Shown: piece by piece, positions 1 through 64,000 of the stretch
Position numbering within the stretch: position 1 is the first letter of the stretch
Layout: each line of letters begins with the position of its first letter
IMG/VR virus record: IMGVR_UViG_3300047157_000068
Coordinates: 32,001 to 96,000 of that record
Length of the DNA: 64,000 bases
DNA from: a virus
Reading direction: 5' to 3' (one strand)
Position numbers and translations under genes: made by a program
The notes under the pieces: generated by a model
What the model was told of the DNA's origin: nothing
Seen by the model: only the letters and a program-made list of their open reading frames with translations
The model's database searches: none

Positions 1-1785
1 TTATTGCTACCCGCTTTAATAATACCTTTGCCATTAGTTACGTTTTTAAATATAGTTTGAGAAGAACCTCTATCTGTATTTGTAATAGTAATAGTACCTC
101 CACTAGATGTAGAAGTCATTTCTGATTGTATACCACTACCTTGTGCTATTGTTAATGTCTCACCATTTGTAACTGCTGTACTTTCTGTTCCATTCCCTTC
201 TTTAATAGTCCATGAAGACATAGTACCTTGTGGATTACTAAATGATGTAGTAAAGTACCACCATCTTTTTGTGTAAGTGTTAATGTTATTGTAGAAGAAC
301 CTGAATCACTAAAGCCAGTAATCATGTTATCATACGCAGAGTTAGATTCTGCTGAACTACCACCTGACTCCAAGTTACTGCACCACCTACAGCTAAAGCA
401 TTTGTTACCATTAAAAGTTAACCCTGAATCACTTGTTATATTTGATGCCATTCCAGTATGCAACTCTACCAGATGAACCACTACCTGTTACATTACCTAC
501 TTGTGTATTATCTATCTTTTGCCAAGCATCTGTAGCTTGATCAGAGAATACAGCCCAATCTCCTACAGCCCAATCTGTAATGCCGTCTAAATTTGTAGAT
601 CCAGCTTTGAAACTATGTAATATTCTCCTACTGTTCCTGATCCACTTGTTAATGTTGGTGAGTTTGTACAGCATTCCAACTCCTTCATATTTTAATACTC
701 CTGTTACAGCTGTATTAATAGCTGTTTGTATCTGTGCACCTGTTGCTAAGTTAGAAGAAGAAGAACTTACTGCACCAGTTTTTGGTGTTAATGTTACTGC
801 ACCAATTAATGTTGTTCCGCTAGAAGTTAATGTGTTACTATTTCCAGTATTTGCAGTTAACACCGTTAGATAAAACTGCTGGTACTCCAGTGTCTGATAC
901 TTTCTTAGAGTTATTTACAATAGCAGTTGCCTGTGTAGAAGTAATAGTTGTTGTATTACCTGCCATAGCAGTTGTTGCTGTTGTACCAATAACTAAGTTT
1001 GACGTACCACTTCCTGTACCTGCTCCTATAAGAGTTCTTACCTCTGATGCACTTATTCCTGTATTTAGAGTTGGACTTGCACCATCAGATAATATTGCAG
1101 GTCTACCAGTATCTGGTAATGTGTTAGTAATAGTTATAGTTCCACCACTACTTGTTGATGTCATCTCAGATGTAATACCTGTACCCTGAGCAATAGTAAA
1201 TGTTTCTCCATTAGTAACAGCAGTTGATTCAGTACCATTACCTTCTTTTATTGTCCAAGAACTCATAGATCCTGAACCTGTTCCAGCCCCAATTAATGAC
1301 CTTACTTCTGCTCCAGTTACACCGGAAGCTAAAGTTGGTGTACCACCACCACTAAATATACCCGGCTCAGCATAAATAGTAGAACTATTAAATGCATTAC
1401 TTCCATATGTATATGTTTGATTTGTAGTACCACTAACGCTAAACGTAAGTGTGTTACCTGATTTAGTTATACCATCAAGATAAAAGTTTGAAGCAGATGT
1501 TAAATATCTACCATCTAAATCTACTGTAAGGTCTGCTAGACCTGAACGTGTTAATGTTAAAACTCCATTACTAGTATTAAAGCTTATACCTGATACATAG
1601 TTATTTGTACCTGTCTGATCATCAATCCATTTTACAGCTGTACCTGTAGTACTAAGAACTTGACCATTAGTACCAGCAGATCCACTACTATCTAATATTC
1701 TACCACCTGCCCCTAAAGAAACAGTAGTATCTACAGTGTTACCTTCTAAAGATAATAATCTTTGTGAGCCAGTTATTGTTGCCAT
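1..1785 (-). CDS. Tail fibre / virion protein, frameshifted, truncated at the window edge
   Basis: ORFs 838..1785, 429..863 and 152..481 join into one Gly/Ser/Thr-rich fibre protein across indels. It has an internal 49-aa repeat and shares modules (NGVLTL.RSGL..LTVDLDGRY, DRGS.Q.IFKN) with 3695..5287. Confidence 0.75.
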
Positions 1786-1786
1786 A

Positions 1787-3532
1787 TTATTTCTTTTTTC
1801 CTCTTAATTTAAACTTAGTCATTTTTTGTTTAATAGCAGGATCCATTTCTGATGCATACTTAGTTCCACACATCATAAAATCTTCTGTTTCACTCATCTT
1901 ATATGCATTTTTAGATATGTCACCTGATGCAGATAATTTTAACAAAAGTTTATTTCCTGGTTTTGAAAACGTATGTTCTGCAGTATCAGTACCGGAATAT
2001 ACTTCCCATGTTGCTCCATCATCATTAGACACATAATAACTCAATGTACAACCATTAGGAATAAAATAATCTACTCTATTCCAAAAAACAAAATCAACAG
2101 AAGCTGAGTTATCTAATGTATAAGGTCCATATACTATTTCCCAATTAGGTATAAAATGATTAGCATATTTTGCATCCCATATTCTAAAACCATGTCCATC
2201 ATATCCATAACCCATCTGAATCCACCATTCTGCACCGCCTGTAGAATACATTCTAGTAATGTTACATCCATAATCAGCTCTATAAGATCTTCCTCTTCCC
2301 TCTGATGTGGTATCTTCAACAACTGTATCATGTCTACGTAAAGCAACATATCTATCATTATCTTGATCTAAGAATCCTGGTATCATAGCTCCACCTCTAT
2401 CTGCTGCAGTAGGAATAAAATTAGGATAACCTACCATTTTATCAGTTGGTTTACCACCTTGAGCATCTTGATACTTTACTCCAGCTCTAAATAAAATACC
2501 ATAGTTATTACCTGGATTAGTAGAACCTTCATATGTAATTTGCAAAACAGTGGCTTTATTACCAGTAAGACATGGAGTCACATCAAGTTTGGTATGTCTA
2601 CCAGACGCACCAACCCAAAATACATTAGGTTCATTTATTGGATCGGGTATAAACCATCCTTGTTCATAACCATCATCTCCCTGACTTATATCTCCCATAT
2701 CTACATAAACTGATTTAGGTTTGGCTGTAGATGCATCTAATATTAGAGAAAAGTTTGCATTATAGTAATAAGCATATAATATCCTGTCATTAATTTCATC
2801 ATACATAATCCAACCTCTGTATCCATTTCTATCTACAGGTTCGGAGCCTTCAAACATTATATTTCCTGCTGTGGCATCCATATATAATCTTTCTTCAACA
2901 CCAGTTTTCATGTTTCTACGCATACATCTTTTATAATGTCTTGCATCATAGTCACTTGCATATGCCCATTCTCCTGCTGCACACAAGCCTCCTACATAAT
3001 ATAGACCTGTGCTTTCTACATAACCTCCACCAGTATCTTGTGACCCTATATATATTTGAGGATTACTGTGTGTTGGTCTTGGATCTTTAACAAAGGTTGA
3101 TCCTCCATTCATAAGACCACTGTAGTCAAATGTAGTATAGCCATTAACATTATAAGTCATAACTACACCTTTCTTGTTTATTTTATCAATACAAATAGAT
3201 TGCATATGGTTGTATGTAGATGTTGTATCTCTCCATAAAAAGTTACTGTCAAAAAATAACCTTGTCATAGTACCATCATCATTTAGTCTACGTACAGCAA
3301 AGCCATCACCCCAACCAACTGTAAAAAGTAAGTCACCATCTATTTCAAAAGCAGTTGTATAACCAATAAGTCTGTCACCACCATCATATTCACCACTACC
3401 AGAAGACACAGTAACATTACTCATACCTCTTTTAGTTACAGGTACAATAGCTACTTGCCCACTATAATTATTAGAGGCACATCCTACAATGGATTTTATA
3501 TCACTATTACTTACGTTAGTTGCTTTAAACAT
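1787..3532 (-). CDS. Virion-associated protein, possibly a beta-propeller receptor-binding protein
   Basis: 581-aa ORF rich in Tyr/Gly/Asp inside the tail module. The fold is inferred from composition only. Confidence 0.5.
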   Translation of the reverse strand: MFKATNVSNSDIKSIVGCASNNYSGQVAIVPVTKRGMSNVTVSSGSGEYDGGDRLIGYTTAFEIDGDLLFTVGWGDGFAVRRLNDDGTMTRLFFDSNFLWRDTTSTYNHMQSICIDKINKKGVVMTYNVNGYTTFDYSGLMNGGSTFVKDPRPTHSNPQIYIGSQDTGGGYVESTGLYYVGGLCAAGEWAYASDYDARHYKRCMRRNMKTGVEERLYMDATAGNIMFEGSEPVDRNGYRGWIMYDEINDRILYAYYYNANFSLILDASTAKPKSVYVDMGDISQGDDGYEQGWFIPDPINEPNVFWVGASGRHTKLDVTPCLTGNKATVLQITYEGSTNPGNNYGILFRAGVKYQDAQGGKPTDKMVGYPNFIPTAADRGGAMIPGFLDQDNDRYVALRRHDTVVEDTTSEGRGRSYRADYGCNITRMYSTGGAEWWIQMGYGYDGHGFRIWDAKYANHFIPNWEIVYGPYTLDNSASVDFVFWNRVDYFIPNGCTLSYYVSNDDGATWEVYSGTDTAEHTFSKPGNKLLLKLSASGDISKNAYKMSETEDFMMCGTKYASEMDPAIKQKMTKFKLRGKKK

Positions 3533-3693
3533 TCTTGTATTTCAAATTGTAACATTTTAATCATACTATCATTAGAACCTGCTGGAGCTACATTTACCAT
3601 GTTTAACTCTTCAGCCAATGCTTCTTCAAATTCAGCTAGACAATCTAACCAATATTGTCTGTCATCTGTTATTTCAGTTCCTCTTTCTGACAT
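3511..3693 (-). CDS. Small hypothetical protein
   Basis: 60-aa ORF tightly packed between co-oriented tail genes. Confidence 0.5.
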   Translation of the reverse strand: MSERGTEITDDRQYWLDCLAEFEEALAEELNMVNVAPAGSNDSMIKMLQFEIQECLKQLT

Positions 3694-3694
3694 C

Positions 3695-5287
3695 TTATGT
3701 TGTTATTACTTCTACCCAAAACTGGTGAAAATTCCTACTTACTCCTACACTATGCATATAAGATGAATTCATTCCGCTATAAACCAATGACGCATTAGAT
3801 CTTGATAATGCACCTTGAGTTGTTGCTGAATCCATGTATATTTCTATGTGGTCTATAAATCTTGACAAAGGCAAATCATATTGAACATAATATGCAGAAG
3901 GTAATTCTATTACTGACATATTAATAACAGACAACGCACCTGCTGTATAAGCTTGACTTACTAATGAAGGACTTGAATATACACCTTCTTTAACGGCATA
4001 TATTCTATATGACATTGTACCACTAGTATTAAATGTAGTATCTACAATAGTCATTGTGCCAGAAAAATCATCTATTGGTACTTGACCTATAATACCAAAG
4101 TCTGCACCATCATCTGATGACCAAACTTGATAGTAATCTATATTATTTGAACTTGATTTACCAAATACAACCTCTATTGTTTGACCAACCACTGAAGCTG
4201 ATACATTAGTAGGAGCACCTGGAGCTGCAGGTCTATGATTGCTTATAGCATTATCTACATATGTTTTATTTGTTGCATCTGTACCAGATGAAACTGTATC
4301 TACCCCTTGTATTCTACCAGTTCCCCCAAGGGTAATGTCACCACCAGAAACTGTTATATCATTAGCAAAAGTAGAATTACCACTTGAATCATTTATTGTT
4401 GTTGTTTTTCTACCTGCCCAGCTACTACTCCAATTATCAGGGGAAGAGTTTATCTGTATTCCTGACTCAGCATTTAAATAAACTAACTCACCTGTTTGTC
4501 CTGATGCGTAACTAGATGATTCTCCTGCATTAAGTACAAGTTGTTGACCACCATAAGTTCTTACTTGATTAGTTCTTAATCCATCTCCATTGGAAAAATC
4601 AGCTCTACTTGTAAATGTTTTTACATCACCAATGGATTGTGCACCTGAAGTTCTTACTACTGTACTATCTACTTCAATTGTACCTGTTGAGGTTATTGTA
4701 CCTCCTGTAATACCATTTGATGTAGCTATAGAAGTAACACCTGAGCTTGTAACATATCTTCCATCAAGATCAACTGTTACTGCAGTAAGTCCAGATCTAT
4801 TAAGTGTTAATACACCATTACCTGTATCAAAAGATGCAGAACTTAAATAATAGTTTGTTGTTGTATCCTTAGATATAATCTCAATAGTATCTGTACTTGC
4901 ATCAGTCTTTATTGTAATATTACTACCTGCTTTAAATGTAAGTGTATCATTATTATTATCTGCAACAATGTTAGATTGACCAGCTGCTGCAATATTTTTA
5001 AATATGTTTTGAGCTGAACCTCTATCACTATTTGATAAGGTTATTGTACCACTTGATGTTATTGTACCTGTACCAGATAAACCATTAGAACCTGTAACAG
5101 TAACTGAAGTCACAGTACCTGTTCCTGAACCTGCACCAATATCTGATAAAAGTTGAGCTTTAGTTCTGTACTTCAATCCTGAACCATCCCATACTAATAT
5201 ACCAGTATATGTACTGTTATCATTCGCTATACTAGTGACAGTACATGATCCGTTTATTTCTATTGAAGATAAAAAACTTATAGCCAT
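3695..5287 (-). CDS. Tail fibre protein with C-terminal fibronectin type III-like domain(s)
   Basis: GTVTSV / GGTITSTGTI fibre repeats; C-terminal PGAPTNVSAS...YYQVW...YRIYAV FN3 pattern. Confidence 0.7.
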   Translation of the reverse strand: MAISFLSSIEINGSCTVTSIANDNSTYTGILVWDGSGLKYRTKAQLLSDIGAGSGTGTVTSVTVTGSNGLSGTGTITSSGTITLSNSDRGSAQNIFKNIAAAGQSNIVADNNNDTLTFKAGSNITIKTDASTDTIEIISKDTTTNYYLSSASFDTGNGVLTLNRSGLTAVTVDLDGRYVTSSGVTSIATSNGITGGTITSTGTIEVDSTVVRTSGAQSIGDVKTFTSRADFSNGDGLRTNQVRTYGGQQLVLNAGESSSYASGQTGELVYLNAESGIQINSSPDNWSSSWAGRKTTTINDSSGNSTFANDITVSGGDITLGGTGRIQGVDTVSSGTDATNKTYVDNAISNHRPAAPGAPTNVSASVVGQTIEVVFGKSSSNNIDYYQVWSSDDGADFGIIGQVPIDDFSGTMTIVDTTFNTSGTMSYRIYAVKEGVYSSPSLVSQAYTAGALSVINMSVIELPSAYYVQYDLPLSRFIDHIEIYMDSATTQGALSRSNASLVYSGMNSSYMHSVGVSRNFHQFWVEVITT

Positions 5288-5321
5288 GACATTTTATTCT
5301 TTGTTTGCAATATACATATTT

Positions 5322-5370
5322 TAAAAAAAAGGGGAAACACTAAATTCTAGATTTAAATGCTCCCCCTTTA
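5322..5370 (-). terminator. Probable intrinsic terminator
   Basis: aaagggga...tccccctttt-like inverted repeat followed by a T-run on the minus strand, just after the 5385 stop. Confidence 0.5.
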
Positions 5371-5384
5371 AATTCTACTCTTTA

Positions 5385-7790
5385 TTATCCTACAAGTTGC
5401 ATTACTACTGTAATGTCATTTGCACCCATATTAGCACTTGTAGTAAATGTTACAGTTCCTGAAGCTTTATCTGCAAGAACATCCATAAATACTTGATTTC
5501 CTTTAGAATCATAAGTTTGAATAATCCAAGGTCCATTAGCTAATCCATGAACACCAGTAGCAATACTAAAAGTGTTTGTAGTAGTTGCTGGATAAGTACC
5601 TGTGTATGATCTTTTAGATTGAGCACTTGCCAATGTTGCTGGAGTTACATATCTAAATGTATCTGTTCCCGCATCAACTTCAGCTTGTGTTGCTATCTCT
5701 GTAACACCAACTGATCCTGTTGCAGCATTAGGTAATGTTCTTTTACTCATTGATGTAATAACACCATCTGTAACATTAATCTGATCTACAACGTCTACAT
5801 CACTTGTATCAAGATCTGTACTAGTACCAATCTCTTTGTTGAATGTACTTGCTAGTTGAGCATCACTAATTCCACCTGCTTTAACAGTAATAAATCCAGT
5901 TGCTGTACCAGCAAAAGTTGCACTACTAAATCCAGCAACACCTTTTTCAGTTGCTCCATCTGTAGCACCTACTCCTGCAATGTTTTGATCTTGAATAACA
6001 ATAGCATAATCTGAAGCTGGAGGATTAGAACTTGCTGCAATTGCTTGATTAGCATAAATTGTATCTCCAACCTCTACATCTACATTACTTCCATTAAATG
6101 CTATAGTACCATCTTTAGTAACAACAAAGAAATCCCCGGTTGTTAGTGCAATGTTACTTGCTCCTGCTATTGCTGGTGAGTTTGCTGATGCATCATATCC
6201 ACCTTGGAATACACCAACTCCGGCTACAAGTGCTTGTACTTGTCCTAAGTTAACTGCATCTTTTGATGCTGTACCATTTGCTAAAGCTGTAAGTTTGAAA
6301 GCTCCAAAACTTAAATCAGCAAAAGGTGCATCAAATACAGATAATGAAACTTTACCAAGCGGTTGTTTAACTGTTTCTCCTTTACCACTTGCTACATCTT
6401 GTATTAATATAAGGTCATCAATCAGTGGATTTTGTGCCATTGGTGGAGCATCTTCTATAAGACCAGTTATACCATAATCAACTTCAACTGTTCCTGTAGC
6501 TGTAATTGTTCCACCTGTAAGACCTTTACCTGTACCAACACTTGTTACTGTACCAGTTGTATAAGTACCTAAAGTTAAATCACCAAGTACTACTTGACTT
6601 GATGAACCTGCTCCTGCAATGTTTATTGTACCTGAAGTAGTAATTGGTCCACCTGTAATTGTTAATGCATTACCTGTTTCTGTTATTTCAATACTTGTTA
6701 CACCTGAACCAGAATCATTAACCCACTCTACTACACCTAATGAGGAAACAGCAAGTCTTTGCCCACTTCCACCAATTCCTAATGTAGCTAATGAATTTGC
6801 ACCATCTGCAAATAATATATCTCCTTTGGTATATGATGCTAATCCTGTACCTCCGTTTACTTCGTTTAATGTACCAGCTAAAGTAATTGTTCCAGAAGCT
6901 GTAATTGGACCACCACTTGTTGTTAAACCAGTAGTTCCACCACTAACATCAACAGAAGTTACAGAACCTGCACCTGCATTAATATAACTTGCTACTTGAG
7001 ATAAGTTTGCAAATTTAGCATTGCTATCTGTATCATCAGAAAATAAAATTTTATCATCCGCAACTAAAGTAACAGCTGTTCCATCAGCACCATCTAAAAT
7101 TATGTTATCAGCTCCTGCATATTGTACAGATATTGTACCTGTTGCAGTAATGGCACCACCAGTTAAACCAGCTCCAGAATCTACAGAAGTTACTGTACCA
7201 TCTTTACCAAACCCTGGCATTTTATCAATTGATGTCTTGTAGATAACATCATCTGCTTGAGCTGAAAACCATAAAAAGTCTTCTGATGTTGGACTCTGTG
7301 CAGTTGCTGCTAAGATTGCATTCGCTGCAGTATCATATAGAATATTTACTGTAGGTACGTCTGTTGATTTACCAGTTATACTAATACCAGTACCAGCTAC
7401 AACATCTGTTACTGTACCAACGTATTGATCAGCTGAATTAATAGTGAATGTAGAACCGGCACGTGTTACTGTAGTTGTACCAGAACCTGTATATACTATT
7501 GAATCAGTACTAGCTGGATTTGAAGCAACTAAATTTAATGTTGCTGTTCCGTTACCAGATCCTGTTGCTGTTAAGTCATAGGTTGTGTTACCATCTGCAC
7601 CTGTTGTTATATCTACCCAAGCAGAACCATCATATAATTTTAGTTTATTTGTACCAGAGTTATAATAGATTTTACCTGCAATTCCTGACGGGTCAGCGCC
7701 AAGAGGCTGAATGATCACATTTTGTATTTGATTATCATTCAGATTTAAATTTCCTTGGACATTAAGTCCCGTTAAAAATTGTACTGCCAT
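5385..7790 (-). CDS. Long tail fibre / structural protein
   Basis: 801 aa with repeated GTVTSV..G.GLTGG.IT..GTI motifs and a GVTEIATQAEVDAGTD..RYVTP fibre repeat. Confidence 0.75.
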   Translation of the reverse strand: MAVQFLTGLNVQGNLNLNDNQIQNVIIQPLGADPSGIAGKIYYNSGTNKLKLYDGSAWVDITTGADGNTTYDLTATGSGNGTATLNLVASNPASTDSIVYTGSGTTTVTRAGSTFTINSADQYVGTVTDVVAGTGISITGKSTDVPTVNILYDTAANAILAATAQSPTSEDFLWFSAQADDVIYKTSIDKMPGFGKDGTVTSVDSGAGLTGGAITATGTISVQYAGADNIILDGADGTAVTLVADDKILFSDDTDSNAKFANLSQVASYINAGAGSVTSVDVSGGTTGLTTSGGPITASGTITLAGTLNEVNGGTGLASYTKGDILFADGANSLATLGIGGSGQRLAVSSLGVVEWVNDSGSGVTSIEITETGNALTITGGPITTSGTINIAGAGSSSQVVLGDLTLGTYTTGTVTSVGTGKGLTGGTITATGTVEVDYGITGLIEDAPPMAQNPLIDDLILIQDVASGKGETVKQPLGKVSLSVFDAPFADLSFGAFKLTALANGTASKDAVNLGQVQALVAGVGVFQGGYDASANSPAIAGASNIALTTGDFFVVTKDGTIAFNGSNVDVEVGDTIYANQAIAASSNPPASDYAIVIQDQNIAGVGATDGATEKGVAGFSSATFAGTATGFITVKAGGISDAQLASTFNKEIGTSTDLDTSDVDVVDQINVTDGVITSMSKRTLPNAATGSVGVTEIATQAEVDAGTDTFRYVTPATLASAQSKRSYTGTYPATTTNTFSIATGVHGLANGPWIIQTYDSKGNQVFMDVLADKASGTVTFTTSANMGANDITVVMQLVG

Positions 7791-7826
7791 TTTATTTTTT
7801 TTATTTGTTATTTATTTGTTTATTAT

Positions 7827-8369
7827 TTAATTTAAAAATACACATCCTGAAAATGATGCATTAAAAGTTATAACTAATTGTTGTGTGCTTTTGTAGTCCA
7901 CATTACCTACTACTACTGTATTACCGCTATCAACAACCGTAACAGAGGGGTAACTTCCCAAATTATGTGTAACAGTCCATATACTAGATGCATTCTCAAA
8001 ACATTGTGTATATGTACCTTTATCTTCTAATATTTCTTCTAAATCTAATACTGTACAAACACTTGATGGTGTCTCTGGACAACTCATGCTTGCTTTTAAA
8101 TTTATTTCAGCCAGTGGCTCAACAAAAACACCGGGTGATTCTGTAGCTGCAACTACTTTAAAGCTAGCAGCGTTTTGCCAATCACATATATCTTTTCGTA
8201 GTATAGCTTGCTCCATATCCGTGTAGCAACATGCTTCTATTCCAAATCTAATAGATTGAAAATTTGCATATACTTGCTGAGCAAAAGTTTGTTCAACTTT
8301 AATTCTTTTTATTAAAGCCTGCTCTTTTACTTGTTCTGCATTAGAATATGATCTGATTGCTTTAGCCAT
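7827..8369 (-). CDS. Structural protein
   Basis: C-terminal WTVTHNLGSYPSVTVVD motif, common in phage virion proteins and similar to the end of 5385..7790. Confidence 0.55.
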   Translation of the reverse strand: MAKAIRSYSNAEQVKEQALIKRIKVEQTFAQQVYANFQSIRFGIEACCYTDMEQAILRKDICDWQNAASFKVVAATESPGVFVEPLAEINLKASMSCPETPSSVCTVLDLEEILEDKGTYTQCFENASSIWTVTHNLGSYPSVTVVDSGNTVVVGNVDYKSTQQLVITFNASFSGCVFLN

Positions 8370-8370
8370 A

Positions 8371-8544
8371 TTATTTATTTCTTAAATCTTGTATTTGTTG
8401 TCTAGCCAATTGTTTATTTACATTGTTAGTGTTACTTGAATCAGCTTTAGCTTTACATTGTTTACATACTACTACTCCATTTCCTAATGAAGCTTTCTGG
8501 CATCCGCAGGTAAATCTTTTATTACAGTGTGCACAATTTGACAT
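8371..8544 (-). CDS. Small Cys-rich, zinc-finger-like protein (57 aa, not in ORF track)
   Basis: MSNCAHCNKRFTCGCQKASLGNGVVVCKQCK...DLRNK*; fills the gap between co-oriented genes. Confidence 0.6.
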   Translation of the reverse strand: MSNCAHCNKRFTCGCQKASLGNGVVVCKQCKAKADSSNTNNVNKQLARQQIQDLRNK

Positions 8545-8554
8545 TTTATTTGGT

Positions 8555-9130
8555 TTATATTAAATATGTTTTACTTGATCCACAGTTCCCTGATGGACAT
8601 GCAATTTTGTTTAATCTACTTTTAGCATAATTATATAACTGCATACCATGTGCAGAAGATTGACAATATTCTACATTTGCTACTGCTGCATCAATTATTG
8701 TTCTTATATAACTCATTTCAGATAGTATTGATTGTTTATCTGAATCTGGTTGACAAGCCTGTACTTCTAAATCACATAATACTTCATAATAAGTGGTTAG
8801 CAATCTAGTTACTCTTAAATGATTATATTCTACATAAACCTTAGAGTTTGGAGATACACTGTATTTAATAACGTATATTCCGTCTGGTATTTTATCTTGT
8901 GAGGTTCCACAATTATTTTTTTGTAAGGCAAGTGTACAAGCAGTAAGACACATGTCAAACTCTTTATCAACTTTTATAAGTACAGGTACAGAAAAACCAG
9001 GAAGTGTAATTAGCAACTCTTCACAGTCAACTGCCAATTCTGAACTGTATTGACTTGTATCTTTAATACATAATAAATCACAGTTAGATACTGTGGGTAT
9101 TTCTAAACTTAATATATGTTTGCTTGCCAT
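8555..9130 (-). CDS. Hypothetical structural protein (Cys-rich)
   Basis: 191-aa ORF with an upstream late-promoter-like motif. Confidence 0.55.
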   Translation of the reverse strand: MASKHILSLEIPTVSNCDLLCIKDTSQYSSELAVDCEELLITLPGFSVPVLIKVDKEFDMCLTACTLALQKNNCGTSQDKIPDGIYVIKYSVSPNSKVYVEYNHLRVTRLLTTYYEVLCDLEVQACQPDSDKQSILSEMSYIRTIIDAAVANVEYCQSSAHGMQLYNYAKSRLNKIACPSGNCGSSKTYLI

Positions 9131-9190
9131 TTTTTAGTACTTTATTACACTATATAGATAATATACAAAAAATTACAGACAATATAAAAT

Positions 9191-9220
9191 AAAAAGAGCA
9201 GGAGATTTCTCCCCTGCTCT
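9191..9220 (-). terminator. Intrinsic terminator
   Basis: agagcagg...cctgctct stem with a T-run on the minus strand after the 9244 stop. Confidence 0.65.
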
Positions 9221-9243
9221 AATATTAAAATAGAGTTCTCTAA

Positions 9244-10476
9244 TTAAGCAGATACTGTAATAGCATCTATATCTTGCTCATAAGGAACAAAGTTTCCAGC
9301 TGAATCAGCCCATACTGACAATGCAGTCATAAGCTTTTCAATTTCACCTTGTGCAGCTTCGTCAGAACACTTCACAAAGATTTTATATACATACTGATCA
9401 TTATCAAACACTCCTGATGGATTGTTGAATCTTGGCACAGAATGTTGAATATAATATGCTTTGTAAGTTGAACTTCTATCTACAGCAGCAAGAAGTTGGC
9501 TAGATTGCTCAATTTCTCTGATTCTTGAACTGTCAGCGTTTCCTTGGTTAAAAGGACTTTGACGGTATCTTTCAGACATAATTAAATCTCTAATTACTTC
9601 TTCACCTTGAGTTTGTTGCATTTGACCTGGAGTTCTTGATGCTACACCACAGTCATTACAAGGATTACCAGTTTCATCTAGTAATGAAGCAATGATTTCT
9701 ACTGGCTCAGCATTGAAATGATCTCTTGTATCAAAAGAACAGTTTCCAAATTCAGTATCAACATAAGCTCCTACAAAGTGAACTGAAACAGATACTTTAT
9801 CAACTCCATTAGGATCAGTAGAAGCAACATATGTTCCATCTAATACCTGAGCAATTGTAAAAGTAGTTGTTGTTGCTACACCACCTGTAGTTACTGTTAC
9901 ATCTACACCACCACCATTTTTCTCAGCTACAAAAGGCTTGATTAATGGATCTGAAAGAACCATATCCGCCATTGTTGCAGCTACTAAAGCTGGGTCAATA
10001 AACTCTTGCCCTTCAACACAGCATACATTAGCTGAATCTCCAATAGCATAAGCATTGTGGTTTAAGAATCTTAGTGCAGGTGAACCCTTTACATCCATTC
10101 TCATAAATTGTGTTTTACCACATGGTGCACAATCAGAAGCTAAAGATAAGCTTGCTGTAGCTTGTACAGCTGACTGACATGTTGCATCCCATAATCTTGT
10201 AATATATCTTGGGTTGATCCCTTTAGATTTTACAGATTCTTTGTACCCTCCGTGACCTGGATTGTTTCCAATAGTATCTTTAGCGTAGAATGAACCTTGA
10301 ACTACGTAGCCAAGTGCTCCCTTTGCAGGTGCTCCTGGTAATGCTACTGATGCCCAAGTTGCATCACTTACTAAAGCTACTTGACCAGCAGTAAGAGCAC
10401 TTGTTGCAGTACCCGCTGTATCTAGCGTGCTATCTGCAATAAACGTCTTGTTAAACGCATGATTAAAATAAGCCAT
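9244..10476 (-). CDS. Major structural protein (tail or capsid-auxiliary)
   Basis: 410-aa ORF with its own promoter motif and terminator, in the morphogenesis block. Confidence 0.55.
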   Translation of the reverse strand: MAYFNHAFNKTFIADSTLDTAGTATSALTAGQVALVSDATWASVALPGAPAKGALGYVVQGSFYAKDTIGNNPGHGGYKESVKSKGINPRYITRLWDATCQSAVQATASLSLASDCAPCGKTQFMRMDVKGSPALRFLNHNAYAIGDSANVCCVEGQEFIDPALVAATMADMVLSDPLIKPFVAEKNGGGVDVTVTTGGVATTTTFTIAQVLDGTYVASTDPNGVDKVSVSVHFVGAYVDTEFGNCSFDTRDHFNAEPVEIIASLLDETGNPCNDCGVASRTPGQMQQTQGEEVIRDLIMSERYRQSPFNQGNADSSRIREIEQSSQLLAAVDRSSTYKAYYIQHSVPRFNNPSGVFDNDQYVYKIFVKCSDEAAQGEIEKLMTALSVWADSAGNFVPYEQDIDAITVSA

Positions 10477-10602
10477 AATTATTAATTTTGTGTGAGGACC
10501 ATTACCCTCACTGGTTATAAATAAATGATTTTAACAGTTTACTCTGTCCGTAACTTCCTTGTTACTATAATAATATACACATTTTTTGTTTAAAATCATA
10601 TA

Positions 10603-11308
10603 TTAATTATTTCTTTCTGCAGTTTGTGTACCACGTTGTGCTTGATACAGATTCTCTATGTCACCTGCAATAATAGAAGCAGTGTCATCTAACATTACTT
10701 CAACCAAGTCATCTTTAAATTCACAATCTACATTTACTAAACTTGTATTTCCTGTATATGGATCAACACATCCTTCAACTTGAATTAAGGTTGGTTTTTG
10801 ATAATAAGTTAAAACAGGATTAACAATATTAAAGTTAGCATTTCTATATATTCTTATTGTATTACCAAGCATTGTACAAAATGTTTCACCCCATTCAAAA
10901 TCAGGATTCTTTAAAGGATCTCTTAATAATAATGATACATTTGCTTCTTCAGCTAAATATACTGTCATTGATCTTGGAGTACAACAATCATCTTTTGCTT
11001 GTGTAGTAACACGTTTAAATTCTAAATATGTATCAACTGGAAAATTGTCTGTTTCAAAATAATTTTCTGTCTCAGTGCCAGTAAGAGATAATTCTCTAAG
11101 TAATGGTTGTAAATCATCTATTCTTTTTTTAGATAATTCATCTCCTTCCTTATACATATTACCTCCGTGTAAATTTCTTCTACACCACTCTATCTGTGCT
11201 TTATTAAAAGCCTCAACAAATTGCCAACATTCAATATTATCATAATCTTGACTATCAAGTTTATTTAGCCTTTGTTTAAGCTTTAAGTAAGAGTGTACTA
11301 TTTTCCAT
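10603..11308 (-). CDS. Head-tail ring/adaptor protein (frameshift near the 5' end)
   Basis: Reads ...LKQRLNKLDSQDYDNIECWQFVEAFNKAQ...KRIDDLQPLL, resembling crAss-like ring proteins; ATG at 11306-11308. Confidence 0.5.
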
Positions 11309-11320
11309 TATTAATTATAT

Positions 11321-12342
11321 TTATGAATTCCAATATGGTTCAACTTTATCCATCAAAGAAAGAAGCTGTTCTTCATTATCAGGTTTTTGTAAAAACTCTA
11401 ATACTTCAGAAGGTCTTTTACCCATTCTTACACCACTGTCAATTGGTTCAATCCAACCACCAGCTTTTGTTGTAATAAATCTATAATAAAGACCATCTTT
11501 AATTAATGCTCTAATTTTTAATTCTTCCATTCCTAATTTTGAAACTTCTAAGAATTGAGAGGCTGCTCTTTTTTTGTTTGATTCAGCACCATGACCGTTA
11601 ATATATGTATCCATATTTTCATACATAATATCATTAGGGGTATTCTTTGTATACTGTACACTATCTACATCAGCTACTTTAGCTACATACATTAATTTTG
11701 TAGGGTTGCTATCATATAACTCTTGTAATGCTGACAATGCTTTATTTTTTAATCTTAGTTAATTCAGTTCTTGTTGTAAGTGTTTCCTCAACAGTATCTA
11801 AATAAAACTTAGGATTATTTTGTGCTTTTTTAGCTTCTTTTAATGAACCTGCAACTATAGAAAATCCTCCTGCTTTTATAGCATATAGTTTTATTCTATC
11901 ATATGGATCTACATCAGCATCTAAAAATACTGGATCATTACCACATCTTAATTGTATCTTATCCCAAAATTTAGAATTATCAGGTTTCATTACAGTTAGT
12001 TTATTCCAAAATTCTTTATCATCTGGATCAACTAAATTAGCTGCTAATTCTGCTTCTAGTTCAGAAACAACTTTTCTGATTTCAGCAATTTTCTTTTTCT
12101 TTTCTTTAGGAGGTAAGCATTTTTACTTCAGGTGCAAACTCATTTAATCCAGTAATATATCTTTTAACACCATTCATTTCTAAACATGCTAAAGACTCTT
12201 GATGAAATACTCCATCATGTAATGATAATCCATATTGTTCTAACCCCATATTTTCTTTATTTGGATTAAAATAAGGTCTTATAGCAATAGTGCTACTTTT
12301 TTTTGCTTGTTGATACTTTTCAACAATTGTGTAATCTTCCAT
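11321..12342 (-). CDS. Conserved structural-module protein (frameshifted)
   Basis: ORFs 12106..12342, 11742..11990 and 11321..11737 are contiguous across indels. Confidence 0.55.
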
Positions 12343-12467
12343 TTTTTGGTTTTTTTTAAAAATTAATAATTATTACTCTAGTCAAATAATGCACCGTAGT
12401 GTACAATCTATTATTACTAATATTTCTAAAGCAAGGTTTTACCCTTGCTAAAGTTTTTGACTATGTA

Positions 12468-12668
12468 TTAAACTACTATCTTCAAATCTCCTGCATTGAA
12501 TGATATATATCACCTTTAGCTAAACCAGCTGCTTTTGCTGCAGCATTATCAGCATAGATCTCTGACTAACATATCAATCCAAATGCTTTTGAAGCAACAG
12601 TATTTTATCTACACTTGAGTTTGAAAACTCATATGTTCTTGTTTGCTAATTTTAATGTCTAGTGCCAT
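12468..12668 (-). CDS. Small capsid-associated protein (frameshifted)
   Basis: Contains YADNAAAKAAGLAKGDIY and lies directly downstream of the major capsid gene. Confidence 0.4.
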
Positions 12669-12685
12669 GATTATCTATTTATAGT

Positions 12686-12725
12686 TAAAAATAAAAAGGG
12701 AGGAGGCATAAACCACCTCCCCTTT
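12686..12725 (-). terminator. Intrinsic terminator after the major capsid gene
   Basis: aaagggagg...cctccccttt stem plus T-run on the minus strand. Confidence 0.7.
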
Positions 12726-12736
12726 AATTATAGTTC

Positions 12737-14356
12737 TTAGAATGATCCTCCTGTAACAGGGTTTCTCATTACAATTTTTAGAACTTTGGTTGGATCTTTA
12801 ACCCATATAGCTGGCATGGTCTGAGTCATATAAACTCTGTATCCATTAAACTGACCAGTAGAAGCAAACCCTTGAGTTCTTCCCATGTAGTCCATAGTAC
12901 CATTTTGGTAGAACCACTTAAGTTGATTATCCCAAGAAAGTTTCAACAAGTGAATGTTGTCATTTCCTTCATCAGTTACATCAAAGATAATAAAGCTAAA
13001 TGAACTTAGAGGTCTACCATCAATTAATGGATTCTCAATGTCATTAGTATTTAAGTTATCAAATGCTGGATTCAATACAAACTTAACGTTAGCTAAGAAA
13101 GGAATAGTAAAGCTTGTGTAAGCAAAACCATAATCTAAATCCATACCAGAACCTTTAACAGCTCCTATATCAGATGCATTTTGAACTAAACCAGAACCAT
13201 ACACTTCATCAGCAATTGCTTTGTTGATTAGTTGCATACCACCAATACCTGTTTGTACAACAAGTGATCTTTGTGGGTCTGGCCCTTTAAATTCAACTTT
13301 ACCTTGATAGAAGTTGTAAAGCTCAGACTTAAACATGTCAAGAGTAAATGAAGACTTGTTATATACTCTTTTGAAAGAGTTATCTAACTGTGCCCATAAA
13401 CCTACAGATAATCTAATATCATCTGGTCCGTCTTGTTTAATTCTACCACCTTTACCCCACATTAGGTAAGTTTCAATATCCGTTGCAATTTTAGATAAGT
13501 GAGCTGCTTCCATATTTGTAATGAAAGTTCTTGTAAGAGTTCCATTTTCAAATGCTTCTCTTGCACCTGCTTTACCCATGTTGCTACTAAGTCCTTCAAT
13601 ACTAGGTACTGATGGATTGTTTGGATCTGTGTCAAAGTTTCTCCAGATTTCAGTTACAGGTACAGTACCATCAGCGTTTAATCCACCTTTGATCATTAAA
13701 TCTGCTCTTGAAGAAATTGAATAGTGTACGTGTGCTTCTGCTCCTCCTACAAAGTTGTAGAATTCACGGAAACCAGAACCTGTTTCAATGTCAGAGAATC
13801 TTTCTCCGTACTCACCTCTTGCAGAACCTTTTCTGAAGAATTTAGTACCTTTAGCTAAATACTTGTTATCCAAGATAGCCGCATTGTTGTTGTTAACTAA
13901 TTGAACAGTGTAAACAAAACCGTCACCTGCTGGGATAATATCATCTGCTGTGATGTAAAGTTCAAGTCCATTATACTTATCATAAGTAATAATGTCACCA
14001 TGTCCAAAAGTTCTTTTGTTAATTTTGATCTTAAACGTTGTACCATCTACACCTTTACTTGCATTAGCTGGTTCAATATCCGCTACTATGTAAGGAAGAT
14101 CTTGTGCAATAGGAGTTTGCCACTTGTACTCACCTCTAGCGTTATCCACCATGATTGTATTCTTTCCACCAAAAGAAGCCATTTGATATAAAGGCATTTC
14201 TACCTTTTGGGTCATAGCCCATAAATCAATTGGTCCCATATCCATAGGCTCAGGATTACCAAGCATTTGGGTAAGGTGATAAGAATCAACATGTGAACTT
14301 GCTTTGTAGCTTGTATCACGTAGGAAAATCCCATTATTTAAAACTGGAGTTGCCAT
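12737..14356 (-). CDS. Major capsid protein (crAss-like)
   Basis: 539 aa; gene order portal-scaffold-MCP; followed by a strong terminator; size and sequence character fit crAss-like MCPs. Confidence 0.8.
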   Translation of the reverse strand: MATPVLNNGIFLRDTSYKASSHVDSYHLTQMLGNPEPMDMGPIDLWAMTQKVEMPLYQMASFGGKNTIMVDNARGEYKWQTPIAQDLPYIVADIEPANASKGVDGTTFKIKINKRTFGHGDIITYDKYNGLELYITADDIIPAGDGFVYTVQLVNNNNAAILDNKYLAKGTKFFRKGSARGEYGERFSDIETGSGFREFYNFVGGAEAHVHYSISSRADLMIKGGLNADGTVPVTEIWRNFDTDPNNPSVPSIEGLSSNMGKAGAREAFENGTLTRTFITNMEAAHLSKIATDIETYLMWGKGGRIKQDGPDDIRLSVGLWAQLDNSFKRVYNKSSFTLDMFKSELYNFYQGKVEFKGPDPQRSLVVQTGIGGMQLINKAIADEVYGSGLVQNASDIGAVKGSGMDLDYGFAYTSFTIPFLANVKFVLNPAFDNLNTNDIENPLIDGRPLSSFSFIIFDVTDEGNDNIHLLKLSWDNQLKWFYQNGTMDYMGRTQGFASTGQFNGYRVYMTQTMPAIWVKDPTKVLKIVMRNPVTGGSF

Positions 14357-14419
14357 AATTTTTGATTGTTTTTTTGTTAATAATTAATTTTACTCTGTTT
14401 ATATTTAATTTACTTCTAA

Positions 14420-15760
14420 TTAAATTCGTTTAAATATGTTGGTTAGGTCTTTGAATCTTTCTTTTTGAGCTTTTCTTTGAACTTTCTTTTCTGCTTGATT
14501 AACACCTAATGATGCTCCACCTGCATTTGACTGTTCACTCTTAAGTTTTCTAACCGTTTTTCTCAACACTCTTTTGTGCACCCTTATCCATTATTTTTGC
14601 TTTATATCCTGACTGGATCTTGTAATAACCACAAGCTTCAGAAATTAATGCATAATTAGGTTCCACAAATTGATATTTTTCTAGTAGGTGTCCTAATAAA
14701 TTAGTATTACGTTCCACTTACTGATGGATAATTAGGTTGAACTAAACCATTATATAACATGGCTTGAGTTTTTCTATCTACTTTAATATCTCCTAATTTA
14801 CCTTCTTTTAATGTTTCATATACATTTTTCATGTACGCTTGAGATGCATTTTCTTGTTGTTTCTTTTTAAGCTCTTGCTCTTCTAATTTTTGTGCAACAA
14901 CTTTTTCTTGCATCTTATCTAACTTTGGTTTGAACTTACTTGCTTGTGTTTCAAGCTTACCTAAGTCTTTCCAAATTTCTATTTCTTCTTGAATATCTTC
15001 AGCAGTACCATAACCTGTTGCACTTAAATATTCTGTTATAATTTTTTCTTGATCCAGTGACTTTTTTAATATCAACTGGTTTATAGTTTCCTCTACTTGT
15101 GATAGTTGTGAAAATAAGCCTTTAAATCTTTACCACCATCTGCAACATATCTTGCTGCTATTTGTAATTCTTGTGGTAAGCTATGAAAAAATTGCTTAGG
15201 TGTTTCACGTCTTACTTGATTAGCTTTTTCTTCTAAATTAGCTTCAATAAGCTCCTCCCAATCTTTTGCAGTATACTCATCTAAAGTTCTTTATCATCAT
15301 CAAAAGGAACTATTTTATCATCTTTAATTAGTTTTGACCAAATACATCAGATATACCGTTAATAGATCTTTCTGCCTCTTTTTTCTTTTTTGTTTCTACT
15401 ACTTCTTCAGTTTCTTCTTGTCTAAGTTCACCAAAGATTTCTTCAACACTTTCTTTTAGAAGTTTCTTTATTTTCTTAACTACCTCTTCAGTTTCAGTAG
15501 TTTCTTTTACCTCTTCTGTAGCATTTTCTTCTTTTTCTTCTGATTTTGCTAAATCATCTGTTGCATCATCTTTATCAGGATCAGCAAAAGACATATCAGC
15601 TTTTTCAGTTAAGCCCTGAGAAGATATTTTTAGGTTGAGATTTAGTATCTTGAATCATATCAGCACCACTTGGAGCAGCGTTGAATATCTCATCTAAATT
15701 AACTTCTACATTTTGTGCTACGTTACTTTTCACAGGTTGTGTTTCTGTTGTTGTACTCAT
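14420..15760 (-). CDS. Acidic scaffolding-like protein (multiple frameshifts)
   Basis: Starts MSTTTETQPVK; E/D/K-rich fragments 15328..15594 and 14707..15075; ends NIFKRI*; sits between portal and MCP. Confidence 0.6.
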
Positions 15761-15889
15761 AATATTTGTTGGTTTTAATATTAATAACTTCTTACATATA
15801 TAATATAAGAAATGTTTCTTATATAATTGTCAAGTTAAACTTAAAATATTTTTAAAAAAGTGAAAGTTTTTTGCAGTATATAGCTAACG

Positions 15890-18647
15890 CTACTTTTTAT
15901 CTTTCTTTTTTTGACATCATACTTATTTTTGTTCTCTCTTGCTATTTGTAGTTTAGTATCAGCTATTTGTTTTGAAGCAGCAATTTTTTCTCTTTCAACA
16001 GCTAATCTATTATTTTCCATGAGCATGATTTAGACAGCACTTTCTTCACGTTTAAATTCATTTGTTCTCTATACTGTGTAGTTTCTCTAATATCTTTCAT
16101 AGCATCTTGATAATCAGATTGTTGATTTTGATTTAATATCAACCATTGATCCATATCCTGCTGATCTTATTTCAGCTAATAGTAACATCATTCTGTCTGT
16201 CTTTATCATTTTCAGACATTTCAACTTGAAGTTTTTGTTGTTCTTCTTGTTGCTTTAGCTTTTAAGTTGTTGCTCTTGCATTTGACGTTGCTGTTGCATT
16301 TCTTCTTGTCTTTGCTTCTGAATTCTAGTTTCAGAATCTTTAAGTATATCTGATACTTCTGCAATTGAGTCTGCTTTAACAATATTACCTAAGTTCATAT
16401 ATACTTGCTCCTGTAGTATTATTAGTTAAGAGCCATTTGCTTTAAGTTTTCTAATATAGCTCTATGATTAGTTTTAGTTGTTGCAAATACGTTAAAGTCT
16501 CTAAGTAATAAATCTGTACCATTTATTTGGAAATTAACTTTCTCTGCTTCTGTAGATATATATTGTAGTCTAATACTTGGATTAGTACTATAATAATATT
16601 GTGCTAAGTCAGTTCTCATTTGATGTATACGTGGCATCAAATGATCAGAGTGTTGTACAAAATACATCTCTGTTTGTGCATATGATTGTTGCATAGCTTG
16701 TACAACCCCTGTAGCGGTTTGAGCTGATACAGCTCCTCCTAGACGTTGTGGGTTAATACCTATTGCATCAAAACATTGTTGTTTAAAATAATTTGCAAGT
16801 TGAATTCTAGACATCAATCTATTAGTCTGCTCCATGTTTAGAGTTTGATAATGATTAAAGTTAGTTGCATTCTCAGTATTTGTAATAGATGTATCAAGAG
16901 GTAGCATTTGAAAATCTTTCATTGCTACGTATGCTTTTGCATAATTGTTCTTACCCCAGTCTTCTCCCATTGAGTGACGTGGCAAAGCATTTTGATCAAA
17001 CATTATTACTGTTCCTAATTCATCTATTAGAATGTCAGCAATCTGGTTATTAACCATATTGTATCCAACTTGATATGCTTTCATTAAATCAACTAATGAT
17101 GTAGATCTAGTATTTCTATCTGAAAATACTCTACCTTCTACAGGTAATTTACACCCATATAAGTGATGTATCTCCTTTAAATTGAAATGGTAATCTACCA
17201 GGTTTAGTTCTATTAATTCCTAAATAAATAGGATTAACATTATCACCCATTGTAGATTGCCACATAGCTGGTAAGTTTGGTCCAATTTTTACACCACCCC
17301 ATACTTCATTTATCCAAATCCAATCAATATGTTCACCTTCTAATAAATTATCTTTTGTCTTTTGTTTAAATATAGAAGTATCATATATGGCCTTTTTAGT
17401 AATCTTAAAAGTCTCATCTATGATCTCTTGTGTTACTTCACCATCATCTTCTATTTTAGTTAAATGACCTACTCTACGTTGTGTTTTCCAATATATTGTT
17501 GCAACTCTCATTAAGTTACCTTCACCCCACATAGATACATCTTCATTCTCATCTAGTATTTCACTAAGTATATCTCCACCTCTTGCAGGGATCATTCCAA
17601 TAATTACTAGTGTATTGTCTATAAGCTAACCTGGCGCATTAGTATTCCATTCATGTGATCTTGTTGCATCATAATATGCACCATCATTTTGATAGCCATT
17701 AACTTGATATTGTGCAGATTTAGCTGGATATATCTTTTGTAAAGATTTTAATTGTTTTTCATCCATTAAATAACCATATCTATCAACTACATCTGATACA
17801 GTCATTAAATCTACTTTACCAGCATAATTTGAATCTGCAATATATCTTTGATCTGGAGATTTTTGATAGAAAGTTAATACAGGATTCCATAGCTCTACAT
17901 CATAGTCATCTTCTAACATTCTAAAATGCCAGAATTCTCTATCTGCAATAAGCATATCACGGAAACCTCTTTCTTCAAGTTCTTGCATTTTGAATCTTTC
18001 TTCATCTACTGCAAGTTGATGTGATGCCCACTCTTCTACCATACTTCTGTAAGACTTACTAAAAAAGTCTTCTATTTCTGGTAATGTTTTTAAACCTTCT
18101 GGAGATAGTTGCTTTTGTGCTTCTTCTGAACAGGGTCCATACCCATCTCAACCATCTTACCAACTAAGTTTGCTTCTGCTTCTGCTAATAAAGCTTCTTC
18201 TATTTGAACCTTTTTTGCGTCAAGCATTTCATTATAAGATGCATCATCAACAGCTCTAAACTGTACTTTAGAATATCTTTTAGCAAACTCCCCTGTAAGA
18301 ACATTTATTACATTAGGTACAATAGGATAAAATTTTAATTCTAATGCTGAGTCATTCTCAGCAGTTAAAGTATCCATAAGATCTTTATATTCATTATCTG
18401 GCTCAACAATATAATCTGTTTTATCAATTATACCTTTAGCTAACTTATAATTTTTAAGAAGTCTTCTAGAATTTTGACGTAGAAATTCAATACCTTGAAG
18501 TTCTAACCAATCTAAATTCCATGCTGCCCAATCATCATCTTTTTGCTTATAAGGTAAAAACTGAACCGGTTGTGTTAAGCTAGAAAATGTAGGCCCGCTT
18601 TCAGCTTTTGCCCCATTCTTCATTTGCATTGCATTTAATACTCTCAT
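15890..18647 (-). CDS. Portal protein (multiple frameshifts; 3' end approximate)
   Basis: Fragments 18090..18647, 17626..18042, 17149..17595, 16422..17084 and 15841..16026 join into a protein of roughly 900 aa directly after the terminase, with a Gln-rich coiled-coil C-terminus. Confidence 0.8.
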
Positions 18648-18658
18648 ACCTGTTTAGT

Positions 18659-20850
18659 CTATTTTATATTCTTGAATCCGGATCTTCTTATTTTAGAACC
18701 ACCAAATGTCTTGTTACGCCCAATATTTCTAAAAGGACCATTATACTTTAATTTACTCATTTTTTCTGAATTATCCAAAGAATTACCTTCAGATTCACGT
18801 CTCTTAGTATAACCTCTATTTGACTGTTGAATTTTAACAAATGCAATTAATGCACCAAATGTTACAAGTCTATCTACGTTTAATCCAGGATAATATGCAA
18901 GCATTTCTTTTAATAAGCATTGGATCAGGTATTCTTTCTATACCTAATGTTTGATTCATGACATTACCATTTTCATCTAATTCTTCATCTATTACTTCTC
19001 TTAAAAATTCAATAGCATATGATATTAAATGACTTTTAAATAATGTACCTGTATTTTTCCAACCATATTCTTGATATACAGTTCTATTAGATCCTAAGTC
19101 TTTTAAGAAAAGTATTTGCTGCTTAGGTACAAGATATCTTTGTTTTTTTCTAGCAATCATGTGTTGAATAAATAATGATATATTATTTTCAACAATAGTC
19201 CATGCATTATACCACTCAATGATCATTTCTAATCTTTCGTGTGTTTTATTTATATCATCAAAACGCCCACACCATGCAGCAACAATTTTATCTTTTTCAA
19301 TAAATTGTTCTACTTCACCTGACGCAGTTGTTCTTATAACTTCTACTAGCATTTTTGTATATGTATATACTACATAATGAATCAGATGTTGTTGTTTTTC
19401 CTTCTGACACAGGGTCAATTGATCCATAATACTGGCCAAACTCAGGACTTTTTACTGGTCTTTCCCAAACAACTATTGATCCTGTTTTATCAATTTCTTT
19501 TTTATTTACAGGAAAAGAACTTATAGGTAGCTTTCTAGTACGCTTTGCTACTATACCTGTTTTATCTCTATCTAATTCAATTAACTCATAGGGGTATTCT
19601 TTCTCTTCTATACTTTTTAATTGCTTACTTAAGATACCTTGTGGAAAGATAGACTCTTTTCTATATGCAAATGCTTCAGCTATATTAAGTGGTTTTTGAG
19701 ATATTCTTAATTGATACTGTTCTCCACTTAATTCATTCTTCCATCTGCTTCTTTCAATTATTATAGCCTCTATTGCTTCTTGAACTTGTGAGTTACCGTA
19801 ATCATCAATATAAGGCGGCATAGACCATTGTTCTGGGATAAATAATCCTGCCATACCAATTGCTCCCTCAGCATCCATTAGATTTGTTTCTACAGCATAT
19901 ATATCATTAGCACTTGGATTAAGTATCATTTCTTTTAATGGACCACATTGTTCTAAATCACCCACTGATCCAGCAGCTATAAACATACCTGTAGTCATCA
20001 TACCGGATGACATTGCAGGACGCAAATACTCATATGTCTGCATCATGTTTTTAGCAATTCCTGCCTCCTCATGAAAGAAATATGTACATGGACCCCCTAC
20101 CCCTGTAGTAGCATTCTTTTCAAATGAAGCACCTTGTATCTTTGATTTGAGACCTCTTGATGTTTTTCTATTGTTTACTTTGACCTCAATTTGCTGTTGC
20201 CATAGTAAAACCTTTTCAGGATTACTTGGTCTATACCATGCGGTATGTTCATTAAGAAATGTTTTATATTCTTCTAAAAACTTCCATGAACCTTTATCAT
20301 TAATATAATCTTTTAATGATGCTCCTACTTTACAAATTGAACCTTCTTCAAACCAATATTGATTTATAATCTTACCCATATGAAAATATGAGGATGCTAT
20401 CTGACGTTTTTTAAGTATTGCAGAATGCTGATTATTTAACTCAGCTAATAGCTCATATAAAGCCATGTGATACTGTGCATCTCTTACCTTAGCAAAACCA
20501 TAATGCTTTTCTTCTTTATCAAATATTGGTAAGAAGTTTAACCACATGTAATAATCTCTAGTTAAATACCATTCATTATCACCATCTTTATATATAACTC
20601 CTACTCTACATTTATTTTTTTGATCTTCCCAATAAGCAGTAAAATCTTTTGATCTAAATGGCTTATTACAATAAAACCCTTGCTCATTAAATACCCTTGC
20701 CTCTTTATTAAATTCAAAAGCTATTTTAGTAAAATTATATTTACCAGGTTCTTTAAAAATACTATATAGATATTCTGCAAAGTCTTCATCACTTTTAAAT
20801 GATGTTACATCCCACTTTCCATTTTCATATGTAGGTATGATTCTACTCAT
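18659..20850 (-). CDS. terL: Terminase large subunit (two frameshifts)
   Basis: ATPase motifs LKKRQIASSY and FFHEEAG; nuclease motifs YYGSIDPV, IVENN and NVDRLV across ORFs 19315..20850, 18870..19439 and 18659..18904. Confidence 0.85.
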
Positions 20851-21121
20851 ATCTTATGATAGCATATACATCACCTACTTGTAATAACAAATGATCTTCT
20901 CCTTGGTGTTTCATTGGTGTAGGCATTGCATGTTCTGCATATTGAACAACATCACCTATTTGTATTTCAGTAACCTCATCACCTCTACCTACCACTTTAC
21001 CTTGAAATGTTTGCTTAAGTGCTATCTCAGGTAGATATAACCCTGACTTAGTTTTTGTTTCTGGTTTTATCTCTTTTATTAAGAGTTTCATCCCTACTGG
21101 TACTACTACTTGATTTTTCAT
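20843..21121 (-). CDS. groES: Co-chaperonin GroES-like protein
   Basis: VPVGMKLLIKEIKPETKTKSGLYLPE...GKVVGRG..V..IQIGDVVQY Cpn10 signature; probable start MKNQVVV. Confidence 0.85.
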   Translation of the reverse strand: MKNQVVVPVGMKLLIKEIKPETKTKSGLYLPEIALKQTFQGKVVGRGDEVTEIQIGDVVQYAEHAMPTPMKHQGEDHLLLQVGDVYAIIRYE

Positions 21122-21200
21122 TTTTTTTATTTGTTGATTTATAATTAAATTCCGGTTCATCCCAATAGCAAAATAACCATTGTGTTTTGTTTTTACTCAT

Positions 21201-21719
21201 CTACATTTGATCATAAGCAAGTCCTGCACCTCCACGTACTGAGCTTTCTTGTTCTTGTCTCATATCTGTAAATGCACCTTTATATGACTGTCTTATATTT
21301 TCAAACTTAGCAGCTGCATTTACCATAGCATTGATATTTCCGTCTCTACCGTGTTCTATTGCCGTAACTTCCATATACTTAGCCAATCTATCTAACATAG
21401 ATTTTATACCTACATATGCTCTATATGTTGGAGTTTCATATAATTTCTTACACATATCTAAAGCATATCTTATTTTACTGTCTTCAGGAGATTCTTCAAG
21501 TTGTATTTCTTCTATAATTATATCCTCTTTTTCATGTTCAGGTAAATTAAAAAAAGGATTTAGATCAGGATTAGGACATGACATATAAAATAAATATTGG
21601 TATACTGCCATATGTGTATCAGGATATTCTTCCATTATACCTTTTAAAAATGGTAATGCATAACAGTGTTCTGTTAATACAACTTTACTATTTTGAATAT
21701 CAAATAATCTTATCACCAT
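21201..21719 (-). CDS. Hypothetical protein, candidate terminase small subunit
   Basis: 172-aa helical protein just upstream of GroES and TerL; the function call is positional only. Confidence 0.35.
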   Translation of the reverse strand: MVIRLFDIQNSKVVLTEHCYALPFLKGIMEEYPDTHMAVYQYLFYMSCPNPDLNPFFNLPEHEKEDIIIEEIQLEESPEDSKIRYALDMCKKLYETPTYRAYVGIKSMLDRLAKYMEVTAIEHGRDGNINAMVNAAAKFENIRQSYKGAFTDMRQEQESSVRGGAGLAYDQM

Positions 21720-21979
21720 TATTTATTTATTTTTTGAAATGTTAATACATCTTTTTTTAATTCTTCATATCCAATAACTAAAATGATTGGTTTAGTTTGA
21801 CCAAATAGCAATACTTCTGCATGTGTATTCTGAAACTTATCTGTAGCTACATGAAAGTATTCTTTAAACCACACTACTTTACCTAGATCAATACATATTT
21901 TTGTTTGCTCAAATCTAAAATCAGTAGGTACTTTAGATTTTCTTGATTGTATTTCTACTGCTGCTGTATATTCTTTCAT
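21719..21979 (-). CDS. Hypothetical protein
   Basis: ORF coupled to its neighbours; probable start MKEYTAAV. Confidence 0.5.
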   Translation of the reverse strand: MKEYTAAVEIQSRKSKVPTDFRFEQTKICIDLGKVVWFKEYFHVATDKFQNTHAEVLLFGQTKPIILVIGYEELKKDVLTFQKINK

Positions 21980-22791
21980 AGTTTGTTGTCTTTTAACCAC
22001 ATTATAATAGAATTAACTTCATCCTTTAGATATGGTAGTTCATAGATTTTAATATTTTCTAAAACTGGCTCTCCATTTACATGTTCATTAATAGGATAAC
22101 CATTAGCATCTTCACCAACTTGTTTAAACTTTACATGTTGTATAGTTAGTTTGCCTATTTTTAATTTAGGGTTGTGCTTTTTAATAATATACGCATAAAT
22201 ACTGAGCTGTAAGTTATAATGATTTAAATTACAATCATCTAAATGATTAACAGGCTTATACATTTTATTAGTTATTCCTTCCCAATTAGTAAATCCTTTT
22301 TCTTTTATTTCTTTATTTGTCTTGTAATCATTGATATTTATGTAACCATTAACTACTTCAACTACATCTGCTTGACCACATAAACCAACTGATTTTAAAT
22401 ATACTAAATGTTCAGGATAAACTCCTTCATCAAGTTTTTGCTTTGGTGCAATTTTAATTCCTTGTTCATCAATAATAGGTTTAATGATAGGAACTTCCAC
22501 ACCATGTCTACCAATTGTTTTAAGATCTAGCATATCCGCTTCTCTTTGGTTATGATAAAAGTTACCAAGTTTAATTGCTCTTTCAGTTTCACCATCCCAT
22601 GCAGCAATAATCTCTTTTGGTGTCATACCATACCACTTAGATCTTTTATTCTTAGATGATTTTTTGGCTTGACCATCTCTATCAAACTTAGGTTTAAACT
22701 TAGCAATGAATGATGTTACACTTAGCCAGTTTATTTTTTCTTCGTTAGTGCTTTCATACACATGACCTTCTTCTATAAATTTTAGTCCCAT
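21976..22791 (-). CDS. PD-(D/E)XK exonuclease-like protein
   Basis: SVTSFI, GNFYH, PEHLVY, GQADVV, DYKT and YNLQLSIY motifs. Confidence 0.8.
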   Translation of the reverse strand: MGLKFIEEGHVYESTNEEKINWLSVTSFIAKFKPKFDRDGQAKKSSKNKRSKWYGMTPKEIIAAWDGETERAIKLGNFYHNQREADMLDLKTIGRHGVEVPIIKPIIDEQGIKIAPKQKLDEGVYPEHLVYLKSVGLCGQADVVEVVNGYININDYKTNKEIKEKGFTNWEGITNKMYKPVNHLDDCNLNHYNLQLSIYAYIIKKHNPKLKIGKLTIQHVKFKQVGEDANGYPINEHVNGEPVLENIKIYELPYLKDEVNSIIMWLKDNKL

Positions 22792-22869
22792 ATCTATGAT
22801 ATTGTAGTATACCAGTATGAGTTAGTATTCTTTATCTCTAAAGAAGTTACAGTATCATTGTATACATAG

Positions 22870-23205
22870 TTAATTATTAATTTCATTATCTTCTATTTGT
22901 TTTGTTATTAATTCTTCTTGTTCTTCTGATGTATATGAATCCCAATATCCTTTTGGACACTCAGAAGATAAAGATCTTACTTTAAAAGCTAAACTGCAAC
23001 CACAACTTGCACAACAAGGCTGAGTACCAGGAGCCATACACTTATCACCTCCTGCATCAAATAAAGAACATTTGATACAAACCTGAAATCTATCAGTTGC
23101 TACTGCTTCAATGTGTTCTTTTTTAAAAATGCTATTCTTAATTCCTTCTGCAATTTTATCTGCATTTTTAAATACATCAAGATATTTACTCCACTTCCCT
23201 TTCAT
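22870..23205 (-). CDS. Cys-rich Zn-binding hypothetical protein
   Basis: RFQVCIKC...CCASCGC...KVRS...ECPKGYW pattern. Confidence 0.6.
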   Translation of the reverse strand: MKGKWSKYLDVFKNADKIAEGIKNSIFKKEHIEAVATDRFQVCIKCSLFDAGGDKCMAPGTQPCCASCGCSLAFKVRSLSSECPKGYWDSYTSEEQEELITKQIEDNEINN

Positions 23206-23551
23206 TTCTAAATTCTTTTTTCTTTAGTATGTCTTTTTCTAATTGATCCATAGCGGCATTCATTTGCTTTATGTTATTGTGAATTTCTTCACTTTGTGCA
23301 AAACCGTTATATGTTCTTTTAGTTATATTACCCAATAAACTTTTGTTTTTTAAAATAGCCTTTTCAAGTTTATTTTTTCTTAGGTAAAATGTACCTAATC
23401 CATCTATATTTATTCTAGGATAAGCTAAGGTTGAAAGTTTCTTTCTAACTTTTGCATAATAAAATGATATAAAATCATCTACAACTGATGGATGAACTCC
23501 AACCTCATCTGCAATACCCTTTCTCAAGTCTTTATGATTCTTCGGATTCAC
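23186..23551 (-). CDS. HU/IHF-like DNA-binding protein
   Basis: IADEVGV....VDDFI...RINIDGLGTFYLR HU/IHF signature. Confidence 0.65.
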   Translation of the reverse strand: MNPKNHKDLRKGIADEVGVHPSVVDDFISFYYAKVRKKLSTLAYPRINIDGLGTFYLRKNKLEKAILKNKSLLGNITKRTYNGFAQSEEIHNNIKQMNAAMDQLEKDILKKKEFRNEREVE

Positions 23552-23903
23552 GGCCTAATATTTTATAGTCTAATAAAACTAGACCATTGGATTGAACATT
23601 AATATTAGGATTTAATTTAATTGTTTTTTTATTGTGTCCCGTTTTAATCAATAAACCCTTTTTTTCTGCCTTAGTAATAGCATTTCTAGCAGATTGTGCA
23701 CTTTTAAATATGTTAGTTTCAACAGTATTAGTGCAAAATTTAGTTAATTCAACGCCTTTTTGTTTTGCTAATTCACTTAAAAAATCTAAGTCAGAATTAC
23801 TTATACGTATATCATTAAAGAAACAATATGTGACTATCTGATACTTTATTGATACATTGATATCTACTTGGTGCTTAAGATCTACTTTATTTACTAGTGC
23901 CAT
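23532..23903 (-). CDS. Hypothetical protein, possibly winged HTH
   Basis: SAQSARNAITKAEKKGLLIK resembles a wHTH recognition helix. Confidence 0.45.
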   Translation of the reverse strand: MALVNKVDLKHQVDINVSIKYQIVTYCFFNDIRISNSDLDFLSELAKQKGVELTKFCTNTVETNIFKSAQSARNAITKAEKKGLLIKTGHNKKTIKLNPNINVQSNGLVLLDYKILGRESEES

Positions 23904-23904
23904 T

Positions 23905-24828
23905 TTATAAACTCATTATCATATCAACAAAATCAGGATGAGGATAACAATCCATCTTTCCTTTTCTAACATTGGTATGTGTTAACAATCCTTTGACTTT
24001 ACCGTAATATGCATCTTCTTGAAAATCAAATCCTTTTGTTGGACCAAACTTTTTTATGTATTGCTTTAATCCAAGTCTTATGTCTATCTCATCTCTTTCA
24101 GCAACATACTTAATCCACTTTTCAGTTTCTTTAATCTGTTCATCTGAGTAGTTATGCCAATGTAATTTACCTTTAAAATGCTCAGGTAACTCACATACTT
24201 GTTCTTTAATACATTTAGAACCTACATAAGTAGTAAGATCTTTACTATCTAAGTAGCCCATATTACATATTTCTAATCCTACAGAATGACGGTTCATATA
24301 ACCAGATCCTGTTCTACCTAAATGCCAACCCTGACATCCTTCTGGAAATGCCTGAACCATAACACCATTAAATTCATCATCACCATTTCTATGATTAATA
24401 CCACCTAAAACAAATTCAGTAGCAATTCTACCTCTTGAATCTCTTCCCCAGTGATCAATACATCTGTATGGGTTTGGGTTTCCTGCTGTATGATGTAAAA
24501 ATATATAGTGATTTTTTATTGGGCCTTTAATATATTCTCCTTTAGGTAAATAATGTCTGTGGATTACTTGATCAAATCTTGTAGTAAAATACTGTGATGT
24601 TGAATCAGTATCCTCATCTATTGCCTCATCTATAGTATACTCCATGTTAAGTACTAATACCCACATGTCTGCATCAACTACTCCAGTCACCATTAGACCT
24701 TTGTCTAATTGAAATCTTTCTACAGCTTTTTCTGTTAAGGGTCCAAAGACCCCATCTGCGGTAAGTCCTAATGCTGTCTGTAGAGTTTTTACATCAGAAC
24801 CTCTGCTACCTTTCTTAAGCTGTTTCAC
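23905..24828 (-). CDS. Endolysin: peptidoglycan-binding domain plus N-acetylmuramoyl-L-alanine amidase
   Basis: LKKGSRGSDVKTLQ..L...DGVFGP.TE.AV..FQ (PG_binding_1); HHTAG, SVGLEIC and THTNVRKGKMDC amidase_2 Zn motifs. Confidence 0.9.
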   Translation of the reverse strand: MKQLKKGSRGSDVKTLQTALGLTADGVFGPLTEKAVERFQLDKGLMVTGVVDADMWVLVLNMEYTIDEAIDEDTDSTSQYFTTRFDQVIHRHYLPKGEYIKGPIKNHYIFLHHTAGNPNPYRCIDHWGRDSRGRIATEFVLGGINHRNGDDEFNGVMVQAFPEGCQGWHLGRTGSGYMNRHSVGLEICNMGYLDSKDLTTYVGSKCIKEQVCELPEHFKGKLHWHNYSDEQIKETEKWIKYVAERDEIDIRLGLKQYIKKFGPTKGFDFQEDAYYGKVKGLLTHTNVRKGKMDCYPHPDFVDMIMSL

Positions 24829-25126
24829 CTTGCATTGCTTTTACCATTGCTTCTTGAAATGCTTTACCTTCTTCTGTATTAGGATCTGGAGCACCTTCAC
24901 CTTTTTGAGCAGCATACTGTTGAGCCATAAACATTTGAGCTTGCATACGCTCTGCTCTAGCTTTTTCAATAGCAGCTAAAAGTGTTTCATAATCTGCTTG
25001 AACTTCTAAATGAGGAATGTTGTCTTTGTAGAATTGAGTTATCTCTTCTCTACGTGCTGCCATTTCTTCTTTTGACATTTCTGGATTAGTATCCTGAAGA
25101 TTTGGGTTGGTTTTTGAATTTGACAT
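24815..25126 (-). CDS. Hypothetical protein
   Basis: 103-aa ORF preceded by a TACTTTTG box (25153-25160, minus strand). Confidence 0.6.
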   Translation of the reverse strand: MSNSKTNPNLQDTNPEMSKEEMAARREEITQFYKDNIPHLEVQADYETLLAAIEKARAERMQAQMFMAQQYAAQKGEGAPDPNTEEGKAFQEAMVKAMQGETA

Positions 25127-25186
25127 GTTACTGTTTTTAAAGTTAATAAAAACAAAAGTAACAAAAATAGTTTAAATAAAAAAAGT

Positions 25187-25447
25187 TTAGATAGTTATTT
25201 TAGAAACCGTATTACGTCTAAGTACGTCAATTAACATTTTGGCTTCCGAATATTGCCATATTTTGATTGTCATTGCAGGATCTTGAATATACCATCCTCC
25301 ATCTTCTTCAGCTTCATCATTACCTCCAGTATGAAACAGCATGTCTCCAAATTCAATGCTAAAATAATAATATCCTTCTGGCCAATCATCATCTTCATGA
25401 TGACCCATTTTAGTAAATCCTAGTTCTTTCAAATTTGCTGCTGTCAT
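25187..25447 (-). CDS. Hypothetical protein
   Basis: 86-aa ORF in the operon. Confidence 0.55.
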   Translation of the reverse strand: MTAANLKELGFTKMGHHEDDDWPEGYYYFSIEFGDMLFHTGGNDEAEEDGGWYIQDPAMTIKIWQYSEAKMLIDVLRRNTVSKITI

Positions 25448-25450
25448 ATC

Positions 25451-25744
25451 CTACCATTTAACTTTGTCTGCCCAGTAAGCAGCAGACATTTTGCCTTTCT
25501 TTATGTTTTTGCCATGCCTAGCCTTAAAACTTTTACGTTTAGCTTTCATTTTAGCTGACTCACCTGCTTTTGGTTTACCGGCAGTCTTTGCACCCTTTTG
25601 TCCAAAACGTATAGTCTTAATCTTGTCTCCTTCTTTGGCTACAACAATATGAGATTTCTTTGGGTGTCCTGGTGTACGTTTAGGCTTGTTATATCCTGAT
25701 ACACCAGCTTTAGCTAATCTACTATCTTTTTTCTTAACTGCCAT
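25451..25744 (-). CDS. Small Lys-rich basic protein
   Basis: GYNKPKRTPGHPKKSH...IRFGQ...RKSFKARH...SAAYWADKVKW, a family I recognise from marine phages. Confidence 0.65.
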   Translation of the reverse strand: MAVKKKDSRLAKAGVSGYNKPKRTPGHPKKSHIVVAKEGDKIKTIRFGQKGAKTAGKPKAGESAKMKAKRKSFKARHGKNIKKGKMSAAYWADKVKW

Positions 25745-25986
25745 TATCTTTTCTTTCCTTTATGCAAACCATGTTTTGCGTGTTGTTTACCTTTCTTGGT
25801 AGCAGCACGTTTCTTTGCATTAGCTGCAGCCAATTTCTTTTTACCTTTCTTAGTACTCTTAAGTTTAGATATAGTTCTAGAAGGTGCATATACCTCTCCG
25901 GTTTCGGAAGATTTCTTTCCGCTTGCCGTTCTCCATTTCTGCTTAGTCCATCTAGTTAGACTTTTTTGTTGTTTAGTCTTTGCCAT
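25744..25986 (-). CDS. Basic protein, resembling the C-terminal half of DUF5872
   Basis: QQKSLTRWTKQKWRT.SGK.S..TGE.Y.P motif. Confidence 0.55.
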   Translation of the reverse strand: MAKTKQQKSLTRWTKQKWRTASGKKSSETGEVYAPSRTISKLKSTKKGKKKLAAANAKKRAATKKGKQHAKHGLHKGKKR

Positions 25987-26207
25987 TACTTACATCTTGA
26001 TTCTTGTAGCCTAATAATTTCTTTTTCTAATTCTACAATCTTATCTTCCGATTCATTGATCATTTTTATTTTTTTTTCTAGCCTAGATTCTAGTACAATC
26101 ATATCATCTGATAATTGTGCTATTTGGCTATATGCTATACCCATTGTGAATATAATACCTATGATCCAGATTATATTACCAATATTTAGCGTTAGGTCTT
26201 TCATCAT
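25986..26207 (-). CDS. Single-TM coiled-coil membrane protein (holin/spanin-like)
   Basis: Hydrophobic IIWIIGIIFTMGIAY followed by a heptad region. Confidence 0.5.
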   Translation of the reverse strand: MMKDLTLNIGNIIWIIGIIFTMGIAYSQIAQLSDDMIVLESRLEKKIKMINESEDKIVELEKEIIRLQESRCK

Positions 26208-26410
26208 TTCTTGGATTTGTATCCACCTCCGTTAGCTTTGTAACGTTTAGCAAGCATTTGAGCTTTACGTGCAGACCATTGACCCGGTGCACCACCTTTA
26301 CTACCAGCCTTGATAGAATTAAATAATCTTTTACGCATTCCCGGTTTAGTGTAGTTACCACTACTATTTACGGTACTTTTCTTTTTAGTTGTTTTTCTTT
26401 TTAATGCCAT
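26204..26410 (-). CDS. Basic protein, resembling the N-terminal half of DUF5872
   Basis: YTKPGMRKRLF..IKAGSKGG.PGQWSARKAQMLA..YK..GGGY motif. Confidence 0.6.
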   Translation of the reverse strand: MALKRKTTKKKSTVNSSGNYTKPGMRKRLFNSIKAGSKGGAPGQWSARKAQMLAKRYKANGGGYKSKK

Positions 26411-26414
26411 AACT

Positions 26415-26738
26415 TTATGCTTTGTATGTTTCTGGATACGCCTTAAACATTATATCTCTTAATTTTGCACACTTTTCATAGTCTTCTTCTTCTACGAAGT
26501 ACGCTATTATATTTTCTAATTCTTCAAGTTTTGGTCCGTTATCTGGATCATAAGCCATCACTAATTCTTTTCCTTCACTGAATTGACTTGATATAAGTTC
26601 GTCAAAAGTTATTTCTCCGGCCAGCAACATCCAAGCATTATTGTATGCAGTATCTAATATAATAGCATCCATTTGCATTTGTTGTATATCTGACAGTCCA
26701 CCCCCTTCTGTCTTATCATTATCATCCCAGTCTGCCAT
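26415..26738 (-). CDS. Acidic protein with C-terminal UVR (UvrB/UvrC) motif
   Basis: EEEDYEKCAKLRD motif; first gene of the leftward block. Confidence 0.6.
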   Translation of the reverse strand: MADWDDNDKTEGGGLSDIQQMQMDAIILDTAYNNAWMLLAGEITFDELISSQFSEGKELVMAYDPDNGPKLEELENIIAYFVEEEDYEKCAKLRDIMFKAYPETYKA

Positions 26739-26774
26739 ATCATTTTATTTAGTGAGTAACTCTTCTATAAGAAC

Positions 26775-26782
26775 AATATACT
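26775..26782 (-). promoter_or_regulatory. Putative late promoter element (GTATATT)
   Basis: The same element lies upstream of minus-strand genes at 5309, 9160, 10572, 36425 and 63934. Confidence 0.55.
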
Positions 26783-26899
26783 AAATTTAAAAATCCTATG
26801 AAAATTTTTCTAGCACAACATGCCCCCGCCTACTGTAAAATTGTCCCTACGCCCCACCAAAAAATTGTGTGTTTGGCACTTTCAAGAGGTATTACTGTA

Positions 26900-27777
26900 C
26901 TGCTCCCCAACTAAGTTTTGCACCGGTGGTACCCCCTATCAACATTGGCTACTGCTGTGCAACTTGTGTAGAGATACAAAACAAGTGTACTAAAAAATAA
27001 AATGTACACATCTGTATCTCTCACAACGGAGTAGTGTAGTGCTACTGTGTCAACGTAAGTATCTACTGAATATCAGTACATCATTGATTTGTTTGTATTC
27101 ATCAGTAACTATAGTACGTACACACACTCACTACATAAAGGCATTTTCCAATGCCTCTGCTCCCAAACTATATAACGCATAGGTAATTATGCTTAATAAA
27201 CTTTCAGTAAATGTATTACCACATTTATAATCAAAAATTAAATATTAAACATTATGAATTTAGTAACAGTAAGAAAATCAGAAGACGGATTAACAGTAAG
27301 AACATCTAAAAACCCATTATACGGCTTTGTAGTAATGGAACAAAAAGGTGCATTTGCTGTATCAGCAACAGGCTGGGTGGATATAAAGACACCAACGTGT
27401 CTAATCCAAGGTACTATGGAAAACCTTAAAGCAATGGAAGAAACATTGAATAAAGGTTTAGTAGGTAAGATTGTGCATAAGGAAAGCTTAGAGCCTTTCA
27501 ATCTAAAAAATCCTATGAATGATATTAAGTATGCAGGTAAAACAAAGATAGCTTGCTCTGTAAAAGGAAAGCCTATCTATAGAGTATCTACATTTAGTGC
27601 TGATATTAATGCTGTAGATGAATTGATTGCTCATGATAATGGTAAACAAATATCTGAAGCTAACTTAAAAGGTCAGGCTGTAGAGAGTTTAAGTGCTCTT
27701 AAAGCAGAACCTGTAACTGCGTAACTGTAACATTAGGCTGTAGGCGTGCATTTCCATGCACGTCTGCTCCCTAACTA
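26900..27777 (+). repeat. Three copies of CTGCTCCCNAACTA, two of them directly preceded by a TTCC-loop hairpin
   Basis: Copies at 26900-26913, 27157-27170 and 27764-27777; hairpins at 27139-27156 and 27745-27762. Confidence 0.75.
27254..27724 (+). CDS. First early gene; paralog of the 31702 protein (putative ssDNA-binding), lacking the acidic tail
   Basis: Shares SKN.P.YGF, GW, GKIV..ESLEPFN, KYAG.T.I.C...G.PIYR and H.NG..I..AN with 31702..32299. Confidence 0.7.
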   Translation: MNLVTVRKSEDGLTVRTSKNPLYGFVVMEQKGAFAVSATGWVDIKTPTCLIQGTMENLKAMEETLNKGLVGKIVHKESLEPFNLKNPMNDIKYAGKTKIACSVKGKPIYRVSTFSADINAVDELIAHDNGKQISEANLKGQAVESLSALKAEPVTA

Positions 27778-28105
27778 CAGCATGTTAGAACAAAATAGTT
27801 AACATTAACTAACAAAACTAAAAATGTTAGACTATAGTTACAAAACAGTTAGATAAACTTATTTATTGTGGTAATTTTATTTTATTTGTGTGTGTCACTC
27901 TGAATGTGAGGTCTTATACCCACTAAATACCACCTTTTACCACTCTTGTAACTATGAGTGTTACTAATAATATAAATATAGCTAACGTTACTACAAGCGT
28001 AACAATTACACTCAACAATACAACAAGGGTAGTCTTTGTCTCTTCCTCTATAGGATAAGAGCCATATTACCCGCAATATCAATAATCCTTAAATACTAAA
28101 TCATT

Positions 28106-28441
28106 ATGCAAATCAAATCAAAAACTAAATTACCAGAAACTGTAATAACTATCAGGTTAACCTCAGCAAAAGAAATGTATGACTTCAGTGAACTTACACA
28201 TAGCCATACAGAGTATGATACTGATTGGGATGAACTACTGTATACATTGAGTGAGTACAAAGGTATTGATTCACATATATATCTTCAGTATCCATCAGAT
28301 ATGCAACTCAAGAATGGGGATGTAGTTTGCACTATAACTTTGTATTGTAAAGATTATGAGAAACTAGATTATCTTGAGGCAGAGATAACCAAAAGAATAT
28401 CAACTGTATTAACAGTTACTTGGCCTTGGGAAAGGGATAAC
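28106..28441 (+). CDS. Early hypothetical protein (track end 28444)
   Basis: 112-aa ORF with an ACTAAATC leader. Confidence 0.55.
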
Positions 28442-28468
28442 TAAATCATTCACTAAAACTAAATCGTA

Positions 28469-28645
28469 ATGGAAATAGCAAACATAGAAAGAAACTACAA
28501 CAAGCATGAAGATAAATATGAAATCGTTATGTGGGTAAAAGATACCGTAAATCATTCTAGAACACCAATAGTAGTAAAAGATACTACAAACAATAGCCTT
28601 AACTATGCTTATGCAAGTAAGCTATTTAAATCTTGGAATAAATAA
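28469..28645 (+). CDS. Small early protein (58 aa)
   Basis: MEIANIERNYNK...KSWNK*, with an ACTAAATC leader. Confidence 0.55.
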   Translation: MEIANIERNYNKHEDKYEIVMWVKDTVNHSRTPIVVKDTTNNSLNYAYASKLFKSWNK

Positions 28646-28815
28646 TGTTCTTTGAAGATGCACAAGATGCTTGGGATTTATATAGTATAAGTCCTGAGCT
28701 AACATGTACCTGTGATGAAGTACATACATGTCAACAATGCTATGAAGAATGGCAAGAAGAAAAGAAACTTAGACTTCAAAGACTTGAAGATGCTCTGAAA
28801 GAGAGTAAAGAATAA
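28645..28815 (+). CDS. Small Cys-containing early protein (56 aa)
   Basis: TAATG coupling to the previous ORF; CTC....CQQC motif. Confidence 0.5.
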   Translation: MFFEDAQDAWDLYSISPELTCTCDEVHTCQQCYEEWQEEKKLRLQRLEDALKESKE

Positions 28816-29216
28816 TAACTAATAATCCTACCGTATGGATGGAGGTAAATAACGGAGTGAATATCTCTATTAGTTATATCTTTTTAACCCGTGGCAACGG
28901 GAGTGCTGGGTGTCACTTTGTACACCAAGAGGAATAGTTTGTCAGCTTAACCTCGTATACGTTAGGGCCAATGTGCCTGTAAGGTTTGACAACCTGAAAC
29001 CGTGTATTTGACTTGTCTGTTGAATATGTAACAGTCATCGTCAACCGGGTAAACGGTCGTTAAGAGGTAATCAGGCTCTTTATTTTTAACTACACTGATT
29101 GATGACACTAGAGATCAGTATAAATGTATGTGTCAAAAACTTAGAGCAATGAGTCACGCAATACCACTGACTATTCTGTAATAGTGTCAGCCAATAATGG
29201 ATAAGCACTCTAAGTT
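28816..29216 (+). ncRNA. Cluster of structured non-coding elements (unassigned)
   Basis: About 400 nt without a track ORF, locally GC-richer, with many stems; three units end in T-rich TTTTTAA linkers. Confidence 0.45.
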
Positions 29217-29243
29217 ATTTTTAATCACTAATACTAAATCGTT

Positions 29244-29423
29244 ATGAAAAAGAAATTTTGTTACCTTATGCTACTCCTATTCATAGGAGGACCAATACTT
29301 CAATCATGTGGATCATCTCGTGGTTGTAAGAAAATGAGAAAATACCGTAAGAAAAGAAGTAAAACTTCATATGCATATCAAAATGCATTAATCATTAATC
29401 AATTAAATACTAAACTATCATGA
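29244..29423 (+). CDS. Small lipoprotein with a basic tail (59 aa)
   Basis: MKKKFCYLMLLLFIGGPILQSC lipobox followed by a K/R-rich segment. Confidence 0.6.
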   Translation: MKKKFCYLMLLLFIGGPILQSCGSSRGCKKMRKYRKKRSKTSYAYQNALIINQLNTKLS

Positions 29424-29881
29424 AAAATTTAATCTTATCCTTATTTATTGGGCTATCATTTGCTTCTTGTCAGAAAGAAGAACTTGAAATAGTTCAACCA
29501 ATGCCACCAAGTAATACATCGTATGAAATATATGCTATGTCAAGTACTGGTGCAGGTGCATCTTTACTATGGACATACTTTATGTATGAGTCTATTGATA
29601 GTAATGGAGTAACCGCAGCTGATAAACTCGTAGCTAACTATAATGCTTGGCAACTTGTTTGTACTGAATGTGACAATGAGGATGAGTATTATATTTATTC
29701 TATGGACACAAGTCTAGTTAGTAATCCTGACGCAGTTGTAATAAGCTCGTTTAATTACGTAGACTTTGCAACAGTATATTTTAATAATGCTAACTCGCCT
29801 GTTGGTGATGGTAGATTTTATCTCTATCCTCATGACATGTTAGATAGCTACAACAATCTAGATCAAGTAACCTTATATTAA
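29420..29881 (+). CDS. Lipoprotein with a Bacteroidota lipoprotein export signal
   Basis: MKNLILSLFIGLSFAS-C-QKEE signal peptide II plus an LES-like motif. Confidence 0.75.
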   Translation: MKNLILSLFIGLSFASCQKEELEIVQPMPPSNTSYEIYAMSSTGAGASLLWTYFMYESIDSNGVTAADKLVANYNAWQLVCTECDNEDEYYIYSMDTSLVSNPDAVVISSFNYVDFATVYFNNANSPVGDGRFYLYPHDMLDSYNNLDQVTLY

Positions 29882-29900
29882 TCAAATCAATAAAACTATC

Positions 29901-30215
29901 ATGAAACAAATTTCAAAGTATCTAATCAAATTACTTTATGTAATTATCATTCCACTAGCTGTAACCTATGTATTCATAGAAATATTAGCTAGTGATGGCA
30001 CAGTATCAACAGAGAGCTTAGCTCTTATCATGGCATTTTGGGTTATAACATTCTTTAATGCAGTTTTCTGGCTTATAAACATGAAAACAACTCATCTTTT
30101 ACCTAAAATGAAATGTCAGTGGAGAACTGGCTTTGGTATTTATATGAGAAAGGTCAACTTCCACTGGGAGTTAGATTTACCACTATTCACTATAATCTTC
30201 CAAAGAAGAAAATAA
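29901..30215 (+). CDS. Membrane protein (two TM segments)
   Basis: Two hydrophobic segments. Confidence 0.6.
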   Translation: MKQISKYLIKLLYVIIIPLAVTYVFIEILASDGTVSTESLALIMAFWVITFFNAVFWLINMKTTHLLPKMKCQWRTGFGIYMRKVNFHWELDLPLFTIIFQRRK

Positions 30216-30306
30216 AAGGCTCACATATGAACCACTAACAACACCAGTAATTATATCTATATATTAATACTAGTGTTGTTGGCTGTGTTCGCAATCAATA
30301 ATTATT

Positions 30307-30860
30307 ATGCAAAAACAATATAACGTTCAGCAAGAGATACTTAAAGGTATCTTACATAAATTATTTGACGGTAAAGCTGTCAATCAAGTAAAGAATCTAA
30401 GTTTAATAACAGATATTATCTTTAGAGACCTTAAAGAGTCAGCTCTAGAAGCTATTACTCATCTTATGTTAACTGAAAAAACATTTATACCAACAAAATT
30501 GGTGATTATGTCAAAGTAATACCACCTAAGTACCATGAAGGTAGTGAATTTGAGGTAGATGTACTTGAAGACATGGGTTTATTGGGTAAAGGAGATGAAT
30601 ACAGTCCATACTATGTCTATGGTCGTGTTAAAGGAGATACATCATGGGGATCTGATCCTTATGATCCATTTCATAGTACAATAAAAGTTGATCTTATGTA
30701 TCATGATGAAAATAAAGTAATTAAACATGTAGAAGGAACATTTAGTCCTTTACATGCTCTTCATGTACAGAAAAGATTTATACCTTTTTTAAAAGACATT
30801 AATCAAACAGAATTAAAATTTCAAGAAAATGGCACAGATATCAATGGAGTTACTGCATAG
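30307..30860 (+). CDS. Hypothetical protein (frameshifted)
   Basis: ORFs 30307..30519 and 30573..30860 appear to join across an indel near 30495. Confidence 0.5.
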
Positions 30861-31041
30861 TGAGCAAGCATCATGGAGGTTATTAGATAACGCACTCAAA
30901 GATGCTGATGGCAAAAATATATCTTTTGGAAGGTATATGAATGATAAGTATAGTATGAATGATGATGAACTAGCTAAAGAAGAGAGTGAATCAATGGCCA
31001 TGCTTATACTTTTAAAAAGTCATGTCAAAGAAATCAGATAG
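30829..31041 (+). CDS. Hypothetical protein
   Basis: 70-aa ORF overlapping its neighbours. Confidence 0.5.
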   Translation: MAQISMELLHSEQASWRLLDNALKDADGKNISFGRYMNDKYSMNDDELAKEESESMAMLILLKSHVKEIR

Positions 31042-31273
31042 ATTTGGTATAGTTAAGCATGTTGTCTGTACAGATCCTAACTTGTCTATTCAAGCTAAGG
31101 GTCTGTATAGTATTTTATGCTGTTATGCCAATAAAAACAGAATTTGTTGGCCATCAATTAGTACACTTGCAGATGACTCTGGCTCAAGTCAATCATCTGT
31201 TAAAAGATGGATAAAAGAGCTAAAAACACATAAATACATAAAAAGAATAGGTAATAAGTTAACCATATTATGA
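31022..31273 (+). CDS. Stand-alone winged helix-turn-helix protein (HTH_36-like)
   Basis: LSIQAKGLYSIL..YA.....CWPSISTLA...G.S.SSVKRWIKEL....YI pattern. Confidence 0.75.
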   Translation: MSKKSDRFGIVKHVVCTDPNLSIQAKGLYSILCCYANKNRICWPSISTLADDSGSSQSSVKRWIKELKTHKYIKRIGNKLTIL

Positions 31274-31356
31274 TGCGTTAGCTATATTTATGCTTTTTAT
31301 TTTTGAATTAAGTCCAAATTCATTTTATATTTCTGACACAGGTTAAGTTATATTAT

Positions 31357-31364
31357 TATCTTTG
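31357..31364 (+). promoter_or_regulatory. Bacteroidota-type -7 promoter box (TAnnTTTG)
   Basis: TATCTTTG upstream of 31384. The same box occurs at 37167, 41188, 48988 and 63984 (+) and at 25153 and 36423 (-), near gene starts where these are visible. Confidence 0.65.
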
Positions 31365-31383
31365 ATAAACATTAAATAAGATA

Positions 31384-31656
31384 ATGATAATACAACTTCC
31401 TAATGGCAGAATCATAGAATGTTCTTTAGAACAGTACCTCTCACTCTCAGATGAGGAGTACAATGATCTTAATGGCCTTAGTTCAGCATACACAAAGGAA
31501 GTGGTTGATCCATGGTATAATAAGTTTGCAAAAGCAACTGGTAAAGCTGTCTCAGATGAAGCAATAGAGAATATTGAAGAGTATGAGCCTGCACTAGATG
31601 AGATTGAAGCTTATGAAAAACTGGAAGACCCGTATTTTCACTCTGATGATAGTTGA
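31384..31656 (+). CDS. Acidic hypothetical protein
   Basis: 90-aa ORF directly after the promoter box. Confidence 0.6.
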   Translation: MIIQLPNGRIIECSLEQYLSLSDEEYNDLNGLSSAYTKEVVDPWYNKFAKATGKAVSDEAIENIEEYEPALDEIEAYEKLEDPYFHSDDS

Positions 31657-31701
31657 TCATCACACACAATTATTTTATTAATCATTTAAATTTTATTAAA
31701 A

Positions 31702-32299
31702 ATGCAAAATCAAGTAGAAGTCCTAGCGGATGACATGGGTAATGTTGTACGCTTAAGCAAAAACAATCCAGAGTATGGATTTATTAGATTAGGTCAAACA
31801 AGATCTATAATTACTAAAGATGGTTGGTTAGCGCCAAAGAATCTTACAACTTTAGTATTAGGTAAAGCAGAAGATTTAACAACTTATGCTAAAACTTTAG
31901 GTAAAACATTACCTGGTAAAATTGTAGTAATAGAATCATTAGAGCCTTTTAACTCTAAAGATCCAGACAGAGATTATAAATATGCAGGTCAAACTGGTAT
32001 TATATGCTGTCAAGACGGACAACCTATTTATAGGAAAACACAATACACTCTTGATCTAAATAAAGAGGATGTATTGGTAGAGCACACTAATGGTGATGCT
32101 ATCCGTGCTGCAAATGAAACTGCTTTTAACTTAGACAAAAAAACCTAAGAAAGCAACAACTGCAGAAGCATTTGGTTTGAAAACAGATGATGGTACACCA
32201 CCATTAGATGAAGTTGAAGACATGGATGTTGTTGAAGAAGAGGTAGTTGCTGAAACAGAAGAAGAACTAGTTGAAGAGGAAGAAACTTTTGAACTATAA
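31702..32299 (+). CDS. Putative ssDNA-binding protein with acidic tail (frameshift in poly-A near 32140)
   Basis: The shifted frame continues ...PLDEVEDMDVVEEEVVAETEEELVEEEETFEL*, then a terminator hairpin. Confidence 0.55.
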
Positions 32300-32312
32300 T
32301 TAAACAGTTATG

Positions 32313-32339
32313 AGGCTGGGGTGTAAAAACCTCAGCCTA
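32313..32339 (+). terminator. Hairpin / terminator
   Basis: aggctgggg...cctcagcct inverted repeat. Confidence 0.5.
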
Positions 32340-32386
32340 TATAACAAATCTCTTACTAAATTCATAACTAAATAAATCCAACAAAC

Positions 32387-32914
32387 ATGCTATCTAATGA
32401 ACAAATTTCAAAACTCAAACTCAATGAACAAAAAGAAATCTTAAGCAAACGTATTGAGCGTTATCAGTACTTAGGATTGTTAGATGAATATCAACTTCAT
32501 CCACCTTCAATTATTAACTCTTTTGAATACAGTAAACTTAATCCATATCAACATTTTTTGTTTAAACGTGTTTTACATGGTCTTAATGTTTATAAACCTG
32601 AAGAAGTTACTAAACTACACTGGGATAAGAAAAGACGCATTACAAAAGTTTGGAAACGTGGGCAAAGAGAAATCAATGCTTGGAAACAAACGCTTTGTAA
32701 TAAAAGAATTAATGCTTATCTTAGGAAAACATTTCCTCATAGCCCATTAGCTTTATTTATAGCTGATATTCCGGCTGAAGAAACGTTAGATGATTACAAA
32801 AACACAATGACTTTCAAAGACTTAGGTATATCTTATGAAGATATTATACTAAAGTTCATGTCTGTGGGTTTGTTACCTAATAATTTTTTTACTATTAAAT
32901 CAAATGGGAATTAA
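32387..32914 (+). CDS. Hypothetical protein
   Basis: 175-aa ORF. Confidence 0.6.
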   Translation: MLSNEQISKLKLNEQKEILSKRIERYQYLGLLDEYQLHPPSIINSFEYSKLNPYQHFLFKRVLHGLNVYKPEEVTKLHWDKKRRITKVWKRGQREINAWKQTLCNKRINAYLRKTFPHSPLALFIADIPAEETLDDYKNTMTFKDLGISYEDIILKFMSVGLLPNNFFTIKSNGN

Positions 32915-33173
32915 AAAAGTCTCAAGCAAAATGTCTAAATTAAATACTGCTTATAGCAAATTGCGTAGGCAGTATTTAACAGACAAACCAGTATGTCATG
33001 CAAAGATCCATAAGTGTTCTGTGCAAGCTACTGATGTCCATCATAAACATGGGCGTGGTGTATACTACTTAGATACATCTACATGGCTACCAGTGTGTAG
33101 GAATTGTCACATGTGGATAGAAGAACATCCAGAAGAATCTTATGAATTAGGATTTTCAGGCTCTAGAACATAA
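32904..33173 (+). CDS. HNH-like Zn endonuclease
   Basis: C......C...ATDVHH..GRG......WLPVCRNCH..I..HP motif. Confidence 0.7.
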   Translation: MGIKKVSSKMSKLNTAYSKLRRQYLTDKPVCHAKIHKCSVQATDVHHKHGRGVYYLDTSTWLPVCRNCHMWIEEHPEESYELGFSGSRT

Positions 33174-33179
33174 TTTTAT

Positions 33180-33256
33180 GGTCCTATAGCTCAACTGGAT
33201 AGAGCAACAGCCTTCTAAGCTGTAGGTTCTAGGTTCAAATCCTAGTGGGATCACCA
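33180..33256 (+). tRNA. tRNA-Arg(TCT)
   Basis: Full cloverleaf, anticodon loop CTTCTAA, encoded CCA. Confidence 0.95.
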
Positions 33257-33345
33257 GGCCGGATGATGGAATTGGTAGACATGACAGACTTAAAATCTGT
33301 TGAACTGGATAGTTCGTGTGGGTTCAAGTCCCACTCCGGCTACCA
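33257..33345 (+). tRNA. tRNA-Leu(TAA)
   Basis: Cloverleaf with long variable arm, anticodon loop CTTAAAA, encoded CCA. Confidence 0.93.
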
Positions 33346-33419
33346 GGACTCTTAGCTCAGTTGGTCAGAGCACTCCGCTCATAACGGATAGGTCACAGGT
33401 TCAAGTCCTGTAGGGTCCA
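33346..33419 (+). tRNA. tRNA-CAT, probably Ile2 (lysidine) rather than Met
   Basis: Cloverleaf with loop CTCATAA and a G1-C72 pair (so not an initiator); resembles bacterial Ile2; CCA incomplete. Confidence 0.85.
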
Positions 33420-33512
33420 CCTTTAACACCAAAGAGAAATGAAACAATATCAAAAAGACAGGCTAATTAGAATATTAGCTTGGACAATCGTACTATCAAT
33501 AACAATAATATT

Positions 33513-34638
33513 ATGGCAAATAATTCTGGGACAGCTGTTCCAACTAGAAACGTAGTTCAAGAAGATGCACTAGCAATAGCAGTGCAACATAAAAGGTGTG
33601 GCTTAGCCATATCTATGGGTGTAGGTAAAACTAGAATAGCAATACAGCACCTTCAAAGATACTATGATCAGTTCATACAAGTACTGGTAGTAGTTCCAAA
33701 ACATTCAGTAGCTCAATCATGGATTGATGAGTTAGGTAAAATGGGATTAGAATCTTTAGTTAAGCATATCACATTTACTACATACATCTCATTAAAAAAG
33801 AGAGAACCACAATAACTATGATATAGTATATTTAGATGAGTGTCATTCACTTAAATATGTTCATGAGTTATTTCTAGCTAGATTTACAGGTAGAATTCTT
33901 GGTCTTACTGGTACACCACCAAAAAACACAACCTCTGAAAAGGGAATGTTAGTACAAAAGTATTGTCCTATTAAATATACATTTACTACGGATGATGCAA
34001 CTGACTCTAAGATACTTAATGACTATAAGATCATTATACATCAGTTAGAATTGTCTAAGTTACCTTCTTTAAAGAAGAAAAACAAGGCAGGTGGATTCTG
34101 GTACACATCAGAGAAAAAAGATTATGATTATGTTACCAATAGACTAGCACAGGCTAATACTGACAAACAAATACAGTTTGGTAGAATTATGCGTATGAGA
34201 GCTCTAATGGATTACACTAGTAAAGAAGCATATGTAAAAGGTATACTTGGTAATGTAAGCAGTAAATGTATTGTATTTGCTAATACCCAAAAACAAGCAG
34301 ATAGAATGTGCAAGCATAGTTATCATTCTAAAAATCCTAAATCAGATGAGAACCTTGAGTTATTTTCTGATGGAAGGATAGATAAGCTATCCTGTGTGTT
34401 ACAGTTATCAGAAGGTGTTACAATACCAGGCCTCAAAGCAGGTATTATTATGCATGCATATGGTAATGAAAGAAAGACAGCACAAAGAATAGGAAGATTA
34501 CTCAGGTTAAATCCAACTGAGACAGCTACATGTCACATACTTATGTACACAGGTACACAAGATGAGAAATGGGTGGCTGATGCAGTTAAAGGATTTGATC
34601 AATCAAAAATTAAATATTATAATCCACTTAAAAAATAA
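33513..34638 (+). CDS. Superfamily II helicase (frameshift near 33812)
   Basis: GVGKT Walker A, YLDECH, GLTGT, LSEGV and QRIGRLLR motifs. Confidence 0.85.
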
Positions 34639-34642
34639 CATT

Positions 34643-34882
34643 ATGGGAAGAATGAAAGAGCTCTTTATTGAGCAACAAGAAGAACTAGAATACCGTGGTG
34701 CACATGATGCAATGATACACAGTTATGCTAGAAAAGCAATAGAAGAATATATAGAAGAAGGTGATACACCTTGTCCTAACTGTAATATGCCAACTTTGTT
34801 ACGCAATGAATCAAACGCCAAGTGCACTGAGTGTGGGCAAGAGTTTGTTTATGTTGACGGAGGAGCACTAAGATTTTTGTGA
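34643..34882 (+). CDS. Zn-ribbon protein
   Basis: CPNC...CTEC; probable start MGRMKELF. Confidence 0.6.
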   Translation: MGRMKELFIEQQEELEYRGAHDAMIHSYARKAIEEYIEEGDTPCPNCNMPTLLRNESNAKCTECGQEFVYVDGGALRFL

Positions 34883-34883
34883 T

Positions 34884-35126
34884 ATGGAATTTATAACAAA
34901 CACAGGAGAAACAGTAGAAGTAGAATATACTTATGATCCAGGAGAACCAGACCAATGGTATGATTCTAATGGAGATCCAGGTACACCAGGTTATGGACCA
35001 TCAGCAGATATAAAGCATGTTTGGTACACTAACACGGATACTAATGGTAATGAAGTTACCATAGATGTACAACACTTATTAGAAGAAGACATAGAAGAAA
35101 AAATACTAGAATATCATGAAGAATAA
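34884..35126 (+). CDS. Acidic hypothetical protein
   Basis: 80-aa ORF coupled to its neighbours. Confidence 0.55.
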   Translation: MEFITNTGETVEVEYTYDPGEPDQWYDSNGDPGTPGYGPSADIKHVWYTNTDTNGNEVTIDVQHLLEEDIEEKILEYHEE

Positions 35127-35522
35127 TCTAAAAACCAAATTTATAGGAAATACATATATATTAGACAATGGCAGATGGGTCAATGTCTATGGAATGGATT
35201 TAGATCCACATGATCCTAATTATTTATTATTTACACCTAAAAAATCAAAATCAGATGAAAAAGATAACAAAAACATATTAATTTATTCCTCTGCTATAAA
35301 AGCAATGTCTCATTTAGATAAGGTAGACATACATCCTGGCAAGTAGCCAAAGAAACTTAGATGCAGCATATGAAAGACTAGTTGATATAAAAACTATATC
35401 TCAAATAGCTGTAGATGAAAGTCTATTGATGAAAAAATGTCTGTCTATAAACCAAAGAAAGCAAGACAGTACAGAAGTAACCAAGGAAGATCACCTGAAA
35501 AAATGGAAAAGATTTATAAAGG

Positions 35523-35987
35523 TTGCTTTTGGGTAACACTAGTAGGTCTATTACTGATACTAGTGTTTTTGCTGCAGGGATATATAATGACAGCAACTCT
35601 TTTATGAAAGATAACTTATATATAAAAGCATCAGTCAAAGACGGTCAACTACATTTTCCTATTAAAGCAATGGGTACTAAATATAGAAAGTTCTTTGAAC
35701 AATTAGAAGATGGTTCTAGACTGGAGATATTTGTTGGTGTGAGTGGTGCTAAGGGTAGTAACCCACAATTAGCACGCTTACATGCAATGATTAGAGAAAT
35801 AGCACAAGAAATTGGCTACACTTTTGAAGAAGCCAAGATACAAGTAAAAAGATCCGCAGGATTATGTTTTGTAAAAGACAAACAAGAGTATTGTAAATCT
35901 TTTGCAGACTGTGATAAAGATGAATTGAATTTAGCAATACAATCATGTATAGAAATAGGAGACTTTAATGGTATGCAGTTACGCTAA
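35523..35987 (+). CDS. NinB/YbcN-like hypothetical protein
   Basis: SNPQLARLHAMIREIAQEIG...SFADCDKDEL resembles NinB-like proteins; the real start is probably MKDNLYI. Confidence 0.45.
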   Translation: MLLGNTSRSITDTSVFAAGIYNDSNSFMKDNLYIKASVKDGQLHFPIKAMGTKYRKFFEQLEDGSRLEIFVGVSGAKGSNPQLARLHAMIREIAQEIGYTFEEAKIQVKRSAGLCFVKDKQEYCKSFADCDKDELNLAIQSCIEIGDFNGMQLR

Positions 35988-36404
35988 AGTAATTTTACTT
36001 TGTATTTCTTTTAGCTTAGCTTCTGCTTCTTCACTACCCTCCATCATTAATGCAGTAGCTTCTCTAAGATCTGCTTGAGTAGCTGTAGTTTTAGTAGGCT
36101 TGTTTAGTTTTTGATCATAAGCTCCTACTTTTATTGTTTGTAATAATGAGAAAAGAGTATAAACTTGTTTTTCCCAATTATCAAGAGTGACACCTTCCAT
36201 TGGATTAGTTCCATTACGGTGTTGTTCTGTGATTTTATCAAACTTTGCAAAAGTTTCACCTACAGTATCAAGCTTTTGATCTTTGTGTATCATATCAGTA
36301 ATAATGTTTTGTAATGAAACAATATATACTGTAGATAATTCAATATTTTTGACTACATCTTTGTAGTCCCACTGATCATAAGTTAAAAGCTTTTCACTTG
36401 CCAT
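35979..36404 (-). CDS. Hypothetical protein on the opposite strand inside the replication block
   Basis: Starts MASEKLL and has its own GTATATTTG promoter at 36423-36431. Confidence 0.65.
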   Translation of the reverse strand: MASEKLLTYDQWDYKDVVKNIELSTVYIVSLQNIITDMIHKDQKLDTVGETFAKFDKITEQHRNGTNPMEGVTLDNWEKQVYTLFSLLQTIKVGAYDQKLNKPTKTTATQADLREATALMMEGSEEAEAKLKEIQSKITLA

Positions 36405-36448
36405 AATAATTAATTTAGATAACAAATATACTATAATTTACTAAAAAA

Positions 36449-37159
36449 ATGGAAATAAACATCAATACATTAAGAGATAATTTAAATGATAAACTAGAAC
36501 AGAGCGGTTGGAGCCGCATGCTTTCACCTTATGTTAATGGTTTAAGCTTTGATCATATAATGAATACACTAATTGAAAACGTTGAGCAAGGCAAGCGCTT
36601 TACTCCAAGATTTAAAGATGTGTTTAATGGCTTTTATGAATGTCCTTATGATGATATGAAAGTTGTTATAGTGGGTCAAGATCCTTATCCACAACTAGGT
36701 GTAGCTGACGGAATTGCATTTAGCTGCAGTAGAAAAGGTAAAGCTGAAAAGTCTTTACAATATATATTAAAGCAAACAATTGGTGGATATGAGCAAACAG
36801 GTAGAGTTATGTATACACCAGAAGAATGTGATTTAAGACGTTGGTCTAACCAGGGCGTGTTATTAATTAATACAGCATTTACATGTGAGATAAATAAAAT
36901 TGGTTCTCACTATGCCATATGGAAAAGCTTTACTGAATATATTTTTGATAATATAAATAGACACAATAAAGATACTGTGTTTATACTTATGGGTAAGAAA
37001 GCAGAACAATGGCAAACATTAATTCCAAACTGTAAAATTTTAAAATGTCCTCACCCTGCATCAGCTGCATATAGAGGTGGAGAATGGGACTGTAATGACG
37101 TTTTCAACAAGGCTAATCAAGAATTAGAAAAGCTAGAGAAAACTTGTATAGAATGGTAA
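36449..37159 (+). CDS. ung: Uracil-DNA glycosylase (family 1)
   Basis: VVIVGQDPYP, GIAFS, QGVLLIN and HPAS motifs. Confidence 0.92.
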   Translation: MEININTLRDNLNDKLEQSGWSRMLSPYVNGLSFDHIMNTLIENVEQGKRFTPRFKDVFNGFYECPYDDMKVVIVGQDPYPQLGVADGIAFSCSRKGKAEKSLQYILKQTIGGYEQTGRVMYTPEECDLRRWSNQGVLLINTAFTCEINKIGSHYAIWKSFTEYIFDNINRHNKDTVFILMGKKAEQWQTLIPNCKILKCPHPASAAYRGGEWDCNDVFNKANQELEKLEKTCIEW

Positions 37160-37196
37160 ATTTTATTACCTTTGATAACCTTAAATTATAATATAA

Positions 37197-37729
37197 ATGG
37201 CTAATAACCAGGAACTTAACAAGAAGCAAGAGCTATTGATGAATTTAAAAAATCTTTTTACACAACATATGGTGTAAAATTGTATATTTACACTCCTGAA
37301 GAAAAAGAATGAAAGAATTCCTTAGGTATATTTCATGATAGCTGCATTAGCAGCTCTACATGAAATGAACCAAAATTATAGTAGAGTTAAAAATCTACAA
37401 CATAGAACTAGATTCAGAGATTATCTTGTATATGTACAAGTTATGTCTTACTTAGCTCATAAAGAAGGGTCATAGTAAAACTAGTATAGGTAAATTTTTA
37501 AAACGCAACCATGCTACTGTTATTAATTCATGTAAAATGATTGACAATGGTTTTTTCAGCAATGATAAAAAAGTATATGGATGCTCATAATAACACTTTA
37601 AAACACTTAGAAAAATATGTGGGAACTATTTCAGAAGATACTGAAAGCAAACTTGACTCCAAACCAGAGCTTGATCCTATTTGGTATGAAGCAAAAAATC
37701 TCCTTACCAGAGGCAGTAGCAAAGGATAG
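37197..37729 (+). CDS. Protein with a DnaA domain IV-like HTH (frameshifted)
   Basis: MSYLAHKEGHSKTSIGKFLKRNHATVINSCK matches the DnaA C-terminal signature (IG..F.RDHTTV). Confidence 0.55.
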
Positions 37730-38211
37730 AGATGCTTTTAGTAAAAAGCAAAGGTTTTCTAGAATTAAAAGATGACCAATATATAATGACAGATAAAGCC
37801 AAAGCAATTTGTGCTACTCTAGATAGTTATTTTATTAAAGCTAAGAAAAAGACTGATATTCAATTAATGGGTAAAGACTTTGTAGAAAGAATAAATGGCT
37901 ATAGAGAAGTATTTCCTGCTAAAAAATTACCAAGCGGTAAACCAGCAAGAAATAATGTCAAAGCTTTAGGAGAAGCATTTAGATGGTTCTTTGAAACATA
38001 TGATCATACATGGGATGAAGTACAAAAAGCAACTAAGATGTATGTAAATGAGTATAGAGATGCAGAGTATATGTACATGCAAACAAGTCAATACTTTATA
38101 TGTAAGCAAGATAAGCATAGGGTCAAACATTCTACTTTAGCTGACTACTGTGATATGATAGTAGAAGGTGTAAGTACAGAAGAAGATCACTTTAAAGAAA
38201 ACGTAGTATAA
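37617..38211 (+). CDS. Replication-associated hypothetical protein (frameshift near 37735)
   Basis: MWELFQKILKANLTPNQ... joins 37732..38211; directly upstream of DnaB. Confidence 0.5.
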
Positions 38212-38228
38212 CTAATTAAATAAATAAT

Positions 38229-39185
38229 ATGGGTAAACCAACACCAGCATGGGTGGGCCAGTACACAGCCTTCAATGATGCACTAAAATATATGTATGCT
38301 AGGTCAACAGGAGAAGAGAAATCTATTTACACTCCTTGGCCTAAGTTTAATGATGCAGCTACTGATGGCTTAGAATGGAACACACTAACTGTTATTGGTG
38401 GTAGACCTGGTTCAGGTAAAACTCTGATTAAAGATCAGATTATACGTGAGTCTTTTATGCTTAATCCTAATGATGAATTTAGAGTTCTTGAATTTCAATT
38501 TGAGATGGTTGGTAGAACATCAGCTATTAGAGAATTTAGTTCTATAACCGGTAAAACATATAAAGAATTATGTAGTGCTGGATCTGTCTTAAGTACTGAA
38601 GCATTAAACACATGTCATCAGTATGCTAAAGAAAGAGTAAAGTATCCTGTAGATATTATATCAACACCCTTGACTGTAAATCAAATGCGTGATCAAATTG
38701 ATCAGTATATGACTAAACATCAAGGTAAGAAAACTATAATTACACTAGATCATACAATGCTTGTAAAGAGAGCGCCTTATCAAAACAATTCATTAGATAT
38801 GTTATTTGAATTAGGTGAATTCTTTACTCAATGTAAAAGAGATTATCCTTGTTTATTTATTGCACTGTCACAACTTAATAGAAATATTGATAACCCTGAC
38901 AGAGCAATTGATGGTAAGTATGGTAATTATATTCTTGAGTCAGATATATTTGGATCAGATGCTATGCTACAGCATGCAGATATGTTGATTGGTATTAACC
39001 GGCCAGCTAAACAAAAGATTAGGTTCTATGGACCTGATAGATATATAATAGAAAATGATAGGACATTGGTATTGCATTTCTTAAAAGCAAGAAATGGTGA
39101 TGCAAGAATGAGTTTTTTCAAAGCAGAGTTTGAAAAGATGCAGATTGCAGAAATGCCTACTCCTGGACAACAAGAACGCAGATGA
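38229..39185 (+). CDS. dnaB: DnaB-like replicative helicase (C-terminal RecA-type domain)
   Basis: GGRPGSGKT, FEM, LDH, ALSQLNR and LKARNG motifs. Confidence 0.9.
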   Translation: MGKPTPAWVGQYTAFNDALKYMYARSTGEEKSIYTPWPKFNDAATDGLEWNTLTVIGGRPGSGKTLIKDQIIRESFMLNPNDEFRVLEFQFEMVGRTSAIREFSSITGKTYKELCSAGSVLSTEALNTCHQYAKERVKYPVDIISTPLTVNQMRDQIDQYMTKHQGKKTIITLDHTMLVKRAPYQNNSLDMLFELGEFFTQCKRDYPCLFIALSQLNRNIDNPDRAIDGKYGNYILESDIFGSDAMLQHADMLIGINRPAKQKIRFYGPDRYIIENDRTLVLHFLKARNGDARMSFFKAEFEKMQIAEMPTPGQQERR

Positions 39186-39745
39186 TAAGCACTAAAAAAT
39201 TAAATACAGAAATTATGGGATTAACTCCTGAGCAACGTAAGCAAAAAGTAAATAAATTAAGAGAAGAGCATGAAGATTACTTTCAAACAATGGGTAATCT
39301 AAATGCACTGTATATACCAAAGATGGCTTATAGGCCTAAAGGTAAAGATGAATTATATGTATCATTCTTTCCTAGTGAACTAGAGAAAGATAAAGATATA
39401 TATACAGAGTTTGTTAGTATTGACTATGATTCTGAAGACCCAAAGAGAACATTATATCTACATAGATCTAATCCTCATTGGAAATCAGAGTATGAGTTGG
39501 TTACTTCTAGCTCAGGATTTCAAAGACATCTTATACCTGTAAGTGAATTAAAAGTTATTAATGATATAACTTCTAGGGGAAAATCTATTATAGAGGAACC
39601 TAAATTTGTAGCAGATATAGGTAAAACATTATTTGATTTACCAAATCCAGATGCAGGATCAAACACTGATCTTGTAGATAAGCTTGAAGAAATCAATCAA
39701 ACATTAATCACATTAACCAAAGTAATCAATAAATTCAATAAATAA
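39182..39745 (+). CDS. Hypothetical protein
   Basis: 187-aa ORF coupled to DnaB. Confidence 0.6.
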   Translation: MISTKKLNTEIMGLTPEQRKQKVNKLREEHEDYFQTMGNLNALYIPKMAYRPKGKDELYVSFFPSELEKDKDIYTEFVSIDYDSEDPKRTLYLHRSNPHWKSEYELVTSSSGFQRHLIPVSELKVINDITSRGKSIIEEPKFVADIGKTLFDLPNPDAGSNTDLVDKLEEINQTLITLTKVINKFNK

Positions 39746-39748
39746 ATC

Positions 39749-40432
39749 ATGGCAAACAGCGTATTAGTAATTGCTGATTCAGGTACAGGAAAGTCTACCT
39801 CAATCAGAACATTAGATCCCAAAGAGACTTTCATTATAAACATAGCAAATAAACCTCTACCTTTTAAGGGTTGGAAGAGTAAGTATACTCAGATAACTAA
39901 AGATAATCCTAAAGGTAATCTTACCTCAGCTGCTACAGCTCCTGGTATTATTAAGGCAATGCGTCATGTAAATGATAAAATGGGCCATATCAAAACTATT
40001 GTTGTTGATGATTGGCAATATATGAGTTCTTTTGAATATTTTGATAGAGCTAATGAAAAAGGATATGAAAAGTTTACTCAGATTGCAGCTAACCTAGCAC
40101 AAGTTGCTAAGTTACCTAAAGATCTAAGAGATGACTTGACTATTATTTTTCTAACTCACTCAGAAGATTCAACTGATATAAATGGGAATAGAAAGATCAA
40201 AGCTAAGACTGTTGGTAAAATGATTGACAACACACTAACTTTGGAAGGCTTATTCTCAATTGTTTTATTTGGAAAAGTAAATAAAAATGATGATGGTGAA
40301 CTTGAATATGGTTTTGAAACTCAAAACAATGGAGAGAACACATGTAAATCACCAATGGGTATGTTTGAAGATAAATTTATCAAAAATGACCTACAATTTG
40401 TAACCAGTTGTATTGAAGAATACAACAAATAA
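39749..40432 (+). CDS. AAA_24 / Sak4-like ATPase
   Basis: ADSGTGKSTSIR, IINIANKPLPF, VVDDWQY and KSPMGMF motifs. Confidence 0.85.
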   Translation: MANSVLVIADSGTGKSTSIRTLDPKETFIINIANKPLPFKGWKSKYTQITKDNPKGNLTSAATAPGIIKAMRHVNDKMGHIKTIVVDDWQYMSSFEYFDRANEKGYEKFTQIAANLAQVAKLPKDLRDDLTIIFLTHSEDSTDINGNRKIKAKTVGKMIDNTLTLEGLFSIVLFGKVNKNDDGELEYGFETQNNGENTCKSPMGMFEDKFIKNDLQFVTSCIEEYNK

Positions 40433-40457
40433 TTAATAATTAATAAAAATCAAAATT

Positions 40458-41132
40458 ATGTTAAGTACTAAAGACATGTCTGCCGGATCAGGTGGAACTA
40501 AACCAGTAATTGGAACAGGTAATCAAAAAGTAATGATCAATTCAATAACATTTGATCAAACACCATATGATGTAAATGCATATAATATTACATTACATGT
40601 AGAAAGTGAGCCTATTGAAGGAGAGTTTAATGGCTTTCTTAAAGATGTAAATAATCCTAATGGTGAGCGTTATGCAGGCCAAGTAGGTAGAGTAAGATTT
40701 TCTCCATATCCATTTAAAGATGCTACATTGGCAAATGGTAATGAGATTAACCGTGATACTGAAGTATTGAAAGCAATGGTTTTCTTATCTGAAGTTGTTG
40801 GTAAGAGAGATGAGCTTGATGCTATTGAGGCAGGAACAATTGAAGACTTTATGATTAAAGCTGCAAAGATTTGTTCTGGTACAGGTTACATCAACGCTTG
40901 CTTAGGTGCACGTGAGTGGGAAAATAGAGAAGGTTATGTTAACAATGATCTATTCTTACCAAAGAGAAACAGAATGGGTGTTCCTTTAGAAGCACTAGAA
41001 ACAGAGAACTCTAATCTTGTACAATTTGATAAGAATGATACCAATCATTTCAGACCATTTGTAAAGAAAGATGCAGCTCCTGCTAATAACTTTGAACCAG
41101 CTCCTACTGCAGGATCTGATTTTGAACTTTAA
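40458..41132 (+). CDS. Putative ssDNA-binding protein
   Basis: Follows the Sak4-like ATPase; flexible tail ending SDFEL; terminator downstream. Confidence 0.5.
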   Translation: MLSTKDMSAGSGGTKPVIGTGNQKVMINSITFDQTPYDVNAYNITLHVESEPIEGEFNGFLKDVNNPNGERYAGQVGRVRFSPYPFKDATLANGNEINRDTEVLKAMVFLSEVVGKRDELDAIEAGTIEDFMIKAAKICSGTGYINACLGAREWENREGYVNNDLFLPKRNRMGVPLEALETENSNLVQFDKNDTNHFRPFVKKDAAPANNFEPAPTAGSDFEL

Positions 41133-41150
41133 TATCTCCAATTAGAAAGT

Positions 41151-41185
41151 GTGGGCTCGGTATATTGCCGGGCCCATTTCTTTTT
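41151..41185 (+). terminator. Intrinsic terminator
   Basis: tgggctcgg...ccgggccca stem followed by tttcttttt. Confidence 0.7.
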
Positions 41186-41200
41186 AATATCTTTGGTTTT

Positions 41201-42178
41201 ATGTTTAACACAAAAAACATTGTAGGAGAAGGACAGGATGTACCAAGTACTTGGGTATTTCAATACTATTTAGATCTTCCTGAAAAGCTTACCGGCCAAG
41301 ACATTAAGATTAAATCAATTTTTAATCCTAATGAAAGGACACCAAGTTTTTGCATATATGTAGATAAATCCATTATGCAGTATAAGTTTAAAGACTTTTC
41401 AACAGGTAGAAGTGGTAATAAAATAGACCTAGTCAAATTGATGTTTGAGTTACAGTATCATGATGCTATGACTAAGATGACATCAGATTATAACAAGTAT
41501 GTTAGGTCATCAGAATATGTACAACAAAAATTTACTCCTCAATCAAGATGGAAAATTGACTTTATTAAAGAAAGACAATGGACCACTGAGGATAGAAAGT
41601 TTTGGTTATCTTTTAGAATAGGTAAAACTATGCTTGAAGAGTACAACGTCAGACCAATTGATTATTATAATTTAATTAAAGATGATTCAGGTGAAATAAG
41701 AAAGCTAACTATAGGTAGTAAATGGTGTTATGGTTACTTTGATAAGAATGGTGAAGTTTATAAAATGTATCAACCTTTTAGTAAGAAATACAAATTTTAT
41801 AAAGCAAAGCCATATTTACAAGGTAAAGATCAGTTAACATACAAGCAGCCTTACTTAGTTATTTGTTCATCACTTAAAGATTCAATGTGCTTAAAAAGCA
41901 TGGGTTATAACATAGATGTTCTTAGCCCTGATTCAGAAAATACTATGATTAAACCTCATATTATAGAGCACCTAAAGAAGAAGTATAAAAAAGTAATCAC
42001 TCTATTTGATAATGATGATGCAGGTAGGCATGCTGTGGAAGTATATTTAAAAGAATATAAAATCCACGGTTTTGTGCCAACTATATGTAAAGACATATCA
42101 GACGCTATGAAAGAGCATGGGTTTGATAAAGTGCATAGTATGCTAAAACCATTATTAAAAGAGACCTTAAATAAATAA
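41201..42178 (+). CDS. DNA primase (Toprim)
   Basis: ERTPSF..Y, FKDFSTG, SSLKD, LFDNDDAG and KDISD motifs; probable start MFNTKN. Confidence 0.85.
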   Translation: MFNTKNIVGEGQDVPSTWVFQYYLDLPEKLTGQDIKIKSIFNPNERTPSFCIYVDKSIMQYKFKDFSTGRSGNKIDLVKLMFELQYHDAMTKMTSDYNKYVRSSEYVQQKFTPQSRWKIDFIKERQWTTEDRKFWLSFRIGKTMLEEYNVRPIDYYNLIKDDSGEIRKLTIGSKWCYGYFDKNGEVYKMYQPFSKKYKFYKAKPYLQGKDQLTYKQPYLVICSSLKDSMCLKSMGYNIDVLSPDSENTMIKPHIIEHLKKKYKKVITLFDNDDAGRHAVEVYLKEYKIHGFVPTICKDISDAMKEHGFDKVHSMLKPLLKETLNK

Positions 42179-42181
42179 TAT

Positions 42182-42550
42182 ATGAAATGGTTTATACCGG
42201 GAAACGTACCTTCTAGTAAAAATGGAAGAAGATGGACGGGTAAATACTTTATTGCTAGCAAAGCTGTTATGAATTACAGAAAAGCTACTAAAGATATTTA
42301 TCTTAAATATACTGAAGAGTTTAAGAAAGAACTCAAGAAGCATGAGCTTCCAGTTAAGATATCTTTTGAATTTATTAGAGGCAGCCGCCATAAGTTTGAT
42401 TATATAAATCCTGCACAAACAGTGCAAGATGATATGGTTAAATATGGTTGGATAGAAGATGATAATGCAGAGTTTATATTGCCTGCATTTGAGCAATACA
42501 CTTATGATAAGAAGAATCCAGGCGTATGGATAGAAATAATTACAAAGTAA
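42182..42550 (+). CDS. RusA-like Holliday junction resolvase
   Basis: IPGNVPSSKN, FDYIN..Q.VQD.MV..GWIEDDN and PGV.IEI motifs. Confidence 0.7.
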   Translation: MKWFIPGNVPSSKNGRRWTGKYFIASKAVMNYRKATKDIYLKYTEEFKKELKKHELPVKISFEFIRGSRHKFDYINPAQTVQDDMVKYGWIEDDNAEFILPAFEQYTYDKKNPGVWIEIITK

Positions 42551-42828
42551 TTACATTAGATGAGTTTTTTAAATTAAAAGAAATGTTTCAAGGTTTACCT
42601 GATGATCAGGAGATGGCTTGGGAGATTTACAAGAATAATTATAAAGATGATGCTATTGATTTACTTATGCATAAAGCATTAGTTTTTAAGCATAGAAAGA
42701 AGTTTGCTGATGCGGTTCAGTTTATTGATGAACCTGTAATTGGTAAGCAAGCTTTATATTACTATATAGAATTCCATAAAGCGGATGCTATTTATAAAGA
42801 AATATTAGATAAAATTATGAATCAATGA
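42526..42828 (+). CDS. Helical protein sharing a motif with the 45266 and 46297 proteins
   Basis: ITLDEFFKLKEMFQGLPDDQEMAWEI segment. Confidence 0.55.
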   Translation: MDRNNYKVITLDEFFKLKEMFQGLPDDQEMAWEIYKNNYKDDAIDLLMHKALVFKHRKKFADAVQFIDEPVIGKQALYYYIEFHKADAIYKEILDKIMNQ

Positions 42829-43988
42829 TAAACATACAAGATCAGGTTGCAAGAACAACCAAAAGTTTAATATTTACAGAGCCCTTTTACGGGCTCTTTT
42901 TAATTGGTATCAATAAACAATATAGTGAGCGTATTCCTACAGCAGGAGTAAGTAAGCAAGGTATTGGTATACAATTGACAATAAACCCAGAGTTTTATAA
43001 TGGACTTAGTGAAGATCACAGATTTGGATTAATTAAACATGAGCTTTTGCATATTGCATTTGGACATCTTTTATTAAGAGATCTATATTCTAATCATAAG
43101 TTATTTAATATAGCTGCAGATTTAGAGATCAACCAGTACATACTGGAAAGTAAATTACCTGAAGGTGGTTTATTACTCTCAAGTTTTCCTGAATTAAATC
43201 TTCCTACAAAAGCAGGTACAAAAGAATATTACAGACTTTTGGAAGAAGCACAACAGGATGGAACTTGTCCTTCATTAGATAATCTAATGGATCAGATGGA
43301 TGGTAATTCACCATACTGTCATAGTACATGGGAAGAGTTTGATGCATTACCTGAAGCAGATAAAAAGTTAGTTCAAAAACAAATTGAACATCAGCTTAAA
43401 GAATCTGCTGAACAAACAGAAAAGAAACAGGGTACTGTCCCTGGTGAACTTGCTGATTTGATTCATAGGTTAACACACATTGAACCGCCCAAGTTTGATT
43501 GGAAAGGATATCTAAGAAGATTTGTAGGTAACTCTAGTATAGTATATACTAAAAAGCTGAGACGTAAATACAATAAACGTTATTCAGCTAATCCAGGACT
43601 TAAGATTAAATTCAAGAATCATATTCTTGTTGGTGTTGACACAAGTGGATCTGTAAATAATGATGAGCTTAAAGAGTTCTTTAGTGAACTTGCACATATG
43701 TATAAGACAGGTCATAAAATTACAGTAGCACAATGTGACACCCGCTTGAATAGCGTGAAAGAGTTTAATCCAAAAAAAGATTGGGAAATACATGGTCGTG
43801 GTGGGACAAGCTTCCAACCAGTAGTAGATCATTTTAATGAAAACAAAGGGCAGTATACAGCTCTAATATATTTAACAGATGGTGAGGCTTATTCTCCAGA
43901 AAACTGTCCAAACAACACCTTATGGGTATTGAGCAGTATTTCTGATATGAATAATGAACTACCAGGACAAGTAATTAAATTAAATTAA
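42825..43988 (+). CDS. Metallopeptidase (HEXXH) plus VWA domain protein (DUF2201-like)
   Basis: HELLH, NIAADLEIN, MIDAS DTSGS, GRGGTSF and LTDG motifs. Confidence 0.88.
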   Translation: MINIQDQVARTTKSLIFTEPFYGLFLIGINKQYSERIPTAGVSKQGIGIQLTINPEFYNGLSEDHRFGLIKHELLHIAFGHLLLRDLYSNHKLFNIAADLEINQYILESKLPEGGLLLSSFPELNLPTKAGTKEYYRLLEEAQQDGTCPSLDNLMDQMDGNSPYCHSTWEEFDALPEADKKLVQKQIEHQLKESAEQTEKKQGTVPGELADLIHRLTHIEPPKFDWKGYLRRFVGNSSIVYTKKLRRKYNKRYSANPGLKIKFKNHILVGVDTSGSVNNDELKEFFSELAHMYKTGHKITVAQCDTRLNSVKEFNPKKDWEIHGRGGTSFQPVVDHFNENKGQYTALIYLTDGEAYSPENCPNNTLWVLSSISDMNNELPGQVIKLN

Positions 43989-43995
43989 TAGAAAA

Positions 43996-45264
43996 ATGGC
44001 ACAAGTAAATTTAAATGTAACAGAGTTAAAAGGATTTGTAAATCACATAATTACTAATAACAGATATTTGCAAGAAGCAGGTAAGAATTCTGTATCTGTA
44101 GAAGTTGTAGGTGAATCAGGTATTGGTAAGACTTCTACTATAGTAGAGCTTGCTCAAGATAATAACCTAAAGTTTGTAAAGCTTAATTTAGCTCAGATAG
44201 AAGAACTAGGTGACTTAGTTGGTTTCCCTGTACGTCAATTTCAGATGTATAAAGAAAAGCAAGTACCTGCAAAGAAGATTGATGACATATCTTATACAGC
44301 AGCACAAAGAGCTGCAGCATCATCAGATTTAGCTAATCTGAAAACTACTACCAAGAAAGTTGGTATGTGGGTTGATGAACTTGCCGTACAAGAGTATCTA
44401 AAAAATGGATACAAAATGACTGGTAAGAACAGAATGTCTTATTGTGCTCCTGAATGGATTGCAGATGCAAAGGCCGGTGGTATCTTATTACTAGATGACT
44501 GGAACCGTGCTGACACAAGATTTATTCAGGCAGTTATGGAATTGATTGATAGACAATCTTATATTTCATGGACATTACCAAAAGACTGGCACATAATTTT
44601 GACAGCAAATCCAGACAACGGAGATTATATGGTTAACAGTGTAGATAGTGCACAGAAGACTAGATATGTAACCGCTAACTTGAAGTTTGATGTTAATGTA
44701 TGGGCACAATGGGCTGAGGGTGCAGGAATTGATACTAGATGTATTAACTTCCTGTTGCTCCATCCAGAGTTAGTAACACAAGAAACTAATGCAAGATCAA
44801 TTACTACATTCTTTAATGCAATATCAAGCTTTGATTCTTTTGAGGATAACCTCAGCATGATTCAGATGATTGGTGAGGGTAGTGTTGGTGATGCTTTTGC
44901 TTCTATGTTTACAACCTTTATTAATAATAAGCTTGATAAGCTTGTAACACCTAAAGATTTGTTAACTCATGAAAATGAATCATACATCTTGGGTGAGCTT
45001 AGAAGTTGTATTGGTAAAGATGATACGTACCGTGCAGATATTGCATCTACTCTGGCTACAAGGCTGGGTAACTTCTCAGTTGTTCATTCTAAAGAGAATA
45101 CAATAACTCAGAAGTTGACTGATAGATTAATAGCACTATGTACTAAAGATTATTTTACTAATGATCTTAAGTATTTGATTGTGCGTACAATCTTTAATGG
45201 TAATAAAAAGAAGTTTAACAAATTGATGATGGTTCCTGAAATCATCCAAATGACAATGAAATAA
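43996..45264 (+). CDS. MoxR-like AAA+ ATPase
   Basis: GESGIGKT, EELGDLVGFP, LLLDDWNR and ILTANP motifs. Confidence 0.88.
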   Translation: MAQVNLNVTELKGFVNHIITNNRYLQEAGKNSVSVEVVGESGIGKTSTIVELAQDNNLKFVKLNLAQIEELGDLVGFPVRQFQMYKEKQVPAKKIDDISYTAAQRAAASSDLANLKTTTKKVGMWVDELAVQEYLKNGYKMTGKNRMSYCAPEWIADAKAGGILLLDDWNRADTRFIQAVMELIDRQSYISWTLPKDWHIILTANPDNGDYMVNSVDSAQKTRYVTANLKFDVNVWAQWAEGAGIDTRCINFLLLHPELVTQETNARSITTFFNAISSFDSFEDNLSMIQMIGEGSVGDAFASMFTTFINNKLDKLVTPKDLLTHENESYILGELRSCIGKDDTYRADIASTLATRLGNFSVVHSKENTITQKLTDRLIALCTKDYFTNDLKYLIVRTIFNGNKKKFNKLMMVPEIIQMTMK

Positions 45265-45265
45265 A

Positions 45266-46300
45266 ATGGCAAATAAATCAGTATATCAAAATTTTGATAC
45301 TGATGCTTTAAAGCACTTTGGACTAGAAGCTGACCCTGTATATGGGTTGGTTTCTAGTACTGGTGTTAATAAAGTATTATGTACTCAAGACCAAACAACA
45401 TATGAAAAAATAAACACTATACTAACGGTCCCTACAGAGGATGACCAAACTTTTAGAACCAAAAAGAAAGCTTTCATACTACCAAAGTGTAATGTATCAC
45501 AGGATAGATTGAAGGCTGCTCTTAAAGAGCATGGTATAACTGTAACAAATGATTATGAAATAGCAGATCTAATTATAGGTCATGATGAAATATCAACTTA
45601 TAAATTAACTAATGCTGAGAATATTCCTTCTACAGTAATGATGAATAAGTTATGGAATTATGAGACTACAAAAGGAGATGTGAATGGACATGGTATTATT
45701 AAAAAAATAGGTGATTCAGGTTTGGAATGTATTATTACACCAAAGATCACAGATAAAGTAAGATACTATGATATAGATATAGAAGATAGTTTGTATGATA
45801 GCTGGATGTTAACTGGTATGGCTATAAACTTGGCTCATATAATTGATACTACAGATGTTAGTGTTATTGATCCTGAGACAGTCCTTCATGCGTCTGCTAC
45901 TAAAATGACTCTTGATGAACAGCTTCTTAGTGATCTTAAAACTCAGTTAAATTCATATTCTGATGATAAATCTTTAGCTCTTAAAATTATACCAACTATA
46001 GATTATAAGAAAAACTATCATTTATTATGGCAGTTTGCACAAGACTGTAGTAGTATAACATATGCAGATAATAGAGATAAAGATTTGCAGTATTGGTTAG
46101 AGGCATCAAACTTTAATGATTTTAATCGTAAGAGTGCACAAGACATGATATTATGGTTAGAGCAAGAAGAGAAACTTGATAAAGTAACATTCAGATATCT
46201 TGAGCCTATAGTAAGAAGAGAAATAAGCATTCACAACAGAGATCTTTATACATTTAAAGTAGCTGTTAAAAAAGAATATCAAAAATATTTAAAGAAATGA
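45266..46300 (+). CDS. BRCT-like domain protein A
   Basis: KAFILPKCNVSQDRLKAALKEHGITVTNDYEIADLIIG; paralogous to 46297. Confidence 0.5.
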   Translation: MANKSVYQNFDTDALKHFGLEADPVYGLVSSTGVNKVLCTQDQTTYEKINTILTVPTEDDQTFRTKKKAFILPKCNVSQDRLKAALKEHGITVTNDYEIADLIIGHDEISTYKLTNAENIPSTVMMNKLWNYETTKGDVNGHGIIKKIGDSGLECIITPKITDKVRYYDIDIEDSLYDSWMLTGMAINLAHIIDTTDVSVIDPETVLHASATKMTLDEQLLSDLKTQLNSYSDDKSLALKIIPTIDYKKNYHLLWQFAQDCSSITYADNRDKDLQYWLEASNFNDFNRKSAQDMILWLEQEEKLDKVTFRYLEPIVRREISIHNRDLYTFKVAVKKEYQKYLKK

Positions 46301-47445
46301 GAAAAAGAGTAAAATTAGAAATTAATTGTACAAATGATACAATAGATACCAATGGAAGATTGAAAGGGGATGCATTCAAATGGAATTTCCTAGATGGTAT
46401 GCACATGTATAATAGTAATTCATGGGAAGTTAGACCTGAAGATATGGTTAAGCTTGGTGTACCAAATCTTGCAGATACTGTTGACTTACAAGATAAAAAA
46501 ATCTATAGGTATCCAAAATTGGATTTACCTAGACAGAAAGTAGATCTTTTGAAAGAAAGGTTTAACTGTAAAGTTATTAGAGATATAAATAAAGCTGACG
46601 TAGGGATTGTTTCTATGAAGTTTTTTGATAAACTTATTCAAAGAGAATGGGGAACCTCTGTCTCTTATGTAGAAATGTATAGAGTTTTAGCAGAACTTAA
46701 AAATTCAGATTTATTATCTGACTCTGCATTGGCTATACTAAGAGATTTTATGTCTCAAACAGATACTACATATAGAGTTAGTTATAAATACAACAAAAAC
46801 TGGGGTACTCAAGATGCTGCTGTAACAAAAATGTATGAGTTTATAGAACAAATAACTCAGGCAAATAGATCAAAATATGATGATGGTCATGATTGGATAT
46901 TACCAAAAGAGAACTACGCTGTGTATGATAGTATTATAAACTCTAAGGTTACTCTTATTGTAGACACTAGTGTGTGTGCTATAATAGATGAGGATCTTGC
47001 TGTTTTAGAAAGTGAAAAGTTTGATGAGGTAGAGAAAATGGTTACTAGTAGTGATATAGATAATAGATCATTAGCCTTAGAGATGTTGGCTAACTCCAAT
47101 ATTGAAAAATCATTTGATGTAGTATCTGGTATTTATTTTTGGCACTATGATTGGCTTAAAGCTACTACAAACTGGAATACAGTTAACGTTAAAGCTTTTA
47201 GAAAAAGAATGAAAGCTTATGAAGGAAATCATAATACTCAAGCTATTTACTCTTTCAATAAGTATCTAAATCTTTTGGCTGCTGACAGAAAATTAACTAA
47301 ATTTGCTGTGGATAGTACAAGAGAAAAGCTTCATACAACATTTCTAGCTAGTTTAGTAGGACCAAGTGCAAATGTATTTAAGGTTGACTTAGATTCTTTG
47401 TACATTAATGAAGAATTAACTAATAAAATTATTTCAGATGAATAG
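46297..47445 (+). CDS. BRCT-like domain protein B
   Basis: KIYRYPKLDLPRQKVDLLKERFNCKVIRDINKADVGIVS; paralogous to 45266. Confidence 0.5.
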   Translation: MRKRVKLEINCTNDTIDTNGRLKGDAFKWNFLDGMHMYNSNSWEVRPEDMVKLGVPNLADTVDLQDKKIYRYPKLDLPRQKVDLLKERFNCKVIRDINKADVGIVSMKFFDKLIQREWGTSVSYVEMYRVLAELKNSDLLSDSALAILRDFMSQTDTTYRVSYKYNKNWGTQDAAVTKMYEFIEQITQANRSKYDDGHDWILPKENYAVYDSIINSKVTLIVDTSVCAIIDEDLAVLESEKFDEVEKMVTSSDIDNRSLALEMLANSNIEKSFDVVSGIYFWHYDWLKATTNWNTVNVKAFRKRMKAYEGNHNTQAIYSFNKYLNLLAADRKLTKFAVDSTREKLHTTFLASLVGPSANVFKVDLDSLYINEELTNKIISDE

Positions 47446-48427
47446 AAACATGGAAAGGGAAGAAGACTTTTATGCAAATAAAGATTTTGCATTTAGTTAT
47501 TCTTCTCTTAACAAAATTTTATTTTCACCATCCTTGTTTTACAAGGACTATATTCTTAAACAACGTGAGGTTAAGACAGATAAACATTTAGTAGAAGGTA
47601 AACTTGTACATTGTTTAGTGTTTGAACCTGAGAACTTAAACAAAAAGTTTAACATTGTACCCGGTAAAGCACCATCAGATAGTGTTAGAAAGGTCCTAAA
47701 AAACATGTCTTTATATACTGATGCAAAATTGTTATTTGATGTTCCATCTGAAATAGTATTGGATTCACTCAAAGAAATGAATTTATATCAATCTCTTAAA
47801 ACAGATGAACAACGTATTGTAAAGATCATAAAAAAAGAGTTTGAACCTTATTGGGAATTCTTATCTAATACTAATGTAGATGTCATTAATGAAGAGACAT
47901 TATTAGATTGTACTGCTAAAGCTGAAGTTATAAAAGCTAATGAAGAGGTTATGAGTTTATTTAAAAATGAACAGACTGACTTTGATTTAGATCCAATAAC
48001 TACATATGCAGAACAATATCTTGTTTCTGATCTAGATGGCTATCCATTTAAATTACATGGATATGTAGATTACTATACTGTTGACTCTGAGTCAAAGACA
48101 GTAACAATATGTGATCTTAAAACATCTGGTAAAACTGTTGATGCATTTGCAGAAAGCGTAGACTTTTATAATTACTGGTTACAAGCTGCTATTTATTCTA
48201 AAATGGTTTATGATTCTCTTGGAGATGATAGAGATGATTACACTATAGAATTTAAATTTATTGTGATTGATAAGTATAATCAAGTATATGTTTTTGATGT
48301 ATCTCAAGAATCTATGGGCAATTGGGCTCAGGGTCTTGGTGGTGTATTAAAGACTGCAGGATATCACTACAATGAGAGAAACTATTCATTACCTTATGAA
48401 TTATTAGTGAAAAAGGTTAAATTGTAG
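47438..48427 (+). CDS. PD-(D/E)XK exonuclease (DUF3799 / exonuclease VIII-like)
   Basis: FSYSSL, GKLVHCLVFEP, GYVD, ICDLKT and YWLQAAIY motifs. Confidence 0.8.
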   Translation: MNRNMEREEDFYANKDFAFSYSSLNKILFSPSLFYKDYILKQREVKTDKHLVEGKLVHCLVFEPENLNKKFNIVPGKAPSDSVRKVLKNMSLYTDAKLLFDVPSEIVLDSLKEMNLYQSLKTDEQRIVKIIKKEFEPYWEFLSNTNVDVINEETLLDCTAKAEVIKANEEVMSLFKNEQTDFDLDPITTYAEQYLVSDLDGYPFKLHGYVDYYTVDSESKTVTICDLKTSGKTVDAFAESVDFYNYWLQAAIYSKMVYDSLGDDRDDYTIEFKFIVIDKYNQVYVFDVSQESMGNWAQGLGGVLKTAGYHYNERNYSLPYELLVKKVKL

Positions 48428-48428
48428 T

Positions 48429-49007
48429 ATGGGCGTATATTTAGAATATTTTCAAAAAAGCAAAGTATTTCTTTATCCTTTACTACAAATAAAGAAAGGC
48501 ATAACCCATGTACCAATACAAACGTATGTTGCATGGGATAATGTCTATTCTGTTAATGATCATAAATTCTTTTGTGAATATAAAACTAAAAAGACAAAAG
48601 TCTTTAATAAATTTGCAGCAGATAACTTGATAAATAACCCACTTTTTGAAGAGGCTATTGAATTAAATGAAAATACACAGTTGTATATATATGATTTTTC
48701 TAGCTTTAAAACTGATATAAAAAGATTTATCAATGGTAAATACTCACAATATAGTTTAGATAGCAAAATCAAAATAATAGATTTCTTTGGAGGACAAGAT
48801 AAAATAGGAAGTTATGTTGAAGGCTTCTTAACTCCGGATAGTGTACATGATAAATATGCAGAAACTTTAGGTGTTAGTATTAAATCTATAGAAGATGTAT
48901 ATGAAGTATGTACACCACCAGATCTTGAAAAAGAAACATTAATTGATAATAATCACGTTATTAGCCAATTATTAAAAAATAGTTCCATATCTTTGACAAA
49001 CAAATAA
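48429..49007 (+). CDS. Hypothetical protein
   Basis: 192-aa ORF coupled to the previous gene. Confidence 0.6.
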   Translation: MGVYLEYFQKSKVFLYPLLQIKKGITHVPIQTYVAWDNVYSVNDHKFFCEYKTKKTKVFNKFAADNLINNPLFEEAIELNENTQLYIYDFSSFKTDIKRFINGKYSQYSLDSKIKIIDFFGGQDKIGSYVEGFLTPDSVHDKYAETLGVSIKSIEDVYEVCTPPDLEKETLIDNNHVISQLLKNSSISLTNK

Positions 49008-49015
49008 TATATATT

Positions 49016-49435
49016 ATGGCAAACCAAATAGGACAAAATATGATGTTAGTAAATTCTACTTTTAGAAATGCTAAATCATTTACATTAATTCCAGTGAGTT
49101 TAGACTCACCATACACAGAAGCTATGTTTGACCCTGCGTCAGGCATTTTAGCAGTCATCAGTAAAGTGATGAAACAATCTTACCACATGGTTCCTAAGTT
49201 AGATGATGATGGTCAACCTATGAGACTTAAAGCACCTAACAAGCAAACAGGTAAAACACATAAAGAAGAAAGAAGGTTAGTAGATACATTTTCTGAGTTT
49301 TATCTTAGTGATAGAGCTGATATAGAAACATTTATTCATATGTTTGCAATTAATGCAGATAACTTTAATATAGAAGAATTCTTTGTAGATTTACAAAAAA
49401 CTGAGCCTTCTAAAATTATTCTTCCAGGTCAATAG
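49016..49435 (+). CDS. Hypothetical protein
   Basis: 139-aa ORF with a TATCTTTG box upstream and a terminator (aaaaacctca...tggggttttttt, about 49470-49497) downstream. Confidence 0.6.
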   Translation: MANQIGQNMMLVNSTFRNAKSFTLIPVSLDSPYTEAMFDPASGILAVISKVMKQSYHMVPKLDDDGQPMRLKAPNKQTGKTHKEERRLVDTFSEFYLSDRADIETFIHMFAINADNFNIEEFFVDLQKTEPSKIILPGQ

Positions 49436-49515
49436 GTTTCCCATACTATCCACCTATAACTTGGTACAGAAAAACCTCATTGATTTGGGGTTTTTTTGGC
49501 TCTAATAATTTTTAT

Positions 49516-49848
49516 ATGTCTAAATTAACAGAAGAAGAAATAATGGATGTCAACATCCTATTTGCTATGACCAAGTGTATGGGTGAACTTGCACACGGGT
49601 TACAGTATATACACACTCAACAAGTCAAACAAAAGATCAAACATGTGATAAAAACAGTTGACTTATATGAAAAAGAGATAAATAAGAAGTTAGAACGTGA
49701 TGGATCACCAGAAGCCGTAGAAAATATCTATGATAGTATTATGGATTTAATACTAGAAGCAAAAGTAGTAGCACTTAAAAATTATAAAGATGGAAACACT
49801 AATTCAAATGAGAGAGAGAGTAATGACTCTAGCTCTCAAAAAACATAA
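49516..49848 (+). CDS. Hypothetical protein
   Basis: Probable start MSKLTEEE. Confidence 0.5.
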   Translation: MSKLTEEEIMDVNILFAMTKCMGELAHGLQYIHTQQVKQKIKHVIKTVDLYEKEINKKLERDGSPEAVENIYDSIMDLILEAKVVALKNYKDGNTNSNERESNDSSSQKT

Positions 49849-49936
49849 AACAGTAGAAGCAGCAGCTAGAGCTTTAGGTATTACATCAAGAACTTTACAT
49901 ACATTTAAAGATAAACTTAAAAATAGAAAAGAATGA
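49790..49936 (+). CDS. Small Fis-like HTH protein (48 aa)
   Basis: ALKKHKTVEAAARALGITSRTL; ATGA overlap with the PolB start. Confidence 0.65.
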   Translation: METLIQMRERVMTLALKKHKTVEAAARALGITSRTLHTFKDKLKNRKE

Positions 49937-51924
49937 AGCATTGGGTAATGGACTATGAAACTTTATCTAATTGTTTCACCGGGGTATTTGAACACTATAA
50001 GACTACAGAAACAAAAGTCTTTGTTATTCATGACCTGCGTAATGATTTAGATGAGTTCATTAGTTTCTTAGAAGAAAACTTTAATAATAAAGAGTGGCAT
50101 ATATCCTATAATGGATTGGCCTTTGATGCTCAAGTCACTCACTATATAATAGATAACCATATTGATTGGTCAGATCTTAGTGGTTGTGAGATTGCTAGTA
50201 TTATTTATAGATATGCCCAACGTTGTATTCAGAAATCTAACAATAAAGAATTCAGTGATTACCCACAATGGAAGATGATAATTGGTCAAATAGACATATT
50301 TAAACTTCATCATTGGGATAATCCAGCTAAGCGTTCAAGTCTTAAGTGGATTCAGTATAGCATGGATTGGGAAAACATCCTTGACATGCCTATTCATCAT
50401 GAGACAGAGATAACTAAACAAGAAGAAATAGATACTATACTTGAATATTGTATTAATGATGTAAGATCTACTAAAGAAATTTATAATAGATCTAAGTCAC
50501 AGGTTGGTTTAAGAAAAGAACTGACCCAGACTTATAACATTAATCTGTTTAGTGCTTCTGAGCCCCGTATTAGTAAAGAACTTTTTGGATTTTATTTATC
50601 AGAAAAACTTAATATACAAAAGAGGGACCTAAAACAAATGAGAACTCATAGAACTGTAATTAAAGTTGATGATATTATATTACCATACATCTCGTTTACA
50701 TCTCCTGAGTTTAAAACATTACATGATAGGTTTAAATCTCTTGAGATAGATGCAACAAGATTAAAAGGTAGTTTTAAATATCATATTAATTACAAAGATG
50801 TGAAGACTCACTTTGGTTTAGGAGGTGCACACGGTGCTGCTGCTAAAGGAGTTTATGAAAGCTCAGATGATATGATCATTATGTCTTCGGATGTAACTAG
50901 TTTTTATCCTAATCTAGCTATTAAAAACAAGTGGTCTCCTGCGCATTTTCCAGTTGACCAGTTTTGTGATCAGTATGAGTGGTTCTTTGAGGAGCGTAAG
51001 AAGATACCTAAGAGCAATCCAATGAATTATGTATACAAGATTATACTTAATTCTACTTTTGGTCTTAGTAATGATGTAAACAGCTTCTTTTATGACCCTG
51101 AGTTGTGTATGAGAATTACAATTAACGGTCAACTAACGTTGATGATGTTGTATGAACAAATAATGGAGCGTATACCGGGTGCTGTTGCTTTATTACAAAA
51201 CACAGATGGTGTAGAAACTATTATACCTAGGGAGCACTATGATTTATATATGCAAATATGTGAAGAATGGGAAAATGCTACAAGTTTAAACTTAGAACAT
51301 GATGAATATCAAAAGCTTGTTTTATCTGATGTAAATAATTACATTGGTGTAAACAACTTTGTAAACGTTGACATTACTAAGTGGAGAGAAGTTAAACAAA
51401 GTCAGCCTCATTACCTATTTAAGGTTGAGAATGATAAATTTAGCTTTGCACCTGTTAAGCTTAAGGGTAGATTTGACTTTCATAATCTTCAATTGCATAA
51501 GAATAAGTCTAAGCTAGTGATCCCAAAGGCCATATATCAATACTTTGTTAATGATGTGCTACCAGAAGATTACTTAGAAGAGAATAAAAATATTCTTGAT
51601 TATTGTATAGGTGGTAAATCTAAAGGTGATTGGCAACAAGTAGCCCGCAGTATATTAAACGGTGCTTATAATGAAGAGCCATTGCAGAAAATCAATAGAT
51701 ATTTTATATCTAAAGAAGGTGTAAAGATTATTAAAGTCAACAAGAATGATGGGCGTGAGATACAGTTAGAATCAGGTAGATGGTTGCAAACAGTCTTTAA
51801 CAAGATGGAAGTTAAACCTAAATGGTCTGATTATAATATAGATAAGTTATATTATCTTCAAGCTATTGAATCTGAGATAAATAGTATACTCTCTGTAAAA
51901 ACAAATCAATTAAAATTATTTTAA
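49933..51924 (+). CDS. polB: Family B DNA polymerase with 3'-5' exonuclease
   Basis: Exonuclease motifs DYET, YNGLAFD and YCINDV; polymerase motifs DVTSFYP, KIILNSTFG and NTDG. Confidence 0.92.
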   Translation: MKHWVMDYETLSNCFTGVFEHYKTTETKVFVIHDLRNDLDEFISFLEENFNNKEWHISYNGLAFDAQVTHYIIDNHIDWSDLSGCEIASIIYRYAQRCIQKSNNKEFSDYPQWKMIIGQIDIFKLHHWDNPAKRSSLKWIQYSMDWENILDMPIHHETEITKQEEIDTILEYCINDVRSTKEIYNRSKSQVGLRKELTQTYNINLFSASEPRISKELFGFYLSEKLNIQKRDLKQMRTHRTVIKVDDIILPYISFTSPEFKTLHDRFKSLEIDATRLKGSFKYHINYKDVKTHFGLGGAHGAAAKGVYESSDDMIIMSSDVTSFYPNLAIKNKWSPAHFPVDQFCDQYEWFFEERKKIPKSNPMNYVYKIILNSTFGLSNDVNSFFYDPELCMRITINGQLTLMMLYEQIMERIPGAVALLQNTDGVETIIPREHYDLYMQICEEWENATSLNLEHDEYQKLVLSDVNNYIGVNNFVNVDITKWREVKQSQPHYLFKVENDKFSFAPVKLKGRFDFHNLQLHKNKSKLVIPKAIYQYFVNDVLPEDYLEENKNILDYCIGGKSKGDWQQVARSILNGAYNEEPLQKINRYFISKEGVKIIKVNKNDGREIQLESGRWLQTVFNKMEVKPKWSDYNIDKLYYLQAIESEINSILSVKTNQLKLF

Positions 51925-51928
51925 ACAT

Positions 51929-52273
51929 ATGGATTATTTTGAATTAGAATGTGCAGTTGAAAGCTGGGCAGAAGAAAAAGGTATTTTAGAAAAAGCAACG
52001 CCAATGGCCCAAGCTTTAAAGACATTAGAAGAAACAACTGAGCTCTGCACGGCTATCAATGCTGATGACCGTGAAGAGATCATTGATGCTATGGGTGATA
52101 TTATGGTCACCCTGATTATTCAGGCTAAGATGCAAAATGTATCTTTAGAGTATTGTCTTAAGTCAGCTTATAATGTAATTTCTAAACGTACCGGTAAAAT
52201 GGTTAACGGTCAGTTTGTAAAAGATATAGATATTATATCTGGTACTGAGTCAGCTTACATAAAGAATGATTAA
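51929..52273 (+). CDS. MazG-like NTP pyrophosphohydrolase
   Basis: WAEEKGI, KTLEETTEL, DAMGDIMVTL, AYNVISKRTGKMVNGQFVKD. Confidence 0.85.
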   Translation: MDYFELECAVESWAEEKGILEKATPMAQALKTLEETTELCTAINADDREEIIDAMGDIMVTLIIQAKMQNVSLEYCLKSAYNVISKRTGKMVNGQFVKDIDIISGTESAYIKND

Positions 52274-53099
52274 GGTACAAAGAACTAAGACCCTTGTAAC
52301 TAAACCAAATAACAATAGTGCTAACTGCATAGCTCCCAATATTATCTACGGATGTTTTGGCGGCTGTGTAGATACCTATTGTTATATGTCTAGATATAAT
52401 GGCAAAAGAGTCTTTGTTAATGAAAACGTTGACCAGATCTTCCAGTCTGTAGTTAATTGGGAAAAATCTTACTATAAAGAACCTGATCAACAAGACCCTA
52501 TATATACTATGGTAGATGTAGCATGCAATTCAGATTTAGTTCTAATGCAAAAACATATGCCTGAACCTTTAATTGATTACCTTAAACGTTATGATGATCA
52601 TCCTCAGCTTAATAGCACTATGGCCACTAAGTATCCGGGGTTGTTGAAGCTTGACGTAAAAAAGTTCAACAAGCCTCCAAGAGTACGTGTAAGTCTTATG
52701 CCTCAAGCTTACTCTACGGTTTTAGAACCTAAGATGTCAAGTATTGAGAGCCGAATACATGACATTAACCGTCTAAAAGATTTAGGCTGGCAAGTTCATC
52801 TTAATTATAGCCCTTTAGTCTTTTATCCCGGTTGGAAAGAAGAGTATGATAAACTTTTTGCACAGGTAAAAGAACAGGCAGGCATAAATAAATGTGAAGT
52901 TATTGCACTTACTAATCATACTAATCAAATGGCCAAGGCATCACCAGAAGCTCAGGACATGATGAAGTATAGTTCAGAAGTAAAGAATCAAAGCGGTGTC
53001 ATGAGATATCCTCTGATGCATAAAGGCCGGTTATTAAGAGAGTTTAAAGAGATATACAGTAAATATTTTCCTTTAAATACAATAAGATATATATTTTAA
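52266..53099 (+). CDS. Spore photoproduct lyase-like radical SAM enzyme
   Basis: GCFGGCVDTYCY cluster motif, plus PDQQDP, DVACNSD, ATK, RVRVSLMP and VHLNYSP, as in SPL-family proteins. Confidence 0.8.
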   Translation: MIKVQRTKTLVTKPNNNSANCIAPNIIYGCFGGCVDTYCYMSRYNGKRVFVNENVDQIFQSVVNWEKSYYKEPDQQDPIYTMVDVACNSDLVLMQKHMPEPLIDYLKRYDDHPQLNSTMATKYPGLLKLDVKKFNKPPRVRVSLMPQAYSTVLEPKMSSIESRIHDINRLKDLGWQVHLNYSPLVFYPGWKEEYDKLFAQVKEQAGINKCEVIALTNHTNQMAKASPEAQDMMKYSSEVKNQSGVMRYPLMHKGRLLREFKEIYSKYFPLNTIRYIF

Positions 53100-53150
53100 T
53101 TTGCTGTGTCAGATTAATTTATTATATTTACACTTTAAAAGTTTAATATT

Positions 53151-54032
53151 ATGGGACATAAAAAACCAACAGAGACCACAAGGTCTTATTTAGAGAATGC
53201 ACCCTTACCTAATCATGGTAAGACATACACAGTTGTTACACACAAAGAGGTGATTGACAATACGTTAACTTTACTCAAGAAGAGTGGGTTCACAGTTCAA
53301 AGGGAAATATACAGAGCAAATACTAATGCTACAATTGCACAAGGTATTTATCATATTTACCCTAGTAGAAGCGTTGATGAAGATATCATTAATGAAACTG
53401 AATTAGGGATGATGTTTGCCTGGACTAATTCATATAATAAACTTGTTAGATTCCAATGTGCTATTGGGGCCTATGTTAAGGTTTGTTATAACGGTATGGT
53501 TGCTGGAGATATGATGAATTTCAAAAGAAAACATACTGGGACGGCAAATTTGGATTGCTCTATAAATATAGCTGATCAAGTTAAAAATGCTGAGAAGTAT
53601 TATAAACGTATCATCAAAGATAGAGACGCTATGAAGAATGTTATTCTTACTGAAAGACAACAAGCTGAATTAGTAGGTAGAATGTTTGTACAGGAAGAAC
53701 TTATAGATTCTCAACAAACATCTATTATTAAGGCTGAGCTAGCTAAACCATCATTTCACTATGGTACTGATGCTGAATCCTGCTGGACTTTTTATAATCA
53801 TGTTACACATGCATTAAAGAAAGCACATCCACGCTACTGGTTGCAAGACAGTCAAAATTTTCATGACTTTATTGTTGCAGAATGTTTAAATACATCTAAG
53901 CCAACCATAAAAAAAGAAGCTTTATTATCTGATAAAGTTATTGTAATGTCAGAATCAGTAGAAGAAGTGGTAGAAGTTGATGAAGATGTTACTGACACAC
54001 AACTAATTGAAAATGTATTTCTAGATCAGTGA
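53151..54032 (+). CDS. DUF932-like protein
   Basis: TYTVVTH, NSYNK, VKVCYNGMV, KRKHTG, WTFYNHVTHALK. Confidence 0.7.
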   Translation: MGHKKPTETTRSYLENAPLPNHGKTYTVVTHKEVIDNTLTLLKKSGFTVQREIYRANTNATIAQGIYHIYPSRSVDEDIINETELGMMFAWTNSYNKLVRFQCAIGAYVKVCYNGMVAGDMMNFKRKHTGTANLDCSINIADQVKNAEKYYKRIIKDRDAMKNVILTERQQAELVGRMFVQEELIDSQQTSIIKAELAKPSFHYGTDAESCWTFYNHVTHALKKAHPRYWLQDSQNFHDFIVAECLNTSKPTIKKEALLSDKVIVMSESVEEVVEVDEDVTDTQLIENVFLDQ

Positions 54033-54182
54033 AGCTAATTGTTGCACTCATATTAGCTATACTCTTTTTATACATTAGTAGTCAAAACAAAATGAATAAA
54101 TAGGAGATAACCAACCGGGGCCTGAGTTTTTGCATTCTTGGGCTCTGGCTCCTTATTTACTCCCTTTACAAAAGAATAACAC

Positions 54183-54374
54183 ATGAAGAAATTTCTAGAA
54201 TTTGCTTTGATATGGTACAGTCAACAGATGGCTATACCATTCTGGGTGATCGGACACGTACATTTAAGCGTAAACACATATAAAGACTTGCATGAAATCA
54301 TAGCTAGCTTAGGATTGAACATTCTCGTAGCTGTTGGTTTTATAATAGACTATCGTAAAAATAAAGACAAATGA
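54183..54374 (+). CDS. Small membrane protein
   Basis: Hydrophobic segments in a 63-aa ORF. Confidence 0.5.
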   Translation: MKKFLEFALIWYSQQMAIPFWVIGHVHLSVNTYKDLHEIIASLGLNILVAVGFIIDYRKNKDK

Positions 54375-54574
54375 AAAAAAAAGATAAAAGAATAGAAAAA
54401 TACTCCAAACTTGGTATTAAATTTATACCCTGTGATGAAGATAGTCAAACATATAATTGGCAAAGAACAAATAGGAAAGCAACCTCTCGTGCTTCTGATG
54501 GTCCTTGTGGAGCATATGAAGTTAGAAAGATTGAAGACGTTATGGCTGAAAGAAGAAAAAGAAAAAAGAAATGA
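54371..54574 (+). CDS. Small basic hypothetical protein
   Basis: ATGA-coupled at both ends. Confidence 0.5.
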   Translation: MKKKDKRIEKYSKLGIKFIPCDEDSQTYNWQRTNRKATSRASDGPCGAYEVRKIEDVMAERRKRKKK

Positions 54575-54885
54575 TTAAAAAAGAATGGCTATTTATGGAC
54601 AAAGCTGAAAAAAGAAAAGAAAGACCAGTATTTACTGGTGTACTTAGATACTTCCCGGATGCTATTATGGAAATAGCTCGTGTATCCTTACAGGGAAACA
54701 AACAACATCATCCTGATAAACCTCTTCATTGGGATCGTAATAAGTCTAATGATGATTATGATGCATTAGCTAGACACTTAATTGATGCAGGTACAATTGA
54801 TGATGATGGGATTCGTCACACCGCAAAGGTTGCTTGGCGTGCTCTTGCATGTTTACAAAAAGAACTAGAAGAAACTAAAGAATAA
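54571..54885 (+). CDS. dATP/dGTP diphosphohydrolase N-terminal domain protein (DUF5664-like)
   Basis: YFPDAIMEIARVS..GN.QH, DALARHL, D.DG..H.AKVAWRALA.LQ. Confidence 0.75.
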   Translation: MIKKEWLFMDKAEKRKERPVFTGVLRYFPDAIMEIARVSLQGNKQHHPDKPLHWDRNKSNDDYDALARHLIDAGTIDDDGIRHTAKVAWRALACLQKELEETKE

Positions 54886-54913
54886 AAAAAGCCCGGAATT
54901 AACCGGGCTCTTT
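54884..54913. terminator. Bidirectional terminator between convergent blocks
   Basis: aaaaaaagcccgg-aattaa-ccgggctcttt. Confidence 0.75.
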
Positions 54914-54935
54914 AGTTATTATATGGCCTTCTTAA

Positions 54936-57900
54936 TTAAATTCCTGTGTAACCATGATTAATTAGTGCCGTTCTTATTTGATTATACCAATAAGCACCTG
55001 GAGTTGCTGGAACATTATTTAAATCACTTCTCCATCTTAAACGTATAGGCGCACCTGTTGACCAAGCTGTCATTTGTTGGAATTGTGCTGAACTATATCC
55101 TGCAAATGTTGCAGCTGGAGGTGTAAATTCTGTACCGTTAATACCAAATGGTAATAAACCTCCTCCATCTGTACCTGCATTTCCTCCATCAGCAACTAAT
55201 GGTGCTAAATCTGGAGTTGCACCATTTACTTGGAAGAAAGTAGATCTATATATTGAATTATTACCTGCTGCTGCTTCAACTGTATTTATAAAGTTTACAA
55301 CTGAGTTAACATCTGTATTAAGATTAGCAACCATAGAATTCTGTCTATCTGCCCATCTTCCATTACCTACACCATTAAGACCATAGTTATCAGATTCATC
55401 TGCAAAACATAAGAACATTAAGTTATCTGCATCTGGAAAATATCCGCCTGTTCCTATTGTTGTACCTTGACCTCTATTATTCATCATATCAATTTGCCTT
55501 TCTGCTGCAGAATGACCCCAATAAAGATGAGAATCATACATGTCTTGTCCATTAGTAGCTGGATTAGGCGTTACACCTCCTGCAATTTCCTGTGCTAAAG
55601 TTTGACCTACAGCATAAAAATCTTGTAATAAGTTTCTTAAGTTATTAGGATCTTGATAATCTGCAAGTACCATTGCATCAGTTAATGAAAATGTAATTAT
55701 ATCTCCATTATTAGTGTTTTGTAATGTTTGAATACCCGTTGTTGCATCTACTAAGAATATATCAGGATTACCAATATTTGCAGTTCCTACTATAGTATTA
55801 GGAGGAATTCCACTACCTGTTACTGACATACCCGCCCTAATCAATAAGTAAGATTTGCTAGTCAGACCATTTGGATTAGATACAAGTCCTGTATTTACAC
55901 CATTAGATAGTCTTAGCTGATCTGTACCTGTAAACTGACCGGTTGATTGTGTATAAAAAACAGGAACACTTGATATTTGTGATGTTTGAAATATTGTACT
56001 ATTCATAGATCCTGAAGTGTCATGCCAAGTAACAAAGTAAGTATCTTTAGTTACTGCTAAACCACCAATTGTAAATGTTTGTGTGTCTACTAGACCATCT
56101 GGATCTTCAACAATCATTTGAACTACATAATTTCCACCTGCTGCAGGATAAGTTCCTGATAATGTTCCAGTACAATCATTATTATTTACAAAAGATAACC
56201 AACTTGATCCAGCTGCAGGGAATATTTCAACTCCGTCAACTGTAATTGTATAAGTTAAATCAGTACATGGATGATCTGGATCTGTTGTTGTCCAGTTATA
56301 TGTCCATACATCATTACCTGTTAAATTAGGATATGTATTTGCAGTTACAGGATCGGTAGATGTCCACAATGGTGGCTCTACTACGCTGTTAACTACTATA
56401 TTAATAGTAGAAATATTAGATGTACAATACCCATCAAATACTTGAAATTGAAAGCTTGTTGTACCATACCAGTTAGCATCTGGTGTAAATAAAAATGAAC
56501 CTGTTCCCGTATCATAAGAGAATACTCCATTTGACGGTCCTGGCCCTACTAATTGAAAAAGATTACCATATCCACCATAACCGTCATCAATAACAACCAT
56601 AGTGTTAGTTAAACTTGTATCTTCATCTATAATATATGTTGCTCCTGCTGTTACAGGGCATGTATTTTCAGAATAAAGTTTACAACATGACTCCCAATAT
56701 AATACTGAGTTTGCTGCATCAACATCATAATAATGATATTTTATTTTAATTGACTCACCATATAGTAATTCACTAGTTTTGTATCCTAACTGAGGTATTG
56801 TTGGTTCATACCAAGAAACTCTATTAGTTACATTTGCTAAACCGTTAGCCCAATTACCAAATCTTATTGCTCCATCTGGAAGAAGAGACCCTGTTTGAGC
56901 ATTTTCTGCTATAACTACTCCTGTCATACCATCTTCTAATGGTGTCATTCCTTTTATAATTCTATAAGATGCAGAAGCTGTTTCTTCTAAATTTATAAAG
57001 GCGTTTCTATATCCTGATACTTGATCCCAATCAGCAGTTTGACTCATTGGAAGAGTATCAAAACCTACTGCAGGTACAATTGTAGATACATCTCTAAATT
57101 TAACTTCATTAGATGAACCTGTATCTCTTACTAATACTTCAGTAAGAGTGTCATCTTGCGCTACTGTATCTAAAAATAATTCTTTTGTTTGTACTAACTG
57201 GCCATCATTAGTAATCTTAGTAGCAGGAGTACCTGAATCACCATCTTGTATTAATAAAGAACAACCCAATGTATTAGAGTTAGGTGTCCATAATGGTATT
57301 CTATAAATATCACATTGCTCTCCTACAATTGCTGCAGGATTGTCTTCCCAAGAAAAAGTTACTCCATCAGAAATAAGAATCTGATCTGCTGTTCCAATAG
57401 GTAACTCTTGTTTTAAATTGTTTACATTTCCTTGCCATAGACTTCCATAAGTTAAAGCTTCTACAACATCATCATCTGACCATATTACTCTTCCGTCACC
57501 TAAACCTACAAGAACTTGAGATAGTTGACCTACATTTCCTTGTGAATCGGTTATTGGTCCATTAAGTACAATATTAGAGTTAAGTGTTGTAGTTGTAGGA
57601 GGTACTGTAGCCATAGTTAAACTACCGTGCTGAGCATTTACTAATGCAGTAAATGTAACTCCATCCATTGTGAAATTTGGATCATCTTCTAATACACCTC
57701 CAGGACCAACTATAACTATACGGTCTTCTGTTAGTGTTGGAGTTGTTATTGTACCCTCTACATATAAATCACCTGCTATATTTATAGTATCACCTATAGC
57801 GTTTTGTGTTATAATAGAATCCATTAAAGTATCCCATGCACATGACCCTTCAGGTGTAGTATAAACAGGAACAAAACCAAGTTTACCTTCACCCGGTTTT

Positions 57901-58109
57901 GTTCTGGTTAAGTTTTCTGTTGCTTCACAAACTAGATCTCCCCACTTTACTACAAAAGGTTCCATCTTAGGGTTATAAGCAGCACCAGTATTTAAATTAC
58001 TAGTGTGATAAAGCTTACCAAACTCAAAATGATCTCTCATTTTGTCTAGTTTCTTTTTCTTTTTATTCCTTTTTAATAGTCCTAAGACCTCTTGTATATA
58101 AACACTCAT
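54936..58109 (-). CDS. Large virion protein with cadherin/Ig-like repeats and a C-terminal VWA-like domain
   Basis: DEDT...FTPDANWYGTTSFQFQVFDG (Big_9/cadherin-like); second Ig-like unit; MIDAS-like DTSGS and a later FADES motif. Confidence 0.65.
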   Translation of the reverse strand: MSVYIQEVLGLLKRNKKKKKLDKMRDHFEFGKLYHTSNLNTGAAYNPKMEPFVVKWGDLVCEATENLTRTKPGEGKLGFVPVYTTPEGSCAWDTLMDSIITQNAIGDTINIAGDLYVEGTITTPTLTEDRIVIVGPGGVLEDDPNFTMDGVTFTALVNAQHGSLTMATVPPTTTTLNSNIVLNGPITDSQGNVGQLSQVLVGLGDGRVIWSDDDVVEALTYGSLWQGNVNNLKQELPIGTADQILISDGVTFSWEDNPAAIVGEQCDIYRIPLWTPNSNTLGCSLLIQDGDSGTPATKITNDGQLVQTKELFLDTVAQDDTLTEVLVRDTGSSNEVKFRDVSTIVPAVGFDTLPMSQTADWDQVSGYRNAFINLEETASASYRIIKGMTPLEDGMTGVVIAENAQTGSLLPDGAIRFGNWANGLANVTNRVSWYEPTIPQLGYKTSELLYGESIKIKYHYYDVDAANSVLYWESCCKLYSENTCPVTAGATYIIDEDTSLTNTMVVIDDGYGGYGNLFQLVGPGPSNGVFSYDTGTGSFLFTPDANWYGTTSFQFQVFDGYCTSNISTINIVVNSVVEPPLWTSTDPVTANTYPNLTGNDVWTYNWTTTDPDHPCTDLTYTITVDGVEIFPAAGSSWLSFVNNNDCTGTLSGTYPAAGGNYVVQMIVEDPDGLVDTQTFTIGGLAVTKDTYFVTWHDTSGSMNSTIFQTSQISSVPVFYTQSTGQFTGTDQLRLSNGVNTGLVSNPNGLTSKSYLLIRAGMSVTGSGIPPNTIVGTANIGNPDIFLVDATTGIQTLQNTNNGDIITFSLTDAMVLADYQDPNNLRNLLQDFYAVGQTLAQEIAGGVTPNPATNGQDMYDSHLYWGHSAAERQIDMMNNRGQGTTIGTGGYFPDADNLMFLCFADESDNYGLNGVGNGRWADRQNSMVANLNTDVNSVVNFINTVEAAAGNNSIYRSTFFQVNGATPDLAPLVADGGNAGTDGGGLLPFGINGTEFTPPAATFAGYSSAQFQQMTAWSTGAPIRLRWRSDLNNVPATPGAYWYNQIRTALINHGYTGI

Positions 58110-58138
58110 TGTTTTTTATTTTATTGTTTATTTTTTAT

Positions 58139-60955
58139 TTAGACAAATTCTCTTGGATTGTAAAATCTTATTTCTATATTACCTTGAGATATTCCTTTAG
58201 TGCTGCCAGTAAAATCTTCTTCTAGAAAATCTAGATAAACAGCATTTTCAGTAGGTGTTAATTCCCACTCTCTAAAAAAGATTTCTGCAGGACGTACACC
58301 TTCTACTATTTCTGATCTACCATTTGCCATAACCCACGGAAATTTACTAGAACCACATCTTGTATTTGGGTCTCCTTGTGCATGTATAAGGATTTTATAT
58401 AATGCTGTTCCTCCTTGCCAAGTGAACTCACATCCTGTATCATTTGATAATTCTTGAATTGCAATTGCACCTCCTTTAGGATGACTGAAACGTGCAACAT
58501 AAGATGTATAGTTTACTCCACTACCACCTGAACCATTTGATGCTGCAGTAAGTCTACCTTGAGCATCAACTTCAATATTAGCATTTGTATAAACCCCTGG
58601 GGTAACAGATGTATTTTCTAAATCTATAGTTAATTTATCTGTAGCAACAGTGCTTGTTGCAATTCCTACACCACCTGCTAATAAAGCTGTATCTCCATCA
58701 GCAACAACTTGTCCTGTTCCAATATCACCTGTTAATGTCCATCCTGCAGATGAGTTTGTCCAAGGTACATTAACAACTAGTTGATTACTATCATTAAATT
58801 GAATTCCATAAGTTCTTTTCTCTACTTCAGTTACTGCCTGTGCTGCTTGTGATTGCTGAACATCACTAAATAATTTACCAATACCAAGAACAGTTGATGT
58901 CATTGTTACTACACTTGGAACAGAAGGAAATGCTTGTAAATTACCCTGTCCATCTATATAATCTGTAGCTAAACCTGCCCATGTAAAGTCTAAAGTACTA
59001 TCTCCTGTATTACTACTATCATTTGTTACTGCAACATCTAATGCATCACCTGCTGTTGTTGCTCCTATAGTTAGTACACTTGCAAAAGTAATTAGTTGAG
59101 GATTAGGATTAGTATCCATTGTAACGCCCGGTCCTGTAAACTCAAACATTCCAGAAGTAGTAGTGTTTCCTACCTTAATACTAGTTACTGTATTAACTGA
59201 TACAGCACTTATTGTTAATGTTTTTTCTCCGCCTACACCGGTGTTAACTGAACCTGATAAACCTGAACCTATTACTACTTTATCAGTAAAATATCCTGCT
59301 GTAGTATCTGCTGAATCTATTTTAAACTTAACATCTTCTGATGAACCTGACCAAGGTACGTTTACCACTAATTGATCATCTGAATTAAATTGAACACCGT
59401 ATGTTCTATCTTTAACAGTTGATACTGCCTCAGCTGGTTCAAGTTGTACTGTATCATCCCATAGTTTACCTGTTCCAGTTACCGTAGATGTCATCACTGG
59501 TACTGCTGCAGGAATAGTAGGGAATGTTTCTAAAACACCATCGCCTCTAACATATTGAGCTGGCACACCTTGAAAATCTAAAGTTAAAAAAGGTGTAGTA
59601 GTTGAATTTGCCACAGAAGGTACTATTGCATCTGCTATACCTGGGGTTACATCACAATTAAAATCTGTTACTGTCCCTGTCCCTACAGAAGGGAATGTTT
59701 GTAGTGACCCTGTACCATCTATATATTGTTGTGCAGTACCTGCACCTGTAAATGTAAGAGTACCTGATCCTGTTACAGGAGATCCTGAAACAGTAAATGC
59801 AGATGGTGCTGCTAAACCAACACTAGTAACAGAACCTGATCCGCCAGATGCTGATATAGTAATGTTATTTATTCCGTCATCAAATATTGTAATATTAGCT
59901 CCAGCCACTAAATTAAGAGCTCCGGATAAACCTTGTAATGACGTTACATGAGTTGGAAAAGCAGGAATGACAGCACTAACTTGTACTGTATCATTGCCCT
60001 GATCTGTTAGTGTAATGTTATTACCAGCTTCAAGACTTACTTTATCTAATGAACCATCAGAACCATTCAACGCTATTGCATAGTCATCAACATTAGATGC
60101 TTGACCACTTAAATCATATGTAGTATTACTTCCTGCTGCAGGTGTTGGTAAAGTGATTTCTGAAATTTCTATTTCTGTAGGGTGACCAGTTGCATCTTGA
60201 GTTATGCTTTTTATTACACTGAATGTATCACCAAATGCTGGAGATATAGCAGTTGTATTATCAACTCTAGTTGTATCAAGATGAGTAATAGTTATTTTTT
60301 CCGGGTTACCTCCAGCTATTAATAGTGTAGTACCCATTTTTGTTCCTCCTTCAAAAACAACTGCTTCATTGCTTTCTACAGTTCCTGTTACAAAACCATC
60401 ACTAATTCTCCAACCAGTAAATAATTGGGGAAAGGTTTCTAAGTCTCCAGCACCATTAACATACTGAGTTGCATTACCTAAATAATTAAATGTAAGAATA
60501 CCAGAAGTTGTAACAGGACCTCCAGAGACTGCAATTGCATTTCCATTAGTATCAGCGTCTATACTAGTAACAGTTCCAACAAACTCATCAGAACTACTTA
60601 TAGTTATAGCATTAGAACCATCATCAGTTAGAGTAATATTAGCACCAGCAACAAGCTTTACAATATCTGTGCTTGCATCTGATCCTGTAAGTATTAATTC
60701 TACATCAAGTCCACTTTGTGTACTACTATAATCATATGTAGTATCTGTACCGGCACCAATAGCAGCTGCAAGATCATATATAGAGATTAATTCTTGTTCT
60801 AGTTTTGGCAAATATGCCATAACATTTAAGTTACTATCTTGTTTAGTTGATAGAATTAAGTAATCTTCCTTACCATCTGTATTAAGATCATATGGTTTTG
60901 GTGCGTATTTCTTTTTGGAAAATAATCCAATTACGTCTTGCAGTAGTGAACCCAT
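58139..60955 (-). CDS. Tail fibre-like virion protein
   Basis: Repeated LVAG.NIT.TD.G, GSVTSV, QYI.G.G.L.TFP and RTYG.QFN...QLVVNVPW units. Confidence 0.7.
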   Translation of the reverse strand: MGSLLQDVIGLFSKKKYAPKPYDLNTDGKEDYLILSTKQDSNLNVMAYLPKLEQELISIYDLAAAIGAGTDTTYDYSSTQSGLDVELILTGSDASTDIVKLVAGANITLTDDGSNAITISSSDEFVGTVTSIDADTNGNAIAVSGGPVTTSGILTFNYLGNATQYVNGAGDLETFPQLFTGWRISDGFVTGTVESNEAVVFEGGTKMGTTLLIAGGNPEKITITHLDTTRVDNTTAISPAFGDTFSVIKSITQDATGHPTEIEISEITLPTPAAGSNTTYDLSGQASNVDDYAIALNGSDGSLDKVSLEAGNNITLTDQGNDTVQVSAVIPAFPTHVTSLQGLSGALNLVAGANITIFDDGINNITISASGGSGSVTSVGLAAPSAFTVSGSPVTGSGTLTFTGAGTAQQYIDGTGSLQTFPSVGTGTVTDFNCDVTPGIADAIVPSVANSTTTPFLTLDFQGVPAQYVRGDGVLETFPTIPAAVPVMTSTVTGTGKLWDDTVQLEPAEAVSTVKDRTYGVQFNSDDQLVVNVPWSGSSEDVKFKIDSADTTAGYFTDKVVIGSGLSGSVNTGVGGEKTLTISAVSVNTVTSIKVGNTTTSGMFEFTGPGVTMDTNPNPQLITFASVLTIGATTAGDALDVAVTNDSSNTGDSTLDFTWAGLATDYIDGQGNLQAFPSVPSVVTMTSTVLGIGKLFSDVQQSQAAQAVTEVEKRTYGIQFNDSNQLVVNVPWTNSSAGWTLTGDIGTGQVVADGDTALLAGGVGIATSTVATDKLTIDLENTSVTPGVYTNANIEVDAQGRLTAASNGSGGSGVNYTSYVARFSHPKGGAIAIQELSNDTGCEFTWQGGTALYKILIHAQGDPNTRCGSSKFPWVMANGRSEIVEGVRPAEIFFREWELTPTENAVYLDFLEEDFTGSTKGISQGNIEIRFYNPREFV

Positions 60956-60969
60956 TGTTTTTTATTTTA

Positions 60970-61182
60970 TTATTTGCAGTATCCTTTTTTAAAAGCAGCA
61001 GACTGCACCGGCTCTTTAGCTCTGGTAGACTTTTGCTTCGGATTCAAACTTGTTTTTTTAGCTAATTTAATTCTTGCTTCAACCTTTTTTCTATTCTTTT
61101 TTTGCTGTATAGCTTGTGGAATAGATGTAGGGTTATAGTAACCATTAGTTACTTCTTTTTTTATTGGTAATGATTTTGCCAT
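60970..61182 (-). CDS. Small basic protein
   Basis: Lys-rich 70-aa ORF. Confidence 0.5.
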   Translation of the reverse strand: MAKSLPIKKEVTNGYYNPTSIPQAIQQKKNRKKVEARIKLAKKTSLNPKQKSTRAKEPVQSAAFKKGYCK

Positions 61183-61233
61183 GATTATTTCTTTTTAGAT
61201 TTACTACTACCACCATACCCAAGGGCTCTCATG

Positions 61234-61491
61234 CTAGCAATATTTTTTTCTGTCTTGTTCTGTTTTGAACTTAGGTCTAAAAAAAGTACTTTCTTTAGCA
61301 TCAAGCTCTCTTACAAGTTGATTGTCACTTTTGTTTGGTAAACTGTCATATACATTAGTTACATCACCACCTGCCATATAGCCTAATAGACCACCACCTC
61401 TAGAGTATACATCCATTTTCATTCTATTTGTTGGTACAAAAGCATCTCCATCACCTTTAGTACCACCTTTTCCGTATTTCTTTTTCATCAT
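61234..61491 (-). CDS. Small basic protein (possible 3' frameshift)
   Basis: Starts MMKKKYGKGG, with recurring Y..GG motifs. Confidence 0.4.
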   Translation of the reverse strand: MMKKKYGKGGTKGDGDAFVPTNRMKMDVYSRGGGLLGYMAGGDVTNVYDSLPNKSDNQLVRELDAKESTFFRPKFKTEQDRKKYC

Positions 61492-61498
61492 TTTTAAT

Positions 61499-61963
61499 TT
61501 ATTTATTACTAATTGCTTTAAATTTTTCAGCTCCCCTTGAACCAAAGTAAGCTACATATACTGTTATTAATAATGACTTTAATAGGTCTACCCATACTGA
61601 GTCTACTTTAAAGTCAATTTCAGAACTGTCCAATAGCATAAATATTACCATTGATATAGTTAAAAATATCAAGGTCATTGGTCTCGTATTTTTACTAAGC
61701 CAAGAATCAGAACTCATATCACTAACCCAACGCTTGCTTACTTCTTGCATTTCAACCATATCTTGCTCTAATAACTTTAAAGCAGTCTCTTTATCTACTG
61801 GAGATAAAGCTGGTTCTTTTTCTATTAAAGATTTAACCATACCTAAAACACCTGCATCAGGAAGTAACTCCCCGGCAAGACCAAGTATACTAGGGACTTT
61901 CTTTGTAAGGAATTGTCCTACTTTAGTATCTTTAAATTTCTTTTTAGGTTTTTTATCACTCAT
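61499..61963 (-). CDS. Holin (GTA 3TM holin-like)
   Basis: RW.SDM.SDSWLSKNTRP, TM segments and AYFGSRGAEK. Confidence 0.75.
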   Translation of the reverse strand: MSDKKPKKKFKDTKVGQFLTKKVPSILGLAGELLPDAGVLGMVKSLIEKEPALSPVDKETALKLLEQDMVEMQEVSKRWVSDMSSDSWLSKNTRPMTLIFLTISMVIFMLLDSSEIDFKVDSVWVDLLKSLLITVYVAYFGSRGAEKFKAISNK

Positions 61964-61972
61964 CTTTTTAGT

Positions 61973-63166
61973 TTAAGGGTATATTCTTATTTCTAATGGT
62001 GTATCAAGTAAAATACTATCATCTGCTATAGCTGTGTTTTCAACTAAATTAGTAGTGATAGTAAAACTATTTCCAGTTACACCAATAATATTAGCAATGT
62101 TTGGATGATTTTTAAATACTTGTGCAATGTTTATAGTCACTTTACTTGGATCAACTGATGTTGACCAAGTTGCAGTATAGCGTCCAACGCTAGGTCTTGA
62201 CCATGATAAGGTTCTTCCTGTATCATTATAAATGACATTCTCTGTAGGTGCACTGTTACCTAGCTGAGTTACTTGAGATACATATGCCTCATAGTAATGA
62301 GATAATCCCATAGCCACAGACTTAGGATTAGCTGTTGTACCTAAAGGAACACCGGTTATAACTTCTACACCATTGCTTCCCCACATTAAAACATTATCTG
62401 ATTCAGATACAGAAAAACCTGGACCTGCTCCACCTGGGTTTTCATCATATACATTAAAGGTAGTCATACCACCACCAGAAGATATTGTTACTTCATTTGA
62501 GCCATTATCTGTTATTGATACATTACTTCCTGCAAAAAGCTTTACATTGCTTAATGATCCATCTGAACCATCAAGTTTTAAGTTTACATGCTGAGGTCCT
62601 CCAGTTGTTTGACCTGCACTTGAAAGGGTATAAGTCACACCACCAGATGAAACACCATTGATTATTATTTCATTTGTTGTCTCAGTTAAAGTAATATTAG
62701 AACCTGCCAATAAAGATTTAAAGTTTAGAGTTTCCCCTACTTTGTCTTTCCATATACCAAGTCCTGATCCTACATTAGCTGCTAAATTAGGTTCTCCTTC
62801 TGTATCAATTTCTACATAATTATCATCAGCTGACTGAGCCAAAGTTAAATTAGGGCTCATAGATTTTAGTGTACGGAAATAAACAGTACATTCACCTGTG
62901 TCAGGATCAACTTCTGTTTTTTGATATACAGTTGCAGTATCTCCTTTAGGAACCTCCGGTGTGTTTTTATGATCACATCCTGCTCCTTCAACTTTAAAGT
63001 CTGATATCTTAATTAATTTAACTGCTTTATAAGGTATAGGAGATGCTACACCAGTCATATCAGGTTGCTCATTCCATTTACCTAATACTAGCACATCATT
63101 CTTTTCTGCTACTTTAGAGTATTTTCCTTGTCTAATTAAACTTAATATGTCAGTTAAAATATTCAT
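61973..63166 (-). CDS. Virion fibre-like protein
   Basis: FKSLLAGSNITL fibre motif; N- and C-terminal domains shared with 58139..60955. Confidence 0.65.
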   Translation of the reverse strand: MNILTDILSLIRQGKYSKVAEKNDVLVLGKWNEQPDMTGVASPIPYKAVKLIKISDFKVEGAGCDHKNTPEVPKGDTATVYQKTEVDPDTGECTVYFRTLKSMSPNLTLAQSADDNYVEIDTEGEPNLAANVGSGLGIWKDKVGETLNFKSLLAGSNITLTETTNEIIINGVSSGGVTYTLSSAGQTTGGPQHVNLKLDGSDGSLSNVKLFAGSNVSITDNGSNEVTISSGGGMTTFNVYDENPGGAGPGFSVSESDNVLMWGSNGVEVITGVPLGTTANPKSVAMGLSHYYEAYVSQVTQLGNSAPTENVIYNDTGRTLSWSRPSVGRYTATWSTSVDPSKVTINIAQVFKNHPNIANIIGVTGNSFTITTNLVENTAIADDSILLDTPLEIRIYP

Positions 63167-63169
63167 ATC

Positions 63170-63388
63170 TTATTTACCATCATAGGACCAGCCGCCCATT
63201 TTATATTTTTGTTTTTTTGACTTTCCGTCTCTGCCTTGTACAACTCTTTCTGTTTCAACACCCTTGCGCATTTTTTCTTGTACTGAACCTAGCATCATGT
63301 CTTCTAATTCACCACCTGTTCTTAATAACATCTTGCTTTTTTGCCTAGATATTTTTTGCTTTGGTAAACACGGTCTTTTTTTTGCCAT
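63170..63388 (-). CDS. Small basic protein
   Basis: 72-aa K/R-rich ORF. Confidence 0.5.
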   Translation of the reverse strand: MAKKRPCLPKQKISRQKSKMLLRTGGELEDMMLGSVQEKMRKGVETERVVQGRDGKSKKQKYKMGGWSYDGK

Positions 63389-63399
63389 CTTATTTTAAT

Positions 63400-63546
63400 T
63401 TATATATCCAATGTAAACGTTACAAAGAATAAGTACACTTTCACTGTTGAATAATCAAACTCAGCATCTGGTTGTATAAACTCCCATCCTAATGCTAATC
63501 TATTATGTGGCCAATGAAATGCTATTTCTAATTGCCAATCACCCAT
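63400..63546 (-). CDS. Small hydrophobic protein (48 aa)
   Basis: MGDWQLEIAFHWPHNRLALGWEF...FTLDI*. Confidence 0.45.
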   Translation of the reverse strand: MGDWQLEIAFHWPHNRLALGWEFIQPDAEFDYSTVKVYLFFVTFTLDI

Positions 63547-63643
63547 TATATTTTACTTTTAGTTTTTTTACAAAGTCCTTGACGGCAATGTCCTAAACAG
63601 ACTTTACCTTTTGTGACCCACTGTATTAACAAACAAATTTGTC

Positions 63644-63904
63644 TCATTTTTTAACTGCCTTTTTTTTAGGTGCTCTTTTTTTAGTTTTACCTGCAACTGC
63701 TTTAGGTACATGACCTAACTGATTGCCAACCTCTTTAATTGCTCTACCTACATCAGCTAATTCATTAGCTGTGAGCTTATATCTTTTTACAATTTCAAGT
63801 AAAGTCTTTTCAGCTTTCTCATCAATTGTAGTCTTTGACCAAACAGCTCTCCAAGAATCTTGTAAGCTGTATGTCCAAATGACATGTATGATTTTTTTAA
63901 ACAT
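63644..63904 (-). CDS. Hypothetical protein, first gene of a late operon
   Basis: Preceded by the GTATATT motif at 63934. Confidence 0.55.
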   Translation of the reverse strand: MFKKIIHVIWTYSLQDSWRAVWSKTTIDEKAEKTLLEIVKRYKLTANELADVGRAIKEVGNQLGHVPKAVAGKTKKRAPKKKAVKK

Positions 63905-64000
63905 AATTAGTTTTTTAAAAGTACTATATGAATAATATACAAATTTTGTGTCACTTAACCAACTGATTAAGATATATAAATCTTATCTTTGTGTTGCTTA

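Follow-up and report, generated by a model that had tools for sequence, protein, structure and literature searches.

A short spore photoproduct lyase-family radical SAM protein encoded by an optional gene in the replication module of a crAss-like phage

[quoted passage not shown] It is a phage-encoded gene as first proposed, the source record being the complete 115.8-kb genome of a marine crAss-like virus. Its product is probably a working, light-independent radical SAM DNA-repair lyase made along with the replication proteins, and the likeliest substrate would be spore photoproduct (SP) or a very close analogue in sunlight-damaged phage DNA. The initial annotation had read the gene as an SPL with an atypical cluster motif that repairs SP after injection; the observation is confirmed by the present analysis, and the interpretation is partly supported.

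Homology to SPL is well beyond chance, and the family assignment holds at the level of profile, sequence and model. The protein matches the Pfam family PF20903 “SPL” with 62.9 bits (E 3.2e-17; residues 7-209 against profile positions 65-258), above the gathering cut-off of 27 bits. The single sequence finds the SPL structure 4fhc in the PDB with E 2.2e-9, and the family profile reaches the same entry with E 4e-39 over native SPL residues ~55-339; identity between the phage protein and SplB of Bacillus and Geobacillus is ~21%. The AF2 model has a pLDDT of 96.6 and its best six Foldseek matches are all SPL (E ~1e-16). VIA-align places 265 of the 277 residues onto SPL 62-341 with Z 26.4 and an rmsd of 2.4 Å, whereas radical SAM folds other than SPL (PFL-AE, RlmN, viperin, BioB) stay at Z 13-14. 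Features of radical SAM membership are present as well, namely a partial TIM-barrel fold predicted by the model, a putative cluster-binding Cys triad near the N-terminus and the conserved candidate SAM ligands K122 and S143.

The name “spore photoproduct lyase”, taken in the sense of an ortholog of the spore enzyme, did not survive the comparison. The proposed HMM search against SPL families was positive for PF20903 and fell below the curated cut-offs of both NCBIfam models, with 58.9 bits (57.8 bits in the genome search) against 400 for TIGR04070 photo_TT_lyase, the equivalog of the true spore enzyme to which SplB belongs, and 143.1 bits over model positions 62-346 against 437.55 for TIGR03886 lyase_spl_fam, the best-scoring model. 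Cellular long forms score 490-600 bits with TIGR03886, and other short forms 300-320 bits. When the tree is rooted on TIGR04070-like paralogs, the query and the other short forms fall inside the TIGR03886 relatives (ingroup SH-aLRT 97, short-form clade 89), and the phage protein is a divergent, shortened offshoot of the TIGR03886 lineage of non-sporulating bacteria. Compared with the cellular proteins of this lineage (Spirosoma, Rufibacter, Myxococcus, Curtobacterium), it has ~55-60 N-terminal residues fewer and a two-residue insertion, and it shares their motif context (CFGGC-AYC in the cellular proteins, CFGGC-VD-TYC in the phage). A tblastn search of the INPHARED phage collection, a set that may leave out records close to the source genome, gave no match.

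Among the cellular members of the lineage, taxa that tolerate desiccation and UV are overrepresented, and the full-length form of TIGR03886 is found in Spirosoma, Rufibacter, Pontibacter, Adhaeribacter, Methylobacterium, Roseomonas, Curtobacterium and Myxococcus. Functional evidence for it consists of the UV-C induction of an “SPL family protein” in Curtobacterium (PMC12029717) and of LexA boxes at proteobacterial splB genes (PMC3323433), which together with the taxa point to repair of UV and desiccation damage. With these precedents, and with relatives of the phage gene in at least 598 non-spore species, the suggestion that it would extend SPL biology beyond spores loses its novelty.

The cluster motif itself, C30-FGG-C34-VDTY-C39-Y40, is indeed two residues longer than usual, as had been noticed from the sequence. 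V35-D36 are extra relative to the CMGHC-HYC of SPL, so that CX3CX2C in SplB becomes CX3CX4C in the phage protein, and Y38 and Y40 align with SPL Y96 and Y98. All 114 homologs that are likewise 277 aa long have the three cysteines, G32, G33, T37, Y38 and Y40 unchanged, and the spacing, with the signature C-x-G-G-C-x-x-[ST]-Y-C, is found again in relatives down to ~30% identity; it is not a sequencing error. It is not a peculiarity of phages either, since the chromosomes of Legionella, Odyssella, Janthinobacterium and Lewinella also carry genes with CX3CX4C. CX3CX4C and CX3CX2C alternate among the closest relatives of the query, and the phage group has kept the longer form, as has a cellular clade of 12 members. 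A single origin of the insertion was considered and rejected, as strongly supported branches require at least three state changes, in trees that are poorly resolved overall.

Could the protein be a degenerate or catalytically dead remnant, with a Cys loop now too long to bind a cluster? The departure from CX3CX2C and the fact that relatives dispense with the gene might suggest so, however we find this scarcely credible, given that none of the 114 homologs departs from the Cys triad or from any SAM or substrate residue, that the gene is under purifying selection (median dN/dS 0.086 in this same set), that several bacterial phyla keep CX3CX4C in genes on their chromosomes, and that the loop is modelled very confidently (pLDDT blocks 92-97). 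The insertion in the cluster loop appears to be tolerated, judging from this conservation and by analogy with ThiC (CX2CX4C), an active radical SAM enzyme in which a gap of four residues between Cys2 and Cys3, as in the phage protein, is compatible with the chemistry (PMC4389238). ThiC differs in that its cluster lies in a separate domain, its first spacing is not the same and its chemistry is unrelated. A literature search pairing CX3CX4C with radical SAM found no paper, and a related-locus scan with P0123, the cluster representative of the sibling with canonical spacing, gave no match.

Table 1. Features of the SPL-like gene and its surroundings, in positions of the window.
Feature	Positions	Strand	Basis or remark
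DNA polymerase (polB), first gene of the tight run holding the SPL-like gene	49933..51924	+	phrog_1252, E 3.7e-131
MazG-like pyrophosphatase, second accessory cassette gene	51929..52273	+	phrog_715
SPL-family radical SAM gene	52266-53099	+	277-aa open reading frame
N15-N16-N17-S18 loop, aligned with SPL S76-K77-P78-S79	52308..52319	+	alignment, residue roles, conservation
Putative cluster motif C30-FGG-C34-VDTY-C39-Y40	52353..52385	+	alignment, conservation
V35-D36 two-residue insertion	52368-52373	+	alignment against SPL CMGHC-HYC
DVACNSD with C87, aligned with SPL C140	52515..52535	+	alignment, conservation
K122, aligned with SPL K174 (SAM carboxylate ligand)	52629..52631	+	alignment
R139-V-R141-V-S143	52680..52694	+	R141 aligned with SPL R193 (O4 of 5′-dihydrothymine), S143 with S195 (SAM)
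E211, aligned with SPL E268 (lesion base contact)	52896..52898	+	alignment
Shortened beta-hairpin E238-Y248 (EVKNQSGVMRY)	52977..53009	+	DSSP strands 238-239 and 245-247 of the model; alignment
Y275, aligned with SPL Y339 (O4/N3 of 5′-dihydrothymine)	53088..53090	+	alignment
DUF932 protein, conserved backbone neighbour downstream	53151..54032	+	PF06067, E 9.7e-15
Bidirectional terminator-like hairpin	54886..54913	.	end of plus-strand replication module

The functional residues used for comparison are those named in the SPL crystal-structure paper (PMC3467042). By alignment, the SPL cluster cysteines C90/C94/C97 correspond to C30/C34/C39, and the motifs listed in the initial annotation fall into register with SPL as claimed, TKPNNNSANCIAP with DSSKPSAEYAIP, DVACNSD with EAACTSD, RVRVSLMP with RFRFSINS and VHLNYSP with LGFVVAP; PDQQDP lies within a family-specific insert that is absent from SPL (a 9-residue gap in the profile alignment against 4fhc). 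The expected Cys at the H-donor position is likewise there. In SPL, the H atom that quenches the thymine allyl radical comes from C140 (C140/C141), whose counterpart C87 is invariant in the 114 close homologs together with D90 of the same motif, the Cys triad, the residues aligned with SAM and dihydrothymine ligands, and Y38/Y40. Across the wider family, the cluster cysteines, K122/S143 and R141/E211/Y275 are each at least 90% conserved, and about one third of the representatives have N, E or S at the position of C87. The loop whose backbone holds the 3′-thymine in SPL (S76-S79) has its counterpart in N15-S18, where the family consensus is N-G-R-S and S18 is invariant in A3.

Taken against SplB, the phage protein is alike in fold over SPL 62-341 and has in common the aligned SAM ligands, dihydrothymine triad, H-donor Cys, relay Tyr and 3′-thymine loop, whereas other parts of the spore enzyme are altered or lost. 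T216 and V245 stand where SPL has its intra-lesion phosphate ligands R273 and K309, in a C-terminal region where the alignment is less certain, and the family consensus at these positions is T and V/N. The hairpin, which has an Arg-Tyr tip in SplB, is shorter and ends in N241-Q242 in the phage protein, without the aromatic counterpart of SPL Y305 seen in roughly half of the family; R247-Y248 are invariant. Lastly, the first ~55-60 residues are missing, and the model begins at SPL residue 62.

From these residues a course of reaction can be proposed. C30, C34 and C39 would hold a [4Fe-4S] cluster on the lengthened loop, with SAM bound on the unique iron and kept in place by K122 and S143, and with Y38 adjoining C39. 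Reductive cleavage of SAM would produce a 5′-deoxyadenosyl radical. With a base of the 5,6-dihydrothymine type held in place by R141, E211 and Y275, this radical would take the H atom at C6 of the base, after which the bridging C-C bond would split. The thymine allyl radical would then regain an H atom from C87, and Y40/Y38 would relay the radical back. The target would be SP (5-thyminyl-5,6-dihydrothymine) or a very close analogue, formed by sunlight before infection. SP-type chemistry is the best reading because the H-donor Cys, both relay Tyr and the three residues that would contact the 5′-dihydrothymine base are kept.

An active SPL-fold enzyme that works on DNA with a substrate other than SP, be it another pyrimidine lesion (e.g., a different dihydropyrimidine adduct or cross-link) or single-stranded or replicating DNA, seems to us unlikely, if not to be dismissed lightly. 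The replaced phosphate ligands, the shortened hairpin and the lost N-terminal domain would fit such a change of substrate, and the literature searched gave neither a biochemical characterisation nor a demonstrated substrate for any TIGR03886 protein, be it of the long or the short form. Moreover, in some Cytophagales (Rufibacter, Pontibacter and Catalimonadaceae) the TIGR03886 gene adjoins a TIGR04070-like paralog, which suggests that the two lineages are non-redundant and do different jobs. On the other hand, the three side chains that would read dihydrothymine and the backbone loop for the 3′-thymine are conserved, the Cys/Tyr relay, needed specifically for quenching a thymine allyl radical, is retained, and a UV- and desiccation-tolerant cellular lineage with UV-induced members fits an SP formed in dried DNA.

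The genomic setting also bears on function. SplB is under sporulation control, whereas the phage gene sits inside the replication module, in a tight run with polB and the MazG-like gene, with an 8-nt overlap between the MazG stop and its own start (ATGATTAA). Of 74 close phage relatives, 32 carry it and the other 42 do not, which makes it an optional, dispensable accessory cassette; the MazG-like gene comes and goes independently of it. Short SPL forms also lie in replication or recombination modules of other phage groups. DUF932 adjoins the gene in the window and does so again in 7 of 17 distant viral loci, however it was rejected as a functional partner and is treated as a backbone neighbour because in close relatives it follows polB with or without SPL; a literature search on DUF932 found no function. 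The genome has 32.6% GC and ~228 TT/AA steps per kb, with no TT depletion, and a Pfam scan of ~70 ORFs found no photolyase or other UV-repair family. A Z-genome, an idea raised by the MazG and PF18909 neighbours, was discarded since no PurZ-like family was seen among the ORFs scanned.

A precedent for a different role is Pseudomonas phage M6 gp53, which was also the one phage- or virus-encoded SPL-like protein that our literature search returned. This radical SAM enzyme isomerises N-alpha-glycinylthymine during thymidine hypermodification (PMC8989533), and it acts on thymine derivatives in DNA, as the phage protein studied here would. A DNA-modifying rather than a repair function is further hinted at by the distant viral locus L084, where a GATase and an Amidoligase_2, Pfam families reported in hypermodification contigs (PMC8989533), stand directly upstream of the SPL-like gene. 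We nevertheless regard modification as quite improbable. gp53 has 480 aa and the canonical CX3CX2C, and its similarity to our family profile is weak and limited to the core (hhalign 90%, E 1.5e-6, 168 columns, 14% identity), compared with the full-length match of that profile to true SPL. It acts alongside a kinase, an aGPT-Pplase and a PLP enzyme from the same gene cluster, and neither the present genome (phmmer E<=10, tblastn E<=1) nor 97 related viral loci hold a homolog of M6 gp51 (aGPT-Pplase2), gp52 (PLP), gp54 (5-hmdU kinase), gp55 or gp58 (hydroxymethylase); Pfam likewise showed no thymidylate-synthase-like, kinase or PLP gene among the ORFs scanned. Finally, near-identical phages may have the gene or do without it, which would be surprising for a base modification made across the whole genome unless the partner genes were gained and lost along with it, and no such partners were seen.

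Returning to repair of SP, sunlight ranks among the main reasons why marine viruses decay, and their repair is commonly attributed to photolyases of the host and to excision repair. A phage gene that is expressed after injection and repairs UV lesions of virion DNA is known in T4 endonuclease V (denV), a glycosylase/AP-lyase acting on cyclobutane dimers, which is unrelated to SPL in protein and chemistry and involves no radical direct reversal. SP is known from dry or SASP-bound A-form DNA, and our literature search found no paper on SP in phage capsids. The SPL-like family exceeds 1000 protein clusters (90% identity) in ocean metagenomes and spans several phage lineages. We tentatively propose, as a possibility that is still rather doubtful, that in free marine virions the densely packed DNA suffers SP, or a close thymine-bridged analogue, as a significant lesion of sunlight, that widespread phages reverse it in the dark after injection by means of a lyase with the hitherto undescribed CX3CX4C motif, and that presence of the cassette tracks light exposure.

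If true, viruses would have a new kind of UV defence in a direct-reversal enzyme that is carried by phages and needs no light, and activity on SP would imply that this lesion forms outside spores and dried cells. Close relatives with either CX3CX2C or CX3CX4C offer a natural test of how far a radical SAM cluster loop can be stretched, and the protein, a minimal SPL of 277 aa that lacks the N-terminal domain, may be easier to use as a model than SplB.

The spore photoproduct lyase (SPL)-type reading is the best supported one for the 277-aa radical SAM protein. The protein scores 62.9 bits against Pfam PF20903 (SPL; cut-off 27), its sole significant sequence match in the PDB is the SPL of Geobacillus thermodenitrificans (E 2.2e-9), and a profile built from 68 members of the family matches the solved SPL with E 4e-39, covering native residues from about 55 to 339. 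An AlphaFold2 model on the same 68-member alignment reached a mean pLDDT of 96.6; its best six Foldseek matches in the PDB were all SPL entries (E about 1e-16), followed by PFL-activating enzyme (1e-4), and VIA-align placed 265 of the 277 residues on SPL 62-341 (Z 26.4, rmsd 2.4 A), compared with Z 14 for PFL-AE, RlmN and viperin. The initial annotation, an SPL-family gene with an atypical cluster motif, is borne out by the Pfam, profile and model comparisons.

Residue roles were taken from PMC3467042 and transferred through a HMMER alignment (chain numbering = native + 27). The [4Fe-4S] cysteines C90, C94 and C97 of SPL correspond to C30, C34 and C39, and the residues at the SAM carboxylate, K174 and S195, to K122 and S143. 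Counterparts also exist for R193, E268 and Y339 at O4/N3 of the 5'-dihydrothymine (R141, E211, Y275), for the S76-S79 loop whose backbone holds the 3'-thymine (N15-S18), for the radical relay Y96 and Y98 (Y38, Y40) and for the H-atom donor C140 (C87), a position that is Cys in 9 of 13 CX3CX4C and 20 of 31 short CX3CX2C representatives. This set is conserved in the phage family, which thus has what SP (spore photoproduct)-type chemistry on a thymine pair requires. Parts of the DNA-handling surface are different: two intra-lesion phosphate ligands are not kept (T216 for R273, V245 for K309), nor is the long, Arg-Tyr-tipped hairpin, which is shortened in the subclade of the phage protein (EVKNQSGVMRY). 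An aromatic residue at the tip is retained in about half of the family.

The name spore photoproduct lyase holds at the level of the SPL-type family and fails at the level of lineage. The best NCBIfam model is TIGR03886, "spore photoproduct lyase family protein", from non-sporulating bacteria (143 bits over model positions 62-346, not reaching the cut-off of 437.55), and the spore enzyme model TIGR04070 scores much lower (58.9 bits, cut-off 400). A scan that took a single genome for each GTDB species found relatives in at least 598 species. Cellular proteins of 343-380 aa, present in Spirosoma, Fibrisoma, Rufibacter, Mucilaginibacter and Myxococcus, score 490-600 bits, which makes them genuine members of TIGR03886, and their motifs are canonical (CFGGCAYC, for instance); short proteins of 284-294 aa score 300-320 bits over model positions of about 58-346. 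In a tree rooted with TIGR04070-like paralogs the long cellular forms are basal and the short forms make up a derived clade (SH-aLRT 89) that takes in several distinct phage lineages. Scores and tree together thus mark the phage protein as a diverged branch of the non-spore lineage TIGR03886 that has lost its N-terminal part; the protein is not an SplB ortholog. In several Cytophagales (Rufibacter, Pontibacter, Catalimonadaceae) a TIGR03886 gene directly adjoins a TIGR04070-like paralog (314 bits, motif CPAHCQYC), and such adjacent paralogs suggest two SPL lineages with distinct substrates.

The cluster motif reads C30-FGG-C34-VDTY-C39, compared with CMGHC-HYC in SPL, so that the loop is longer by two residues, V35 and D36, which lie after the second Cys and ahead of the pair of residues preceding the third. 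Among 114 full-length homologs (81-94% identity) the three Cys, G32, G33, T37, Y38 and Y40 are invariant, and position 36 can be D, S or N; the median pairwise dN/dS of 94 gene pairs is 0.086, an approximate value because dS is close to saturation. The motif is under selection and is no sequencing error. When 1.84 billion representatives were searched exhaustively, just 200 clusters gave a match; their full-length members fall into CX3CX2C and CX3CX4C forms, the latter sharing C-x-G-G-C-x-x-[ST]-Y-C. All sampled distant IMG/VR phage loci (L084-L099) carry CX3CX2C, and CX3CX4C forms gather mainly in a single subclade of 26 rows (SH-aLRT 91). Part of it is a 12-row group with CX3CX4C throughout, of which three rows are representatives of unknown origin and nine come from bacterial assemblies (Legionella, Odyssella and other Paracaedibacteraceae, Janthinobacterium, Burkholderiales, Rickettsiaceae, Lewinella, Neolewinella and Cesiribacter). 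Gene neighbourhoods inspected in Legionella, Odyssella and Janthinobacterium showed common Pfam families (SAM synthetase, GGDEF, metallophosphatase) and none of phage type, hence the motif is not specific to phages. In Candidatus Odyssella thessalonicensis, the SAM synthetase gene lies immediately upstream of a gene for a short CX3CX4C form. The phage protein itself sits in the mixed part of the subclade, where its closest representatives switch state (P0122 and P0124 with four residues, P0123 and P0132 with two), and strongly supported branches require at least three changes. Given this alternation, both loop lengths look functionally interchangeable. The atypical spacing is real and conserved, but bacteria have it too, and it trades places with the canonical one.

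A different activity is offered by gp53 of Pseudomonas phage M6, which resembles SPL, belongs to the radical SAM enzymes and acts as an isomerase of N-alpha-glycinylthymine (PMC8989533); on this model the protein would serve DNA hypermodification. At one distant phage contig, L084, GATase and Amidoligase_2 genes do lie directly upstream of an SPL-like gene, but kinase and aGPT-Pplase are missing there. Moreover, gp53 matches the family profile weakly (hhalign 90%, E 1.5e-6, 168 columns, 14% identity), homologs of M6 gp51, gp52, gp54, gp55 and gp58 are absent from the phage genome and 97 related viral loci, and Pfam detected no thymidylate-synthase-like, kinase or PLP genes among about 70 ORFs. 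The SPL-like gene of L084 has the canonical motif and is followed by DUF932 and DnaB genes.

Features of the SPL-like gene, its phage genome and compared loci
Feature	Position	Strand	Remark
polB-DUF932 junction, variable slot	window 51924-53151		loci L185-L264
MazG-like pyrophosphatase	window 51929-52273	+	flanks SPL/DUF932 pair
SPL-like ORF, 277 aa	window 52266-53099	+
PF18909 "dATP/dGTP diphosphohydrolase N-terminal" ORF	window 54571-54885	+	flanks SPL/DUF932 pair
Bidirectional hairpin	window 54886-54913		end of plus-strand module
Giant-ORF and crAss marker regions	phage genome (G000 C1) 99818-115776; window 42825-47445	- (first region)	first region outside window
Class I ribonucleotide reductase, both subunits, oxygen-dependent	L003 165-2782 = genome 96165-98782	+
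Class-II glutamine amidotransferase, Amidoligase_2, short SPL-like gene	L084 3285-4259, 4405-5835, 5911-6798	+
S-adenosylmethionine synthetase, SPL-like gene	L113 4249-5445, 5986-6861	+, +	Odyssella
TIGR03886/TIGR04070-like pair	L133 4539-5618, 5812-6855	-, +	also L123, L141, L166, L167, L171, L184

The source of the window is a marine crAss-like phage, whose record in IMG/VR (115,836 bp, CheckV completeness 100%) encodes a major head protein, large terminase subunit, DNA polymerase, MazG, crAss-type tail ring proteins (CrAss_Ring_1/2), class I ribonucleotide reductase, VWA/metallopeptidase protein, DnaB-like helicase, primase, UDG-superfamily protein, PD-(D/E)XK nuclease and two giant ORFs (1923 and 3390 aa). 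Further markers of this large phage are DUF2201 (the metallopeptidase/VWA protein), collagen-repeat, Cpn10-like and Amidase_2/PG_binding (lysin) families, assigned at family level for the genome by a batch Pfam scan. Tara Oceans names are attached to close homologs, one of which is found inside a Flavobacteriales MAG. This copy (L105, 81% identical, 19-kb contig) and another in a "Clostridium sp." MAG (L106, 70%, 100-kb contig), both filed in GTDB, are probably on phage contigs binned into MAGs, and L105 faintly hints at a Flavobacteriales host. The oxygen-dependent reductase implies an aerobic host, and therefore an oxygen-labile radical SAM enzyme that must function in an aerobe's cytoplasm.

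The SPL-like ATG and the upstream MazG-like stop share an 8-nt overlap, 4 nt separate the polymerase from the MazG-like gene, and no terminator-like sites lie between these three genes. The MazG-like and PF18909 genes around the SPL/DUF932 pair suggest nucleotide-pool editing. A Z-genome is not indicated, the PurZ-like adenylosuccinate-synthetase family being absent from the ORFs scanned.

The initial annotation also held that the gene would extend SPL biology beyond spores, an idea that already exists: a Curtobacterium "SPL family protein" is induced by UV-C, which the authors of that study connect with SP arising in A-form DNA on desiccation (PMC12029717), LexA boxes lie at alpha- and beta-proteobacterial splB homologs (PMC3323433), and SOS-linked operons are associated with SplB-like enzymes (PMC3765255). 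Our literature search found no biochemical proof for the TIGR03886 lineage. Among the best 80 cellular matches are genera for which pigmentation, exposed surface habitats and tolerance of desiccation or radiation are common descriptions. For the phage, the initial annotation proposed that SP may accumulate in packed virion DNA. Relatives were retrieved by way of the neighbouring polymerase (identity of at least 78%), and among 74 loci with enough downstream DNA the SPL-like gene sits ahead of DUF932 and after polB, MazG being present or not, in 32, always with CX3CX4C, and is absent from this position in 42; in two relatives that are 94% complete, the whole sequence holds no copy. In close relatives the slot is empty in 23 cases and holds MazG only in 14, SPL only in 17 and both in 14, so that MazG and SPL vary independently of each other. 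Within a polB-DUF932 backbone that is itself conserved, the gene is thus an optional cassette, which would fit a niche-dependent benefit, for example under light exposure.
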